Positions 1 to 64,000 of a DNA stretch of 64,000 bases are shown piece by piece. Position numbers and translations under genes: made by a program. Every line of letters starts with the position of its first letter. Positions within the stretch are counted from its first letter, which is position 1. The DNA is from Rhodospirillales bacterium (GTDB taxonomy: Bacteria > Pseudomonadota > Alphaproteobacteria > Bin95): assembly GCA_038143065.1 (NCBI GenBank), contig JAYQLI010000035.1, positions 2,304,894 to 2,368,893 of the forward strand. The letters run 5' to 3'. The notes below the pieces were generated by a model, which was not told the origin of the DNA, searched no databases, and worked only from the letters and a program-made list of their open reading frames with translations.

Positions 1-225
1 CCTTGCGCATAGATGGCGATCTATACATACCCACGTTTCGCTGTTTAGGGGTGTGCCACAGAGGAGCTTTCCTCGAGATTAAGCTGTTGCAAGGTTGTTC
101 TGCTTAGGCCAACCTCCTTCCTCAATCGCAGCTAAACAGATGGTAAATATAACATCTTTTAGTTAGCTTTGAACGGTTATGACGGTCATTTACGCAAAAA
201 CACAGCATCTCCATGTAGGGATTTT

Positions 226-1314
226 ATGAATATGAATTTTGACAATCCTAAGATTGCTATTGTTGGTGCTGGAGCAGTTGGCGCTTACGTAGGTGGGTAC
301 TTCTCAAAGGCGGGCCACGACGTCACCTTAATTGATGGTTGGCCAGCAAATGTCGACACCATTAACTCTCAAGGGCTCACCCTTACAGGCCTTACAGACC
401 CAGAGTGTTTTACCACTCCCGCGACGGCATTGCATGTGGCTGAGGTCCAGAGCCTCATGCGCGATCGACCCATCGATATCGCTTTTGTATGTATGAAGTC
501 GTACGACACAGTCTGGGCTACGGAGATGATAAAGGATTATCTCTCTCCTTCAGGGTTTGTGGTTTGTTTTCAGAATTGCATCAACGAGGAGACAATCGCA
601 CAAATCGTGGGTTGGGGCCGAGTGGTTGGTTGTATTGCTGCTAAAATTGCAGTCGAAATGACCGGGCCAGCTACAGTACGTCGGGGCGTTGCGCTTGGAG
701 GCAATAAGCACACGGTATTTCGGGTTGGAGAGCCTCATGGTCGAGAGACACCTCGTATCAAATTCGTGATGGAGATGCTTTCTCGGATTGATAGTGCCAG
801 AACAACGTCAAACTTGTGGGGAGAGCGTTGGTCCAAACTCTGCGCCAATGCGATGGGCAATGGCGTTTCGGCAGCGACGGGGTTTTCTTCAAACGAAGTC
901 GCTCGCGAGATACTGACTAGGCGTTTGCAAATCAAGCTTGCAGGCGAATCAATCGCTGTCGGCCAGGCACTAGGCTATTCACTTGAGGAAATTAACAAGC
1001 ATTCAGGCGATGAATGGGTAAAAGCTGCAGCAGGTGACGTGACTGCGTTGGAGGCCGTTGAGGAAAGCCGGATCGCCCAAACAAAGACCACTGCTGAAGG
1101 TTCGCGCCCCTCAATGGGGCAAGACATTCAGAAGGGCCGTAGGACAGAGATTGAACAGATCAATGGCTTTGTTGTTGAAAAGGCAAAGGAAGTTGGTTTA
1201 GAGGCTCCTGCCAACGCCTTCTTGGTAGAGGCTGTTAAACTGGTGGAGCGCGGCATCGAAGCTCCTAGCCTTGAACGGGTTAGGGCCGCGCCCCTCGGTG
1301 CAATTGCACCATAG
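226..1314 (+). CDS. Ketopantoate reductase (PanE/ApbA) family oxidoreductase
   Basis: GAGAVG Rossmann motif, CMKSYDT, QN motif, WSKLCANAMGN and SMGQDIQKGRRTEIEQING C-terminal signature. ATG 226 preferred over TTG 169. Confidence 0.85.
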   Translation: MNMNFDNPKIAIVGAGAVGAYVGGYFSKAGHDVTLIDGWPANVDTINSQGLTLTGLTDPECFTTPATALHVAEVQSLMRDRPIDIAFVCMKSYDTVWATEMIKDYLSPSGFVVCFQNCINEETIAQIVGWGRVVGCIAAKIAVEMTGPATVRRGVALGGNKHTVFRVGEPHGRETPRIKFVMEMLSRIDSARTTSNLWGERWSKLCANAMGNGVSAATGFSSNEVAREILTRRLQIKLAGESIAVGQALGYSLEEINKHSGDEWVKAAAGDVTALEAVEESRIAQTKTTAEGSRPSMGQDIQKGRRTEIEQINGFVVEKAKEVGLEAPANAFLVEAVKLVERGIEAPSLERVRAAPLGAIAP

Positions 1315-1582
1315 AAGCGACAACCCTGACCTGACCAAAGCGGTATAAGCTTCTAAAGCATGAACAAGAGGCCTCTAAGGCTTAGGTGCAGTACCTCTAA
1401 GTGCCGCTCGTTGGATATGTGAACGAAGCAATAACACCGAAAGTAGCCATAGCATCGCCAAGTCCAAGATCATCTGCCGGAAGTTGACCGGTTGTTTGTT
1501 CGACAGCAATAAATATGCTTGCCAAAGTCGCAGTGTCTCGCAATAGAGCCACCGCCGTATTTAACATTAAATAATTATTAGG

Positions 1583-2774
1583 TCATTTGCTGGCGTCGAT
1601 GATTTCGCCAAACAATACCCATTTTTCACCATCAAATTTTGAGAGTTGTTCCGCTTGGATTGGGTAAAAATCAGTTGCGCTGGTATTAACCGTAATTCCC
1701 GGCAAAACCATTGGCAGCTGCAGTCCTTGAATGTTCGCAGCACAGCCCATGATGCCTTTGCGTGTCATGTCCTTGCAGTTTTGTAGAGTATGATGCAGCA
1801 ATTTAGACGCATTATAACCATAGGCGTAGTTGATATCTGAGCGGTCAGCGTCAGGAAGTTCCGCGTCCATAAAGGCCGACCATTCCTTATATCCCGCTGT
1901 ATCTTTCCACTGAGGGTCAGTTGGGTCCCTCTGATACTGAGCAGTAATAATTTCCTTTGAGCAATCAAAGCCGGCGGGCTTTGATACGGAGCCCACTGAC
2001 GACGAAACATTGTTTAAAAGATGCAGAGGCTTCCAACCAATTTCACAAGATTTCCGAATGGCTTGTGCTGCAAATTTTGGGATCGTTATGTTGAAAAAGA
2101 CATTCGCTCCAGCATCTTTCATTGCTAGAATCTGGCTATCAACAGTCGGGTCCGTCACCTCGTAAGGTAGCATCGAGATTACTAAATCCTTCTTGTCGCC
2201 AAGGCCTCTAAGGAAGCCATCTCGATAATCCTTTCCGTAATCATCATTTTGGAAAAGAATAGCAATTTTGGGATCTTTCACGTTCTCAAGGACAAATTTG
2301 GCGTATATTTCGCCCTCAACATCGTAGGTAGGCTGAAAGCCCATGGTCCATGGGAATTTTTTGGTTGCCCCCATTTCGAGGCTCCCGTCGCCACAAACAA
2401 ATGTGGCGTTTTCTTTTGGTTCATATATTTGTGAATGGCGGAATTAGTTGGAGTTCCCAATGTCTGAAATAGGAAAGCAACTTTCTCTTGCTCTACTAAT
2501 TTGCGTGCCTGTTGAACTGTTCGAGGGGGCTGTATCCATCATCAAGAGAAATAAACTCAATTGTTCTTCCATTAATTCCGCCCTGACGGTTTAACATCTT
2601 CATATAGGCATTAATGGTTTTGCCAATGGCGCTGTAGGCCGAAGCCGGACCTGAGTAAGGATTAGTATTTCCGATCTTGATCGAAGTATCAGTGATGCCC
2701 GTAGTATCGGCCAAAGCTGGGCTATATGTCAGCGCAGCAATCCCTGTTGCGAGCAAGACGCGTTTGATAGACAT
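1583..2774 (-). CDS. Branched-chain amino acid (Liv-type) ABC transporter substrate-binding protein, split by 2 frameshifts
   Basis: Signal peptide MSIKRVLLATGIAALTYSPALA, then IKIGNTNPYSGPASAY, GGINGR, GTPTNSAI, FQNDDYGKDY. ORF pieces 2496-2828, 2278-2460 and 1583-2374 join at G and T runs. Confidence 0.88.
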
Positions 2775-2832
2775 AGAACTTTTTCTCCCTTTATGGCGCC
2801 AACATTCACTGTTAGCGCGTTCATGCATTGGG

Positions 2833-3806
2833 TTAGCGTTTTAGACGTGCCCACCCCCGTTCAATTGCGCCCCAGATACCGAAAGGTGCAAAATACATCA
2901 TCAGAATAAGTAAAATACCGAATGTGACCCAAGGAGGCGGTATTACCTCAGAAAGATTGGAAAATTCTTCCGCGTACTCCTGACCAAAGACATAAAAAAG
3001 TCCGCCTAGAAGTGCGCCTGGTATCGAAACGATACCCCCAACAACAGAACCTACAAGCAAATAAACTGCGATAAAGAAATTAAAAGTGTCAGGAGAAACA
3101 AAGGAGTTTGCTAATGCAAAAAAGGCTCCCCAACTCCTGCTAGCATTGCACTGATTCCAAACGTGGTCGGTTTATACAAAGCTAAATTAATGCCCATTGT
3201 ACGTGCTGCGATAGGATTATCACGAATTGCCATAATTGCGCGGCCAGAACGACTGTGAAGGAGCATCCAGGCACCAACCATTAACACCGCAAACACGAGC
3301 CAAGTCACCAGATAGAGCGAATGATCGACGCTGAGACTTGAAAAAATTGGGTCTGGTTTATCAAAAAACAGCCCTTGAACACCGCCAGTCCAATGTTCCA
3401 GAGCATCCACCTTAAGAATTTGGGGGGTGGCAACGGCGAGTGCAAAGGTTGCAAGTGCAAGATACAGACCTTCCAGGCGAAGAGCCGGAAATCCGAATAA
3501 AAAGCCCATTGAAAATGTGACCGCCGCTGCAATGGGTAGGGTTGCATATGGGTGCCATCCGGCGAACGTGATCAGTATTGCAGAAACATAGGCTCCAGCA
3601 GCGAAGAAAGCGCTGTGGCCAATGGAAAATTGACCATTATAACCAGTTAAAATATTCAGCCCCAGAATAGCAATTCCATAGGCTAAAGCTGTTGTGACCT
3701 GATAAGCAGTGTATTCTGATGTTACAAACATCAAGACAATGCCGACGAGAACAAGCATCGCAAAACTAACTAAAAGCTTTCCAGTTATGGGATTTGGGCG
3801 GTCCAT
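2833..3806 (-). CDS. livM: Branched-chain amino acid ABC transporter permease (LivM-like), frameshift near 3120
   Basis: GLNILTGYNGQFSIGHSAFF, LRLEGLYLALAT, SRSGRAIMAIRDNPIAA. C-terminal piece VVGGIVSIPGALLG...APFGIWG. Confidence 0.85.
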
Positions 3807-3809
3807 TTT

Positions 3810-4682
3810 TTAAACCCGCTTAATAATTACTCGGCCAAATAGGCCGGCTGGCTTGAACATTAGCACTCCAACAATCAAAATTAGAGCGAAGGTTAGGCCA
3901 AGTTCACTTCCACCCGGCACATATTGTCTTGCCCAATTTTCCAATACGCCAACCATTAGTCCACCTGCTACAGCGCCTCCGGGACTATTTACACCCCCTA
4001 AAAGCGCTCCGGCGAAGCCATAGAGCAGCACTCCAGACATCATATTGGGCTCCAGGAAGACTATTGGCGCTACAAGTACACCGCCAACTGCGCCTATGGC
4101 TGATGCAAGACCCCATCCAAGTGCTAGCATCCACCCGACAGAGACACCCACTAGCCTTGCCGAATCGGGGTTTGCCGCTGCTGCGCGCATAGCAAGCCCA
4201 ACTTTCGTAAATTTAAAAAAGCAGAAGGTTATACCTAGAATGAGCAGCGTAAACAGAATAACGCCTAGATTGTGAGTACTGATTAAGGTTGAGTCTATTC
4301 CATTCTTTGGAAACAGACTTGGTAGGGTCTTCGTCGTGTGCTCCCAAAACCAGCCAGCTAGGTTATTGAAAATCATTAAAAGACCAATAAAGACAATGAT
4401 CTGGTTAAAAATTGGTGCATTTTCTACGGGCTTGACGATAACCTCTCAATGATGATCCCTGCGATGAATGAGAGTGCGACTGCGATCAGAAAGGATAGCC
4501 AGATGGAGCCTGTAACTTGGTAAAGAGCCCAAGCCACGAAGGTTGAAAACATCGCCATTTCGCCTTGGGCGAAATTGAAGTGATCTGTGGCCTGGATAGA
4601 TCATAACAACAGCTAATGCGACACAAGCATAGACTGAACCAATAGCAAGGCCGGCAAGGGTGAGTTGAAGGAATAAGTCCAT
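3810..4682 (-). CDS. livH: Branched-chain amino acid ABC transporter permease (LivH-like), frameshifted
   Basis: GLAIGSVYACVALAVVMIY N-terminus, TKVGLAMRAAAANPDSARLVGV, ALLGGVNSPGGA, KPAGLFG. Confidence 0.85.
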
Positions 4683-4685
4683 GTC

Positions 4686-5395
4686 TCAGTACCCCAGATA
4701 AACCTTGCGGACGTTCTCGTCGTTTCGAAGAACTTCGCTCTCACCGGACATGACGACATAGCCGGTCTCTAGAAGATAGGCTTGGTCAGCTAAGTTGAGT
4801 GCGATGTTGGCATTCTGCTCCACCAGCAACATGGAGGCTTTCTCTTGGTCGCGGATACGCGCCATGATTTCGTAGATTTCTTGAACGATGAGGGGCGCTA
4901 GACCGAAGGAGGGTTCGTCGAGAAGCATAAGGCGGGGGCGTAGCATCAGAGCACGGCCGATGGCTAGCATTTGTTGTTCGCCGCCGGAAAGGGTACCTGC
5001 CTGCTGCTGCCGTCTTTCCATCAAACGCGGGAAATAGGCGTAAACTCTATCAATATCGTTTGCTACATCATTTTTGTTTTTACGGGTGTAAGCGCCCAGA
5101 TGCAGGTTTTCTCAACAGATTGGCGGACAAATGTGCCTCTGCCCTCTGGAACGTGTGCAATGCCTAGTGCAGCCACTTTTTCAGTAGAAAGGCCTGTTAT
5201 GTCCTGACCCTCGAACTTAATCTCGCCTTCAGTCCTTACCATTCGGGAGATAGAGCGAAGTGTGGTTGTCTTGCCCGCACCGTTGGCCCCCAGAATTGTG
5301 GTGATTGAGCCTTCCTCAAGCTCAAAATCGACCCCATAGAGAGCCTGGGTCTGTCGGTAGAAGGCCTTGAGGCCCTTAACCTCTAGCAGCTTCAT
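4686..5395 (-). CDS. livF: ABC transporter ATP-binding protein (LivF-like), frameshift near 5105
   Basis: Walker A GANGAGKTT, HVPEGRG, LSGGEQQMLAIGRALM, LLDEPSFGLAP, LVEQN. Confidence 0.9.
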
Positions 5396-6158
5396 TCGTC
5401 GTCCCCAGATAGGCTTCAATAACTTTTGGGTCCTGCTGAACCTCTTCTGGTGTGCCGTCTGCAATTTTCCGACCAAAGTCTATTGCGACAACTTTGTCTG
5501 AGGTCTGCATAACAAGGCTCATATGATGTTCAACGAGTAGAACGGTAGCTCCTCTACCATCGCGAATTTGGCGGATCTGATTTTTTAGATGGTCGAGCTC
5601 TTCATGGTTTAGGCCTCCTGCTGGTTCATCCAATAAAAGCAATTCGGGTTTGGCCGCCAGGGCACGAGCCATCTCTACCCTTTTCTGGTCCCCAAATGGT
5701 AAGCTGCCGACCCGTTCATGAGCTAGGGAGCTAAGTCCCATAAATTCGATTAGTTCCATAGCGCGATTTCGTAACAACCGTTCCTCGTTACCAACGCCGG
5801 GTGATCGGAAAATGTTGCCAATGAAACTTGAATGCGTTCGACTGTGACCGCCGATCATGACGTTGTTTAATACCGATAAGCTAGGAAACAGCGCCAGGTT
5901 TTGGAACGTACGTCCAATTCCGAGTTCCGCAATACGACTAGCTGGTTCTGATAGAATCGACTGACCTTTAAAACGGATATCGCCTTCATTGGGGGTGTAA
6001 AGGCGTGATAGGCAGTTGAATAGTGTTGTTTTGCCAGCGCCGTTTGGACCAATAAGGCCGATGATTTCACCTTGGCCGATTTCAAATGTCACTCCGTCTA
6101 GGGCAATAATGCCTCCAAAACGAACGCTCACGTCCTTCACTTCAAGCAAGGCAGCCAT
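5376..6158 (-). CDS. livG: ABC transporter ATP-binding protein (LivG-like)
   Basis: GPNGAGKTT, GIGRTFQN, LLLDEPAGGLN, VEHHM, VIEAYLG. The true stop is probably about 5392 if one G is missing in the run near 5404. Confidence 0.9.
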   Translation of the reverse strand: MAALLEVKDVSVRFGGIIALDGVTFEIGQGEIIGLIGPNGAGKTTLFNCLSRLYTPNEGDIRFKGQSILSEPASRIAELGIGRTFQNLALFPSLSVLNNVMIGGHSRTHSSFIGNIFRSPGVGNEERLLRNRAMELIEFMGLSSLAHERVGSLPFGDQKRVEMARALAAKPELLLLDEPAGGLNHEELDHLKNQIRQIRDGRGATVLLVEHHMSLVMQTSDKVVAIDFGRKIADGTPEEVQQDPKVIEAYLGTTNEAARG

Positions 6159-6380
6159 TTTTGAAACCTTCTGGGGAGTGCATCAAAAGACATGTGGCAC
6201 TCAATTTACTCTCTCCCTGATCTTTAGCCTGCTCTTATTAGGCAGTTTTTGGATCACACTTATCCTGAGATTCTATTGAAATAGCGATAAGTACAAGAAG
6301 AACTTTAACTCTTTTTCCCTTTTGCGTTAGTAGGGACAAGCTAGTGGGATTATATTTTGGCGGAGGCCTGATTCGGCCAG

Positions 6381-7133
6381 TCAATTGAGCAATAGTGAAG
6401 AAAGCGTTGATCCGCTCTGGCGTATGTTCGTTTGGCGCAATCCCAGAATTTGACTCTCTGCAATTACTGGACCAGGCTCAGTGAGTAGGCCTGATTGGGG
6501 GTATTGAGAATCCCAAACTGACCTGGACCGCAAAACATATTGCGGTTCAGAAAATGCTTCATCAAACCAGTTAGGGGCAAGATTTAGGGCGGTTGCATAG
6601 ATAGGCAGTAAATTCTTCGCAAGGCCCTCTATTGCGGCCATGTAGGCCACCATTGTCTCCCGAAAAAATGCCAACTCTTTTGGATTGGGCCATTGGTTCA
6701 TTGGACGAAAACGTTTTTTTGCTATGATATCTGGGTGGTCTGCGGCCAGGTCTCGCTTCAAAAAAACGCTTCAACTAAGTTGGGTTGAGGCTTCACGCCA
6801 GCTACAGGAGTGGCCCTGGTAATGGATCCCTTTACTGGCATGTAGCCGACATTGTCAGCATTGGCTTTCAAGGCGAGTTTTTTCCAAAGGCTGGGCGTGG
6901 AATAGAGCGGTTTGCTCAAACACAGCATAAATTAGGCCTTGGTCTAAGCCATGACCTGTTAGCACATAAAAACCTACATTTTCTTGGGCGTGACGCATGG
7001 CGGCGCCAGCTGTTTTAAGGGCGCCAGGTCGCTCGTTAAAAACATCAGAAACGTCGATTACCAGAACTTCCTCTCCGCGTTCAGGCTTTTCTGAAGGAGC
7101 TTCGGCAAGAGTATTCACAGCATCTTGTATCAC
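6381..7133 (-). pseudogene. Isopenicillin N synthase-like 2OG-Fe(II) oxygenase, frameshifted and C-terminally truncated
   Basis: DIOX_N features: VIDVS, VGFYVLTGHG, FHAQPLEK, NQWP, FRETMVAY, ALNLAPNWFDEAF. Similarity stops after QYVLR and no HxD...H triad was found downstream. Confidence 0.65.
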
Positions 7134-7143
7134 TGCTTTCCTC

Positions 7144-8006
7144 TCACGCGGGAGTTGTGCCTCGCAAGCAGGTGCGGTGCAGTATGCGAGGGTGCAAAGA
7201 GGCATCAAAATTTGGGTCAGCTCGATGCAGGAGGCAACGATTGTCCCACATCAATACGTCTCCGTTTTGCCAAGTGTGGCGGTGGCAGAATTTCTGTTGA
7301 GTAGCGTGTTCTTCAAGAGCGATGATTTTTGCGCGGCCTTCTTCCAATGGCCTACCTTCGATATGAGAAGCGTGCATACCCATAAAAGAGCTTTTCGTCC
7401 TGTCTCAGGGTGAAAGCGAGCTAAAGGCCAAGCATTGGTCGGGGCATCCCTTTTTTCTTCCTCATTCATAACCCGTCCTATATTTTCTCGGCTGAGCTCC
7501 CAGCTATGGACAACTTTGACGTCATCTAAAGCTTCTTTTTCGCTTTTTGATAATGCCTCATACGCCGCATACATATTTGCGAAGCAAGTATCGCCGCCGT
7601 TGGGTGGCAGGACTTGAGCATGTAGAATGGTTGCCATTGAGGGTAGGGGCCTGAATGATTTATCCGTGTGCCACATGTCAGAATTAACTTTACCCGTTGG
7701 TTTTCCGTCAGGACCTAAATTCGAAACCACATGAACTAGCGGTTCATCCTCTTGGCCTCGATTTCTAAGTGTATGACGCTCTAGTTCGCCAAATTGTTTT
7801 GAAAACTCCACCTGCTCGTGTTTGGTGAGCTTCTGATCTCTGAAAACGAGTAACTGATGCTTGAGAAAGCTTTCATAGATTGTGGCTTGTGTTTCTTTAC
7901 TAAGTGGTTTTGATAAATCAATTCCACGCACCTCTGCTCCTAGTGGTGCTTTTGAGAAGGGACGGATGTCGAGATCAATTTTAGTCTCGTTGGCTTGAGT
8001 AGACAT
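7144..8006 (-). CDS. TauD/TfdA family 2-oxoglutarate-dependent dioxygenase, frameshift near 7385
   Basis: LGAEVRGIDL, WHTDKSF, GGDTCFANMYAAY, HPETGRKAL, WQNGDVLMWDNRCLLHRA. Confidence 0.9.
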
Positions 8007-8082
8007 AAGGTCTTTCTCTTTTTTGTTCGCATCTAGGTACGAATGGTTGGTCAACCTGCGATTAGACACAAGCAGACTTTCA

Positions 8083-9021
8083 TTATCCTGCTAACCAAAC
8101 AGCGACCGGAATGCTTACGATGCTAATTCCAGTCGATAGAACGATAGCAGCGCTTGCTCGACGCGAGTAAGCGTCATACCGACTGGCAAGAAGAAAAGGA
8201 TTAACTGCACATGGTAAAGCAGCCATCATCGTTACAATGATTACGGTTTCTAGCGGCATCTGGAATACAAATGTTGCTAAAAGCCAAGCAAGTGTGGGAT
8301 TTAACACGAGTTTTAACGCGCTAATGGTTCCCGCCTCAGCGAGGTCTCCAGCAACTTTAAAGCCGGCAAGAGTAGCACCAAGCGCAAAAAGAGCAGTGGG
8401 TGCAGCAGCAGCGGCACCGGTATCAATGAATCGCTCTGCAATCGGGTGTACTTCAAGGCCTGTAAGTCCAAAACAAATACCGGCGGCCATTGCGAGAATG
8501 ACAGGGGTTTTTAAAATTCCAAGAAGTGTTTCCTTAGCTAAGTCAATTGGTGATGATGCGTTCCCAAGCCTGGCTTCTATGAGAAATGTCGATAATCCAT
8601 AATAAAGTGGAGCTGAGCATGCGATGATTCCTGTTGCAACTGCCAGTCCCGGCGTACCAAAGAAAATCTCTGCCAAAGGAATGCCCATCATAACAGAATT
8701 GCCGTAAGCCGAGGTCATAGCTGCCAAAGGAGGCTCTGCACCCTTGCCCCCAAACATTCTCCAGTTTGCGGAAAATGCGAAAATGTAGATAGCAGCGGAA
8801 GCTACGAAATAAGCGGCGAGTACTCCAGCTTCGAACCCTTCGCCTCCACTTGCTCCAAGCTTTGAACCTCCTCGAAACAGTAGAAGAGGTATAGCAAACC
8901 AAAATACGTAGGCGGTGAGGCCCTTTACTTTTATTTCATCGAATAGCGCTGATTTCCCGAGTGCGAAGCCGCCTATAACAAACCCAAATACGGGTAAGGC
9001 TACGCTAAATATCTCAACCAA
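8083..9021 (-). CDS. AEC (auxin efflux carrier) family transporter
   Basis: About 10 hydrophobic helices, VFWFAIPLLLF, GNSVMMGIPL, KLVLNP, AALPCAVN. Confidence 0.85.
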   Translation of the reverse strand: MVEIFSVALPVFGFVIGGFALGKSALFDEIKVKGLTAYVFWFAIPLLLFRGGSKLGASGGEGFEAGVLAAYFVASAAIYIFAFSANWRMFGGKGAEPPLAAMTSAYGNSVMMGIPLAEIFFGTPGLAVATGIIACSAPLYYGLSTFLIEARLGNASSPIDLAKETLLGILKTPVILAMAAGICFGLTGLEVHPIAERFIDTGAAAAAPTALFALGATLAGFKVAGDLAEAGTISALKLVLNPTLAWLLATFVFQMPLETVIIVTMMAALPCAVNPFLLASRYDAYSRRASAAIVLSTGISIVSIPVAVWLAG

Positions 9022-9025
9022 TTTT

Positions 9026-9757
9026 TCAGAACCGAATTTCTGGAGATTCCTTTTCCAAGGTTCGTTTTATTGCCTGGAAGTGTCCTGCTCGCTGGACGCC
9101 ATTGTCCTCGGCAATTTGACGAGCAGTTTCTTCTACTACTGCTTCGGGTATCTTACGAAAGGGAAGGCCCTGCGACCTTGCTAAAGCCTGTACCTGACAG
9201 GCCTCGTTCAAGATAGTACAGGTCATCAAAAGCGCTTGGCAGGTCTTGGCCACACACAACAACCCCATGATGAGCTAAAAAACCAATATCTTTGCCTTGC
9301 ATCGCAGCTGTGATGCGATCTCCTTCCTCAGATGAAAATGCTACGCCACCATAACTATCGTCATAGGCAATACGGTTGTGGAACCGCAATGCATTCTGTT
9401 CAACCATCTCCAAACGGCAGTTTTCGAGCAAGGTAAAGGAGGTGGCGAAGGGCATATGAGTATGCAGAACAGCCCCAGCATTTGGATGCTTCAGGTGGAG
9501 CCGTGAATGAATAAAGAATGCTGTTTCTTCAACCTTGTGTTTTCCTCTAACACCTCGCCGTCATGACGGCAAAGTACGATATCGCTGGCCTGTATTTCAC
9601 TCCAATGAAGGCCTTGAGGGTTAACCAGAAAAGTCTCGCCTGATTCATCGACAGCCAGACTAAAGTGGTTGCAAATTCCTTCACTTAAACCGAGGCGGTC
9701 CGCCCAGCGAAGAGCGCAGGCGAGATCAACTTTATGTTCGTGGAGATCATTACGCAT
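9026..9757 (-). CDS. Class II aldolase/adducin family protein, split by frameshifts
   Basis: DLACALRWA, EGICNHFS, FLVNPQGLHWSEI, VLHTHMPFAT, FLAHHGVVVCG, AFDDLYYLER spread over three ORF pieces. Confidence 0.85.
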
Positions 9758-9853
9758 TATGTTGCCCTTATTTGGTGTTAAGTGAGCACGAGCATAGCCC
9801 GATAGAGCTCTTGCTACTATATAGCAAGAAGATGTCATTTGGAGTTTGATGTA

Positions 9854-10258
9854 ATGACTAAAAAAATTGTTAAGACTGAAGACGAGTGGCGCGCACAGCT
9901 TTCTGCAGAAGAATATCATGTTACGCGTGAACATGGGACCGAGCGCGCATTCACTGGTCGATATCACGATGAAAAGCGCCATGGTCGGTATGACTGCATT
10001 TGTTGTGGGCAGCCGCTATTTGCTAGCGAAACCAAGTATGACAGTGGTACTGGCTGGCCCAGCTATTGGGCGCCAATTGATGATGAGGCTGTCATAACGA
10101 AGAGTGATCGGTCCTGGTTTATGGTGCGAACCGAAGTCCTCTGTAGCAAATGCGATGCCCATCTCGGCCACGTTTTCCCAGATGGCCCTGCTCCGACTGG
10201 CCAACGCTTTTGCATGAACTCTGCATCGCTAAAGTTTGAGCCGTTTAGTGACGATTAA
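9854..10258 (+). CDS. msrB: Peptide-methionine (R)-S-oxide reductase
   Basis: GTERAFTG, CxxC pairs, [27 protein letters not shown]. Confidence 0.97.
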
Positions 10259-10466
10259 TAATACTGGATCGCGCCCAAGGTTTCGCTCCCTTGCGGCTCT
10301 ATGCATCTTACTGATTGGTTTGGGGTTGTATGCGGCCCTTGTCACCTCAGTTTTTGATTGGTTGCCAGACCATCTGTTTTTACAGACCTTGTTTATCGCT
10401 TTTTCAGGTCTGGCGTGGGTCTGGCCTGCTATTAAGTTGACTGGCTGGGCTCAAAGGCGCGATTAA
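10236..10466 (+). CDS. Small membrane protein, DUF2842-like
   Basis: Two TM helices with GLAWVWP motif, directly after msrB. Start uncertain (possibly GTG 10248). Confidence 0.6.
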
Positions 10467-11227
10467 ATTTTTCTTAAAAGCTTAGCAATGATCATGCGTA
10501 AGGTGCGATTTGGGTCTGGCGCTTGCATTGTTGGCGAGGTGTAATCAAACCCAGCTCTTTTAGCGCGCTTTGCATAAGCATTAACCAAGATTGCTGGAGC
10601 CATTGCTGCACGGTAACCGGTTGGCGCCGTTTTTGCCCCTAAAGTAATTCCACGTTCGATAATCAGCTTCAGATTTTGTTCAATTGGCTCAGGTAGCCAG
10701 GGACGACCGCGAGCTGAATTAATTAATTCTGATCTGGCAATGCCTATTAGCGCATAACCAGTTCCTACATCTTCTGCTAACTTTTCAACGGGAGTGTTTC
10801 GCCAAAGTTCAGCATGAAGAGCGCCACCGGTTGCTCTTGCGTAATTTTCCAGCTCGTCAATACTTTGTACTGGTGCAGGATTAATATCGCGTTCGCGGGC
10901 ATCGATGATGTTTTGGAGGCGATCGGTATCGACTATGCCAGCACCGTGAGCAAAAGCCAGTTCTTCTATAACCGGATGATGTCGTGGACGGCCTTCTTTG
11001 ATTTCATTCAAAGCATCGCGGTGCCATTGAAGACGAATTAGACCGAGGGTTTGCTCTCTGGAATATGGGCGCACTCGTGATAGTTCTAGGTTCCATGCCG
11101 CCAATGCAATGGCATATCTGCGAATCTGTCGCGGCTGAAAAAGAGCAATTAGATAACGGTCTGCATCTAAAGTGCGGAGCTCGTCAGCGCAAAATTTTTG
11201 ATTAGAGATTTGTCGCGAAACGTTCAT
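10463..11227 (-). CDS. Squalene/phytoene synthase family protein (NDUFAF6-like, lacks DDxxD)
   Basis: DADRYLIALF, AWNLELSRV, GLIRLQWHRDAL, HHPVIEEL, ELENYARATGG. Confidence 0.75.
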   Translation of the reverse strand: MNVSRQISNQKFCADELRTLDADRYLIALFQPRQIRRYAIALAAWNLELSRVRPYSREQTLGLIRLQWHRDALNEIKEGRPRHHPVIEELAFAHGAGIVDTDRLQNIIDARERDINPAPVQSIDELENYARATGGALHAELWRNTPVEKLAEDVGTGYALIGIARSELINSARGRPWLPEPIEQNLKLIIERGITLGAKTAPTGYRAAMAPAILVNAYAKRAKRAGFDYTSPTMQAPDPNRTLRMIIAKLLRKI

Positions 11228-12065
11228 ATTTCTCGATATACGGAACGCAAAGCCCACGCAATATATCTGCTTCACTAGGCATGAGCATTTCGTCCAGTGC
11301 GTTAAGCTCACCGAGTGCGGGCATTAGAAAATTCGAAGCATACTCTGCTATTGATTTCCGGACCTGATCGACGATGGCTGAATTTGCGCCAGCTAACTCT
11401 GCAAATTTTGATGACGTTAGACCGAGTGGTGCAAAGACCTCATCTGGTAGGGTTAGCAGATGGGCTCCTTTTTTCGCATCCTTCTCCAGATCTCGCATGA
11501 TGTGAACAAGATAGAGCAATATGGCTGAATTTCGAATGAGCTCGACAGAAGGTCTTGGAAGTGTGCTCTCTAGCCGGCCATCCTGTTTTCTTAATGCAAG
11601 GATTTCAATGAACACGGCCGCTGGAGCTGCAGTCGCTCCCTCAGCATAGGCAAGAAAATCTGTCCAAGTATGCATAGGTGTTTCAACGACATCACGAACC
11701 ATAGCTGCAGATAAATTTTCCCAGGGCTTAGGATTTATAACAGCGAAATTGGAAGTGGCGGCTAGTGCTGCATGAGTCGTGTGAAAAAGATCAGTAGTTG
11801 GTGGAAGAGTTCCATAAACAAGGGCAGTAATAGCAGCGTCACGCCAGTGTGTCACAGTCTTAATTGCATTCTCTCTAGCTGCCTCACGATTAGGAAGAGC
11901 AAGAAATTCGTCATCAACGAAATCATCAACCACCCGCATTGAAGCATAAGTTGCGCAGAAAATGTTATAACGGGGCGCGTCTAGAGCTAAGGCAGCCCTC
12001 TCCATTGGGGAGTGCGATGATTTTGCAATTTGAATTGCAGGGTTAAATGCTTTGATCTCGTTCAT
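11202..12065 (-). CDS. Squalene/phytoene synthase (head-to-head isoprenyl diphosphate) family protein
   Basis: YASMRVVDDFVDD first Asp-rich motif, TWTDFLAYAEGA, HIMRDLEKDA second motif. Confidence 0.75.
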   Translation of the reverse strand: MNEIKAFNPAIQIAKSSHSPMERAALALDAPRYNIFCATYASMRVVDDFVDDEFLALPNREAARENAIKTVTHWRDAAITALVYGTLPPTTDLFHTTHAALAATSNFAVINPKPWENLSAAMVRDVVETPMHTWTDFLAYAEGATAAPAAVFIEILALRKQDGRLESTLPRPSVELIRNSAILLYLVHIMRDLEKDAKKGAHLLTLPDEVFAPLGLTSSKFAELAGANSAIVDQVRKSIAEYASNFLMPALGELNALDEMLMPSEADILRGLCVPYIEKYERFATNL

Positions 12066-12163
12066 TGTCTGCTCTCGACAGAGCTCGCAAGGGTGCCTAG
12101 ATAATAGTATAAGCGTTGCGATGACGCCAAAAATAGATGTTTAACAATTAACAGGGGGACGCC

Positions 12164-12754
12164 ATGGCTTTTGAATTGCCTGCCCTGCCCTACGCTCACG
12201 ATGCGCTTGGGCCCTATATGTCTCAGGAAACTCTTGAGTTTCATCACGACAAGCACCACCAAACTTATGTCACTAACTTGAACAACCTTATCAAAGATAC
12301 TCCCCTTTCGGGAAAATCTTTAGAAGAACTAGTTACGTCCACATACAACGTGGCCGATAAAGCTGGCGTATTCAACAACGCTTCTCAGCATTGGAACCAC
12401 ATTCAGTTTTGGGAAATGATGAAACCCAATGGTGGCGGATCTATGCCTGGAGAACTTGAAAAGCGCGTCGTAGCCGATTTTGGTTCTGTCGATGCTTTCA
12501 AGGAAGCTTTCATTGCTAAGGCTGCAGGCCAGTTTGGATCAGGTTGGGCTTGGCTTGTTATAAACAATGGAAAGCTTGAAGTGACATCAACGCCGAACGG
12601 TGTAAATCCACTTTGTTTTGGTCAGACAGCCTTGCTTGGCTGCGATGTATGGGAACATTCCTACTACATCGATTATCGGAACCGCCGCCCCGATTATGTG
12701 ACGGCGTTTCTCGATAATATGGTCAACTGGGAAAACGTTGCTGGCCGCATGTAA
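12164..12754 (+). CDS. sodB: Superoxide dismutase [Fe]
   Basis: FELPALPY, HHDKHH, FNNASQHWNH, QFGSGWAWL, DVWEHSYY. Confidence 0.95.
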   Translation: MAFELPALPYAHDALGPYMSQETLEFHHDKHHQTYVTNLNNLIKDTPLSGKSLEELVTSTYNVADKAGVFNNASQHWNHIQFWEMMKPNGGGSMPGELEKRVVADFGSVDAFKEAFIAKAAGQFGSGWAWLVINNGKLEVTSTPNGVNPLCFGQTALLGCDVWEHSYYIDYRNRRPDYVTAFLDNMVNWENVAGRM

Positions 12755-12781
12755 GCAGCTGGTAAAATTTCCAATTGCCAT

Positions 12782-12822
12782 AACCGCTCCAGGTTTTTTG
12801 ACCTGGGGCGGTTTTTGTTTTT
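12782..12822 (+). terminator. Rho-independent terminator after sodB
   Basis: AACCGCTCCAGGT-ttttg-ACCTGGGGCGGTT stem followed by a T-rich tract. Confidence 0.85.
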
Positions 12823-12875
12823 GCGGTTTGTTGCACTTCGTGGCCTAATTAAAGTTCGCAGGAGGTGCACGAAAA

Positions 12876-13736
12876 ATGAATATGCGGACTCTTACAGCTG
12901 ATCAGCAGGCTCGCTGGGCCATTGATGGCTATTTGCACTTGGAGGGAGTTTTTGATCATCAAGAGGTGGCGCACCTCTCAAAGGCAATTGATTATGTCCG
13001 GACACAACCTGGTTGGGAGCCAATGTCTGGGATGTTGCCACGCGGGCATTACGGTTGGGTTGAAAAATGTGTAGATCAGGATCCATCTGGTTTTATGGAT
13101 CGCCGGAATATCCTCCCCTATGACCAAGCCTTTGTTGACCTTATGGATCGTCCTGAAGTTTTTGACCTGATTGTTGATATTATGGGTCCTAACATCCTTT
13201 TCAGTATGTCTCAGGCTATTGTACGTCCATCGACTCAGGAATTTCCTGGATACACACATACAGATGGTGGGGAGGCGTTGCGTGAAATTCGTGTAACTGA
13301 GACGAGCAGGCCTTTGGCCATGAAGGCACTTTATTTGCTGTCTGATGTTACAGAAGAAGATGCGGGTGCTTTTACAGTTTATCCAGGCAGTCATTTTAGG
13401 CCATTTCCAAAAGACCGTAATCCGCCTCTTGATCCTAGGAGTCCGGGATGTGTGCAGTTGATGGGCAAAGCTGGCGATTGTTTTTTATTTCCGCATGCAA
13501 TTTGGCATGGCCCAGCGCCAAATTACTCTGGGAAAGCTCGCAAAACACTACTGTATAATTATTGTCAGCTCTTCATGCGTGCATATGATTTTGGGGCTTT
13601 GCCAACCAATCTGCTTGAGAAGATGTCGCCGAGGCAACGGAGATTGATGGGCGACCTAGGTCATAATTGGCGACCAGGCGACTATTTTTATGTGCCCGAG
13701 GATCAGGAAGAAATAATAACAGGCCACGCGGCCTGA
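12876..13736 (+). CDS. Phytanoyl-CoA dioxygenase (PhyH) family protein
   Basis: DGYLHLEGVF, HTD metal ligands, VYPGSH, AGDCFLFPHAIWHG. AGGAGG SD upstream. Confidence 0.85.
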   Translation: MNMRTLTADQQARWAIDGYLHLEGVFDHQEVAHLSKAIDYVRTQPGWEPMSGMLPRGHYGWVEKCVDQDPSGFMDRRNILPYDQAFVDLMDRPEVFDLIVDIMGPNILFSMSQAIVRPSTQEFPGYTHTDGGEALREIRVTETSRPLAMKALYLLSDVTEEDAGAFTVYPGSHFRPFPKDRNPPLDPRSPGCVQLMGKAGDCFLFPHAIWHGPAPNYSGKARKTLLYNYCQLFMRAYDFGALPTNLLEKMSPRQRRLMGDLGHNWRPGDYFYVPEDQEEIITGHAA

Positions 13737-13818
13737 ACGCGCAGGTTGGATCGCCCCACTAGTCTCGCGTAGAGCGCCCTGTTAAAACTAGTTCACGAAG
13801 GATATTTGGGATTTTCTC

Positions 13819-14418
13819 ATGCGTCAGGCGACTGTTGAGCGGAAAACGCGTGAAACCGCAATAAAAGTGACCGTTGGCTTAGACGGTGCGGGTTTGTCTT
13901 CTATTGAAAGCGGTGTTGGCTTTTTTAACCACATGCTGGATCAGTTGGCCCGTCATGGATTGATTGATATTGATCTAAAAGCCGATGGGGATCTTCATAT
14001 TGATGATCATCACACGGTAGAAGATTGCGGCATTGTGTTGGGGAAGGCCGTTGCCAAAGCTTTAGGCGAGCGCAAAGGAATTCGCCGCTATGGCGAGGCT
14101 TACGTACCAATGGACGAGACGCTTGTTCGTTGCATAATCGATCTCTCCAATAGACCATTCTTAGTATGGCGGGTGGAAATGCCTTCCAACAAAATTGGGA
14201 CGTTTGATAGCCAGCTTGTTCGGGAATTTTTTCAGGCATTTGCCGTCGCAGTAGGTGCTACTTTGCATGTAGAGGCTCTTTATGGCGAAAACGCACACCA
14301 CGTAGCTGAAGCTTGCTTTAAAGCTTTGGCAAGGGCTTTGCGTGCATCTATTGAGATTGATCCTCGTCGCGGGGATGAGACACCATCGACCAAGGGCGTA
14401 TTAGGTGGATCTCTGTAG
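13819..14418 (+). CDS. hisB: Imidazoleglycerol-phosphate dehydratase
   Basis: [36 protein letters not shown]. Confidence 0.97.
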
Positions 14419-14568
14419 AAATGCCGCGGAAATGGGCAAATAAAACCATAAAACCCTGCAACATCTATGACCAAAAAAAGTGTCTTTGCCTTGAAATCAT
14501 GGCTCTGGGAGAGCTGCAATTAACCCCCATTTTTGCAAATTCATACTGGTGATTTGGGAGCGGCATTT

Positions 14569-15213
14569 GTGAAAGTTGCGCTAGTAGACTATGGCTCAGG
14601 CAATCTGCGTTCGGCAGCCAAGGCGTTCGAGCGTTCCGTGCGGGAAGCTGAATTAAAAGCAGACATAGTTGTAACAAACGACGCTAAGATAATTGCCTCA
14701 GCAGATAAGGTAGTGCTTCCCGGGGTTGGCGCCTTTCGGGATTGCAGAGATGGAATTGCCTCATTGCCTGGCGTGCAGGATGCGGTTGAGCAAGCGGCCA
14801 CTGTTAGGCAAGTTCCATTTCTTGGTATTTGCGTTGGCATGCAATTAATGGCCACGCTTGGAAAGGAGTTTGGGGATACTGCCGGATTTGGTTTTGTTCC
14901 CGGGGTAGTCCAGCCAATTCAGCTGGATGATCCAAGCTTAAAAATTCCTCATATGGGATGGAACTCTTTGTCTTTTATCTCAGCAAAACATGCGATCTTC
15001 GAAGGTATAGGTCCAGGCGAATATTTTTATTTTGTCCATTCTTATGCATTCAGAGCAGAAATGCAGGAACATGTTATTGCTGAGGTGGACTATGGGGGGC
15101 GAGTGACAGCAGCTATCGGGACAGCAAATGTGGTCGGTTTGCAATTTCACCCTGAGAAAAGCCAAGTAGCAGGTTTAAAAATCATCCAAAATTTCCTTAG
15201 ATGGGAGCCTTGA
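14569..15213 (+). CDS. hisH: Imidazole glycerol phosphate synthase, glutaminase subunit
   Basis: DYGSGNLRS, LPGVGAF, GICVGMQ, PHMGWN, QFHPEKS. GTG start with GGGAG SD. Confidence 0.96.
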   Translation: MKVALVDYGSGNLRSAAKAFERSVREAELKADIVVTNDAKIIASADKVVLPGVGAFRDCRDGIASLPGVQDAVEQAATVRQVPFLGICVGMQLMATLGKEFGDTAGFGFVPGVVQPIQLDDPSLKIPHMGWNSLSFISAKHAIFEGIGPGEYFYFVHSYAFRAEMQEHVIAEVDYGGRVTAAIGTANVVGLQFHPEKSQVAGLKIIQNFLRWEP

Positions 15214-15216
15214 TCT

Positions 15217-15768
15217 ATGACTACTGGTACAAACGTCCAGATGGTCGAAAAATTTGGAGAGTCCGATGTTGAGGAGCTCTGCGAGTCAGCCAACCTAGCC
15301 ATTCTGGACGGAGGAGGGTTCGGTTGGCTTGAGCCTCCTCCTAGGCAGACGTTGGAAGCGTATTGGCGGGGGTCATGTTGGTCCCGGAACGCGAGCTATT
15401 TGTGGCACGTTTGAATGGTATTATCTGTGGTTCAGCTCAACTCGTTTCACCACCGAGAAACAATGAGGCCCAGAAGCATTCCGTCTCTCTAATGCACTCT
15501 TTCATTGCGCCCCTGGGCGCGAGGCCATGGCTTGGCAAGGCAATTGACGCGGGAAGTTGAGCTTAGAGCTCGGAAAAGAAAATTTCGTATTCTGAACCTA
15601 GATGTTCGTGAAACTCAGACAAGAGCAATCAAGCTTTATCAAGAGCTTGGTTTTGACCGTTGGGCAACACACCCACATTATGCTTTTGTGCAGGGTAAGT
15701 GGACTAAAGGTCTATTTTTCTTCAAAAATTTACTTGATACAGATCCTCCACCTGCTGAGCCTGAATAA
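15217..15768 (+). CDS. GNAT family N-acetyltransferase inside the his operon, 2 frameshifts
   Basis: DGGGFGW, LFVARLNG, PWARGHGLAR acetyl-CoA motif, LNLDVRETQTRAIKLYQELGF. Confidence 0.8.
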
Positions 15769-15770
15769 TC

Positions 15771-16493
15771 ATGATCCTTTACCCGGCTATCGATCTCAAA
15801 AATGGTCAATGCGTTCGTCTTTTAAGAGGCGATATGGAGAAGGCCACCGTATTTAACGATGACCCAGCTGCGCAAGCTCGTATTTTTCAACAGGCTGGTT
15901 TCCAATGGCTGCATTTAGTTGATCTAGATGGAGCCATTGAAGGTAACGCTGTAAACAGCACCGCAGTCCGGAATATCCTATCAGAAGTCACTCTGCCCGC
16001 TCAGTTGGGAGGGGGTATCCGCGACATGGAGGCGATTGATCGTTGGCTAGAAGCAGGTATTGCTCGTGTAATTCTAGGTACAATCGCCCTTGAAGACCCG
16101 GCTTTGGTTAAAGCAGCGTGTAAGGCATACCCAGGAAAGATCGCCATTGGTATCGATGCACGTAATGGAATGGTTGCAGTAAAAGGATGGGTGGAAACCA
16201 GTACCATTTCTGCAATGGAGTTAGCTCTTAGGTTTGAAGATGCTGGAGCTGCAGCCATCGTTTTCACAGATATCGATAGAGATGGAGCGATGGGTGGGGT
16301 CAATTTAGATGCAACTGTGGATCTTGCTTTCGCACTTTCTACGCCAGTTATTGCTTCTGGGGGCGTTTCAAGCCTTCATGATCTAAAGGCACTTAAGGCT
16401 GAGGAGCAGTCAGGCATAAATGGGGTAATTGTTGGGCGTGCTCTTTACGATGGTGGAATACAAGCTAAGCCTGCTCTTGAGGTTTTGAAATAA
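15771..16493 (+). CDS. hisA: ProFAR isomerase
   Basis: YPAIDLKNGQCVRL, HLVDLDGA, QLGGGIR, TDIDRDG, IASGGV. Confidence 0.97.
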   Translation: MILYPAIDLKNGQCVRLLRGDMEKATVFNDDPAAQARIFQQAGFQWLHLVDLDGAIEGNAVNSTAVRNILSEVTLPAQLGGGIRDMEAIDRWLEAGIARVILGTIALEDPALVKAACKAYPGKIAIGIDARNGMVAVKGWVETSTISAMELALRFEDAGAAAIVFTDIDRDGAMGGVNLDATVDLAFALSTPVIASGGVSSLHDLKALKAEEQSGINGVIVGRALYDGGIQAKPALEVLK

Positions 16494-16496
16494 ATT

Positions 16497-17267
16497 ATGC
16501 TCACTGTTCGGATCATCCCCTGCCTTGATGTTCATAACGGCCGTGTTGTTAAAGGCGTTAATTTTGTAAATCTTGTGGATGCGGGAGACCCTGTCGAGCA
16601 GGCGAAGGTTTATGACGCAGCGGGAGCTGATGAGCTTTGCTTTCTAGACATCACGGCAAGTCATGAAGGTCGCGATACCTTATATGATGTAGTGAGCGCC
16701 ACAGCCGAACAATGCTTTATGCCATTAACTGTCGGTGGCGGTGTAAGGCAGATTGAGGACGTTAGAAAACTTTTGCTGGCCGGTGCAGATAAAGTTTCCA
16801 TCAATTCTGCGGCAGTTAATCGGCCAGAACTAGTGTCAGAGGCGAGCGAAAAATTTGGTACGCAATGCATTGTTGTGGCTATAGATGCAAAACAAGTGAG
16901 CCCTGGACATTGGTCTGTTTTTACCCACGGAGGGCGTCGTGACACTGGTATAGACGCTGTCCAATGGGCAAAACGTGTTGTTTCTTTGGGGGCTGGTGAA
17001 ATCTTGCTTACCTCAATGGATAGAGATGGTGCGCGAACTGGTTTTGATTTGGAGTTGACCCGATCAATTTCTGATGCTGTCTCTGTCCCAGTCATTGCGT
17101 CAGGAGGCGTAGGCAAGGTGGAGCACTTAGTTGAAGGTATTACTGATGGGCACGCCTCAGCGGTACTGGCAGCATCGATTTTCCACTTTGGTGAAGTTGA
17201 AATTGTGGAAGCGAAGTTGCACATGCAACAGGCTGGATTGCCGGTTCGTCTAGTTCCTACTCGTTGA
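16497..17267 (+). CDS. hisF: Imidazole glycerol phosphate synthase, cyclase subunit
   Basis: [45 protein letters not shown]. Confidence 0.97.
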
Positions 17268-17434
17268 GGCTGGTTGCTAATTTTAACCACGCCCTGGGCT
17301 GGTGCCTATGTTCAAAACAGGTTAATATTTCGATACATTTTGGACGATAAATGCAGACTAGTTTTGCAGCACCGTGCTTTCAATTTCACCGCATTTAAGG
17401 TGCGGGTGATATTCCTGATTAAGGGTTTGAGATT

Positions 17435-18559
17435 ATGCGGCTTATGATTGACAGAAATGTGCTCTTGCGCACGCTTTCCCATGCCCAAAGCGTTGTTGAA
17501 CGCCGAAATACAATCCCCATCCTCGCAAACGTTAAGTTAGATGTGGCTGACGGTAAATTATCTCTTTCGGCTACTGATATGGAGATTGGCTTATTAGAAG
17601 CAGCTGACGCTGATCCAGCATCACAGTCTGGCTCAGCAACTGCTCCTGCGCATACACTTCACGACATCGTTCGTAAATTGCCAGACGGCGCCCAAGTTGA
17701 GCTAGCTTTGGATGCTGAGGCCGAACGAATGATTGTCCGAGCAGGTCGTTCTACCTTCCAACTAGCAGTGCTGCCTACGGCTGACTTTCCATCCCTTGCT
17801 GATAGTGAAATGCCGATCGGCTTCAAGATGGCTGCTAGAGATCTAAGAACACTTATTGATCGTACCCGTTTTGCTATTTCCACCGAAGAGACTCGTTACT
17901 ATCTCAACGGAATTTATTTCCATACGGCAGACCAAGAAGGTGTAAAAGTTCTTCGAGCGGTAGCAACTGATGGACATCGATTAGCTCGGGCGGAGGCGCC
18001 GCTTCCTGATGGAGCAGCAGGCATGCCCGGAGTTATTGTCCCTCGAAAGACTGTTGGTGAGCTGCGCAAACTTCTTGAAGAAGCGGGGGATGCATATGTG
18101 GAAGTCTCTGTTTCGGAGACAAAGATCCGCTTTGCAATGAACGGTGTAGTTCTAACCTCTAAGCTAATAGACGGGGCTTTCCCTGATTATGAGCGAGTTA
18201 TTCCTGCCGGTAATGATAAAAGTGTTCAGATTGACCGTCAGGCTTTTAAGGATGCCGTTGACCGCGTCTCAACAATAGCGACTGAGAAATCACGTGCGGT
18301 AAAGCTTGCTTTGCAACAGGGTGCTATCGTTGTTTCCGCTAACAACGCTGAAGCTGGCGCTGCCAGTGAAGAAATTGAGGCGGATTATGATGCTGAGTCA
18401 ATGGAGATAGGCTTCAACTCGCGCTATCTGCTTGACATTGCAAATCAGATTGAAGGCGATATTGCTGAATTAGTTTTTGCAGATCCAGCGGCACCTACGA
18501 TATTGCGCGATAAAGCTGATGCTTCGGCGCTTTACGTTCTCATGCCAATGCGCGTCTAG
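17435..18559 (+). CDS. dnaN: DNA polymerase III beta sliding clamp
   Basis: VERRNTIPILANV, STEETRYYLNG, VATDGHRLA, SKLIDGAFPDY, YVLMPMRV. Confidence 0.98.
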   Translation: MRLMIDRNVLLRTLSHAQSVVERRNTIPILANVKLDVADGKLSLSATDMEIGLLEAADADPASQSGSATAPAHTLHDIVRKLPDGAQVELALDAEAERMIVRAGRSTFQLAVLPTADFPSLADSEMPIGFKMAARDLRTLIDRTRFAISTEETRYYLNGIYFHTADQEGVKVLRAVATDGHRLARAEAPLPDGAAGMPGVIVPRKTVGELRKLLEEAGDAYVEVSVSETKIRFAMNGVVLTSKLIDGAFPDYERVIPAGNDKSVQIDRQAFKDAVDRVSTIATEKSRAVKLALQQGAIVVSANNAEAGAASEEIEADYDAESMEIGFNSRYLLDIANQIEGDIAELVFADPAAPTILRDKADASALYVLMPMRV

Positions 18560-18590
18560 TTTTAGGGTTCCTTTGTTCGCGCATCCGCTC

Positions 18591-19741
18591 ATGCATACGG
18601 CCCCGGCCAATGACGTAAGCTTTCCTCAAGGCTGCGCTATAGAAAGACTGACCCTTACAGATTTTCGAAGTCATGCCAGCTTTCGATTAGAAACCAACGC
18701 ACCAGAGGTTGTTTTGGTCGGTCCCAATGGTGCTGGAAAGACCAATGTCTTAGAGGCAATTTCTCTTCTTACCCCCGGTCGAGGAATGCGTGGAGCACGT
18801 TCAAGCGAAATTTCACGCTCAGGAAGTGTGGGAGGCTGGGCAGCAGCTGCTTTAGTGAAGGGGCCGTTAGGAGATTCGCATATCGGAGTGGGTGTTGACG
18901 CAAATCAGACTAACAACGCCCGTAAAGTCCATGTAGATGGTCATTTGCACAGGGGCCAAGTATCTCTCGCTGAGAGATTTTCTGCTCTTTGGTTGACCCC
19001 TCAAATGGATGCCCTTTTTGTAGGGCCTTCGGAAGAGCGAAGACGCTATTTGGATAGGATTGCCGCTAACTCCGACCCTGCGCATATAGGTCGCGTCGCA
19101 AATTATCGGAATGCTATGCGTCAACGACTGTCACTTCTGAAAACGGGCAGCGCTGACGTTGTCTGGATAGATGCCTTAGAGGCTGAAATGGCCAGTCGAG
19201 CTGTAGCTGTGGCAGCGGCTCGTATTGAAACAGCAGCCCGTCTAGATGCTGCGGCAGCGAGGGTGTTACAGAGTTTCCGCGCGCTCGAATCACTGTCAAA
19301 GGAATAACAGAGGATTGGCTCAATCAAATTCCGGCTTTGGAGGCAGAAGATCGACTCCGCGTGTTATTAAAGGAGGAGCGGCGTCGAGATTCGGAGACAG
19401 GAGTTACCTCCTCTGGGCCTCATCGAAGCGATATGGTTGTAATGGATCGAGCTCGTGAACTATCTGCGGCCAGTGGTTCTACAGGTGAACAGAAAGCCCT
19501 TCTTGTTTCGCTGACCTTTGCATCCGCACGCATGATAAAAGACGCTACTGGTTGTTCCCCAGCATTACTTTTGGATGAGGTTGCAGCACATTTTGATCCC
19601 AATAGAAGGCGCGTTCTTTTTGATGAAGCATTAGAGCTTGGGGGACAGGTTTGGATTACGGGCGCTGATAAATCACAACTTCGAGAACTTGCAGACCGAG
19701 CTGATTGGCATTGTATAAGTCAGGGCTCTGACAAAAATTAA
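18591..19741 (+). CDS. recF: DNA replication/repair protein RecF, frameshift near 19260
   Basis: LTDFRS, GPNGAGKTNVLEAIS, ERRRYLDR, GPHRSD, STGEQKALL, LLLDEVAAHFD. Confidence 0.93.
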
Positions 19742-19763
19742 TATGTTGATGTTAGGAATCTAA

Positions 19764-22194
<2,431 letters not shown>

Positions 22195-22249
22195 GGTTTT
22201 ACTCACTGATCGCTTGTTTTTTGATTTTTAGGCTTTGGATTAAGCCATT

Positions 22250-23419
22250 TTAAGGAAGAGCTCTTAACAGACGATCAATTTCATTTTCGTTGTTATAGTA
22301 GTGCACGGACGCACGAAGGATTGAAGGTAAGCGACGCCGTGTTGCATCAATCAAGGTGCTTGATGGAATAGATACACTGACATTTATTCCCATAGCTCTT
22401 AGATTTTTCTGGAGTTCAAAGGGTTCTTCCCCGTCTACTATAAAAGTAACGATACCGCATTGCTGACTACCGATATCCGTTAGTTTAATATTTGAGCGCT
22501 CTGAAAGTCGTTGGCGCAATCTAAGAGCGAGCTTTTGTATACGCTCCCATATATTTTCTATGCCAATTTCTAGCGCATAATCGACAGCAGCACCTAATCC
22601 CAGCCTTGCTGCATAATTATTTTCCCAATTTTCGAAGCGCCTCGCATCTGGTCGTAGCGTATATTCGTTTAGAGAAGTCCACTCCGCAGCAAAATGGTCG
22701 ATAATAACCGGCTCAAGACTTTGAATAATATCTTTCCTTACGTATAAAAAGCCAATGCCGCGTGGTCCTCTCAAATATTTCCGTCCGGTTGCAGAGAGCA
22801 AATCGCAGCCGATTTCTTCGACATCAATTGGCATCTGCCCTATGGATTGGCAGGCATCCAGCAGGTAAAGGGCTCCGTGCGCTCTTGCGATCTGGCCAAC
22901 TGCTGCGGCTGGATTCACCAATCCCCCATTGGTTGGTACGTGACTGATTGCTATAAGTTTTACAGAATTGTCCATCATTGATGCTAGGGCGGCGATATCT
23001 AGCTCGCCTGATGCCTGGGAAGGGACTACTTCGACCACCACTCCCTTATTTTTTGCAGCTTGCAGAAAAGCAACGTAGTTGGCGCCATATTCGGCTTCTG
23101 ATGTAATGATGCGGTCACCAGGCTGAAATGGGATAGAATAAAAAGCCATATCCCAAGCGACAGTAGCATTTTCAACAATAGCAATTTCTTTGCTTGATCT
23201 AGCACCAATCAATTTGACGATAGAATCATAAACAGCTTCGATCCGATCGATTTCACGATCGGCTGCCTCATACCCACCTATTGCTGCTTCAAGTTCTAGG
23301 TGTTTGATCTGGGCATCAATGACTGCTCTAGGAGGTAAAGCCGACCCAGCATTATTAAAATGACAGACAAATTCTGTGCCTGGCGTATCTTTCCGGATTT
23401 TGGTTAGGTTGATATTCAC
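22250..23419 (-). CDS. PLP-dependent class V aminotransferase / C-S lyase, EgtE-like
   Basis: HFNNAGS, HLELEAAIGGYEAA, LDACQSIGQ, ATGRKYLRGPRG (PLP lysine), RASVHYYN. No SufS/IscS catalytic Cys loop evident. Confidence 0.8.
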   Translation of the reverse strand: MNINLTKIRKDTPGTEFVCHFNNAGSALPPRAVIDAQIKHLELEAAIGGYEAADREIDRIEAVYDSIVKLIGARSSKEIAIVENATVAWDMAFYSIPFQPGDRIITSEAEYGANYVAFLQAAKNKGVVVEVVPSQASGELDIAALASMMDNSVKLIAISHVPTNGGLVNPAAAVGQIARAHGALYLLDACQSIGQMPIDVEEIGCDLLSATGRKYLRGPRGIGFLYVRKDIIQSLEPVIIDHFAAEWTSLNEYTLRPDARRFENWENNYAARLGLGAAVDYALEIGIENIWERIQKLALRLRQRLSERSNIKLTDIGSQQCGIVTFIVDGEEPFELQKNLRAMGINVSVSIPSSTLIDATRRRLPSILRASVHYYNNENEIDRLLRALP

Positions 23420-24543
23420 TTCAGACCCAAAATAATCTCATCCGTGTGCTGCCCTACATCAGGACTCAGGCCACGTGGGTCATTATCTTCTAATCTGGCA
23501 ATGCCAGGTGGTTGTGGGACGGGAATGAGGCCCAAACCTGGCTGGTCAGGCCACGAGAATGTGCCAGCCGTTTTTACGTGTTCATTTGCCAACACATCGC
23601 CATATTCGTGAACGGGTGCGCACATGAGCCCAAGCTCAGCAAAAAAATTAATCCAATGCTCTGCTGATTTGGTTTTGAGGGTTGGGGCAAGGAGGGCGTT
23701 GATCTCTGTTGCTCGCCAAATTCTGTCATTATGGGTGGAAAATTCTGGACGTGATTTGAGTTCGGATAAGCCAAGTGCATCACATACTTTTTTCAAAATG
23801 GTCAGGCCGGTTCGCAGACAGATTAATGAAGCCTGTTGTTGTCTCAAAAGTTCCCACAGGCACCCCATTGGCTGGAGGTTGGCCACCTTGTGCGTGGTGG
23901 CGAACAAATTGCCCAGCCTGCACAGCCATTGCACTTTCCATCAGTGAAATATCAAGCTTACGTCCACCCATACCTTTGTCACGGGCAATAAGCGCTGTTG
24001 CCACCGCCTGGTAAGCGTATAAGCCAGTAATATAATCGATGATCGCCATGCCTACCCGCATTGGTGATCCATCTTTATCCCGAGTTATTGACTGAAGACC
24101 CGTAAAAGCCTGCAAAATTGCGTCTGTGGCGGGGCGTTTGGAGAGTGGGCCCACAGGTCCAAAACCTGATATGGAGAGATAAATTACATTTGGATTAACG
24201 CTTTTAACGCTTTCGTAGTCGAGGCCTAGACGTTCAATGACGCCTGGCCGAAAGCTTTGTGTTACAATATCAGCTTCAGAGGCTAATTTCAGAGCTGCCG
24301 CTTTTCCTTCTTGTGATTTGAGGTCTAGGACAACAGATCGCTTGCCTCGGTTAGTTGATAATGACTGTGCTGACTGATCGCCATGAATGCGACCCCCATG
24401 TTTCGCACCCAATCCCCACTATCGGGTTCTATTTTAACGACGTATGCACCGTATTGAGCCAATAGCATTGCAGCGTATGGGCCAGCTATCCCCTGAGCAA
24501 TATCACAGACCTTGATGCCGTTTAGGGGAAGATAGTTAGACAT
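23416..24543 (-). CDS. CaiB/BaiF family class III CoA-transferase, 2 frameshifts
   Basis: PLNGIKVCDIAQGIAGPYA, NRGKRSVVLDLK, FRPGVIERLGLDY, SISGFG, IIDYITG, GQHTDEI. Confidence 0.88.
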
Positions 24544-24641
24544 CGTTACCTCTTATTTTTCACTTGATAGAATTTATAGAGAGTTAAAAAACGCACGCGG
24601 GATCAGAAAGCTAATCCCTTTTCAATGCAAAGGTTTTAATT

Positions 24642-25706
24642 TCAGGAAGTGGATGCGATCCGCCACCCGACTTCTGCCAATTGTCTTGCTTTTGCTCCCC
24701 TTTTCAAAGCATCAGGACTTGATGCATTTCCATCTAGGCCACGTTTGTAGACACCCTGGGCAATTGCACCCAAGCGGAATAGTGATAATGCGAGGTAAAA
24801 GCTCCAATTAGAGGGCGGAGAAATTCCCCGGGCTTTGCAATATGTTTCCACATATTCATTTTCCGTAAGAATACCGTGTTCTTCTAGATCGATATGAGTA
24901 ATGTCACCGCGTTCTGGATCAGCAACGTGATAGTTCAAGCAGTTATATGCTAGATCCGATAATGGATCTCCTAATGTTCCAAGTTCCCAGTCTATTACAG
25001 CAAGTATTTCAGGGCGTTCTGGGTGGAAAATTGTATTTTCCATCCTGTAGTCGCCATGAACTATCGTAGTTTGTTCTGATTCTGGCATGTTTTCGCTAAG
25101 CCAGCGGATTAACTTATCCATCTCGGGAACATCATCAGTTTTGCTGGCCTCATATTGTGTCGACCATCGTTTTACTTGACGGCTGCAGTATCCTCCCTCA
25201 CGGCCATAGGTAGTCAGTTCCTTTTCTCGCCAATTAACTTCGTGTAGCGCAGCCAGCACACGACCCATTTCGGCGTAATGGGCACGCCGATCCGCTGGAC
25301 TCATTCCCGGTAGGGAAAAATCGCGGATAACCCGCCCTTCAACGTGCTCCATAACGTAAAAATCATGGCCTATAATTGCTTCGTCTTCGCATAAAACATA
25401 TGCCTTAGCCACAGGTACATCCGTTTCTGCTAGGGCGGAAATTACTCTAAATTCACGATCAACGGCATGGGCGGATGGAAGAAGTTTCCCCGGGGGTTTT
25501 TTGCGCATAACGTAGCGTTTCCCAAGTCCATCGGTCAGCATGAATGTTGGGTTGGACATTCCACCTCGAAACTGTCCCACTTTTAGTGGCCGGGTAAACC
25601 CCTCTATACGGGCTTCAAGATAATCCTCTAGTTGACTAACAGGAAATGCATGCTGCGCTAATACAGGATCAGTGTCTGCCGTCGATGTGATGGGAGCATT
25701 AGCCAT
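24642..25706 (-). CDS. APH-like phosphotransferase family protein (ACAD10/11 N-terminal type)
   Basis: QFRGGMSNPT, KKPPGKLLPSAHAVDREFR, HGDYRMEN, IDWELGTLGDP. Confidence 0.9.
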   Translation of the reverse strand: MANAPITSTADTDPVLAQHAFPVSQLEDYLEARIEGFTRPLKVGQFRGGMSNPTFMLTDGLGKRYVMRKKPPGKLLPSAHAVDREFRVISALAETDVPVAKAYVLCEDEAIIGHDFYVMEHVEGRVIRDFSLPGMSPADRRAHYAEMGRVLAALHEVNWREKELTTYGREGGYCSRQVKRWSTQYEASKTDDVPEMDKLIRWLSENMPESEQTTIVHGDYRMENTIFHPERPEILAVIDWELGTLGDPLSDLAYNCLNYHVADPERGDITHIDLEEHGILTENEYVETYCKARGISPPSNWSFYLALSLFRLGAIAQGVYKRGLDGNASSPDALKRGAKARQLAEVGWRIASTS

Positions 25707-25765
25707 TAATGATACCTTGTTATCTTAATTGTCATTTTCCTAACCCTCGCAAACAATCGCAAGGG

Positions 25766-26110
25766 TCACTTTTTGCGTGCAAGTTTGTCCAAAAAGATGG
25801 GGTCGCCATGAGGTGTCGCTTCAGCAGCATGAGCCCAGGCGATCTGACGATTGGTCTGTTCCGAAGCTGTTGTTAAACCCTTTGCAACGATGAGTTTTTC
25901 CAGAGCTGTGAGCCAATGCAAATAATAATCATCACCATCCTGTTTTGACCCTGCACCTAGTAATTCTTGAGAAAGCGCCTCCGAGAATTCGGACCATTCG
26001 AAATTACCGCGTTTGTGTAACTCAACAGCAAGAGCAAAAGCTTGCGCCTCCCAAGGAGCTGCAAATTTAGGGCTTTCAGGAAGGTCATTAAGCTTGTTCA
26101 AGATAATCAT
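25766..26110 (-). CDS. Nitrile hydratase accessory/activator protein (P14K-like)
   Basis: FAAPWEAQAFALAV, FEWSEF, YYLHWLTALEKL, TPHG. Directly downstream of the beta subunit. Confidence 0.85.
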   Translation of the reverse strand: MIILNKLNDLPESPKFAAPWEAQAFALAVELHKRGNFEWSEFSEALSQELLGAGSKQDGDDYYLHWLTALEKLIVAKGLTTASEQTNRQIAWAHAAEATPHGDPIFLDKLARKK

Positions 26111-26747
26111 CCCAAAGATCAACATAGGTGCAGGAGTTAGGTTCAGCGTCTTTACCCCATAACTCTTCTCCTTCGAAACGAACTGCATAAAGCCACTGAG
26201 GTTTTTCACTCAGACCCGCTGCATTAGTATCGGGAAATACAAAGACGCCATGTATTCGATCAATTTTTCCTCGGCGACCTCTTACATATCGAGGTAATCG
26301 AGTGTGGTTGGCCGGGTGAATATTTTTGGCTATCACAAGATCTCCTATGCTAAATTTTGCGCTCCCAACTTCTTGTCTTCTTGCTGAACCGCCCTTTTCT
26401 AGGGCAGTTGCTACATCTTCTGCTTTCAATATTCGGGATAATGTTTTCGGCGCATTTCGAGCTTTCTTAGACTTAAGTTCGCTCTGCGAGATTAGCTTTT
26501 CGGTCAAGAAGTAGCGACTCTAACCCATGAAGCCAATGCTCATAATATGTCGTCTCCAGATATTTGCCTGGGCGCATAGTTTCTCGTGCAAAGCGGGCTT
26601 GGTCTATGTTCCATTGACCTGTAAACCCCATGGCAAGGGTAACGGCAAAGCATCTTCTTTCCCACTCTTGGCTGAATAAAGGTTCGTTTGGGTCTGGGTT
26701 TATTGGACCGTGGCCGTGGCTCCCCCAAGATCGTGTGCCCCATTCAT
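26088..26747 (-). CDS. nthB: Nitrile hydratase beta subunit, 2 frameshifts
   Basis: MNGAHDLGG start overlapping the nthA stop, [39 protein letters not shown]. Confidence 0.93.
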
Positions 26748-27352
26748 GCGTTCGACCCCACAAGCCCTGTGCCTATCATCGAGTCTCGCGTTACTATTTC
26801 GGCCAAACGATCCTCGCTCCAATTATTGGTGTCTGAAGGCTGTATGGGTAGCACTAAATATCGGGTCTCGGCTGTCGAGTCCCAAACGCGAACTTCCACA
26901 TCCTCTGAAAGCTCAACGCCAAATTCCTTTAATACTGCGCGAGGCTGCGATACGGCTCTAGCCCGATACGGGGCTGCTTTATACCAGGTTGGAGGTAACC
27001 CAAGTACCGGCCATGGGTAGCAAGAGCAGAGCGTACAGACGACTAAATTATGAATCTTTGTGGTGTTCTCTAGCACGACCATATCTTCGCCTTGCCGACC
27101 AGAATATCCCAAACTGGCTATTGCAGCTGTTGCATCGCTGAGCAGCCATGCTTTGTATTCTGGATCAGTCCAGGCCTTGGCGATTACTCGGGCACCATTT
27201 CTTGGTCCCACCTTGGTCTCGTAGGTTTCAATAAGTTGATCTAGGGCGGCGTGATCCACATAGCCTTTTTCTATTAAAAGAGATTCCAGCGCCCGGACGC
27301 GAAGTTCTGTCTCGCTTAGTTTTGATCCATTATCGTGTCCATCATGCGGCAT
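26744..27352 (-). CDS. nthA: Nitrile hydratase alpha subunit (cobalt type)
   Basis: Metal-binding motif VCTLCSCY (Thr/Tyr indicate Co type), [20 protein letters not shown]. Confidence 0.96.
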
Positions 27353-27412
27353 GGTTAGGCTCCTAGCTTAAGAACATCATTAATATCATAAAATGATTGA
27401 AGGGTTTTCACG

Positions 27413-28138
27413 ATGATTGATTTTAGGGGACGTATAGCCCTGGTAACAGGAGGGAGTAGGGGAATTGGTAGGGCGACTGCGCTAGCGCTAGGCAGAGCTG
27501 GAGCTAATGTAGCAATTAATTTTTTGACACAGGAAGATGCAGCCAATCAGGTGGCTTTGGAAATCAAGAAAATCGGCTGTAACGCCAGTATTTTTCAAGG
27601 AGATGTTTCATAATCTCTAGAAGTAGACAGAATGGTTGCTGAGATTACCGGTAAGCTTGGGACGATCGATATTCTTGTTAATAATGCTGGCCAGGCGCGA
27701 AGACTTTCCGTTGATGAGGTAACCGAAGACGATTGGGACCAGACAATGTCCATCAATCTGAAGTCTGTCTTCTTGGTAACCAGGGCGGTTCTGCCTCATA
27801 TGCGTGCTCAAAAATGGGGGCGAATTGTTAACGTATCCTCTGGAGCATCTATGACTGGAGGGTCAGTCGGTATCCATTATTCAGCCTCTAAAGGTGGCGT
27901 TGATGCACTGAGTAGAGCTTATGCGTCCCGACTGGTTAAAGAAGGAATTACGGTTAACATTGTATCACCTTCCCTGATCGATACGGACATGATCCCAGAT
28001 AAGTTAGTAGCTCAAAATATTCCTATGGGTCGCCTTGGTTTGCCGGAAGAGTGTGCAGACGCCATCGTGCAAGCAGCATCCAATGGTTTTATGACAGGTC
28101 AAACAATTTTCCTAAATGGTGGTCGTTACTTTGGTTAA
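27413..28138 (+). CDS. SDR family (FabG-like) oxidoreductase with in-frame TAA at 27611-27613
   Basis: TGGSRGIG, NNAG, YSASK, IPMGRLG. The two ORF pieces are in the same frame (GDVS*SLEVDRMV). Confidence 0.8.
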
Positions 28139-28210
28139 GATTAAAATGAGGCCATTCCAACAACTGGCAGGTCGTGGCATGCTTTCTAAATAAATCAAGG
28201 AGGAACTTTG

Positions 28211-29044
28211 ATGCCTGATAACGCCATTTTCCCCGAGCCCACACCGCTCGAAGCTCACCCCGACTATGAACCAGTTTCTGCTGCTGAGTTGGTAGAGCTC
28301 AATGACCGGCTCAATGTTTGTTTAAAGTTGCGCACCCTGGCTATTGGAATGAAGCAATTTCGTTCTTTAGAGGAAATGAACCAGGTAAAAGGTTTAAGAC
28401 GGCCCATGGAGGGGCGTCGCCACACCATGTGCCAGCTGGTTACTCAGAGCCGCATGGCAGGGTTTACTCTTGGAGTAACTGCGGAGAACGTCCGCCCTAA
28501 TGGTAATTGTGGAGGTGTTCACGGTATCGACCTCCCTGATGAAGGGACACTAGATGGTTCTCATATGACTGGAGTTTGGTTTGAGAATCAGACAGCGGCA
28601 GCAGCGCATCAGGAGCATATGCCGCGTCAGGTATATGGCACCTATGTAGCAACAGTAGTCTCTCCAATTCGGGCAGGGCGATTAGATCCTCCCGACATAG
28701 TTATGTTCTATGGTACCCCAGCCCAGATCATCATTTTCGTTAATGGCCTGCAGAATAAGAGGTATCGCCGTTATGACATGTCCATCACTGGCGAAAGTGC
28801 GTGTGCTGATAGCTGGGGCAAGGCTTTACTAACAAAGGATACCTCTATTTCTATCCCTTGCTTTGCAGAACGCCGTTATGGCGGTGTGGCTGATGATGAG
28901 TTGCTAATTGCAATGCCACCACACGAATTTAAGCGAGGCGTTGAAGGAATGGAGACCTTATCTAAAGTTGGTCTCCGTTACCCTATTCCACCTTATGGAC
29001 CTCATGCAGATCCATCGGAGGGAATGGGAAAATCCTATGGCTAA
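28211..29044 (+). CDS. DUF169 family protein (four spaced Cys, putative metal or Fe-S binding)
   Basis: L-x-L-R-T-x-A-I-G-M-K, HTMCQ, NCG, PDIVMFYGTPAQ, GESAC, SIPCFAERRYG, DDELLIAMP. AGGAGG SD. Confidence 0.75.
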   Translation: MPDNAIFPEPTPLEAHPDYEPVSAAELVELNDRLNVCLKLRTLAIGMKQFRSLEEMNQVKGLRRPMEGRRHTMCQLVTQSRMAGFTLGVTAENVRPNGNCGGVHGIDLPDEGTLDGSHMTGVWFENQTAAAAHQEHMPRQVYGTYVATVVSPIRAGRLDPPDIVMFYGTPAQIIIFVNGLQNKRYRRYDMSITGESACADSWGKALLTKDTSISIPCFAERRYGGVADDELLIAMPPHEFKRGVEGMETLSKVGLRYPIPPYGPHADPSEGMGKSYG

Positions 29045-30040
29045 TACTGCTCGGCCGACCACCCGTCGTTTGCAGCAAATGGTGCGTGCTTACCGTGAAG
29101 CGGGCGCCCTGATGGCTGCAGTGGAGCTCGACCTTTTTACTCATATAGCCAGCGGGGCAGATGATGAGTCATCTCTGACCAAAGCTATGGGACTCCAGCC
29201 GCTTCATGGCGAAAGAATCATCATAGCGATGCTTGGGCTTGGTCTTTTGGAACGAACGGCCGGCAAGCTCACACTTGCTGACGACGTCGAGCGATTTTTA
29301 GTGAAAGGTAAAGCAAGCTATGCCGGCGAGTGGATGCTATTTACCAAACCTGATTGGGACGATTGGGGAAAATTATCGGAAATTTTAAAAGAAAAAGCTC
29401 CTCCGGTATTGGAGAATAAGACTGTTGCGGGGATTACTGTCCAAGAGGCTAGACGCTATCACCGAGGAACATACTCGATTGGACGTGGTGCTGGTCGACT
29501 ATTTCTTAATCAGGTTGATCTCACGGGCAAAAAACTGTTGATGGATATTGGAGGGGGTCGGGCGCCTATTGTATTGAGGCTTGCAAGCGCTACCCGGATC
29601 TCAAGGCTGTTGTCTTAGAAATGCCTGCTGTGGTGCCGGTTACTCAAGAATTTATAGATGAGAGTGGCCTTGCTAATCGAATTGAGGCTCGAGTTTGTGA
29701 TTTCAATCATGATCCTTTCCCTGAGGGAGCAGATATAGCCGTTATGGCATCTAACTTGCCTATGTATGGTCGAGAAGCGATTGGAGCCGTTGTGCACAAG
29801 GCTTATAACGCGATGGCTCCGGGAGGGACATTTCACCTGATTGGCGAAGCTCTAGACGCAAGTCGATCTGGCCCTTCAGACCCTGCCCTTTGGGGGCTGG
29901 CCCAGGCTATTAACAACACTACAGGAATTGCGCACTCAGTTTCTGAAGTTGAGGACTACCTTTCATTAGCTGGCTTCACCAATGTAGAGACAACTCAATT
30001 TGTAGAAGGGATTTTGCAGAGAACTAGTGGACAAAAATAG
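29037..30040 (+). CDS. SAM-dependent O/S-methyltransferase (Methyltransf_2 with N-terminal dimerisation domain), frameshift near 29555
   Basis: ALMAAVELDLFT winged-helix region, MDIGGG(SG) SAM motif, LEMPAVV, CDF, APGG. Overlaps the DUF169 stop. Confidence 0.85.
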
Positions 30041-30061
30041 TCGCTCTCGGTGTCTTTCCAG

Positions 30062-30935
30062 TTAGATATCCCGTTTTGGCAAGGCCCGTCTGTAATCTCT
30101 GCGGCGTTCCCCTACAGCCTTAAGGCTTGCGGCGTTGCTGTCATTTACTCGGTTATAAATAGCTCGCCAGTCAGGGTCTCCAGGCCACTCGAATGGAGCG
30201 CGTTTTATGGTTCCATGCTCAGTTGCTTGCTCTAATAATTGAACAGCTAATCTCGAGATTTCTAGCTGCATTTTGCGATTATAGGGAGCTCCCATGGGGT
30301 TTCCGAGAGGGAAGTCTACAAACAAACAGCGGGCTACGCCGCAATGTTCCACTATATCTTTAGCAGAACCAACAACTACTGTTGGAATGCCGTTTCTTTC
30401 AAGATGGTGTGCAGTCAGACTCACGGTCTGGTGACACACTGGTCATAAAGGTACTAATAGGGCGGCATCGGCATGGTCTGAGATAACGCGAGAAAGAATT
30501 TCGGGCGCATCGTGCTCAATAGTCGTCCTGTGGCTGTACACCGTCGGCACACTATGAAATTTTGCACTTATGCCCTTAATAAGGCCTTCATATTTAAGCG
30601 TTTGTAATGCATTGATGGGGAGGTAGCTCTCTGTCTCTGGTATGAGTACTTTCTTTGTCCCAAGCAAGATTCTCATTGTAAAGCCTCTTTGGCGCGCTAG
30701 AGCCTTCGGTGGCCCCGGACCATACTTCCTTTGGAGGTGCATTCCCGGGTGGTGACCAGTTGCCTGGTGGTGCTGAGGTTACAACTATTGATATCTGAGT
30801 CTCTGTGAGAGAATTTTTTAGATGGGCGAACGGCTGTCCGTCATTACGAGCCCAGCGATAGTCGCGTTCGTATCAGAGAGCCCGGTAGTATTGACGGGTT
30901 CGTTCTATGTATCGAACAGAGGATTGATCATTCAT
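30062..30935 (-). CDS. Glycine/betaine/sarcosine/D-proline reductase component B-like (GrdB/PrdB-like) selenoprotein with UxxC motif
   Basis: In-frame TGA 30443-30445 in DAALLVPL-U-PVCHQTVSL, continuing LERNGIPTV...FVDFPLGNPMGAP. N-terminus MNDQSSVRYIERTRQYYRAL. Also carries a TGA at codon 21 and a frameshift in an AG repeat near 30630. Confidence 0.8.
30407..30439 (-). promoter_or_regulatory. Putative bacterial SECIS element
   Basis: 3 nt after the UGA: GUGUG-u-CA-c-CAGAC[CGUGA]GUCUG-ac-UG-CACAC. Apical loop about 17 nt from the UGA with GU at loop positions 2-3. Confidence 0.7.
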
Positions 30936-31023
30936 CAGAATATAATACTTCAAACAATTGATTTGCTCTAACGAAAATATTTTGCACCCTAGCGTCTAAA
31001 ACTTAATGTTTATATGTGCTTAG

Positions 31024-32296
31024 ATGAGTAAATCATTCCGAAGCTCAGGGATTTGTCCAATTAAATTTCCAGAATCAGATGGTATTCTGCACCTGTATCA
31101 AAAAACGCGTGCAGCAACTTTAGACCTTATATCAGGACTTGGGCCGGAAGATGTAACGCCTCAGTCTATGGAAGATGCCAGCCCGACGAAGTGGCATCTC
31201 GCTCATGTAAGTTGGTTTTTTGAAGAGTTTCTGCTCCGGGCTCATGCTCCTAGTTACAGGGTATTAGATGAAAGGTTTCGCTATCTCTTTAACTCTTACT
31301 ATGTGCAAGCAGGTCCGCGTTACGCGCGACCAGATCGTGGCTTGATAACACGGCCGACGTTGAAAGAAGTTTTGGCTTATCGAGAGCATGTTGATAATGC
31401 GATGACCAATTTCATTAAATCGGGAGATGCGCCACTGGATATAGTCGAACTTGGTTGTCATCACGAAATGCAGCACCAAGAATTAATACTCACCGACTTA
31501 TTGCATCTTCTATCACAAAACCCCCTTAATCCAATTTACAGAGATCAAAAGAAAGTTGATCCAATTACAACACCAGCACCCTCATGGCTGGAGTACGAGG
31601 GTGGCATGGTTGAAATAGGACACTTGGGGACAAAATTTGCTTTTGATTGTGAAGGTCCTCGGCACAGCACATTTCTCCAGCCGTATCGGCTTTCTTCACA
31701 TCTAGTCACTAATGCCGATTGGTTGAGGTTTATAGATGATGGGGGTACCAGGATCCCCGATACTGGTTATCTGATGGCTGGGCAAAAGCCCAACAGGAAT
31801 GCTGGGAAGCTCCCTTATATTGGCGGAGAGATGAAACTTCATGGAACATATTTGGATTATCTGGCGTTCAGCCTTTAAACTTTGATGCCCCCGTTTGTCA
31901 CATAAGCTTCTATGAAGCTGATGCTTATGCTTCTTGGGCAGGTAAACGCTTACCTACTGAAATTGAATGGGAGGCTGCCTCCCCAACAACTATCAAAGGT
32001 AATTTTATGGAAAGTGGCGTGTTGTGTTCTCGGCCGTCCCAAGATAACGGATTAGCCCAAATGTGGGGGGATGTCTGGGAGTGGACCGCCTCTGCGTATA
32101 GACCCTATCCAGGCTTTCGTGCCCCCGAAGGGGCCATTGGCGAATATAATGGAAAATTCATGGCAAATCAGTTTGTTCTGCGGGGGGGTCGGCTCTAACG
32201 CCAGAATTACAAATGCGTACAACCTATCGAAATTTCTTTTATCCATTCCAACGCTGGCAAATGACGGGCCTTCGCCTGGCAGAGGATATAGTGTGA
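31024..32296 (+). CDS. egtB: Ergothioneine biosynthesis sulfoxide synthase, frameshifted (about 31745 and 32185)
   Basis: [47 protein letters not shown] (DinB His triad), FGE-like domain [29 protein letters not shown]. Confidence 0.9.
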
Positions 32297-33225
32297 TGGA
32301 AACATCTTTTGCAAAGGCTCTCTTAACTGGTCTTACAAAGCGTCAAAAAAGCTTAGAGCCTAAATTTTTTTATGATGCGGAGGGTTCTCGACTTTTTGAG
32401 GAGATAACCCAGCTAGAAGCCTATTATCCTACTAGAACGGAGTTGGGTATTCTTGAGGCTAAAGCCAGTGAGATGGCGGCATTTTTAGGAACGGGTACGG
32501 TACTTGTTGAGCCTGGGGCTGGGGCTCCAACTAAGGCGCAAAAACTACTGGCGGCGATGAACAAGCCTTTGGCTTATGCTCCAGGTGATATCTCTATAGA
32601 CCATTTGGAAGAGGCAACGAGACCGTTACAAACTGAATTTCCGCAACTGACGATAACTCCATTTCAATTAGATTTTGACAATGAAATAGCACTTCCGGAA
32701 GTGGTTTCTGCTCTTGGGCCGGTGGCAATATTCTTTCCTGGTTCGACAATTGGAAATTTTTCGCCAGAGGGTGCACGGGGCCTGCTAAGGAGGTTTTGGA
32801 ATATTGAAAATTCTCAGAGCCTGCTAATCGGAGTAGATTTAAAGAAAGATAAAGCGAAGCTGGAACGTGCTTATGATGATCCTGAAGGTGTCACCGCCGC
32901 GTTTAACTTAAATCTTCTAGCTCGTGCTAATCGAGAGCTTTTAACAGATTTTGACCTTTCGAGCTTCCGTCATTTTGCCCGTTACGATGAAACTTTGGGA
33001 CGAGTAGAAATGCATCTTCAAAGCATTTGCAACCAGACAGTCAACGTTCTCGGCGAACCAATACATTTCGCGGAAGGGGAAAGTATTCATACTGAAAATT
33101 CATATAAGTTTAAAATCGCAGATTTTCAGAAAATGGCAGTGGAGTCAGGTTGGTCGCCTGTTCATGTTTGGACTGACCCAAATCATCTTTTTGCTGAATT
33201 GGCGTTTTCGAAAATTAACCCCTGA
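32296..33225 (+). CDS. egtD: L-histidine N-alpha-trimethyltransferase
   Basis: KSLEPKFFYDAEGSRLFEEIT, YYPTRTE, FFPGSTIGNF, AYDDPEGVTAAFNLN, IHTENSYKF. TGATG coupling with egtB. Confidence 0.93.
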   Translation: METSFAKALLTGLTKRQKSLEPKFFYDAEGSRLFEEITQLEAYYPTRTELGILEAKASEMAAFLGTGTVLVEPGAGAPTKAQKLLAAMNKPLAYAPGDISIDHLEEATRPLQTEFPQLTITPFQLDFDNEIALPEVVSALGPVAIFFPGSTIGNFSPEGARGLLRRFWNIENSQSLLIGVDLKKDKAKLERAYDDPEGVTAAFNLNLLARANRELLTDFDLSSFRHFARYDETLGRVEMHLQSICNQTVNVLGEPIHFAEGESIHTENSYKFKIADFQKMAVESGWSPVHVWTDPNHLFAELAFSKINP

Positions 33226-35623
33226 GTTGGCCACCAGTTGCCTTCTCGACTGCTTTGACAACCTTGGAAGAGAGTGACTCGATATCAGCATCAGTTAGAG
33301 TAGCGTTCGTGGGTTGGAACGTAACTGAGATAGCTACCGATTTCTGACCATTTTCAATCCCTTTTCCTTGGTAAGAATCAAAAGCCTCAGCTTCAGTAAT
33401 CATTTCCCGATCAGCTAGACGTGCTGCGGTCACTGCTTTTGCTGCAGGAACATCAGCATCCATAATGAAGGCAAAATCACGGTCGACTGGTAGGAGAGAA
33501 TCTAATTTCAAAAACGTCTTTGTCTTGCCCAGTTGTTTACGGCGCGGCTCTGGTGGCGCATTTATGAAGACTTCAAAAGCCACCACCGCGGTTTCAATAT
33601 CATAGTGATTAGTGATTTTTGGGTGTATTTCACCGAAACGAGCTAATAAATTTTTTCCTAGACATATTTCTCCTGACCGCCTGGGGTGTTGCCAAGACTG
33701 AGCAGCCTGATTAACCGGTGCTTCTGCGGGAGCACCTATCGCTGCCAACGCCGCTAGTGCATCTGCTTTCACGTCGAAGACATCCACAGACCGTGATTGA
33801 TCGGACCAATGGCGAGGTATCGCGTCACCCCAGCGTACACCCGCGGCAACCCAATCCTGTCCATCCTCACTCGGATCTAGATAAATGGGGCCAACTTCAA
33901 AAAGAGCTCCAGAACGCTTGGATCGCGCAAAATTTCTAGAAGCGGCAGCTAATAGGTTAGGAATTATAGAGGGCCGCATGCAGTCTAAGTCGGCACTAAT
34001 TGGATTATCTAAAACGAGGCACTCGTTGCCTCCACCAAAGAGAACTGCATCTTCTTGCTTCATGAATGAGAAGGTAAGGGCCTCAGTCATGCCTCGACCG
34101 GCCAGAGCTCGACGCGCTCGAACCCGCCGAGCCTGTAATAAATTTAGCGCTGCGGTTGGTTGATTTCCAATTTGAGACAACGGAACAGCTTTTATGGTGT
34201 CAAATCCATGGATACGAGTGACCTCTTCAACCAAGTCGGCCTCGCCATCGATGTCAGGGCGCCATGAGGGTGGTACAGTTTCTATTTTGTTGTTTGCTTC
34301 GCTTGGTTCAAAGCCGAGGACATTCAGAATTCGAATTTGCTCAGTTTTGTCTATTTCGATACCAGCTAATTCCAAAGTACGATTTGGGCGAAGGCTAATA
34401 TTGCGTTTCCATTTAGGCGTCTCGCCAGCGAAAACTACTTCGCTTGGTTCGCCGCCGCATAGTTCCAAGATCATAGCAGTAGCGGCTTCAATACCAGGTA
34501 AAAGACTTTCTGGGTCTACCCCTCTCTCAAAGCGATAGCGAGCGTCAGAATGAATGTTTAACTTGCGCCCGGTGGAGGCTGTCCGAAGGGGGTCAAACCA
34601 AGCGCTTTCAACAAAAACCTCTGTGGTCTCATCGGTGCAGCCAGTTTCTTCGCCGCCTATGATCCCGCCGAGTGCGTGGGGAAGCGTCTGATCCCCTATT
34701 ACTGTCATTTCACTATCAAGTTCATATGTTTTGTTATCGAGAGCAGCCAGTGTTTCACCCGGGCGAGCGAGCCGCGCAGTGATGTCTCCGCTGAGTTTAC
34801 TAACATCAAAGACATGAAGAGGGCGGGCTGCGTCCATTGTAAAAAAGTTAGTGATATCTACCAAAGCAGAGATTGGTCTAAGTCCTATTGCCCGGAGCCT
34901 GTCCTGCAACCAACGTGGGCTCGGGCCGTTTTTAACTCCGCGAATATGCCGCCCAGCAAAGGCTGCGCATGCCGTCCTAGCGTTTTCTGGAAAATCCAGA
35001 TGGACATTTATAGGACTTTTAAACGTACCCGTAACTTTCTGGTCCCAACCAGGTACTCTTTTAAGAGCACCAAGCCCTGCTGCTGCGAGGTCCCGGGCTA
35101 TGCCGCGGACACCAGCGCAGTCACCACGATTAGGAGTTAGTCCAATTTCGATAATTGGATCATCAAGGCCTGCTACTTTTGAGTAAGGCGCACCAATTTG
35201 TGTATCTGCCGGCAGTTCAATAATACCGTCATGATCGTCGGAGAGCTGAAGCTCTCGCTCAGAACACAGCATTCCATGCGATCCGACACCACGAATTTCC
35301 GCATCTTTTAGCGTAAAGTCTGTCCCTGGAATGTAGGTGCCAGATGGCGCAAAAACGCCAACCATGCCTTCTCTTGCATTTGGCGCACCACATACAACTT
35401 GAATCTCTGAGGAACCTGTGTCGACAACGCACACTTTTAGCCGATCGGCATTTGGATGTTGGGTTGCTGAAATTACACGAGCCGTTTGAAAAGCTGATAA
35501 GGCGGGGCCCTTGTCGACTACAGAGTCTACCTCGAGACCAATCATTGTAAGTTTGTCGCAAATCTCTTGGAGACTAGCTTCCGTATCCAGGTGTTCTTTA
35601 AGCCAAGATAGTGTGAACTTCAT
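33215..35623 (-). CDS. pheT: Phenylalanine-tRNA ligase beta subunit
   Basis: [50 protein letters not shown]. Confidence 0.98.
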
Positions 35624-36698
35624 CGGTGCAGTCCCCTAGCGTGCCAGGTACATCTAGAGGAACGAAGCCATAGTGCTTAAGCCATCGCAGATCAGAATCG
35701 TAAAAAGTCCTAAGGTCGGGAATTCCATATTTCAACATGGCAATTCGCTCTATGCCCATGCCAAAAGCAAATCCCTGGTACTTATTTGAATCAATACCGC
35801 AATTCTCCAAAACGCGCGGATGAACCATCCCAGATCCAAGAATTTCTAGCCAATCGTCGCCGTGACCAATCCTGAGTTCGCCATTGGTACGTGTGCAGCC
35901 AATATCAACTTCTGCAGAAGGCTCTGTGAATGGGAAATGACTATTGCGGAAGCGAACGGGTAGATCAGAAATTTCAAAGAATGTCCGACAAAATTCTATT
36001 AAACAGCCCTTTAGGTGCCCCATATGGGATACCTCATCAATCACCAATCCTTCAACTTGATGAAACATGGGTGAGTGAGTTGCATCGTGGTCTGATCTAA
36101 ATGTTCGGCCTGGAACTATCACGCGAATTGGTGGTTTTTCACTCATCATAGTTCGGATCTGCACCGGACTGGTATGCGTTCGCAAGACAGGTCTAGTCCC
36201 ATCCACCCCAGCACGGAGATAAAAAGTATCCATTTCCTGACGAGCAGGATGTTCTTCCGGGATATTCAGAGCTGTGAAGTTTTTCCAATCATCTTCTAAG
36301 TCTGGTCCTTCGGCAACCTGAAAGCCCATTTGTCCAAAGATCTGCACTATTTCATCAATGGTTTGGCTAATGGGATGAATCCTGCCCTCAACCTCTGACC
36401 TTATTGGAAGAGTCACATCAACCTGTTCTGCAGCAAGCTTGGCGTCTAGGGCGGATGCCTCAAGGTCTGCTTTACGCAGCTCAATGGCTGCTTCCACGGC
36501 TTGCTTTAATGCATTTACCGCCTGGCCATAATCTTTTCTTTGCTCAGGGGGCAATCCCCCTAAAGCCTGCATAAGCGCTCCGACACGCCCTTTTTTGCCG
36601 ATTGCAGCTAAGCGCGCTGACTCTAGCGCCTTGAGGTCACCTGCAGACTGCACTGCAGCCAAAAGGTCCGCCTGTACAGCGCCAAGATCTTCAGTCAT
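35598..36698 (-). CDS. pheS: Phenylalanine-tRNA ligase alpha subunit
   Basis: [50 protein letters not shown]. True stop probably about 35620 (one G missing near 35635). Confidence 0.97.
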
Positions 36699-36723
36699 TT
36701 TACCCGTCTCCCAGCTCGCCCTA

Positions 36724-37080
36724 TCAGGCCAGCGCGGCGCGGGCCTTTTCAATAATGGCCTCAAAACCAGCAGCGTCGTTCATGGCGAGATCGGCAAGCA
36801 TTTTACGATCTATATCAATGCCTGCTTTATGAATGCCATTCATGAATTGGCTGTAGCTCAGGCCATGGGCGCGAACACCAGCATTGATTCGCTGAATCCA
36901 AAGTGCACGAAAGTTACGCTTCTTTGTGCGCCGGTCGCGATAGGCGTATTGAAGGCCTTTCTCAACCCGCTCCAGTGACAAGCGGTAATTATTATTCGAA
37001 CGGCCTCGATAGCCCTTCGCAGCTTTGGTAATCTTTTTGTGGCGGGCGCGGCTTGTAACACCACCTTTAACGCGGGACAT
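36724..37080 (-). CDS. rplT: 50S ribosomal protein L20
   Basis: [38 protein letters not shown]. Confidence 0.98.
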
Positions 37081-37118
37081 GTCTGTTCTCCTAACGACTC
37101 AGATTGAAGCAGGCCTGT

Positions 37119-37316
37119 TCAGGCATAAGGCATGAACTGGCGCACAATTTTTGCATCGGCTTCGGATAGAACCCGAGTCCCACGCGCATGGCGCTTCATT
37201 TTAGTGGATTTGGAGGACAGGCAGTGGCGTTTATAAGCCACATTAAATTTAAATTTACCTGAAGCCGTCTTTTTGAAACGGCCTTTCGTACTAGACTTGG
37301 TCTTCATTTTGGGCAT
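37119..37316 (-). CDS. rpmI: 50S ribosomal protein L35
   Basis: MPKMKTKS...RFKKTASGK...KRH, directly upstream of rplT. Confidence 0.97.
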
Positions 37317-37340
37317 TTTGACACCTCGCTAAGTTGCGTG

Positions 37341-37393
37341 CGGCAGGTTGCCGTTTTGAACTGCCATGGCATGCCCTTCTCGCCAGACAGTTC
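37341..37393 (-). promoter_or_regulatory. Structured 5' leader of rpmI-rplT (candidate L20 autoregulatory element)
   Basis: mRNA hairpin GAACUGUC-UGGC[GAGAAGGGCAU]GCCA-u-GGCAGUUC, then CGGCA[ACC]UGCCG, between promoter and SD. Confidence 0.5.
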
Positions 37394-37408
37394 TCTCAAG
37401 AAGGCGGG

Positions 37409-37437
37409 TTTATACTCAGCATGGACGACAAGAGCAA
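37409..37437 (-). promoter_or_regulatory. Sigma70-type promoter of rpmI-rplT-pheST
   Basis: TTGCTC-N17-TATAAA on the minus strand. Confidence 0.55.
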
Positions 37438-37458
37438 GGATTGATTTTTGGGTCCTAT

Positions 37459-37971
37459 TTAGATTTTGGCTAGAGCAATTGCATCAATCAATGATGCCGA
37501 TAAGAAGGGACCATTCGTTGTAGCTGTTCCAATTAAAAATTTTGCTTCTGTTAGTCGCTCTATAATAACCGCCAAACCTAATATTTCGGTAGCAGCCACG
37601 CTTCCAACATGAAGTCTGTTAAAATCAAAAGGCGTCAAGTTGTTTAGGATTGCCATTGCTCTGGCACCGTCAAGATCAAGCCAACAGTGTGTTTGGGTTA
37701 CATCGACTAAAATGTAGCCAGGCTCAGGGATTGGATTCTTTGCAATCAAAAACCACTTATCTGGTCCAAGGCATATTAAACGTTTTTCATCCTGGGATGC
37801 GGTTCCTCCAACTCCCAGGTCGGTAGGCATGCCTAATTCCTCGCCGATCACTTCCGCTGTCGCCTGGATGCTGTATAGAGCCCCGACCTCAGCAATTGAC
37901 AGCGTTATATTCTTTCCTTTGATGGGAAATTGAGACTCGATGTCCTCAAAAGGCGACCACGATTTCACCAT
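37459..37971 (-). CDS. soxG: Sarcosine oxidase gamma subunit family protein
   Basis: LICLGPDKWFL, VDVT, LDGARAMAIL. Follows soxA. Confidence 0.75.
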   Translation of the reverse strand: MVKSWSPFEDIESQFPIKGKNITLSIAEVGALYSIQATAEVIGEELGMPTDLGVGGTASQDEKRLICLGPDKWFLIAKNPIPEPGYILVDVTQTHCWLDLDGARAMAILNNLTPFDFNRLHVGSVAATEILGLAVIIERLTEAKFLIGTATTNGPFLSASLIDAIALAKI

Positions 37972-37974
37972 ACA

Positions 37975-40851
37975 TCAGTTCTTTTTGGTTTCAATGAATA
38001 CGGGCGGTCTAACTTCCACCTCATGGATCTTTCCAAGGCTCCAGGCAAACAGCTTCTCTTCTTGTCGTTTAAAACCATCTTTGACGAGTGCTAAAGCAAA
38101 GCCAGACGATAGTGTTTCGCTCCAATAACTCGATGTCACATGGCCAATCATTGGTTCTGGAGATCTGGGCCTAGGGTATTCAATTATCTGTGCGCCTTCG
38201 TCTAAAACTACTGAAGGGTCCTTTGGCACCAGCCCAACGAGTTGCTTTCTGTCGGATTCTAACATTGATGGCCGCTTCAAAGCTCGTTTGCCAATAAAAT
38301 CACCTTTTGTTTTGGATAAAATCCAATCCATTCCGAGATCAACTGGTGTCACTGTACCATCCGTTTCATGGCCGATTACGATAAAGCCCATCTCCGCCCG
38401 AAGAACATGCATTGCCTCCGTGCCATAAGGTGCAGCCCCTGCTTCCTTAATCGCATCCCATAGTTTGCTGCCATCTTGCCATTGCACATAAATTTCAAAA
38501 CCCAGCTCGCCGGAGAAGCTCACTCGAAAAATCCGTGCTGGTTGATCAAAAAGAACAGTTTCCTGCCAGGCAAGATTTGGCAGGGAAGATGAGGAAAGAT
38601 CCACTTTGGGAAGTAAATTTTTAATTACGCTGCGCGCGTTGGGCCCTGCAACAGCAATACCAGCCCATTGTTCTGTTAAGGAAGTCAATCGGACTCTTAG
38701 GTCTGGCCATTCTGTCTGACGCCAATCCTCCATCCAAGCTAACACTGCTGCTGCGCCACCAGACGTTGTTGTTACAAGAAACCGATCTTCGTCAATTCTG
38801 GCCACAACACCGTCGTCAAAAACCATGCCATCATCTTTTAGCATCATGCCGTAACGGCACTTGCCGGGTTTGATCGTATCGATACGATTAGTATATAGGC
38901 GGTTTAAAAATTCAGCAGCGTCTGGACCTGCCACGTCAATCTTTCCTAACGTAGATACGTCTAGCATTCCTACATCAGTTCTTACGCTCCTGCATTCCCG
39001 TGCAACAGCTTCGGACATGGTCTCGCCAGATTTTGGATAGTAACGTGGACGTTTCCAGTCACCTACATCTTCGAAGACTGCTCCTAAAGCTAGATGTCTT
39101 GCGTGGATCGACGTGTGTCTTTCCGGTTGAAAAAGTCGACCCACCCTTCGGCCGGCGAATGCTCCAAATGGTACGGGCGTAAGGGGTGGCCGCACGCCAG
39201 AAAGGCCAATCTTCTGGATGTTTTGCTGTGTAGCTGTTGCAAGAGCTGCAGCGGTGGCGAGTTGCGCGGTTCGGCCCTGATCTGTTCCCATTCCGGAAGT
39301 GGTGTAGCGCTTTGTATGTTCGATTGATTTAAAACCTTCTCGAGCAGCTAGTTCGATATCAGCTACGGTAACGTCATGCTGAAAATCTACGAATGCTTTT
39401 TGTTTATCGGTCTGTAAAATAGGAGCGATTGGCAAACCTTGCCCAATGGGGCCATTGTTCCCTGTAACTTCACCAAATGAAAAATTGTTGTCCTCTAGCG
39501 TAGCTGCATCTTTAAGGGCGTCCCTTGCAGTGAAACGAGCGTTTGCCGCTCCTATTAACTTGACGGCACCTTTTTCGCTGGTGGTAGCAATGAATGCGCC
39601 AACTTCGGGTGACCAAGTCTGTTGTCCACCAGCCATCAGATAAAGATGTAGCATGGGGGACCAGCCTCCAGAGGTCACAACAAGATCAGCCGAAATTCGC
39701 CGACTTTTTTTTCGCTCGGGCAAGCTATTCGCACCCAGTTTAGAGATCTCCACCATTTTTAGGCGACTAGAACCAAAGGTTCCTGTAATGGTTTCATCAA
39801 CCTGGACTTCTGCTACAACCTCCGCGCCAGCTATTTTTAAAGCAGTGCGAACATTATTCAGCTCTTCGTGATTCCCATAGAGAACGGCTTTTTTACCAGG
39901 AAGAATTGCGAAACGGTTAATGGCGGTTTCGACGGCTCCTGACAGCATAACTCCAGGAAGGTCGTTTCCAGGAAAGACCATGGGACGCTCTAAAGCACCT
40001 GTTGCAATGACAATTTTCTTGGCACGAACATGCCAAATTCTTCCACCATCAACCTTCGTTGCAGATTTTTCAAAGACTGTAAGGAAGCCATGGTCATACA
40101 GACCAAAGCCCGTCGCACGAAGCCGAGCTATTCCCTTTTCTTCAAGTTTGCCCCACGTACTCGCAGCCCAATTTTCCGCCGTTTCACCATCGATAGTGCA
40201 GCCAGGTAGAGAATGTACCCGTCCTCCTGGCAGTGAATCCCTTTCAAAGATGGCCACCTTTTTCCCTGAATTAAGAGCGCACAGAGCTGCAGCAAGTCCA
40301 GCTAAGCCAGCGCCAATTACCGCTACATCTACGTGAACATCAGTGTGTTGGTATGTGGCAGTATCCGAACCTACTGGTGCTGGGCTTTGCCCAGCCATAC
40401 GCCTTATTAAGGGCTCCCATATGCGGTTCCAGGTATCAAATTTAGGCCTCCTAATGTGGCCCATAAAGGTTTTGTAATAAAATCCTGCAGCTACGGCTCT
40501 AGGTACCCAATCGAGGGCGCGAAAAATGTCAAATTTTGAGCTGGGCCATCCTCGTGTTGATTTGGCATCTAAGCCATTCACCAGCTCTACTTCACTGGCA
40601 ATACGATTGGGCAGCGTATTTGATTCCGTGCTCAGGGTAACGATTGCGTTGGGCTCTTCTAATCCCAAAGATAAAAGGCCGCGTGGGCGGTGGCGCTTGA
40701 ATGACCGGCCAACAATGTGGATGTCATTTGCGAGCATGGCGGAAGCGAGTGTATCGCCAGCAAAACCGATGTAGGTTTTGCCGTTGTATTGGAAATCAAT
40801 AGATTGGTCTCTATCAATAAGACCGCCTTTGGTAAGTCGCGAAGAGGCCAT
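37975..40851 (-). CDS. soxA: Sarcosine oxidase alpha subunit family protein
   Basis: GDTLASA, RSFKRHRPRG, GAGLAG, ATGALERP, KRYTTSGMGTDQG, DVSTLGKI, GcvT-like C-terminus SFSGELGFE, GHVTSSY. Confidence 0.93.
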   Translation of the reverse strand: MASSRLTKGGLIDRDQSIDFQYNGKTYIGFAGDTLASAMLANDIHIVGRSFKRHRPRGLLSLGLEEPNAIVTLSTESNTLPNRIASEVELVNGLDAKSTRGWPSSKFDIFRALDWVPRAVAAGFYYKTFMGHIRRPKFDTWNRIWEPLIRRMAGQSPAPVGSDTATYQHTDVHVDVAVIGAGLAGLAAALCALNSGKKVAIFERDSLPGGRVHSLPGCTIDGETAENWAASTWGKLEEKGIARLRATGFGLYDHGFLTVFEKSATKVDGGRIWHVRAKKIVIATGALERPMVFPGNDLPGVMLSGAVETAINRFAILPGKKAVLYGNHEELNNVRTALKIAGAEVVAEVQVDETITGTFGSSRLKMVEISKLGANSLPERKKSRRISADLVVTSGGWSPMLHLYLMAGGQQTWSPEVGAFIATTSEKGAVKLIGAANARFTARDALKDAATLEDNNFSFGEVTGNNGPIGQGLPIAPILQTDKQKAFVDFQHDVTVADIELAAREGFKSIEHTKRYTTSGMGTDQGRTAQLATAAALATATQQNIQKIGLSGVRPPLTPVPFGAFAGRRVGRLFQPERHTSIHARHLALGAVFEDVGDWKRPRYYPKSGETMSEAVARECRSVRTDVGMLDVSTLGKIDVAGPDAAEFLNRLYTNRIDTIKPGKCRYGMMLKDDGMVFDDGVVARIDEDRFLVTTTSGGAAAVLAWMEDWRQTEWPDLRVRLTSLTEQWAGIAVAGPNARSVIKNLLPKVDLSSSSLPNLAWQETVLFDQPARIFRVSFSGELGFEIYVQWQDGSKLWDAIKEAGAAPYGTEAMHVLRAEMGFIVIGHETDGTVTPVDLGMDWILSKTKGDFIGKRALKRPSMLESDRKQLVGLVPKDPSVVLDEGAQIIEYPRPRSPEPMIGHVTSSYWSETLSSGFALALVKDGFKRQEEKLFAWSLGKIHEVEVRPPVFIETKKN

Positions 40852-40853
40852 GA

Positions 40854-41138
40854 TTATATTTTTTGATTAGGGAAGGGGGGCTTTGGAGCGCCCATTACAT
40901 AGGACTGAGCAACTTCATTAGTCGCTGTATTGCGACAAAGGTTGAACCAGCGACCACAACCGGAATCATGACGCCAACGCTCTCTAGTCCAACCTTTTAC
41001 GTTGTCTCTTAAAAATAAACGATTGGCCCAAGTATAATCATCTGCTGCAACATCAGGGCGCTGGATATGGGCTTCCCCTCCATAGACGAATTCGGTCTCT
41101 GGTCTTGGGCCACAATGAGGACAGGGAATAATTAACAT
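40854..41138 (-). CDS. soxD: Sarcosine oxidase delta subunit
   Basis: IPCPHCGPR, EFVYGGEAHI, ERWRHDSGCGRWF (Zn ligands). Confidence 0.93.
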   Translation of the reverse strand: MLIIPCPHCGPRPETEFVYGGEAHIQRPDVAADDYTWANRLFLRDNVKGWTRERWRHDSGCGRWFNLCRNTATNEVAQSYVMGAPKPPFPNQKI

Positions 41139-41149
41139 TTGCGGATGTC

Positions 41150-42148
41150 TCAGACGTTATAATATTTTCGATACCAGGCTACGAACTTAGCTATGCCGTC
41201 ATTTAAGCTAGTTGACGGTCTATAATCGGTCCATTCTGCTATGGCATTTGTATCTGATTCAGTATCGATCGCTTCTCCTGGATGCATTTCGACGTATTCA
41301 CGAATTGCTTTCTTTCCAATTACGGCCTCAAAAGCCTGCACGTAGCTCTCAAGATTAACCGGATTGCTAGATCCTAAATTAAATAATCGGAAAGGTGCAT
41401 GCCCACTAGACCCAGGTGTCGGCTCTTTGGCCCAGTAAGGATCAATAGACGCAGGACGATCGTATGCTGCTAACAATCCCGATACAATATCATCTATATA
41501 AGTGAAATCCCGGGTCATTTTACCGTGGTTGTGTAGTTTGATCGGCTCACCAGCTATTATTTGACGGGCAAACCGGAAAAAACTCATGTCTGGACGTCCC
41601 CACGGTCCATATACTGTGAAAAAGCGGAGACCGGTTGTCGGTAGTCTATTTATATGGGCAAGAGCGTGGGCCATAACTTCATTTGCTTTTTTTGTCGCCG
41701 CGTACAGACTTAGCGGGTGATCGGCACTGCCGGTCTCACTAAATGGCCGAACTGGGTTGCCGCCGTACACTGAACTACTTGAAGCAAAGATAAAATGTTC
41801 CGCCTGCCGCTCAACGGCCAATTCGGCAACATTATAAAATCCTAATAAATTGCTAGGAATGAATTCTTCAGGATGCTCAAAGCTGTGACGCACCCCCGCC
41901 TGTGCTGCGAGGTGAATCACGCCATTAATGTCTATCTTGTTCAACGTTGATTTAAACGCATCCCTTTTAGAAATGTCTTCCTGAAGAAAAATGAAGTTGG
42001 AGAACTTTTCTAAGATCTCAAGGCGAGCTCGTTTAAGGGAAGGGTCATAATAGGAATTAATATTATCGATGCCCACTACAGAGGCACCTCTTTCAAGGAA
42101 TGCTAGAGACGTGTGGAATCCTATGAAACCAGCTGCGCCCGTGATCAA
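41150..42148 (-). CDS. NAD-dependent epimerase (UDP-glucuronate 4-epimerase-like)
   Basis: TGAAGFIG, YYDPSLKRAR, HLAAQAGVR, ASSSSVYG, YAATK, RFFTVYGPWGRPDM, RDFTYIDD. True start is somewhat upstream (about 42181-42203). Confidence 0.9.
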   Translation of the reverse strand: MITGAAGFIGFHTSLAFLERGASVVGIDNINSYYDPSLKRARLEILEKFSNFIFLQEDISKRDAFKSTLNKIDINGVIHLAAQAGVRHSFEHPEEFIPSNLLGFYNVAELAVERQAEHFIFASSSSVYGGNPVRPFSETGSADHPLSLYAATKKANEVMAHALAHINRLPTTGLRFFTVYGPWGRPDMSFFRFARQIIAGEPIKLHNHGKMTRDFTYIDDIVSGLLAAYDRPASIDPYWAKEPTPGSSGHAPFRLFNLGSSNPVNLESYVQAFEAVIGKKAIREYVEMHPGEAIDTESDTNAIAEWTDYRPSTSLNDGIAKFVAWYRKYYNV

Positions 42149-42222
42149 AACACTATTCGTTGAATGTGGTGTTCTGCTCAGCTGGTTACCCCTTGAACGG
42201 CATAAAACCGAATGAACTTGTA

Positions 42223-42696
42223 CTATGATAACCTAGAAGGAAGCTCATCTATCGCAGAGTCTAATGAAGGGTCTGCCTTAGCGTTAGCCATTTCGGAGGA
42301 GATAACTTCGCGTGCTGCCAATATAGCTACCGAAGCGGCTTCCGCACGAACTGCACGTAATGCCTCCGCCTCCGCCTGTGCAATCTTCGATTGCGCCTGA
42401 GCACGACGACGTTCTGCGTTAGCTTCAAAGGCAGCTATCGCCGTTTCTTGGCTGCGCTTAGCCTCTTCCTGGGCCTGCACGATTATAGCTTTTGCTTCAT
42501 CGCTCGCAGATTCTGCCAATTTTTTATTTTCAGCGAATAAACGCTCGGCTTCTTCCCGAAGAGAGCTAGCTTCCTCTATCTCTGCGCGTATTTGGGCGAT
42601 CTTATGATCTAGGCCATTGGCAATGGCTTTCCTGCCCTTCCAGAACACCAGACCTAAAAAGATTAATAGCGCCAGGCCGACGATGTAAGTTTCCAT
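42223..42696 (-). CDS. atpF: F0 ATP synthase subunit b
   Basis: N-terminal TM helix plus Ala/Glu-rich coiled coil. Last gene of the alphaproteobacterial F0 operon. Confidence 0.88.
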   Translation of the reverse strand: METYIVGLALLIFLGLVFWKGRKAIANGLDHKIAQIRAEIEEASSLREEAERLFAENKKLAESASDEAKAIIVQAQEEAKRSQETAIAAFEANAERRRAQAQSKIAQAEAEALRAVRAEAASVAILAAREVISSEMANAKADPSLDSAIDELPSRLS

Positions 42697-42717
42697 GTCG
42701 TCTTTCTCCCGACTTAC

Positions 42718-43212
42718 CTAGTGGGTCCGTTGATTAATGGCAGAGTCAACAGCAGCAGTTGTTTTACTGCTGTCGATGTTACTATGTGTTAAGCGCTCGG
42801 CGATTGCCTGTGCCGCATCAATTGCGATATCTCTCACGTTGCTCATAGCTTCATCTTTGGCAACCGAGATCTGCTTTTCTGCTTCAGATGTTTGCTTTGC
42901 AATTTCTTCAGCTAAAGATGCCTGACGACTATCAAGAGCGGCTTGAGTATCAGCTTGGGCTACACGAAGTGCCTCACGAGCTTCATCCCTAGCTTTTGAG
43001 ATTGTCGCAGCATGCGACTCAGCCAGCGCGGCTGCGTCCTGCTGAAGCTTAGCAGCTCGATCAAGGTCGCCTTGAATACGCTCAGCTCTCGCCTCTAGCG
43101 CGGCCTGTACCCGCGGAATAGCGTGCTTCAACATAAGCCAATAAAGCACACCCAAAACTATCGCCAGCCAGAAGATTTGGCTTACGAACCACGTGGGATC
43201 AAATTGCGGCAT
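42718..43212 (-). CDS. atpF2: F0 ATP synthase subunit b'
   Basis: MPQFDPTWFVSQIFWL, IPRV, RIQGDL. Confidence 0.9.
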   Translation of the reverse strand: MPQFDPTWFVSQIFWLAIVLGVLYWLMLKHAIPRVQAALEARAERIQGDLDRAAKLQQDAAALAESHAATISKARDEAREALRVAQADTQAALDSRQASLAEEIAKQTSEAEKQISVAKDEAMSNVRDIAIDAAQAIAERLTHSNIDSSKTTAAVDSAINQRTH

Positions 43213-43246
43213 CAAACACCCCTGCCTTTATTGCGGTTGCTTTATG

Positions 43247-43304
43247 CCTCCGCTGACTGGCCACCTCTAAAGCGCTAGCTTTTGAAATGACCAGAACGCT
43301 GAGG
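43247..43304 (-). other. Long imperfect intergenic hairpin after atpE
   Basis: CUGGUCAUUUC-AAAAGC[UAGC]GCUUUA-GAGGUGGCCAG, extendable by CCUC/GAGG. No U tail. Confidence 0.55.
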
Positions 43305-43529
43305 TCAGGCGAATAGTGCGATTAGCGCAACAATCAGAGCGAAAAGCGCGATAGCTTCTGTAACGGCGAAGCCAATCCAGATGTTGGCGCCAATTTCGCT
43401 TTTTGAAGCCGGATTACGGGCTAGAGCAGTGATATAGCTCGCCCAAACGTTGCCGACACCGATACCTGCTCCGATCATGCCAATGGCGGCTAGACCAGCA
43501 CCAATGAGCTTTGCAGCTTCCGCTTCCAT
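43305..43529 (-). CDS. atpE: F0 ATP synthase subunit c
   Basis: GAGIGVG, ARNP loop, conserved Glu in FAVTEAIALF. Confidence 0.97.
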   Translation of the reverse strand: MEAEAAKLIGAGLAAIGMIGAGIGVGNVWASYITALARNPASKSEIGANIWIGFAVTEAIALFALIVALIALFA

Positions 43530-43573
43530 GAGTTTAACTCCTTCAATTAACGTAGTGAGGATTGGAAAAAACG

Positions 43574-44347
43574 TTAGTGCAAGTGCAACGCGTCATGCAG
43601 ATATATGCATGTTAAAATGGTGAACACGTACGCTTGCAGAATAGCTACCAAGAATTCTAATGCGGTAATACCCACTAATAGCACTAGTGGAGCAATACCA
43701 CCGACCACGCCCAGCATAATAGCAAAGCTAGCTATCACCTTAAGCAAAGTATGCCCTACCATCATATTGGCAAACAGACGCACTGATAAGCTAACTGGCC
43801 GAGACAGATAAGAAATCAATTCGATAGGAATAAGGATAGGCGCTGTCGCTATGGGAGCCCCGTGAGGGAAAAACAGCGAAAAGAATTTTGCTCCATGCTT
43901 AACAAGCCCTATTGCGGTAATCACCACAAAGATTGATGCAGCTAAAGCAAAGGTTACAGCAATGTGGCTGGTGAAGGTAAACGACCCTGGAATCATACCA
44001 AGAACATTTCCGAACAAAAGGAACATGAACAAAGTAAAAATAAACGGAAAATATTTTTTTCCCTCGTTTCCTACATTGTCTCGCACCATGTCGGCGATCG
44101 TTGTGTAAAGCGACTCAGCAATTAACTGCCAACGACTAGGGACAAGGCTACCTGGACCTGCGCCAAACCTAATAAGGCTAAATGAGACGATCGCGGCAAT
44201 AACCATCCATAGGGAGGAATTTGTGAAGGAGATATCTAATCCACCGATCTGAATATCCAGAATCGGATGAATTTCGAACTGATGGAGAGGGTCTAAACCT
44301 CCACCACCGTGGCTTTCCGCCGCTTGTGAGCCTTTGTTTCCTGCCAC
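43574..44347 (-). CDS. atpB: F0 ATP synthase subunit a
   Basis: DPLHQF, FTNSS, VPSRWQ, RPVSLSVRLFANM, LQAYVF. GTG start with GAGGGG SD. Confidence 0.97.
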   Translation of the reverse strand: MAGNKGSQAAESHGGGGLDPLHQFEIHPILDIQIGGLDISFTNSSLWMVIAAIVSFSLIRFGAGPGSLVPSRWQLIAESLYTTIADMVRDNVGNEGKKYFPFIFTLFMFLLFGNVLGMIPGSFTFTSHIAVTFALAASIFVVITAIGLVKHGAKFFSLFFPHGAPIATAPILIPIELISYLSRPVSLSVRLFANMMVGHTLLKVIASFAIMLGVVGGIAPLVLLVGITALEFLVAILQAYVFTILTCIYLHDALHLH

Positions 44348-44357
44348 TGGCCCCTCG

Positions 44358-44704
44358 CTATCCCTTGTCGTCTTCGGCGATTTCTCGCGCTGCACGTTCT
44401 CTGGCGGCTCGAGCATCTAAGTCACGAGCTGTTCTAATCACATTTGCAAACGCCGCGCCAGATCCAGAATGAACCCAACGATCAGCAAAAACGGCGCAGT
44501 CTCGAAGTAAGAGTCCAAAAACAGACCTCCTCCGACACCAACTGCCAGGCCGGCCACCATTTCGATGACAATCCTGAGCCCAACAGCCATGCCGTTTGCT
44601 GCACGACCGCGACCAGAGCCGCCGCCTTGGGTTTGCAGCACCCGCCGTGTTCTCGCCGCCTTTACCCGCTGACCTAAATCTTGCAAACGGTCGTCATTGA
44701 CCAT
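44358..44704 (-). CDS. atpI: AtpZ/AtpI family protein, frameshift near 44465
   Basis: GLRIVIEMVAGLAVGVGGGLFLDSYFETAPF, continuing GSGAAFANVIR if one G is restored. Confidence 0.8.
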
Positions 44705-44808
44705 CACAAAGACCCCTCAACCCATTCCTAATTGGTGGCTGAACATCAAACATCCGCCAACAACTAAGACTTGCAAAGACGAATAAGAATTATCCGACAG
44801 GCGGGCGG

Positions 44809-44838
44809 ACATTAGGCGGGCGGTCGAAGTAGTGTCAA
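44809..44838 (-). promoter_or_regulatory. Sigma70-type promoter of the F0 atp operon
   Basis: TTGACA-N18-TAATGT on the minus strand, about 105 nt upstream of atpI. Confidence 0.55.
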
Positions 44839-44903
44839 GGATAGGTGGGGGGCTAAAAGGCCCTTGCTGCAGCGTTGGTTTGTCGCATCCGATTGGTTCA
44901 GCA

Positions 44904-47900
44904 TCAGCCGGCTTCTCGCATTGCTGCAGCGTCATCAAAATTTACAGACACAAGCTGGGAAATGCCACGTTCCGGCATGGTTACGCCGTATAAGCGATCC
45001 ATACGAGCCATTGTCATTCTATGGTGTGTGACGACAAGGAAACGAGTGTGCCCTTCAGAAGCCATTTCTTCCAGAAGTGAGCACACCCGATCCACGTTCG
45101 AATCATCTAATGGCGCATCTACCTCATCAAGAACACAAATTGGGCTTGGGTTGCACCGGAAGGCTGCAAAAACAAGTGCCAAAGCAGTCAATGCACGTTC
45201 CCCACCTGAGAGGAGTGAGAGGGTTTGAAGACTCTTTCCTGGCGGGCTTGCCATTATTTCAAGGCCTGCTTCAAGGGGATCATCCGAGCCAACCAGCGCA
45301 AGGCGGGCACGACCACCGCCAAAAAGCCGCTGGAACAGTTGGCTGAACTCTTTATCTATCAAATCAAACGTTTGTCGAAGACGCTGGCGGGCTTCTCCTG
45401 AGAGGTCAGAAACGCCCCGTCTCAGTTTTGTTATTGCTTGAATGAGATCTTCACGCTCTCGTCGGATTGTTTCGGATTGTTCTTCGATCTCTTCTATTTC
45501 AGTTTCAGCCCTAAGGTTTACCCCACCCATATTTTCGCGTTCACGTCTAAGTCGCTCTACCTTTCGGTCTAGAGCGTCGAGATCACTGGGAGGATTTTCT
45601 GGATCAACGCCTGCTATTTTGGCGAGGTCTCCAGGTGTTGCATCTAATTTTTCGACTATGCGATCTAACAAGTTTTGAGAAAACACACGAGCTTGATCAG
45701 CCTTGGCGGCAGCAACTGCTCTAGCCTCTCGAGCACTGCTTGCTGCAGTGTCAGCAGTCTTTGCGGCTGCAGCAAGCCGCGAAGCTTCTGTCTCAGCGCT
45801 AGCTAAGGCATCTCCTAGGGCGTGACGTTTTGATTCAGCCGTCTCAAGGGCATCGAGGATACGAGCTCTGTCTGAATCCTCATTGTTATCACCCTCTTCT
45901 GCGGCAGCAATTGCAGACGCAGCCTCAGTTGCTCTAGAGGCTAGTGCTAAAAGAGCAGCTTCAGCGGCTGATATTGCATTTTTCCTCTCTGATTCTTCAT
46001 CTGCAACGGCCTTGAGGCGCCGAGCATTTTCGGCTTTAGCGGCTTCTAAGCGCTGTCTTTCGGCCTTCGCTTCTGACAAAGAGAGTTGGGCTGCGTTTGC
46101 TTCAGCGCGTGTGTTCTCTGCAATAGACCTTGCGGTATCTGGTTCGGCAATTTTATTTGCCAATCGTGACGCCTCATTTGACTCTGCCGAGGCAAGTTCC
46201 ACCTGTTGACGTGCATTGGCAACAGCTTCTGCCTTTGCCGCTATGTTAGCTGCATAAAGGGCCTTATCTCTCTCGGCATGTCCCGCAGCGTTTTGATGTT
46301 CGTCGAGCTTTTTTCTTGCAGCTTGTAGAGAGTTTTGGGCTTCCCTTTCGTCTGCCTCCGCTTTGGTTAGCTCTGCCCTTGCAACGTCGCTAACAGCGAG
46401 CGCTGCAACTGAAGCTTCGGAAGCCTTTTTTCTGTTAACTTCGGCGGTTTCTAAACGATTTTTTAAAGCTAGGCGGCGCGCAGCTGCTGTCTCTGCCCCC
46501 GGTCTTCGAACAAACCCATCCCAGCGCCAAAGACCTCCTTCAGCTGAGACTAACCGCTGGCCTTGGGCAAGAGAGGGCGCAAGGGCTTCTGCTGCTGCGG
46601 AACTTTCAACGAAACCAATTTGGCTTAGTCGCGGCAATAATTGGTCTGGAGCAGAAACAAAATCGCTAAGCGGCTGCGTGCCCGAGGGCAAATCAGCTTT
46701 AGATCTGCTTGCCGCTTCACCCCAAAAGACTCGGCAGTTGGATCAAGTGAAGCCTCTAAATCATCTCCCAGGGCAGCACCCAAAGCTGTCTCATACCCTT
46801 CTTTTGCTCTGATGTGGTCGAGCACTGGAGCGCGATCGGGAGTGGATTGATTCTCAAGTAGGCCAGAGAGAGTTTTGGTTTCTGCAGTAAGTGCTGCTTC
46901 TGCACTGGCGGCGGCAGCACGAGCTTCCTGAGCGCTCGCAAGGTTTGCGCGCAGTGTTTCGACAGCTTCTTTGAAACTTTCGGCAGCTTCAGAAATTTCA
47001 GCTAAAGCTTTTCGAGCTTTGTCAGCTTGTGCAGTTGCATCTTCCAGTGCATTGGCGGGTGGAGCCTTTTCTTCTGCTTCAGAGTAAGCTCTTTCTGCTA
47101 CCGTTAGAGTAGTGGAGACGCGCTCAAGTCTGGATTCAGCATCTCTTAAACGCTGAGATAATGTTCGGTTGTTGGCTTCTATTTCTGCGGCTTGATCTGC
47201 AGCCCTGTTAGCGGCCTCTGTTTTTTCGGCAACGATGGTCGTTGCTTCTTTGATCCGAGAGTCGAGCTCTTCTGGAGCGTCCAGATCAGCTGCTATCGCT
47301 AATAGGGCAGTTGTTTCCTCACTGAGCCGGATTAAGGCCCGTTCGGCAGATGTTTTTCTTTCTTCTTCCCGCTCTCTATCCCTACCAACATCTTCTAAGC
47401 GTATTTGAGCAGCGGCTCTGGCATCGGCCCTCCGCCGCCGCTCAGCGTCGATACGTTCTAACTCTAGCCTAAGACGCTGTTGAGTTGCTGCTGCTTCTGA
47501 TTCCAGTCTTCTCGCGGCGGGAAGGGCGGCATTTGCCTCGCTGGCAAGACGTTCAACTCGAGCAGCTTCAGCGGCCACTTGAGCGACAGCGGATTCTGCA
47601 ATTTTAGCGTTCTCAAAGGCTTGAGTTCTCTCTGTTTCGCTTAAGCGCCAGCGAGCTAAAAATGCTGCTGCATCCGCTGCTCGGATTAGATCGGAGGGCT
47701 TGCGAAAGCGATTAGCCTGCCTTGCTTGCTTCTGTAAGCTAGCTAACTGGTTGTCAAAACCAGTTAGGATATCTTCCAAACGTTCCAAATTAGTTTCGGC
47801 TGCATTTAGGCGAAGAGTAGCTTCATGTCTCCGAGCCCGAAGGCCCGCTACACCGGCAGCCTCTTCAAGAATAGAGCGGCGCTGTTCAGGTTTGGCGAGC

Positions 47901-48361
47901 ACAAACGCGCCAATTTGACCTTGGCTGACAATAGCAGCTGAGCGCGCGCCAGAAGCCAAATCAGCGAAAAGCGTTTGGACGTCACGCGCCCTCGTGTCTC
48001 GGCCGTTTACTCGATATGAGGATCCAGAACCTCTCTCTATCCGACGAGAAATTTCTAACTCTGCCTGCCCAATCCATGGTGCGGGAAACGCACCGTCTGG
48101 ACCAGTTAAGCCTATTGTGACTTCCGCGTGATTTCGAGAAGGACGTCCACCCCCGCCGGAGAAGATGACATCATCCATGCCATCTCCACGCAACTGCTTT
48201 GCCGATGTTTCGCCCATTGCCCAGCGCAAAGCTTCAACAACATTAGATTTTCCGCATCCGTTTGGACCTACCACGCCGGTTAGGCCCGGCGAAATAGCAA
48301 CCTCAACCGGATCCACAAACGATTTAAATCCTGTTACTTTGAGCCGGACGATGTTCGCCAT
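44904..48361 (-). CDS. smc: Chromosome segregation protein SMC, frameshift near 46725
   Basis: GFKSF, GPNGCGKSN, LEEAAG, long coiled coils, hinge GYETALGAALGDDL...GGLWRWDG, LSGGE, LDEVDAPLD. Confidence 0.96.
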
Positions 48362-48395
48362 GCTCGCTCCTCTATATTTTTCGCTTGCGAAACAA

Positions 48396-49021
48396 TTACT
48401 TGGTGAGGGTGTCGATGACTTTTATCATTTCCTCAGCGGTTATGCCGCCCCGATAGAGTGTTTCGTCAATCACAAAACTTGGTGTTGAGCGAACGCCATG
48501 TTTTTGTTCCCCTCCTGAGCTTCTGCAATAATCTGCTCAAGCATGCTTTTGTCTTCCATGCATGCCATTGAGGTTTCTTCTTTGAGGCCCGCCAGCTTAC
48601 CAATGTTCGCTAGAGCTTTGAGGGGATTTTGGCTTCGCGACCAAACGCTTTGTGATTCGAATAAAAGATCGAGTATAGCGAGGCGTCGAGATGCGCCTGC
48701 GCACCGGGATAAGGCTGCAGCTCGAAGAGCTAGGCCATCAAGTGGAAAATCACGAAAGACTAAACGCGCGCGTCCATCGGCAATAGGACCAGCTTTCAAC
48801 TTAGGCAAAATACTTTGATGAAAGTTGGCACAGTGCGGGCATGTTAGCGAGGCATATTCCACAATGACTACTTTTGCATCAGCCTTCCCGTAAAACACGT
48901 CGCTTTCGCGAATCTCTGGTGCGGCGGTCACCTCTCCGGAAGGCTCTGCCACGGCAGATGGAACAGCAAAAATCCAAAGCGCAAAAACAGCGTTGGTGAT
49001 CAAAATCAATATTTTATGCAT
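48396..49021 (-). CDS. DsbA family thiol-disulfide oxidoreductase, frameshift near 48505
   Basis: Signal peptide, EYASLTCPHCANFH, FRDFPLD, GVRSTPSF in the shifted frame. Upstream of smc as in other alphaproteobacteria. Confidence 0.88.
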
Positions 49022-49180
49022 TGTAGAGTCTCTTACCCCTATATCTTGTAATTGTATCGGTTCCTAGCATCTGTCTGCAACCTAGATATTTATCAAAGAC
49101 GGGGACAAGTTGGCGAAAGTGTGGCGCTTGGATTGTTAGGGCTTCGCAGAATCAAACGTGTGCGCTATATCAGGGGCGTG

Positions 49181-49255
49181 GCCGGGTTAGCACAGTGGTA
49201 GTGCAGCGGTTTTGTAAACCGAAGGTCGGGGGTTCAAATCCCTCACCCGGCACCA
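49181..49255 (+). tRNA. tRNA-Thr(UGU)
   Basis: GCCGGGT/ACCCGGC acceptor stem, D-loop AGTGGTA, anticodon loop TT-TGT-AA, T-loop GGTTCAAATCC, encoded CCA. Upstream TTCGCA-N17-TATATC. Confidence 0.96.
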
Positions 49256-49404
49256 CTTTTCTAAGAGAATTAAGTAGTTTTGCGCTTCTAACGATATCAA
49301 TGGGTTAGTAGCTGTCCTGATCCCAAGTTCCCGCTAGATTTGGCGGCCTCAATGGTAGATTGAGAATAGGGTCCTTACACGCTTTGTTATCCGCACCCGA
49401 GGCA

Positions 49405-50307
49405 TCATTTTTTAAGGTTGATTAGAGCTTGTTTGCTATTAGAGGATCGTTCTCGCTTCAGAGCATAAAGTCCAGAGGCAATAACAATGCCACCTCCCGT
49501 GATAGTCCAGATATCAGGGAAATCCCCAAAGGCAACCCACCCTAATATGACGGCGAACAGAGGCATTGCGTATGAGAAAGGTTGGAGGGTTGATGCCTCC
49601 GCGTTTCTGTATGCGGATGATAGAAGTAAATGACCACAAGCTCCAAGAAGTCCGAGTAGTACTAACCATGCCCAGCCTTCTGGTGTTGGAGGTTGCCAGA
49701 CTAATGGTGCAACCGCAGAAAAGCAGACAAAACCGACCATAGCAGAGTAAAGAGTTGTTGTTTCTGCGCTGTCCTTAGCACCTACTACACGCAATAAAAT
49801 CTGAAAAGTGGCCCAGCAACATGCACCACCCAACGCTATGAGGGATGCTGGTTCAAAAACCGTTGAGCCTGGCCTTATGATTATAAGCACACCGATGAAA
49901 CTGATTGCTACCGCTGTTATTCGGCGCGGACCAATTTTTTCCTTCAGAAAAACAGCAGCTAATGCCATCACAAGAATTGGCGCAGCCGCCAGGATTGCAT
50001 GCACATCTGCAAGTGGCATCACGCGTACAGCAACTATAAAGGCGGTCATTTGTCCAATCATTATGATTCCGCGAAGTAATTGGGTTTTTGGTTTTGCGGA
50101 TTTAAGGGTTTTTTTAAAACCCTTATGCCCAGCTAACGACAGACTGAAAATAAGAAAAACCCAGAAACGAATGGCCAAGATTTGAGGGATTGCTAAGCTC
50201 GCAGTTAGGTGTTTGGAGATCGCGTCCATAGATGCAAGAAGTAACATCGCTAGCAAAACAACTGCGATGGCAAATCTAGGACGGTTGGGGCGATTAGGCT
50301 CAGACAT
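49405..50307 (-). CDS. DMT/EamA family transporter
   Basis: Ten TM helices, DAISKHL, FLKEKIG, IIRPG, AEASTLQPFSY, FGDFP. Confidence 0.9.
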   Translation of the reverse strand: MSEPNRPNRPRFAIAVVLLAMLLLASMDAISKHLTASLAIPQILAIRFWVFLIFSLSLAGHKGFKKTLKSAKPKTQLLRGIIMIGQMTAFIVAVRVMPLADVHAILAAAPILVMALAAVFLKEKIGPRRITAVAISFIGVLIIIRPGSTVFEPASLIALGGACCWATFQILLRVVGAKDSAETTTLYSAMVGFVCFSAVAPLVWQPPTPEGWAWLVLLGLLGACGHLLLSSAYRNAEASTLQPFSYAMPLFAVILGWVAFGDFPDIWTITGGGIVIASGLYALKRERSSNSKQALINLKK

Positions 50308-50399
50308 GGTCCGTTTCAAAATTAAGTTTTGCTCTCTGCCGTATCATGAATGCGAACTTATGAGTAAAATTTGGGTGGGTAGATTATTGGAGAGACACC

Positions 50400-51250
50400 G
50401 TGCAGGAAATGGCAACAGGTTATGGACTTGTGGAAGGACCAGTTTGGCATAGTGAGCTGGGTTTGCTTTACAGCGACGTCCTGAATGGTGGAGTATTTCG
50501 AATATCTAAGAACGGGGATGTCAGTCAGCAGGTGCCAAAGCGGCGAGGAATTGGAGGAATGGCGCTTCATGCCGATGGCGGATTAGTGATGGGCGGAAAG
50601 GATATTGTTGCTGCGGATATTGATGGCACTAACATGGGTATCCTACTTGCCGGTGCCGATACTCAAGCAGGAATTGGCTTCAACGATTTAACAACGGACG
50701 CTAACGGTCGAATTTTTGTAGGTGACTTAGGTTTTCGAGTTTTTCGTGGCGATGAGCCAAAACCAGGATATCTGCATTTGATTGATCTTGATGGCAGTGA
50801 ACGGGTCATTTCCGATGGAATAATGCTCACTAACGGCCTTGGGTTTTCGCCTGATGGGAAAAGACTTTATCATTCTGACGCGCGTGCAGATCTAGTCAGG
50901 GTGTATGACGTATTTCCAGATGGCTCGGTTAGTGATTGGGTGCCTTTTGCTACCCTCGAGTCAGGGGAAACTCCTGATGGTTTAGCTGTTGCTATGGATG
51001 GCTCGGTATGGGTGGCTCTGGCCCATGGAGGAGCTGTTGCGGTCTATGAGTCCGATGGTCAACTCAGACAGCGGGTGCCAGTTCCTTTGCCAATGGTCAC
51101 AAGTGTTTGCTTTGGTGGAGACGACCTAAAGGATGTGTATATCGTATCTGGCAGCCGTGGCGGTCAAGAGAAAATTGTGGCAGCGTATTTGTTACACGCT
51201 CGTCGGTTGCGGGGCTTCCTCTCCCGCCTGCAAAAGTAAAAAGGAATTGA
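50400..51250 (+). CDS. SMP-30/gluconolactonase/LRE family protein, late frameshift near 51165
   Basis: EGPVW, FNDLTTDANGR, TNGLGFSPDG, PDGLAVAMDG, TSVCFGG. Confidence 0.9.
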
Positions 51251-51311
51251 TGGCTTAACCCATTCTTCGTCAGTTGATTCCAACTTATTTGGTGCCACTC
51301 TTGATGATGCT

Positions 51312-52948
51312 TTACTCGGCTGCAGCTGCAGAGCGCGCAGGCTCGAGATGGAAGCCTCGATAGTTATCCGCAACTACTTCTTCACAAATACGGCGGTAAG
51401 TTCCTACTCCGGCAATATAAGGCATAAAGAGGCGCGGTTTGCCTGGAATGTTGGCGCCCGTGTACCAAGAATTGGCCTGAGGAAAGAGTGTTTTGTTTGC
51501 AACTTCTTGGACATGGTCAACCCATTGATCTTCAGCCGATATTTCTGGTTCGATAAGCTCAAAGTTCTCAGCTCGCATGTGCTGAATAGTGCTTACTACA
51601 AGATCCACATGCTGCTCTATCGATGTAAGCATGTTGCTTTTTACAGATGGGCTGCCAGGGCCAGTGATCATAAAAAGATTGGGAAAGCCTTCGCTCATAA
51701 CGCCTAAGTAAGTCCTAGGGCCTGCTTTCCATTTTTCTTTAAGGGCCAATTTATTGCGACCACGTATATCAATATTGAACAAGGTGCCTGTCATTGCATC
51801 AAAACCGGTTGCAAAAACGATGGTATCAAATTCGTAAACTTTGCCGTCAACACTCAGTCCGTTATCAGTCACGTGTTCGATAGGATTTTGACTAATGTCA
51901 ATAAGATTGACGTTATCTCTGTTGTAAGTTTCGTAGTAACCACTATCGACACAAATACGTTTTGTACCGATAGGATGGGATGCCGGCGCTAGGATTTCGG
52001 CTGTTTTTTTATCTTCAACGGTTTCGTATATTTTACTTCTGACAAACTCTGACATCATATCGTTTGCAGATTGGCTTACCAAAATATCATTAAAGGCGGC
52101 TAAGAAGCCTGATCCCCATTTTTCCATTGGGCCTCCAGTATTGCTTGTCGTTCTTCGGTGTTTACTTCTAAGGCAGATTTTTCGCCCCTAGGTCTGGTAT
52201 TCCCTTGTTGGGAATAACGCATCAATTCCCGCTTATCGGCGTAATCCTCTTTCCACGACCGCGAATAGTCAGCAGTCATCGGCGCGTTCCGCGTTGGGAT
52301 TGAGAAGTTTGCGATCCGTTGAAAAACAGTAAGATGACCGGCTTCTTTGGCAATTTCAGGTATCGCTTGAATACCGGAGGAGCCAGTTCCAACTACCGCT
52401 ACGCGTTTGCCATTAAAGTCAACTTTTTCATGAGGCCATGAACCAGTGTGATATGTTTCGCCCTTAAATTGAGTAAGCCCTTCAATTTCTGGTACCTGTG
52501 CTGTTGAGATGCACCCAGTAGCCATTATGACAAACTTGGATGTTATTGTTTGCCCCCTGTTAGTTTTTGCACTCCAAAGACGGCTTACGGGATCAAAGTG
52601 CGCAGATTTTACCTCTGTCTCAAATTCAATATGGCGCTTTACATCGAACCGATCGGCAACATGATTTGCATACCGCAGGATATCTGGTTGAGCGGAGTAC
52701 TTTTCAGGCCACTCCCACTCCTGCTGTAAGGCCTCGTCAAAACCATATGAGTATTCCATGCTCTCAACGTCACAGCGTGCACCAGGATAACGGTTCCAAT
52801 ACCAAGTGCCACCGACACCATCACCTCGTTCGTAGCAGCGAACTGACATTCCTGCAGCAACACATCGATGCACCAGATAGATGCCTGAAAACCCAGCTCC
52901 TACAATTATAACGTCAAAATGAGGTGCAACGGACGTTTGATGGGACAT
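51312..52948 (-). CDS. Type I Baeyer-Villiger monooxygenase (cyclohexanone monooxygenase family), frameshift near 52120
   Basis: GAGFSG, GGTWYWNRYPGARCD, BVMO fingerprint FKGETYHTGSWP, GTGSSG, ATGFDA, SWYTGANIPGK. Confidence 0.93.
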
Positions 52949-53055
52949 CTTTTGTCTCCCTAATATCACCGCGCTTCAGCAAGCAATGTGAGTACCTTAG
53001 AAGTAATCTGACAGTTCACTCTAAACCATGCACTTTGTGCGGGTCATCTGTTTTA

Positions 53056-53601
53056 TTAGACGTCAAGTGCTTCATGAGCGGGATTAGGCTCCAGTTCGAC
53101 GCCGTTCACAGTCATCGCGAGCATGGCATAGTATCCAATGCAGGTGGTTAATTGAACATATTGATCTGCGCCAAGCCTTTTCATAACTGCATCAGCAAGA
53201 GCTGAAGACACACGATTTTTGCTAAGAAGCTCACGCGTGAATTCTATTATTTGTAGGTCTTGTGGTGGAATTCCGTCTGAACGACCTTCCCGGATTGCAT
53301 CGATAGTGGATCGAGGCACTCCTCGTTCTGCACCAATAACACCCTGTATCCCCCAGACGTATTGAGCTTGGAAATGAAGACCGACTACTAACGCGGCGAG
53401 TGTGCGGGTTCTTAGCTCTAGTGTTCCCTCCCAACGAACTAAGGTTCCAAGATGGGCCACACGCTCAGCCCATTCTGGGGCATGCATCCATACTGAAAAT
53501 GGCCCATCAAGAGATTTACGGGTGTCGACAATTTTCTCTGCGATGCGACGAGCTTCACCTGAAAGCTCAGAAGGGGATTTAAGAACTTGTACTCTGGCCA
53601 T
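53056..53601 (-). CDS. Carboxymuconolactone decarboxylase (CMD/AhpD-like) family protein without CxxC
   Basis: GPFSVWMHAP, LELRTRTLAALVV, AQYVW at the usual CxxC position, QLTTCIGYY. Confidence 0.75.
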   Translation of the reverse strand: MARVQVLKSPSELSGEARRIAEKIVDTRKSLDGPFSVWMHAPEWAERVAHLGTLVRWEGTLELRTRTLAALVVGLHFQAQYVWGIQGVIGAERGVPRSTIDAIREGRSDGIPPQDLQIIEFTRELLSKNRVSSALADAVMKRLGADQYVQLTTCIGYYAMLAMTVNGVELEPNPAHEALDV

Positions 53602-53678
53602 ATTGCTTCCTCGGATTAATGATGGGGGAAAGAATAATCAGATAGTATTGCTAACAGCATCCAGGGTAGGAGAATACA

Positions 53679-54506
53679 ATGTCCAAACCAGAAGTTGACA
53701 GAAGTTTTCTCGGGAAGACTGTCGTAGTTGTTGAGGCTACCTCCCATGCGAAGGGTGTCTTTGCACCAGCACCGGCTGGTAGCCAGAACATTCATGTTGG
53801 TTCAGCGTCCGCTCGTCTATTTGCCTCTCGAGGAGCAAGAGTGGTGGTGATTGATCCAGACCGAGATGCTCTTCAAGAACTCGAGGAAGAAATAAAGTTA
53901 GCGAATGGCGAGATCGAAACAGTGACCGTTGATCATATCGATCCCAATGCGCTGCGTTCAGTTGTGCGAGAAAAAATTGGACCAGTTCATGCCCTCATCA
54001 ATTGCCACTTTAATCCGGAGCGGCAGTCTATAGAAGATGTTGAAATGGATGCGCTGGAGCAGGTTATTCAGTCTGAATTACTTGGACCACTTGCCGCGAC
54101 GAAAGCCTTTTTGCCGGCGTTGAAGGCTGCAGATGGGGCGGCCATTATTCATATGGGGTCTATCGATGGCATTCTTGGGAACCCCAATATACCTGCTTAC
54201 TCTATGGCTAAAGGTGGACTTGTTCCGATGACCCACGTAATGGCGGATGAGTTTGCTCCCTATAAAATCAGAGTAAACTGCATTGCTAGAGGTATGGCGA
54301 TTGGTAAGGGTGATTTGGTGCAGCCAGGTTATGCGCCACTGGTTGCGGTTACGCCGTTGGGGCGCCCAGCATTTCCAGAGGAGATTGCTGAGGTAGCGTA
54401 TTTCCTTGCTTCTGATGCCGCATCATACATAACTGGCACGGTGCTTCCTGTTGATGGGGGGCGCATAGGTATCACGCCGGGCACTGGCCTCAGAGTGGGG
54501 CTCTAG
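53679..54506 (+). CDS. SDR family oxidoreductase with atypical N-terminus
   Basis: Catalytic S and YSMAK, IRVNCI, PLGR, ASYITG, VDGG. The glycine-rich loop is replaced by an insertion. Confidence 0.8.
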   Translation: MSKPEVDRSFLGKTVVVVEATSHAKGVFAPAPAGSQNIHVGSASARLFASRGARVVVIDPDRDALQELEEEIKLANGEIETVTVDHIDPNALRSVVREKIGPVHALINCHFNPERQSIEDVEMDALEQVIQSELLGPLAATKAFLPALKAADGAAIIHMGSIDGILGNPNIPAYSMAKGGLVPMTHVMADEFAPYKIRVNCIARGMAIGKGDLVQPGYAPLVAVTPLGRPAFPEEIAEVAYFLASDAASYITGTVLPVDGGRIGITPGTGLRVGL

Positions 54507-54513
54507 CCAATTT

Positions 54514-55281
54514 TTAACCTTTCTTATTTTTGGCTTTTGTCGCTTCTTGAGTGAGGATCGGTAAACTTTCAGTCATGGTGTGTATCCCTAGGGCGGCTAT
54601 CAGCTGCAGTATTTCCATTAATTCTTCTTGGCTTGCCCCATAACCGATCGCGTTTCTGATATGTAGACGCAGCCCTGGTTCATAGAGATGAGTTGTAGAT
54701 GCATCGATCGCTATATAGACGAATTCGCGGACCTTTGGCTCGAGCACGTTGGTTCGCCAAGGTGCGCCAGAGAAGTTTAAGTATGCCTCAAAGAACTCAG
54801 GAGCCATTGCCAGCATGTCCTCCTGTCTTTCGGACCAATATCCACGCACCTTAATATATTCATCTTTGATCTTTTGACGTCGTTCATCAATTTTGGGTCT
54901 ATTCAGCTTCCCAGCGGCTTGTAACTCTTCAATTAGTACAGGCATGCCGAGGCTACAGCTATGAATGCCAAGTACGCTGGTCATTGCTAGAACTTCAAAA
55001 ACTTCTTCTTCTGATGCGCCATGCCGAAGAGCATTCTGTATATGGACACGAGTACCCCTATTATAGAGGTGAGTCGTCGACGCATCTGCAGCAATGTACA
55101 TAAACTCTTTAACTTTTGGCTCTAATGTTCCGTGCTTCCAAGGAGCCGACGAAAAGTCAGTATATGCCTTAAAAAAGTCAGGGTTTAATCGAAGCATTTC
55201 CTCCCAGATGTCCATCCAGTAACCACGGTTTTTAATGAAATCATCCTTGATTGCCTGGCGGTGTGGGTCCAGAGAACTCAT
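54514..55281 (-). CDS. Tandem two-domain CMD family protein
   Basis: Internal duplication of RGYW...PW...LEPKVxEFxYIAxDASTTHLY...HIxNA...GAS...LGIH. Confidence 0.85.
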   Translation of the reverse strand: MSSLDPHRQAIKDDFIKNRGYWMDIWEEMLRLNPDFFKAYTDFSSAPWKHGTLEPKVKEFMYIAADASTTHLYNRGTRVHIQNALRHGASEEEVFEVLAMTSVLGIHSCSLGMPVLIEELQAAGKLNRPKIDERRQKIKDEYIKVRGYWSERQEDMLAMAPEFFEAYLNFSGAPWRTNVLEPKVREFVYIAIDASTTHLYEPGLRLHIRNAIGYGASQEELMEILQLIAALGIHTMTESLPILTQEATKAKNKKG

Positions 55282-55413
55282 GTTCGGTCTCCTTATTAGT
55301 TCTGTTCTTCGACAAAATAATAATCTCAAGGGCTCATCGTGAGCTATCTGCCGATGTTGACAAGTGGTTCTCTGATCCGAACCCTTGATTGAAATCGCCA
55401 GCAGGAGCCTCTT

Positions 55414-57033
55414 ATGGCAGGAATCACATACGACTATGTTATTGTAGGTGCTGGAGCAGCTGGTTGTGTCTTGGCCAACCGCTTAAGCCAAGATGGGAAG
55501 GCGACGATATGTGTTTTAGAGGCGGGAAGGAATGATAAACATCCATTAATCCATATCCCCGCAGGCTTCGTTAAGACGCTCTATGGCGATCGTTTTATTT
55601 GGCGGTTTGAAACGGAAGAGGGTCCAGGTCTAGACGGACGTAAGGTAATGATGCCGCAAGGTAAGGTCGTTGGCGGCTCTTCATCTGTTAATGGAATGGT
55701 ATATAACCGCGGCCAGCGCGCCGACTTTGATCAGTGGGCCCAAATGGGCAACCGTGGTTGGGGTTTTGATGACCTGCTTCCATACTTCAATCGATCCGAG
55801 ACCCGCATTACATCAGACCAAGCAGAAAAACGTGGCGAAGCAGGAGAGTTACCAGTCACTGACCATGATTGGATTAATCCTCTTACTGAAGCGTTCTTCG
55901 ATGCCGCTACTGCATGCGGTGTCCCGAGGTCGAGGGACTACAATTCTGGATTTCAATTCGGATCAGGTTATTTCCAGCGCTATATTCACAATCGTCAGAG
56001 AGTAAGTTCAGCTAAGGCCTTTCTTAAGCCAGCGCTTAACCGTCCAAATGTTCGCCTTGAGACTCATGCCAACGCCATTGCAATTGAATTTCAGGGTAAG
56101 CGAGCGTCTGGTGTAAAATGGGTTAACCGCGCTGGCCAAGAACAGTTGATTCAGGCAGGGCGTGAGGTGATCTTATCTGCTGGCGCTGCCAATACGCCAA
56201 AGCTTCTTCAAATTTCGGGAGTTGGTGCACCAGGTCAATTGTCGGATATTGGTGTTTCAGTTCATCATTCTCTCGCTGGTGTTGGAGAGAACCTCCGAGA
56301 CCATTACACCGCCCGCATGACGGCGAGAGCAAAGAATGTCAAAACGATCAATGAATACGCTAGATGGCCACGTCTTCCGTTGGAGGTTGTAAAGTGGGCA
56401 GTTGGAAGGCCAAGCGTTCTTGCTCTCTCTCCAACTATCGCATTCGTTCACGGCAAGTCACACCCTCAAATGGAAGATGCGGATCTCCGTATATTATTTA
56501 CTCCGGGTAGTTATCAGGATGGCAAAGTTTACGTTCTAGATGAGTATCCGGGTTTGACGTGTGGAGCCGCCCAACCAAGGCCGGAAAGCACAGGTTTTGT
56601 GCGTGCTCGTTCGTCTGATCCTCAAGCACCCCCTATCATTCAACCTAATTATTTAACAGCAGAGGAAGATCAGAGGATAACGATAGCCGGTTTACGTCTC
56701 GCTCGAAAAATCCTTAATCGCCCAGAAATGTCTAAATATTTTGACTTTGAAACTTTGCCTGGAGCGGATGTGCAATCTGATGATGAGCTTCTTGATTTTG
56801 CTAAACGTAAGGGCAACACGGGGTACCATCTTGTAGGCACGGCAAAAATGGGTCCAGCAACAGATAGTCGTGCTGTCGTTGATGACCAGCTACGCGTCCA
56901 TGGGCTTCAGGCTTTACGCATCATCGATGCATCCGTGATGCCAATGTTGCCTTCGGCAAATACATTTGCTTCAACTATTGCAATTGCTGAAAAAGGGGCT
57001 GACCTGATACAGGGCAAGCTATCAGCCGAATAA
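55414..57033 (+). CDS. GMC family oxidoreductase (choline dehydrogenase-like)
   Basis: GAGAAG, GKVVGGSSSVNGMVY, GENLRDH, YHLVGTAKMG, DASVMP, NT. Confidence 0.92.
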   Translation: MAGITYDYVIVGAGAAGCVLANRLSQDGKATICVLEAGRNDKHPLIHIPAGFVKTLYGDRFIWRFETEEGPGLDGRKVMMPQGKVVGGSSSVNGMVYNRGQRADFDQWAQMGNRGWGFDDLLPYFNRSETRITSDQAEKRGEAGELPVTDHDWINPLTEAFFDAATACGVPRSRDYNSGFQFGSGYFQRYIHNRQRVSSAKAFLKPALNRPNVRLETHANAIAIEFQGKRASGVKWVNRAGQEQLIQAGREVILSAGAANTPKLLQISGVGAPGQLSDIGVSVHHSLAGVGENLRDHYTARMTARAKNVKTINEYARWPRLPLEVVKWAVGRPSVLALSPTIAFVHGKSHPQMEDADLRILFTPGSYQDGKVYVLDEYPGLTCGAAQPRPESTGFVRARSSDPQAPPIIQPNYLTAEEDQRITIAGLRLARKILNRPEMSKYFDFETLPGADVQSDDELLDFAKRKGNTGYHLVGTAKMGPATDSRAVVDDQLRVHGLQALRIIDASVMPMLPSANTFASTIAIAEKGADLIQGKLSAE

Positions 57034-58170
57034 GCCGGATTTCCGCAGGGCCTCAGGTTCTCCTTCAGGGAGCCAGTGTTTCAGAGCTTCGACTGAATTT
57101 TCAGGAGAAGGTGCCTTTGCCGCGGTAGGCATAGGAGATGAATGGTTACTAAAGCGGGGTGCAGGTGCAGGCTGCACTATACCGTCTACCTCAACGAAGG
57201 TTTTGCGACTAGCGAGATGAGGGTGATCTGGCGCTTCGTCCGGCCCTAATACTGGCGCAAAGCAGACATCCGTGCCCTCTAATTCTTCTTGCCATTGAGC
57301 GCGTGTTTTAGTCTTAAATATGACGCCTAAACGAGCCTTAACTTCGTCCCATGAAGACCTGTCCCACTGTTCTGGAAGGCTCGTAGGATTAATTCCTAAC
57401 CGTTCTAAAAGTTCAGTGTGAAATTTAGCTTCTATTGGGGCAAGTGATACCCATTTCCCGTCAGAGCATTCATAAACATCATAAAAATAGGCACCTGAGT
57501 CATTCATATTTTCTCCACGTTGATCAGTCATAAACCCTGAAGCAAAATGGCCAAAATAACTTGTCATCAGGGAGGCTGCTCCGTCCACCATTGCGGCGTC
57601 AACGACTTGACCTTTTCTGGTTTTTCCAGCTTCGAACAATGCGCACATAACACCGAATGCGAGATACATCGTCCCTCCACCAAAATCCCCAACCAAGTTA
57701 AGTGGAGGTGTTGGAGGTCCGCCCTTGCGGCCGATGGCGTGCAACACTCCAGCTAGAGCTATGTAATTCAGATCATGTCCAGCTGCATGCGCAATTGGTC
57801 CCTCCTGGCCCCATCCTGTCATTCGGCCAAAAACCAGCTTTGGGTTTCGGGCTAGACATACTTCAGGGCCAAGACCAAGGCGTTCCATAACCCCTGGTCT
57901 AAATCCCTCGATCACAGCATCCGCGGTATCGATTAAACGAAGTGCAATATCTACAGCGTTTTTTTGCTTAAGGTCTATTGCGATAGCCGGTCGGCTGCGC
58001 AGCAAAAGATCATATTTTCGCTCTTGGGGGGCTCCTAGGCCGCTAGGTTCTAAGCGATCGATTCTAATGACTTCAGCACCCAGATCAGCCAGCAACATTG
58101 CGCACATAGGTGCGGGTCCTATTCCAGCCATTTCTACAACTTTGAGGCCATTAAGTGGTCCGGAGGGCAT
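57022..58170 (-). CDS. CaiB/BaiF family, alpha-methylacyl-CoA racemase-like
   Basis: AGIGPAP, EGFRPGVMERLGLGP, AGHDLNY, PPLNLVGDFGGG, PAPAPRF. Confidence 0.9.
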   Translation of the reverse strand: MPSGPLNGLKVVEMAGIGPAPMCAMLLADLGAEVIRIDRLEPSGLGAPQERKYDLLLRSRPAIAIDLKQKNAVDIALRLIDTADAVIEGFRPGVMERLGLGPEVCLARNPKLVFGRMTGWGQEGPIAHAAGHDLNYIALAGVLHAIGRKGGPPTPPLNLVGDFGGGTMYLAFGVMCALFEAGKTRKGQVVDAAMVDGAASLMTSYFGHFASGFMTDQRGENMNDSGAYFYDVYECSDGKWVSLAPIEAKFHTELLERLGINPTSLPEQWDRSSWDEVKARLGVIFKTKTRAQWQEELEGTDVCFAPVLGPDEAPDHPHLASRKTFVEVDGIVQPAPAPRFSNHSSPMPTAAKAPSPENSVEALKHWLPEGEPEALRKSGLFG

Positions 58171-58175
58171 TAAAC

Positions 58176-58787
58176 TTATCCTTTTGGTAAAGGAGGGATG
58201 GGAATAGGGCAGACCCCGTTCGCATTGCCGTCTTCGACCTCCGCCAGAGTATCGGTATCTACATCTGTTAGGAAGGTGGCGTGGAAACGGTTCACCATAT
58301 TGCTAAGCCCAACAGTTAGGCAGAGATCTATGATTTGCTGGTCACTGAAATGCCGACTTAGATCGCCGTAGGTTTCGTCATCGATTGGAGCCATCGTAGT
58401 TGCTTTACGCGCATATCGCACAATCGCAGCCTCTTCAGGGGTATAAATGCCGGCTGGCAGAGGATCATCCAGTAGGTGTGTCATCTGTTCTTCCGTCAGT
58501 CCTAGCACCCGACCGAGCGCTGTGTGTGTCGGAATTCAGTAAAAGCAATTATTAACTGTGGTGGCTGTGAGGTATGCGAGCTCACCGTGGTGAGGCTCTA
58601 GCGTTGAGTCTTGCCGATAGACGGTTGTTAGAAAATTTGAGAATGCAACGAGAGCCTCCGGTCGATTAGCCATAGCCCGATGTATATTGATCATTCGGCC
58701 ACGAGCAGCACCCGCCTCCTGAAGTGCAGTACGAGCATTTGGATCAAGGTCAGGATCATTTTCATCTAAAATAGGGATGCGTGCCAT
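58176..58787 (-). CDS. AhpD-like / CMD family selenoprotein with CxxU motif (203 aa with readthrough)
   Basis: ORFs 58536-58787 and 58176-58508 share a frame. Readthrough gives ELAYLTATTVNN-C-F-Y-U-IPTHTALGRVLG, matching AhpD E...CxxC..H, and ends with NMVNRF. Confidence 0.85.
58504..58521 (-). promoter_or_regulatory. Putative bacterial SECIS element
   Basis: AGCGCUC[GGUC]GGGUGCU 7-bp stem. The loop starts 21 nt after UGA 58536-58538 and begins with G. Confidence 0.65.
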
Positions 58788-58876
58788 TTTTACTCCTCAA
58801 GGTGGGTTAGGACAGTTCATGAATATCAGTATCGGGCTCATGAAGTTGAAAAGATTTTGGATTTACGGGTATTTTT

Positions 58877-60007
58877 TTATCCCTGTCCCAGAGTCTGTAG
58901 GCGCTCTAATGCATCTGCAAGTTCGGTTTGCATTTCTAGCATGACCTGGCGGACGCTCGTCTCCTGTTTCATTGACCCGACAACCTGTCCAGCTGGGAAG
59001 GAATATAGATCTGATCTTTCAGCTCGGATGACGCGAGCGGTAACTTCGTTAAACAGCACTCCTTGCAATGGAGGATCGAGATATTCTGGAGCGTCAGGAG
59101 CTTCCCATATCTCTGAAAGTCGGCTTTTTAACATTCTCACGGTTTTGCCAGTTCGACAGCGGCGTCGCACAGCATCTTCAGCCTCTGCCGCAAAATAAGC
59201 CTGTTTTTCGAACGGTGTTAGCTCGCTTTCTCGCGTGCCTAGCCAGACCGTTCCACACCAAACACCTTCAGCTCCCATAGCAAGGGCAGCAGCTATCTGA
59301 GATCCGCGAGCGAAGCCCCCCGCAGCTATCACGGGGATTTCATTCTTAACTGCATCGATGACATCTGGAACTAGAACTAGCGTTGATATTGCTCCGGTAT
59401 GGCCGCCAGCTTCTGTTCCCTGAGCAACGACGAAATCTACTCCAGCAGCACACTGTCTGCTTGCGTGTTTTGGTTTGCCACACATGGCGCCTATTACGAT
59501 CCCACGGTGTCGTAAATCTCTGACTACATCCTCAGGCGGTGCACCAAGTGCACTTACAACTACGCGAATTTTAGGGTGGTGTACTACGACATCTAGGAGC
59601 CGCCTTGCTCCTTCTGGTGTCATCCCACCACGACCGGAGGCTATTTCATCATGGACACGAGTTTTTTCTTCCTGCGGTAGTTCTGGAACGCCTTCTGCGT
59701 CCAAGAAATCTTTCATGAATGCCTTGTGGGTATCAGGAATGAGATCGTTCAGATCTTTCTTACCGAATGCAGCCTCCGCATCACGGTCATATTTTACAGG
59801 GATAATTACGTCGACACCGTATGGAAGGTCACCAACCTGTTCATCTATCCATGCAAGCTCAACTTCGAGTTGCTCGGGAGAGAAAGTTGATGCTCCAAGC
59901 ACACCAAAGCCTCCAGCTTTGGTTACCTCGGCAACAACATTGCGACAGTGAGAGAAGGCAAAAATGGGGCTCTGGAAGCCTAGGTGTTTTTGGAGACGGT
60001 TTTGCAT
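58877..60007 (-). CDS. Nitronate monooxygenase / FabK-like flavoprotein
   Basis: PIFAFSH, AGGFGVLG, VAQGTEAGGHTG, IAAGG, GAEGVWCGT, GQVVG. Confidence 0.88.
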   Translation of the reverse strand: MQNRLQKHLGFQSPIFAFSHCRNVVAEVTKAGGFGVLGASTFSPEQLEVELAWIDEQVGDLPYGVDVIIPVKYDRDAEAAFGKKDLNDLIPDTHKAFMKDFLDAEGVPELPQEEKTRVHDEIASGRGGMTPEGARRLLDVVVHHPKIRVVVSALGAPPEDVVRDLRHRGIVIGAMCGKPKHASRQCAAGVDFVVAQGTEAGGHTGAISTLVLVPDVIDAVKNEIPVIAAGGFARGSQIAAALAMGAEGVWCGTVWLGTRESELTPFEKQAYFAAEAEDAVRRRCRTGKTVRMLKSRLSEIWEAPDAPEYLDPPLQGVLFNEVTARVIRAERSDLYSFPAGQVVGSMKQETSVRQVMLEMQTELADALERLQTLGQG

Positions 60008-60065
60008 TTTTATTCTTCCCGGTGAGCGGTAGTGCAACCTTATCTAACTATATTTTACAATAGTA

Positions 60066-62012
60066 CTAAGAGCGTCGAAGGTGGCTCAACTCCTCCACAG
60101 ATTCTGGATTAATTAACGAGCTTAAATCACCGGTCTCGAGGCCAAGGTATGCTGCTCTTACAACTCGCCGCATGATTTTCATATTTCGTGTTTTGGGAAG
60201 GTCTGAAACAAAAATAACTTCACTCGGTCGAAAGGGGCGTCCAAGCCCGCTAGCTACAACTTCCGCCAATTCTTCTTTCAGTGCATCGTTAGCGACAACA
60301 TTCGTTCGGACCTGGCATACGCAAACAATAGTCGTTCCCTTGACTGGATGCGGTGCGCCCACAGCTGCAGTTTCGACTAGCTTTTGTGTCCCCATCAAAA
60401 GTGCTTCGATTTCTGCGGGTCCGGTGCGTTTTCCAGCAATTTTTAAGGTATCGTCGGAGCGACCATGTACCATCCATGTGCCGTCTGATGCCCTACTTGC
60501 AAAATCGCCGTGCACCCACATTCCTGGAATAATATTCCAGTAGGTTTGTAGGTATCTTTCATTGTCATTCCAAAGGCCTCGCGTCAGTCCAATGGAGGGG
60601 CGTCGCATGACCAGTTCACCGACTTCGCCAGGACTGACTGGTTTACCAGACTCATCCACTACGTCGGCTCCGACTCCTGGCACTGGGCCTGAAAAAGCGC
60701 ATGGCTTGAGAGGATGAATAACTGTGGTAGCAACGATGCCTCCTACTTCAGTTCCTCCGGAATAATTGAGAATAGGTAGCTTTCCTTTCCCTACTGCATT
60801 GAAGAGCCAGAGCCATGAAGGTTCATCCCAAGCTTCGCCAGTAGAGGCAAAAATACGAAGGCTGGAGAGATCATGACGGTTCAGTTGTTCGGGTCCGTTT
60901 ACCATCAAGGTTCGCACGATGGTTGGAGCAATGCCAAGCCAAGAGACTTTGTGGTCGGCAATTAGTCTCCAGTATCGATCTGCTTCTGGGTAGTTGGGAG
61001 CACCCTCGATTAAAACTACTGTTCCGCCAAGCTGGAAGCCTCCGTAGACAAGAATTGGGCCAACAAGCCAGCCCATATCTGACATCCACATAAGTCTGTC
61101 ATCCGGCTTGAAATCCATACAAATGGATAGATCAAGGGCGAGCTTGGCGGGAAAGCCGCAATGACTATGCACAACACCTTTAGGCTTTCCTGTAGTCCCT
61201 GAAGTGTAAATGAGAAGAAAAGGGCTGTCGGCATCCACTTCCGCGGTTGCCACCTCGTCAGGCATGTCTCTCGTCAAGTCAGCCCACCAGTGGTCACGTC
61301 CCTCGGTCCAGTCGTGAGGTGCTTCCCAATGCTTTGTAACTATAACGTGCTGAAGGTTGGGCGCTTGATCTGCTATCTCATCTACAATTGCCTTAGCTGG
61401 AACAGCACGCCCTCTACGTGGAGAGCCATCAACCGTAATGATGGCTTTGGCTTTACTGTCATTCAGGCGGGCAAGCAGAGCGTCACCACCAAATCCGGAA
61501 AACATAGGGAGTACAATACCGCCAATCTTAGCGACGGCTAAAAGTGTTATTGCAGCTTCCGGTATATTTGGAAGATACATTGCGATCACGTCACCAGATC
61601 CCAGGCCAAGCTTGCGAAGACCCCCAGCAAGGTGATTTGTCTGTGTTCGCACCTCAGCGTACGTTAACTGCTTTGTGGTCCCGTCTTCTCCTTCCCAATC
61701 GATCGCTATCTTTCTGTCGGTTGGCGTATTTTTCCATTTATCAAGACAGTTGAGCGCTACGTTAGTGGTTCCGCCCTTACACCATTGAGCAAATGCGGGC
61801 CCCATAGTTTCATCAACAATTTGATCCGGGTACTTGAAGAAACGAAGATCTATAAAATCGAAAAGCTTTTGATGAAATTCTTCGGGGTTTTCATCCGACC
61901 AGGAAACAAGACTTTTGTAATCAGCTACACTGCACTTTCGAATGAATGCAGTCAGATTGGCGTTGTCTATTAAATCTTTCGAAGGGCTCCATACGAACTC
62001 ATCGCCATTCAT
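60066..62012 (-). CDS. Acetyl-/acyl-CoA synthetase (AMP-forming)
   Basis: YTSGTTGKPKG, DMGW, STGE, NYSGGTE, HGD, GRSDD, LPKTRNMKIMRR. Confidence 0.9.
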   Translation of the reverse strand: MNGDEFVWSPSKDLIDNANLTAFIRKCSVADYKSLVSWSDENPEEFHQKLFDFIDLRFFKYPDQIVDETMGPAFAQWCKGGTTNVALNCLDKWKNTPTDRKIAIDWEGEDGTTKQLTYAEVRTQTNHLAGGLRKLGLGSGDVIAMYLPNIPEAAITLLAVAKIGGIVLPMFSGFGGDALLARLNDSKAKAIITVDGSPRRGRAVPAKAIVDEIADQAPNLQHVIVTKHWEAPHDWTEGRDHWWADLTRDMPDEVATAEVDADSPFLLIYTSGTTGKPKGVVHSHCGFPAKLALDLSICMDFKPDDRLMWMSDMGWLVGPILVYGGFQLGGTVVLIEGAPNYPEADRYWRLIADHKVSWLGIAPTIVRTLMVNGPEQLNRHDLSSLRIFASTGEAWDEPSWLWLFNAVGKGKLPILNYSGGTEVGGIVATTVIHPLKPCAFSGPVPGVGADVVDESGKPVSPGEVGELVMRRPSIGLTRGLWNDNERYLQTYWNIIPGMWVHGDFASRASDGTWMVHGRSDDTLKIAGKRTGPAEIEALLMGTQKLVETAAVGAPHPVKGTTIVCVCQVRTNVVANDALKEELAEVVASGLGRPFRPSEVIFVSDLPKTRNMKIMRRVVRAAYLGLETGDLSSLINPESVEELSHLRRS

Positions 62013-62034
62013 GCAGAACCCTCCTGAAGATAAT

Positions 62035-62472
62035 TCAGTCTCGCGTTGGCACGTCAGGTACCCAGAGATATCCATCTGGGTCGAGAATATATACTTCGCG
62101 CAGTCCGTGTTTTTTGTCTATTGCGCCAGTAAGGATCCGATCTCCGCGCATACGGGCACATCTCTCCGCTTCATCAGGGTCTAGGCCATGTATTCGGAGT
62201 TCAATCCCTGAGCCACGGGAGCCGTCGGAGTTAAGACAATTTATCAACGGATGCTTTTCATAGGTATGGTCGGCATGAAGCATCCACTCCATATCTTGGC
62301 GCCGTAGCACCGCAAAATCGGGATCCGCGTATAATACCTCAGCCTGGAGGACGGATTTAGCGAATTCAACAGAGACGGCGATTTCTTTCACCAACAGATT
62401 AATGCCAAAGCCCTGTAATGCTCGCCCATACTCGCTTGCGGGTATCCATGGATCACCCACTCGCTTCTTCAT
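62035..62472 (-). CDS. VOC/glyoxalase family protein
   Basis: INLLV, MLHAD, RGSGIELR, HGLREVYILDPDGYLW. ATGA overlap with npdG. Confidence 0.8.
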   Translation of the reverse strand: MKKRVGDPWIPASEYGRALQGFGINLLVKEIAVSVEFAKSVLQAEVLYADPDFAVLRRQDMEWMLHADHTYEKHPLINCLNSDGSRGSGIELRIHGLDPDEAERCARMRGDRILTGAIDKKHGLREVYILDPDGYLWVPDVPTRD

Positions 62473-63143
62473 TTTGGTTGATGCCTTCCATCCTTTGTAG
62501 GCGTTCCTGTTATTCTTATACCGGCGCCCGCAATTCCATATCGACGATTTATTTGAATGATAAGTGAGGTTAGGGCCTCTGCTGCGGCCGAATTGGCAAG
62601 GGGGCCGGCGTGCCATCCACGCATCCCAGCGTCTTCTACTAGGTCAATAACCGTCTGGCGTGCTGCAACTTTGTCTCCGGCAACCAAGACATCACACTCA
62701 AGGTCAATATCTGATTTTAGTTTCTCTGCAGCCACATTCTGAAAGGCTGAAACAACAGTGACATCCTCTCCAAGTGCTTTCTGAGCATTCACCGCAGCCG
62801 AGCCACCTTCTGGTAATTGCACCGTGCCAACCTTTGGCGGCATTAAGGGGACGGTCGCATCAATCAATATCTTACCAGAGAGCTGGCTTTTTACAGCTTC
62901 AAGTGTAGCAAGCTGATTAGAATAAGGGACTGTTATGGCAACTATATCGGCTTTTGCAGCAGCTGCAGTGTTTTCCAAACCTTCAACACCAAAACTTGAA
63001 AGATCAGCAGCTGCTATTTCAGCTTTCTCAGCTGTACGCGAGCCTATTACAACTTTATGTCCCGCCTTTGCCCAACGGCGAGCAAGTCCGGTTCCGAGAT
63101 CGCCTGTGCCGCCAAGAATTGCGATCGTTAAAGAACTAGTCAT
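62469..63143 (-). CDS. npdG: NADPH-dependent F420 reductase
   Basis: GGTGDLGTGLARRWA, IGSR, TVPY, DATVPL, GSAA, VSAFQNV, GPLANS, INRRY, GIRITG. Confidence 0.9.
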   Translation of the reverse strand: MTSSLTIAILGGTGDLGTGLARRWAKAGHKVVIGSRTAEKAEIAAADLSSFGVEGLENTAAAAKADIVAITVPYSNQLATLEAVKSQLSGKILIDATVPLMPPKVGTVQLPEGGSAAVNAQKALGEDVTVVSAFQNVAAEKLKSDIDLECDVLVAGDKVAARQTVIDLVEDAGMRGWHAGPLANSAAAEALTSLIIQINRRYGIAGAGIRITGTPTKDGRHQPK

Positions 63144-63148
63144 GAGAG

Positions 63149-64000
63149 TCAGTTTCCTTTGTTAAAATCGAAAAGCCCAAGACCAGTTGGCGAATCGGGC
63201 ATGATAGCTTGCTTGGTTACTTCTGGATTTAGGGCGGTGACACCCCGTCCGTCCAGTCCTGACAGATTGTGTATAGCGGTTAAGAAACGGTCAATTTCTG
63301 GTTGTGTTAGCAGGTGCCCTGCAAGGCTTGTAAATTTGCGCGAATAGTCCTCAAGTTTCCAAGGTTTTGTTCCGTTTGGATGGGCATCTGCAATACTTTT
63401 TTCAAAAACAAGCGTTGCACCATCAGTCATCTTTAGTTCAAGTCGCCCGCCGTATGCCCGCATTGCGGGGTCTTCGGCGTGGTAGCGACGGTCCCATTCG
63501 GGATCTGCTGCGGTTTCTATTTTCTGCCAAAGATCAATGGTGCTAGGTCTGCTGGCGCGCTCGGCGGAGTAGCTATCTATGTGGTGCCAAGAGCCATCCT
63601 CAAGTGCCACTGCAAGGATATACATAATTGAATGATCAAGGGTTTCCCGGCTTGCTTTTGGGTCCATTTTTTGCGGGTCATTTGCACCAGTGCCTATGAC
63701 AAAATGGGTGTGGTCAGAAGTGTAAAGGACAGCCTTAGAAATCCTACAAATATCAACTTTGCTCCGAACCTCAAAGGCCAGGTCTATGATAGCTTGCGCC
63801 TGATATTCTGCTGAGTGGGCCTTAGGAAAACTCTCTAAAATATTATTTGCGGCTTCGCCTGGTCGAGGCAATGTGATTGCGTATGTTGCTTCTTTACCCG
63901 CCAACATCCACGGAATGACAGAATCCTCTCCCTCATAAATTGGACTCGGGGCACCTTCTCCTCGCATTGCCCTATCAACCGCTTCAATGGCCGTTTTACC
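63149..64000 (-). CDS. MmgE/PrpD family protein (2-methylcitrate dehydratase-like), 5' part outside the window
   Basis: PSPIYEGED, KAHSAEYQAQA, SDHTHFVIGTGANDPQK, RETLDHSIMYI, ADAHPNG. Confidence 0.88.
   Translation of the reverse strand, partial: GKTAIEAVDRAMRGEGAPSPIYEGEDSVIPWMLAGKEATYAITLPRPGEAANNILESFPKAHSAEYQAQAIIDLAFEVRSKVDICRISKAVLYTSDHTHFVIGTGANDPQKMDPKASRETLDHSIMYILAVALEDGSWHHIDSYSAERASRPSTIDLWQKIETAADPEWDRRYHAEDPAMRAYGGRLELKMTDGATLVFEKSIADAHPNGTKPWKLEDYSRKFTSLAGHLLTQPEIDRFLTAIHNLSGLDGRGVTALNPEVTKQAIMPDSPTGLGLFDFNKGN

Follow-up and report, generated by a model that had tools for sequence, protein, structure and literature searches.

Among selenoproteins built on a UxxC motif, the closest described systems are PrdB of Clostridium sticklandii and C. 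difficile (TIGR04483), the related proteins GrdB, GrdF and GrdH (PF07355, TIGR01918), and a marine family that carries the PrdB name. In the available text of reviews from 2022 and 2026, function is described for the clostridial enzyme only. The marine family was reported by Zhang, Fomenko and Gladyshev (2005; PMC1088965) as 42 Sargasso Sea selenoproteins with UxxC under the name 'Proline reductase PrdB', and again by Zhang and Gladyshev (2008; PMC2398784), whose GOS Table 2 gives 235 Sec and 110 Cys forms from oxic surface waters. In the accessible parts of the supplements, members of the earlier set read ..LLVPLuPVCHQTVGLVARHLESNGIPTV..DFPLGNP, with PVCHQ occurring 14 times, while 86 PVCHQ motifs stand under '#Proline reductase' in the later one. 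A literature search for 'PrdB-like' with 'selenoprotein' returned no paper; the family is listed as 'Proline reductase PrdB'.

We analyzed a 64,000-nt stretch of DNA assembled from a Rhodospirillales bacterium, referred to here as the window. On its minus strand, ORFs 30443-30742 and 30062-30439 share one frame and are separated solely by the TGA at 30443-30445, giving LLVPL-U-PVCHQTVSL, just as an earlier note on this DNA had read them; the translation across the TGA runs ...DAALLVPL-U-PVCHQTVSLTAHHLE... That note had presented the gene as hidden. The accessible parts of the 2005 and 2008 papers (PMC1088965, PMC2398784) already list its family and motif, and the locus is, as far as can be predicted from sequence, a new stand-alone member of the known PrdB-like UxxC selenoprotein family. 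Compared by eye and at the level of the motif with the part of the supplement at hand, the two have LLVPLuPVCHQTV...DFPLGNP in common. They further share an in-frame TGA at the start of UxxC, Cys homologues at that column and a SECIS-like hairpin 3' of the UGA. Nothing essential sets the window gene apart; its genome is estuarine/marine alphaproteobacterium-like, and this copy carries two extra defects.

As assembled, the span 30062-30935 is 874 nt, which is no multiple of three, and does not form a single open frame. The frame from the ATG at 30935 opens MNDQSSVRYIERTRQYYRAL... and meets a second TGA at codon 21 (30873-30875), and after ...THTRDRE the N-terminal frame is out of register with the C-terminal one, 2 nt being missing near 30626-30633. 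The earlier note had proposed one selenoprotein of about 290 residues. A protein of this size is encoded in the nearest genome, which belongs to the same genus (G008; 873 nt plus stop, 291 aa), and in the public sequencing runs described below, whereas the window's own sequence is broken by the codon-21 TGA and the frameshift. The features of the locus are as follows.

30062..30935, minus strand: PrdB-like selenoprotein gene, 874 nt as assembled, with 94% nucleotide identity to G008 over 1126 nt
30933..30935, minus strand: ATG start codon, the same start as in G008
30873..30875, minus strand: TGA at codon 21, an invariant Gly in the family; most probably a consensus error and not a Sec codon
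30626..30633, minus strand: short AG/CT repeat with 2 nt missing, where the frame shifts between ..THTRDRE and SYLPINAL..
30443..30445, minus strand: predicted UGA Sec codon, residue 165 of the intact protein and first of U-P-V-C
30434..30436, minus strand: TGT codon of the putative resolving Cys168 of UxxC, invariant in 28 sequences
30415..30431, minus strand: conserved core of the predicted SECIS, a 6-bp stem (here 5 bp and a C.A mismatch) with loop CGUGA, 11 nt after the UGA
30407..30439, minus strand: long hairpin made of the core and an outer helix, the minimum-energy structure; the outer helix is not conserved
30062..30064, minus strand: TAA stop codon

We examined how relatives are encoded at the TGA of 30443-30445. 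In 20 of 20 loci fetched from relatives, the TGA was followed by P[VITL]C[HN]Q, with frames open on both sides. Matches were present in 30 of 41 related genomes, and among the matches listed, 103 of 106 contained exactly one TGA, the other three being one out-of-frame piece and two TGA-free paralogues. The best 80 loci of species representatives from other phyla (covering Alpha-, Beta- and Gammaproteobacteria, Myxococcota, Chloroflexota and Acidimicrobiia) carried TGA in 77 cases and TGC or TGT in 2, with one codon unreadable. Thus, the earlier note's expectation of Cys or TGA at this column was borne out, with TGA in all 20 relatives and in 77 of the 79 other loci, and Cys in two. At the protein level, a search returned 1281 relatives at E <= 1e-3, mostly continuous proteins of 286-326 aa, with entries of only 125-226 aa also among the matches. 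In an alignment of 17 homologues, the column of the TGA at 30443-30445 was Cys in 16 and Trp in one, and the column of the codon-21 TGA was Gly in all 17 (YYRALGY); G21 and C168 were invariant in 28 aligned sequences. The Trp belongs to homologue P0042 (LVPIWPVCHQ) and could stem from a genuine TGG codon or from a TGA that was translated as Trp. The codon also held at the level of individual assemblies: in X1, one of the public runs described below, the contig spanning the gene differed from the window at 16 positions in all, none of them at 30443-30445, and G008 has the same TGA and the same following ~50-60 nt. On this evidence of conservation, the TGA at 30443-30445 is a conserved codon predicted to specify selenocysteine.

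Next, we analyzed the region downstream of the UGA, where the earlier note had described a hairpin with GU in its apical loop. The hairpin is present at 30407-30439, begins 3 nt after the TGA and is the minimum-energy fold of the 61 nt that follow it, with outer arms GUGUGU/GCACAC, inner arms CAGAC/GUCUG and the loop CGUGA. Its energy (-13.5 kcal/mol) is at chance level, with z = -0.32 and 75 of 200 shuffles folding at least as well. Thus, it is conservation and not folding energy that lifts the hairpin above chance. After the UGA, 20 of 20 relatives carried the same 15 nt CAGACCGTGAGTCTG, five third-codon positions among them, although their proteins are only 38-92% identical. Across 94 TGA forms (89 distinct sequences), the inner helix, formed by alignment columns 18-23 with 29-34 (window 30426-30431 with 30415-30420), was paired in 97.6% of cells. 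It contains two compensatory pairs, one occurring as C-G 68 times and U-A 13 times, the other as G-C 76, A-U 10 and G-U 2 times. In none of 500 shuffles was the covariation score or the count of doubly changed cells as high as observed, and slid controls all remained below the observed covariation. The outer helix was paired in only 68.4% of cells and is therefore not a conserved feature of the long hairpin. Both Cys forms use other synonymous codons (QTISL), and the stem cannot form in them. The sixth pair of the core is a C.A mismatch in the window copy and in G008.

The spacing of 11 nt from the UGA and the GU in the apical loop match the canonical bacterial SECIS geometry. Like the fdhF-type SECIS of Escherichia coli, the element is a stem-loop 11 nt after the UGA, has GU in its loop and lies inside the coding sequence; it differs in its short core (6 bp with a 5-nt loop) and in matching no Rfam family. 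Over 30250-30550, Rfam gave no SECIS-type match and only two chance-level rows. By its position and covariation, the conserved stem-loop is a putative SECIS-type element.

The genome of the window also contains the machinery that the earlier note had proposed looking for, namely, selA, selB, selD and a tRNA-Sec (71.5 bits, anticodon TCA). In the assembly, selA (C35:594751-596061) has two frameshifts near its 3' end. Two paralogues of the PrdB-like gene (C35:1680963-1681511 and C35:2092638-2093273) belong to the same superfamily and each hold a single in-frame TGA; one of them, of ~310 aa, has the form UPVCHQTVC, and the other is a longer UPNC form (444 aa stop-to-stop) that scores above the Pfam GRDB cut-off.

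We then compared the protein with curated families, as the earlier note had called it GrdB/PrdB-like. The nearest NCBIfam model for the C-terminal piece was indeed PrdB (TIGR04483; E 1.3e-17, 64 bits), with weaker matches to the GrdH, GrdF and GrdB models. The name holds only in a distant sense, as every one of these scores is below its cut-off, which is 300 for TIGR04483, and Pfam assigned no family at E <= 0.01 to the window's pieces, PF07355 included. Intact relatives behaved likewise, reaching 70-90 bits on TIGR04483 (E down to 1.9e-25), 24-41 bits on the selenoprotein-B subfamily model TIGR01918 (cut-off 65.45) and 11.6-15.4 bits on Pfam GRDB PF07355 (cut-off 22). Since the Pfam and NCBIfam scores are below the cut-offs, the gene is a distant full-length relative of PrdB that lies outside the curated families. 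The match to clostridial PrdB covers model positions 18-227 of 238 in one relative (E 1.9e-25), with the UxxC Sec motif at the same place; the family of the window gene differs by ~35 extra N-terminal and ~45 extra C-terminal residues. With GrdB, GrdF and GrdH it shares UxxC, and its residues ~100-240 are distantly homologous to their C-terminal third. However, it is ~290 aa long as compared to ~435 aa for GrdB, and its motif is UPVCHQ, while the available part of the 2026 review gives UxxCxxC for GrdB.

To place the two extra defects, we compared the window with G008, in which a 27,247-nt contig is colinear with 14635-41875 at 96.4% identity, and, over 27000-33500, with Logan contigs built from four public runs. 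Three studies supplied these runs (estuary, marine and one organism-labelled), which represent near-identical but distinct strains and are not reads of the source sample. At codon 21, G008 has GGA instead of TGA, and all four runs have C for A at 30875, which also gives GGA. G008 has two more bases at the frameshift site, and all four runs insert CT behind 30626, restoring ...RDRESYLPI... as in homologues and G008. At 6 further positions, G008 has the same letter as the window and X1 does not. Among 20 positions inspected, at which at least three of the four runs differed from the window, 7 were not private and 13 were window-private substitutions. Of these 13, which come from 6.5 kb, five fall within the 874-nt gene, somewhat above an even spread of errors and also compatible with relaxed selection; in GVPRF, two of them replace nearly invariant residues, P by A and F by C.

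The same comparison revealed damage well beyond this gene. The window and G008 are separated by 15 indel events. In 12 of them a homopolymer of three or more bases changes in length, and the other three lie beside a G-run, in the CT/AG repeat of this gene and at a site without a repeat. Nine genes are broken in the window and whole in G008: those for a GNAT acetyltransferase, recF (broken at 19264), gyrB (split at a G-run, 21496), a CoA-transferase, nitrile hydratase beta, an SDR, an O-methyltransferase, the PrdB-like protein and egtB. The four runs repair the SDR, methyltransferase and egtB lesions as well. Elsewhere in the genome, rpoB (C35:2660058-2664196) falls into two frames at a run of four A (A4) that would have to be A5 for the reading to continue; it is in a single frame in the four same-genus genomes in which it was found, a fifth (87% complete) giving no match. 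One of the two tuf copies (C35:2655176-2656039 and C35:2671837-2672703) has lost its frame to a surplus A within an A-run; in the other, V takes the place of the E found in the AIREGGRTVG of its twin. Because a cell with gyrB, rpoB and both tuf copies damaged would not be viable, the assembly must carry consensus errors of both the indel and the substitution type. In the region of the window, we estimate roughly one such error per 1-2 kb.

Three other readings of the defects were rejected. The codon-21 TGA does not encode a second Sec, as the column is invariant Gly and G008 and the runs have GGA. A programmed frameshift at the AG repeat does not apply, since relatives and runs are in frame. 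A code in which TGA is read as Gly (table 25) does not fit either, with the other TGA at the Cys/Sec column and ordinary genes ending in TGA-free frames.

Two rival explanations have to be weighed against a functional selenoprotein gene. If the TGA at 30443-30445 were an ordinary stop, the two ORFs would be separate or truncated products without selenocysteine. Gene callers and protein databases do split such genes, which is in line with the short entries of 125-226 aa among the matches, and the folding energy of the hairpin is unexceptional. Yet a stop would not account for a TGA that keeps to the same column in different phyla and is flanked by open frames on either side, for Cys homologues that run continuously through that column, for a covarying hairpin at the canonical spacing or for a genome equipped with Sec machinery, and we regard this explanation as extremely improbable. 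The extra defects raise a different alternative, namely, that the gene is a true, freshly inactivated pseudogene private to this strain, in which the Gly21 nonsense codon, the 2-nt deletion and the damaging substitutions are all real. The concentration of 5 of the 13 private substitutions in one gene (including G21 to stop, P to A and F to C), on top of a frameshift, would agree with this, as would the fact that the runs compared come from strains other than that of the source sample. Against it, the same assembly breaks essential genes in like manner, both inside the window (gyrB, recF) and outside it (rpoB, tuf, selA), rpoB is whole in all four relatives in which it was found, G008 and all four runs carry the intact form, and the Sec codon and the ~50-60 nt after it are untouched relative to G008. 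A pseudogene is thus unlikely, although clearly less so than an ordinary stop. Because the same assembly breaks gyrB, recF, rpoB, one tuf copy and selA, mostly at homopolymers, the codon-21 TGA and the 2-nt loss are very probably consensus errors of an error-prone assembly. Taken as a whole, the locus is very probably a genuine gene whose product is a stand-alone PrdB-like selenoprotein of 291 residues, with the UGA encoding Sec and the other two defects being consensus errors.

The intact protein of G008 was modeled with AlphaFold from a 28-row alignment (pLDDT 90.3, pTM 0.90). In the model, strand 158-162 is followed by U165 and then by helix 166-181, which places UxxC at a helix N terminus, like redox CxxC centers. 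A wide VIA-align search gave only generic Rossmann-like, LacI/PBP and SDR rows (Z 7.3-9.2), Foldseek matched no PDB entry at E <= 0.001, and a profile search of solved structures gave unrelated chains at best (E 0.59 and 0.98). With neither sequence profiles nor fold searches returning a specific match, no specific solved relative can be named.

These features suggest how the gene may work. The UGA at 30443-30445 would be decoded as selenocysteine, SelB with Sec-tRNA(Sec) presumably being recruited, as in the canonical bacterial mechanism, by the stem-loop YCAGAC-CGUGA-GUCUGR that starts 11 nt after the UGA. The product would be a Rossmann-like alpha/beta protein with U165-P-V-C168 at a helix N terminus. 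Most likely, it would cycle between a selenol/thiol and a selenenylsulfide, reducing some substrate, and would be re-reduced by a thiol system. Such a reductase would act without PrdA, GrdA or GrdE as partners.

Subsequently, we examined the neighborhood of the gene. It is monocistronic, convergent with the O-methyltransferase gene and divergent from an egtB-egtD pair at 31024-33225 (plus strand), in which egtB (DinB_2 and FGE-sulfatase) has assembly breaks near 31740 and 32182 and egtD encodes a histidine methyltransferase (~32296-33225). Scans for promoters and terminators gave results at shuffle level only. On the other side lie nitrile hydratase beta and alpha genes (26090-27367, minus strand; beta broken at 26500 and 26727), the SDR gene (27413-28138, plus strand), whose in-frame TAA at 27611-27613 is CAA in G008 and in all four runs, a DUF169 gene (28208-29044, plus strand) and then the O-methyltransferase gene (28908-30040, plus strand), frameshifted at the G-run 29552-29558. 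G008 shares the egtB neighbor, and so does G007, the protein of which is 59-61% identical; the adjacency is seen in all three readable loci of the ortholog group (the window's genome, G008 and G007), which amount to two independent observations. Among the neighbors of 98 loci, egtB adjacency was not seen outside the genus, and clustering of these neighbors revealed no dominant partner gene, the largest real clusters being CoA-transferase III (12 of 98 loci) and SDR (8 of 98); two larger apparent clusters consisted of spurious antisense ORFs lying on top of the gene. In a second ortholog group of the genus (L030, L034 and L036; G006, G009 and G001), the Sec gene and a TauD/TfdA-family dioxygenase gene lie on the same strand and overlap at the start of the latter, which suggests an operon.

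As the earlier note had pointed out, no Stickland partner is adjacent; prdA, grdA and grdE are missing among the neighbors of the window gene, which are genes for the O-methyltransferase, EgtB and EgtD. In the whole genome (97.6% complete), we found no PF09338 (Gly_reductase) match for PrdA or GrdE and no PF04723 match for GrdA, although the control genomes were silent for both as well. A role as B subunit in a classical Stickland reductase of D-proline or glycine/betaine could be argued from the protein's best family matches, which are the PrdB, GrdH, GrdF and GrdB models, and from the common UxxC motif. However, 64-90 bits as compared to 300 for PrdB, 24-41 to 65.45 for TIGR01918 and 11.6-15.4 to 22 for GRDB are low scores for such a subunit. 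In contrast to clostridial PrdB, the protein is also found in a genome with no match to the PrdA proprotein (pyruvoyl), for which the controls were equally silent, and with an EgtB-type protein. EgtB uses O2. The low scores, the gene's neighbors and, as far as silent controls allow, the lack of GrdA and PrdA/GrdE matches make a Stickland subunit highly improbable. The earlier note's view that the role is probably not classical Stickland fermentation thus agrees with the lack of GrdA and PrdA/GrdE matches, within what silent controls allow, and the protein as predicted fits a non-Stickland role. The neighboring pair also raises the idea that, in this genus, the PrdB-like selenoprotein works with egtB-egtD when ergothioneine is formed or turned over, as a selenol/thiol reductase that might, for example, reduce a sulfoxide or sulfenic intermediate or cleave the betaine. 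We consider this a long shot, and a literature search, as far as the accessible text of its results goes, returned no paper linking the PrdB-like family to ergothioneine.

Our results have consequences for annotation as well as for the biology of the family. In annotation, the two ORFs should be merged into a single Sec gene. Homopolymer and substitution errors in this assembly mimic pseudogenes and can create a spurious second in-frame TGA, and pseudogene, frameshift or recoding calls anywhere in it need read support. For the family, the genomic context offers weak hints, egtB-egtD here and CoA-transferase III elsewhere, to the role of an abundant PrdB-like selenoprotein in oxic waters without PrdA, GrdA and GrdE, and a role in ergothioneine metabolism, if true, would provide the first substrate for the orphan marine 'PrdB' family.
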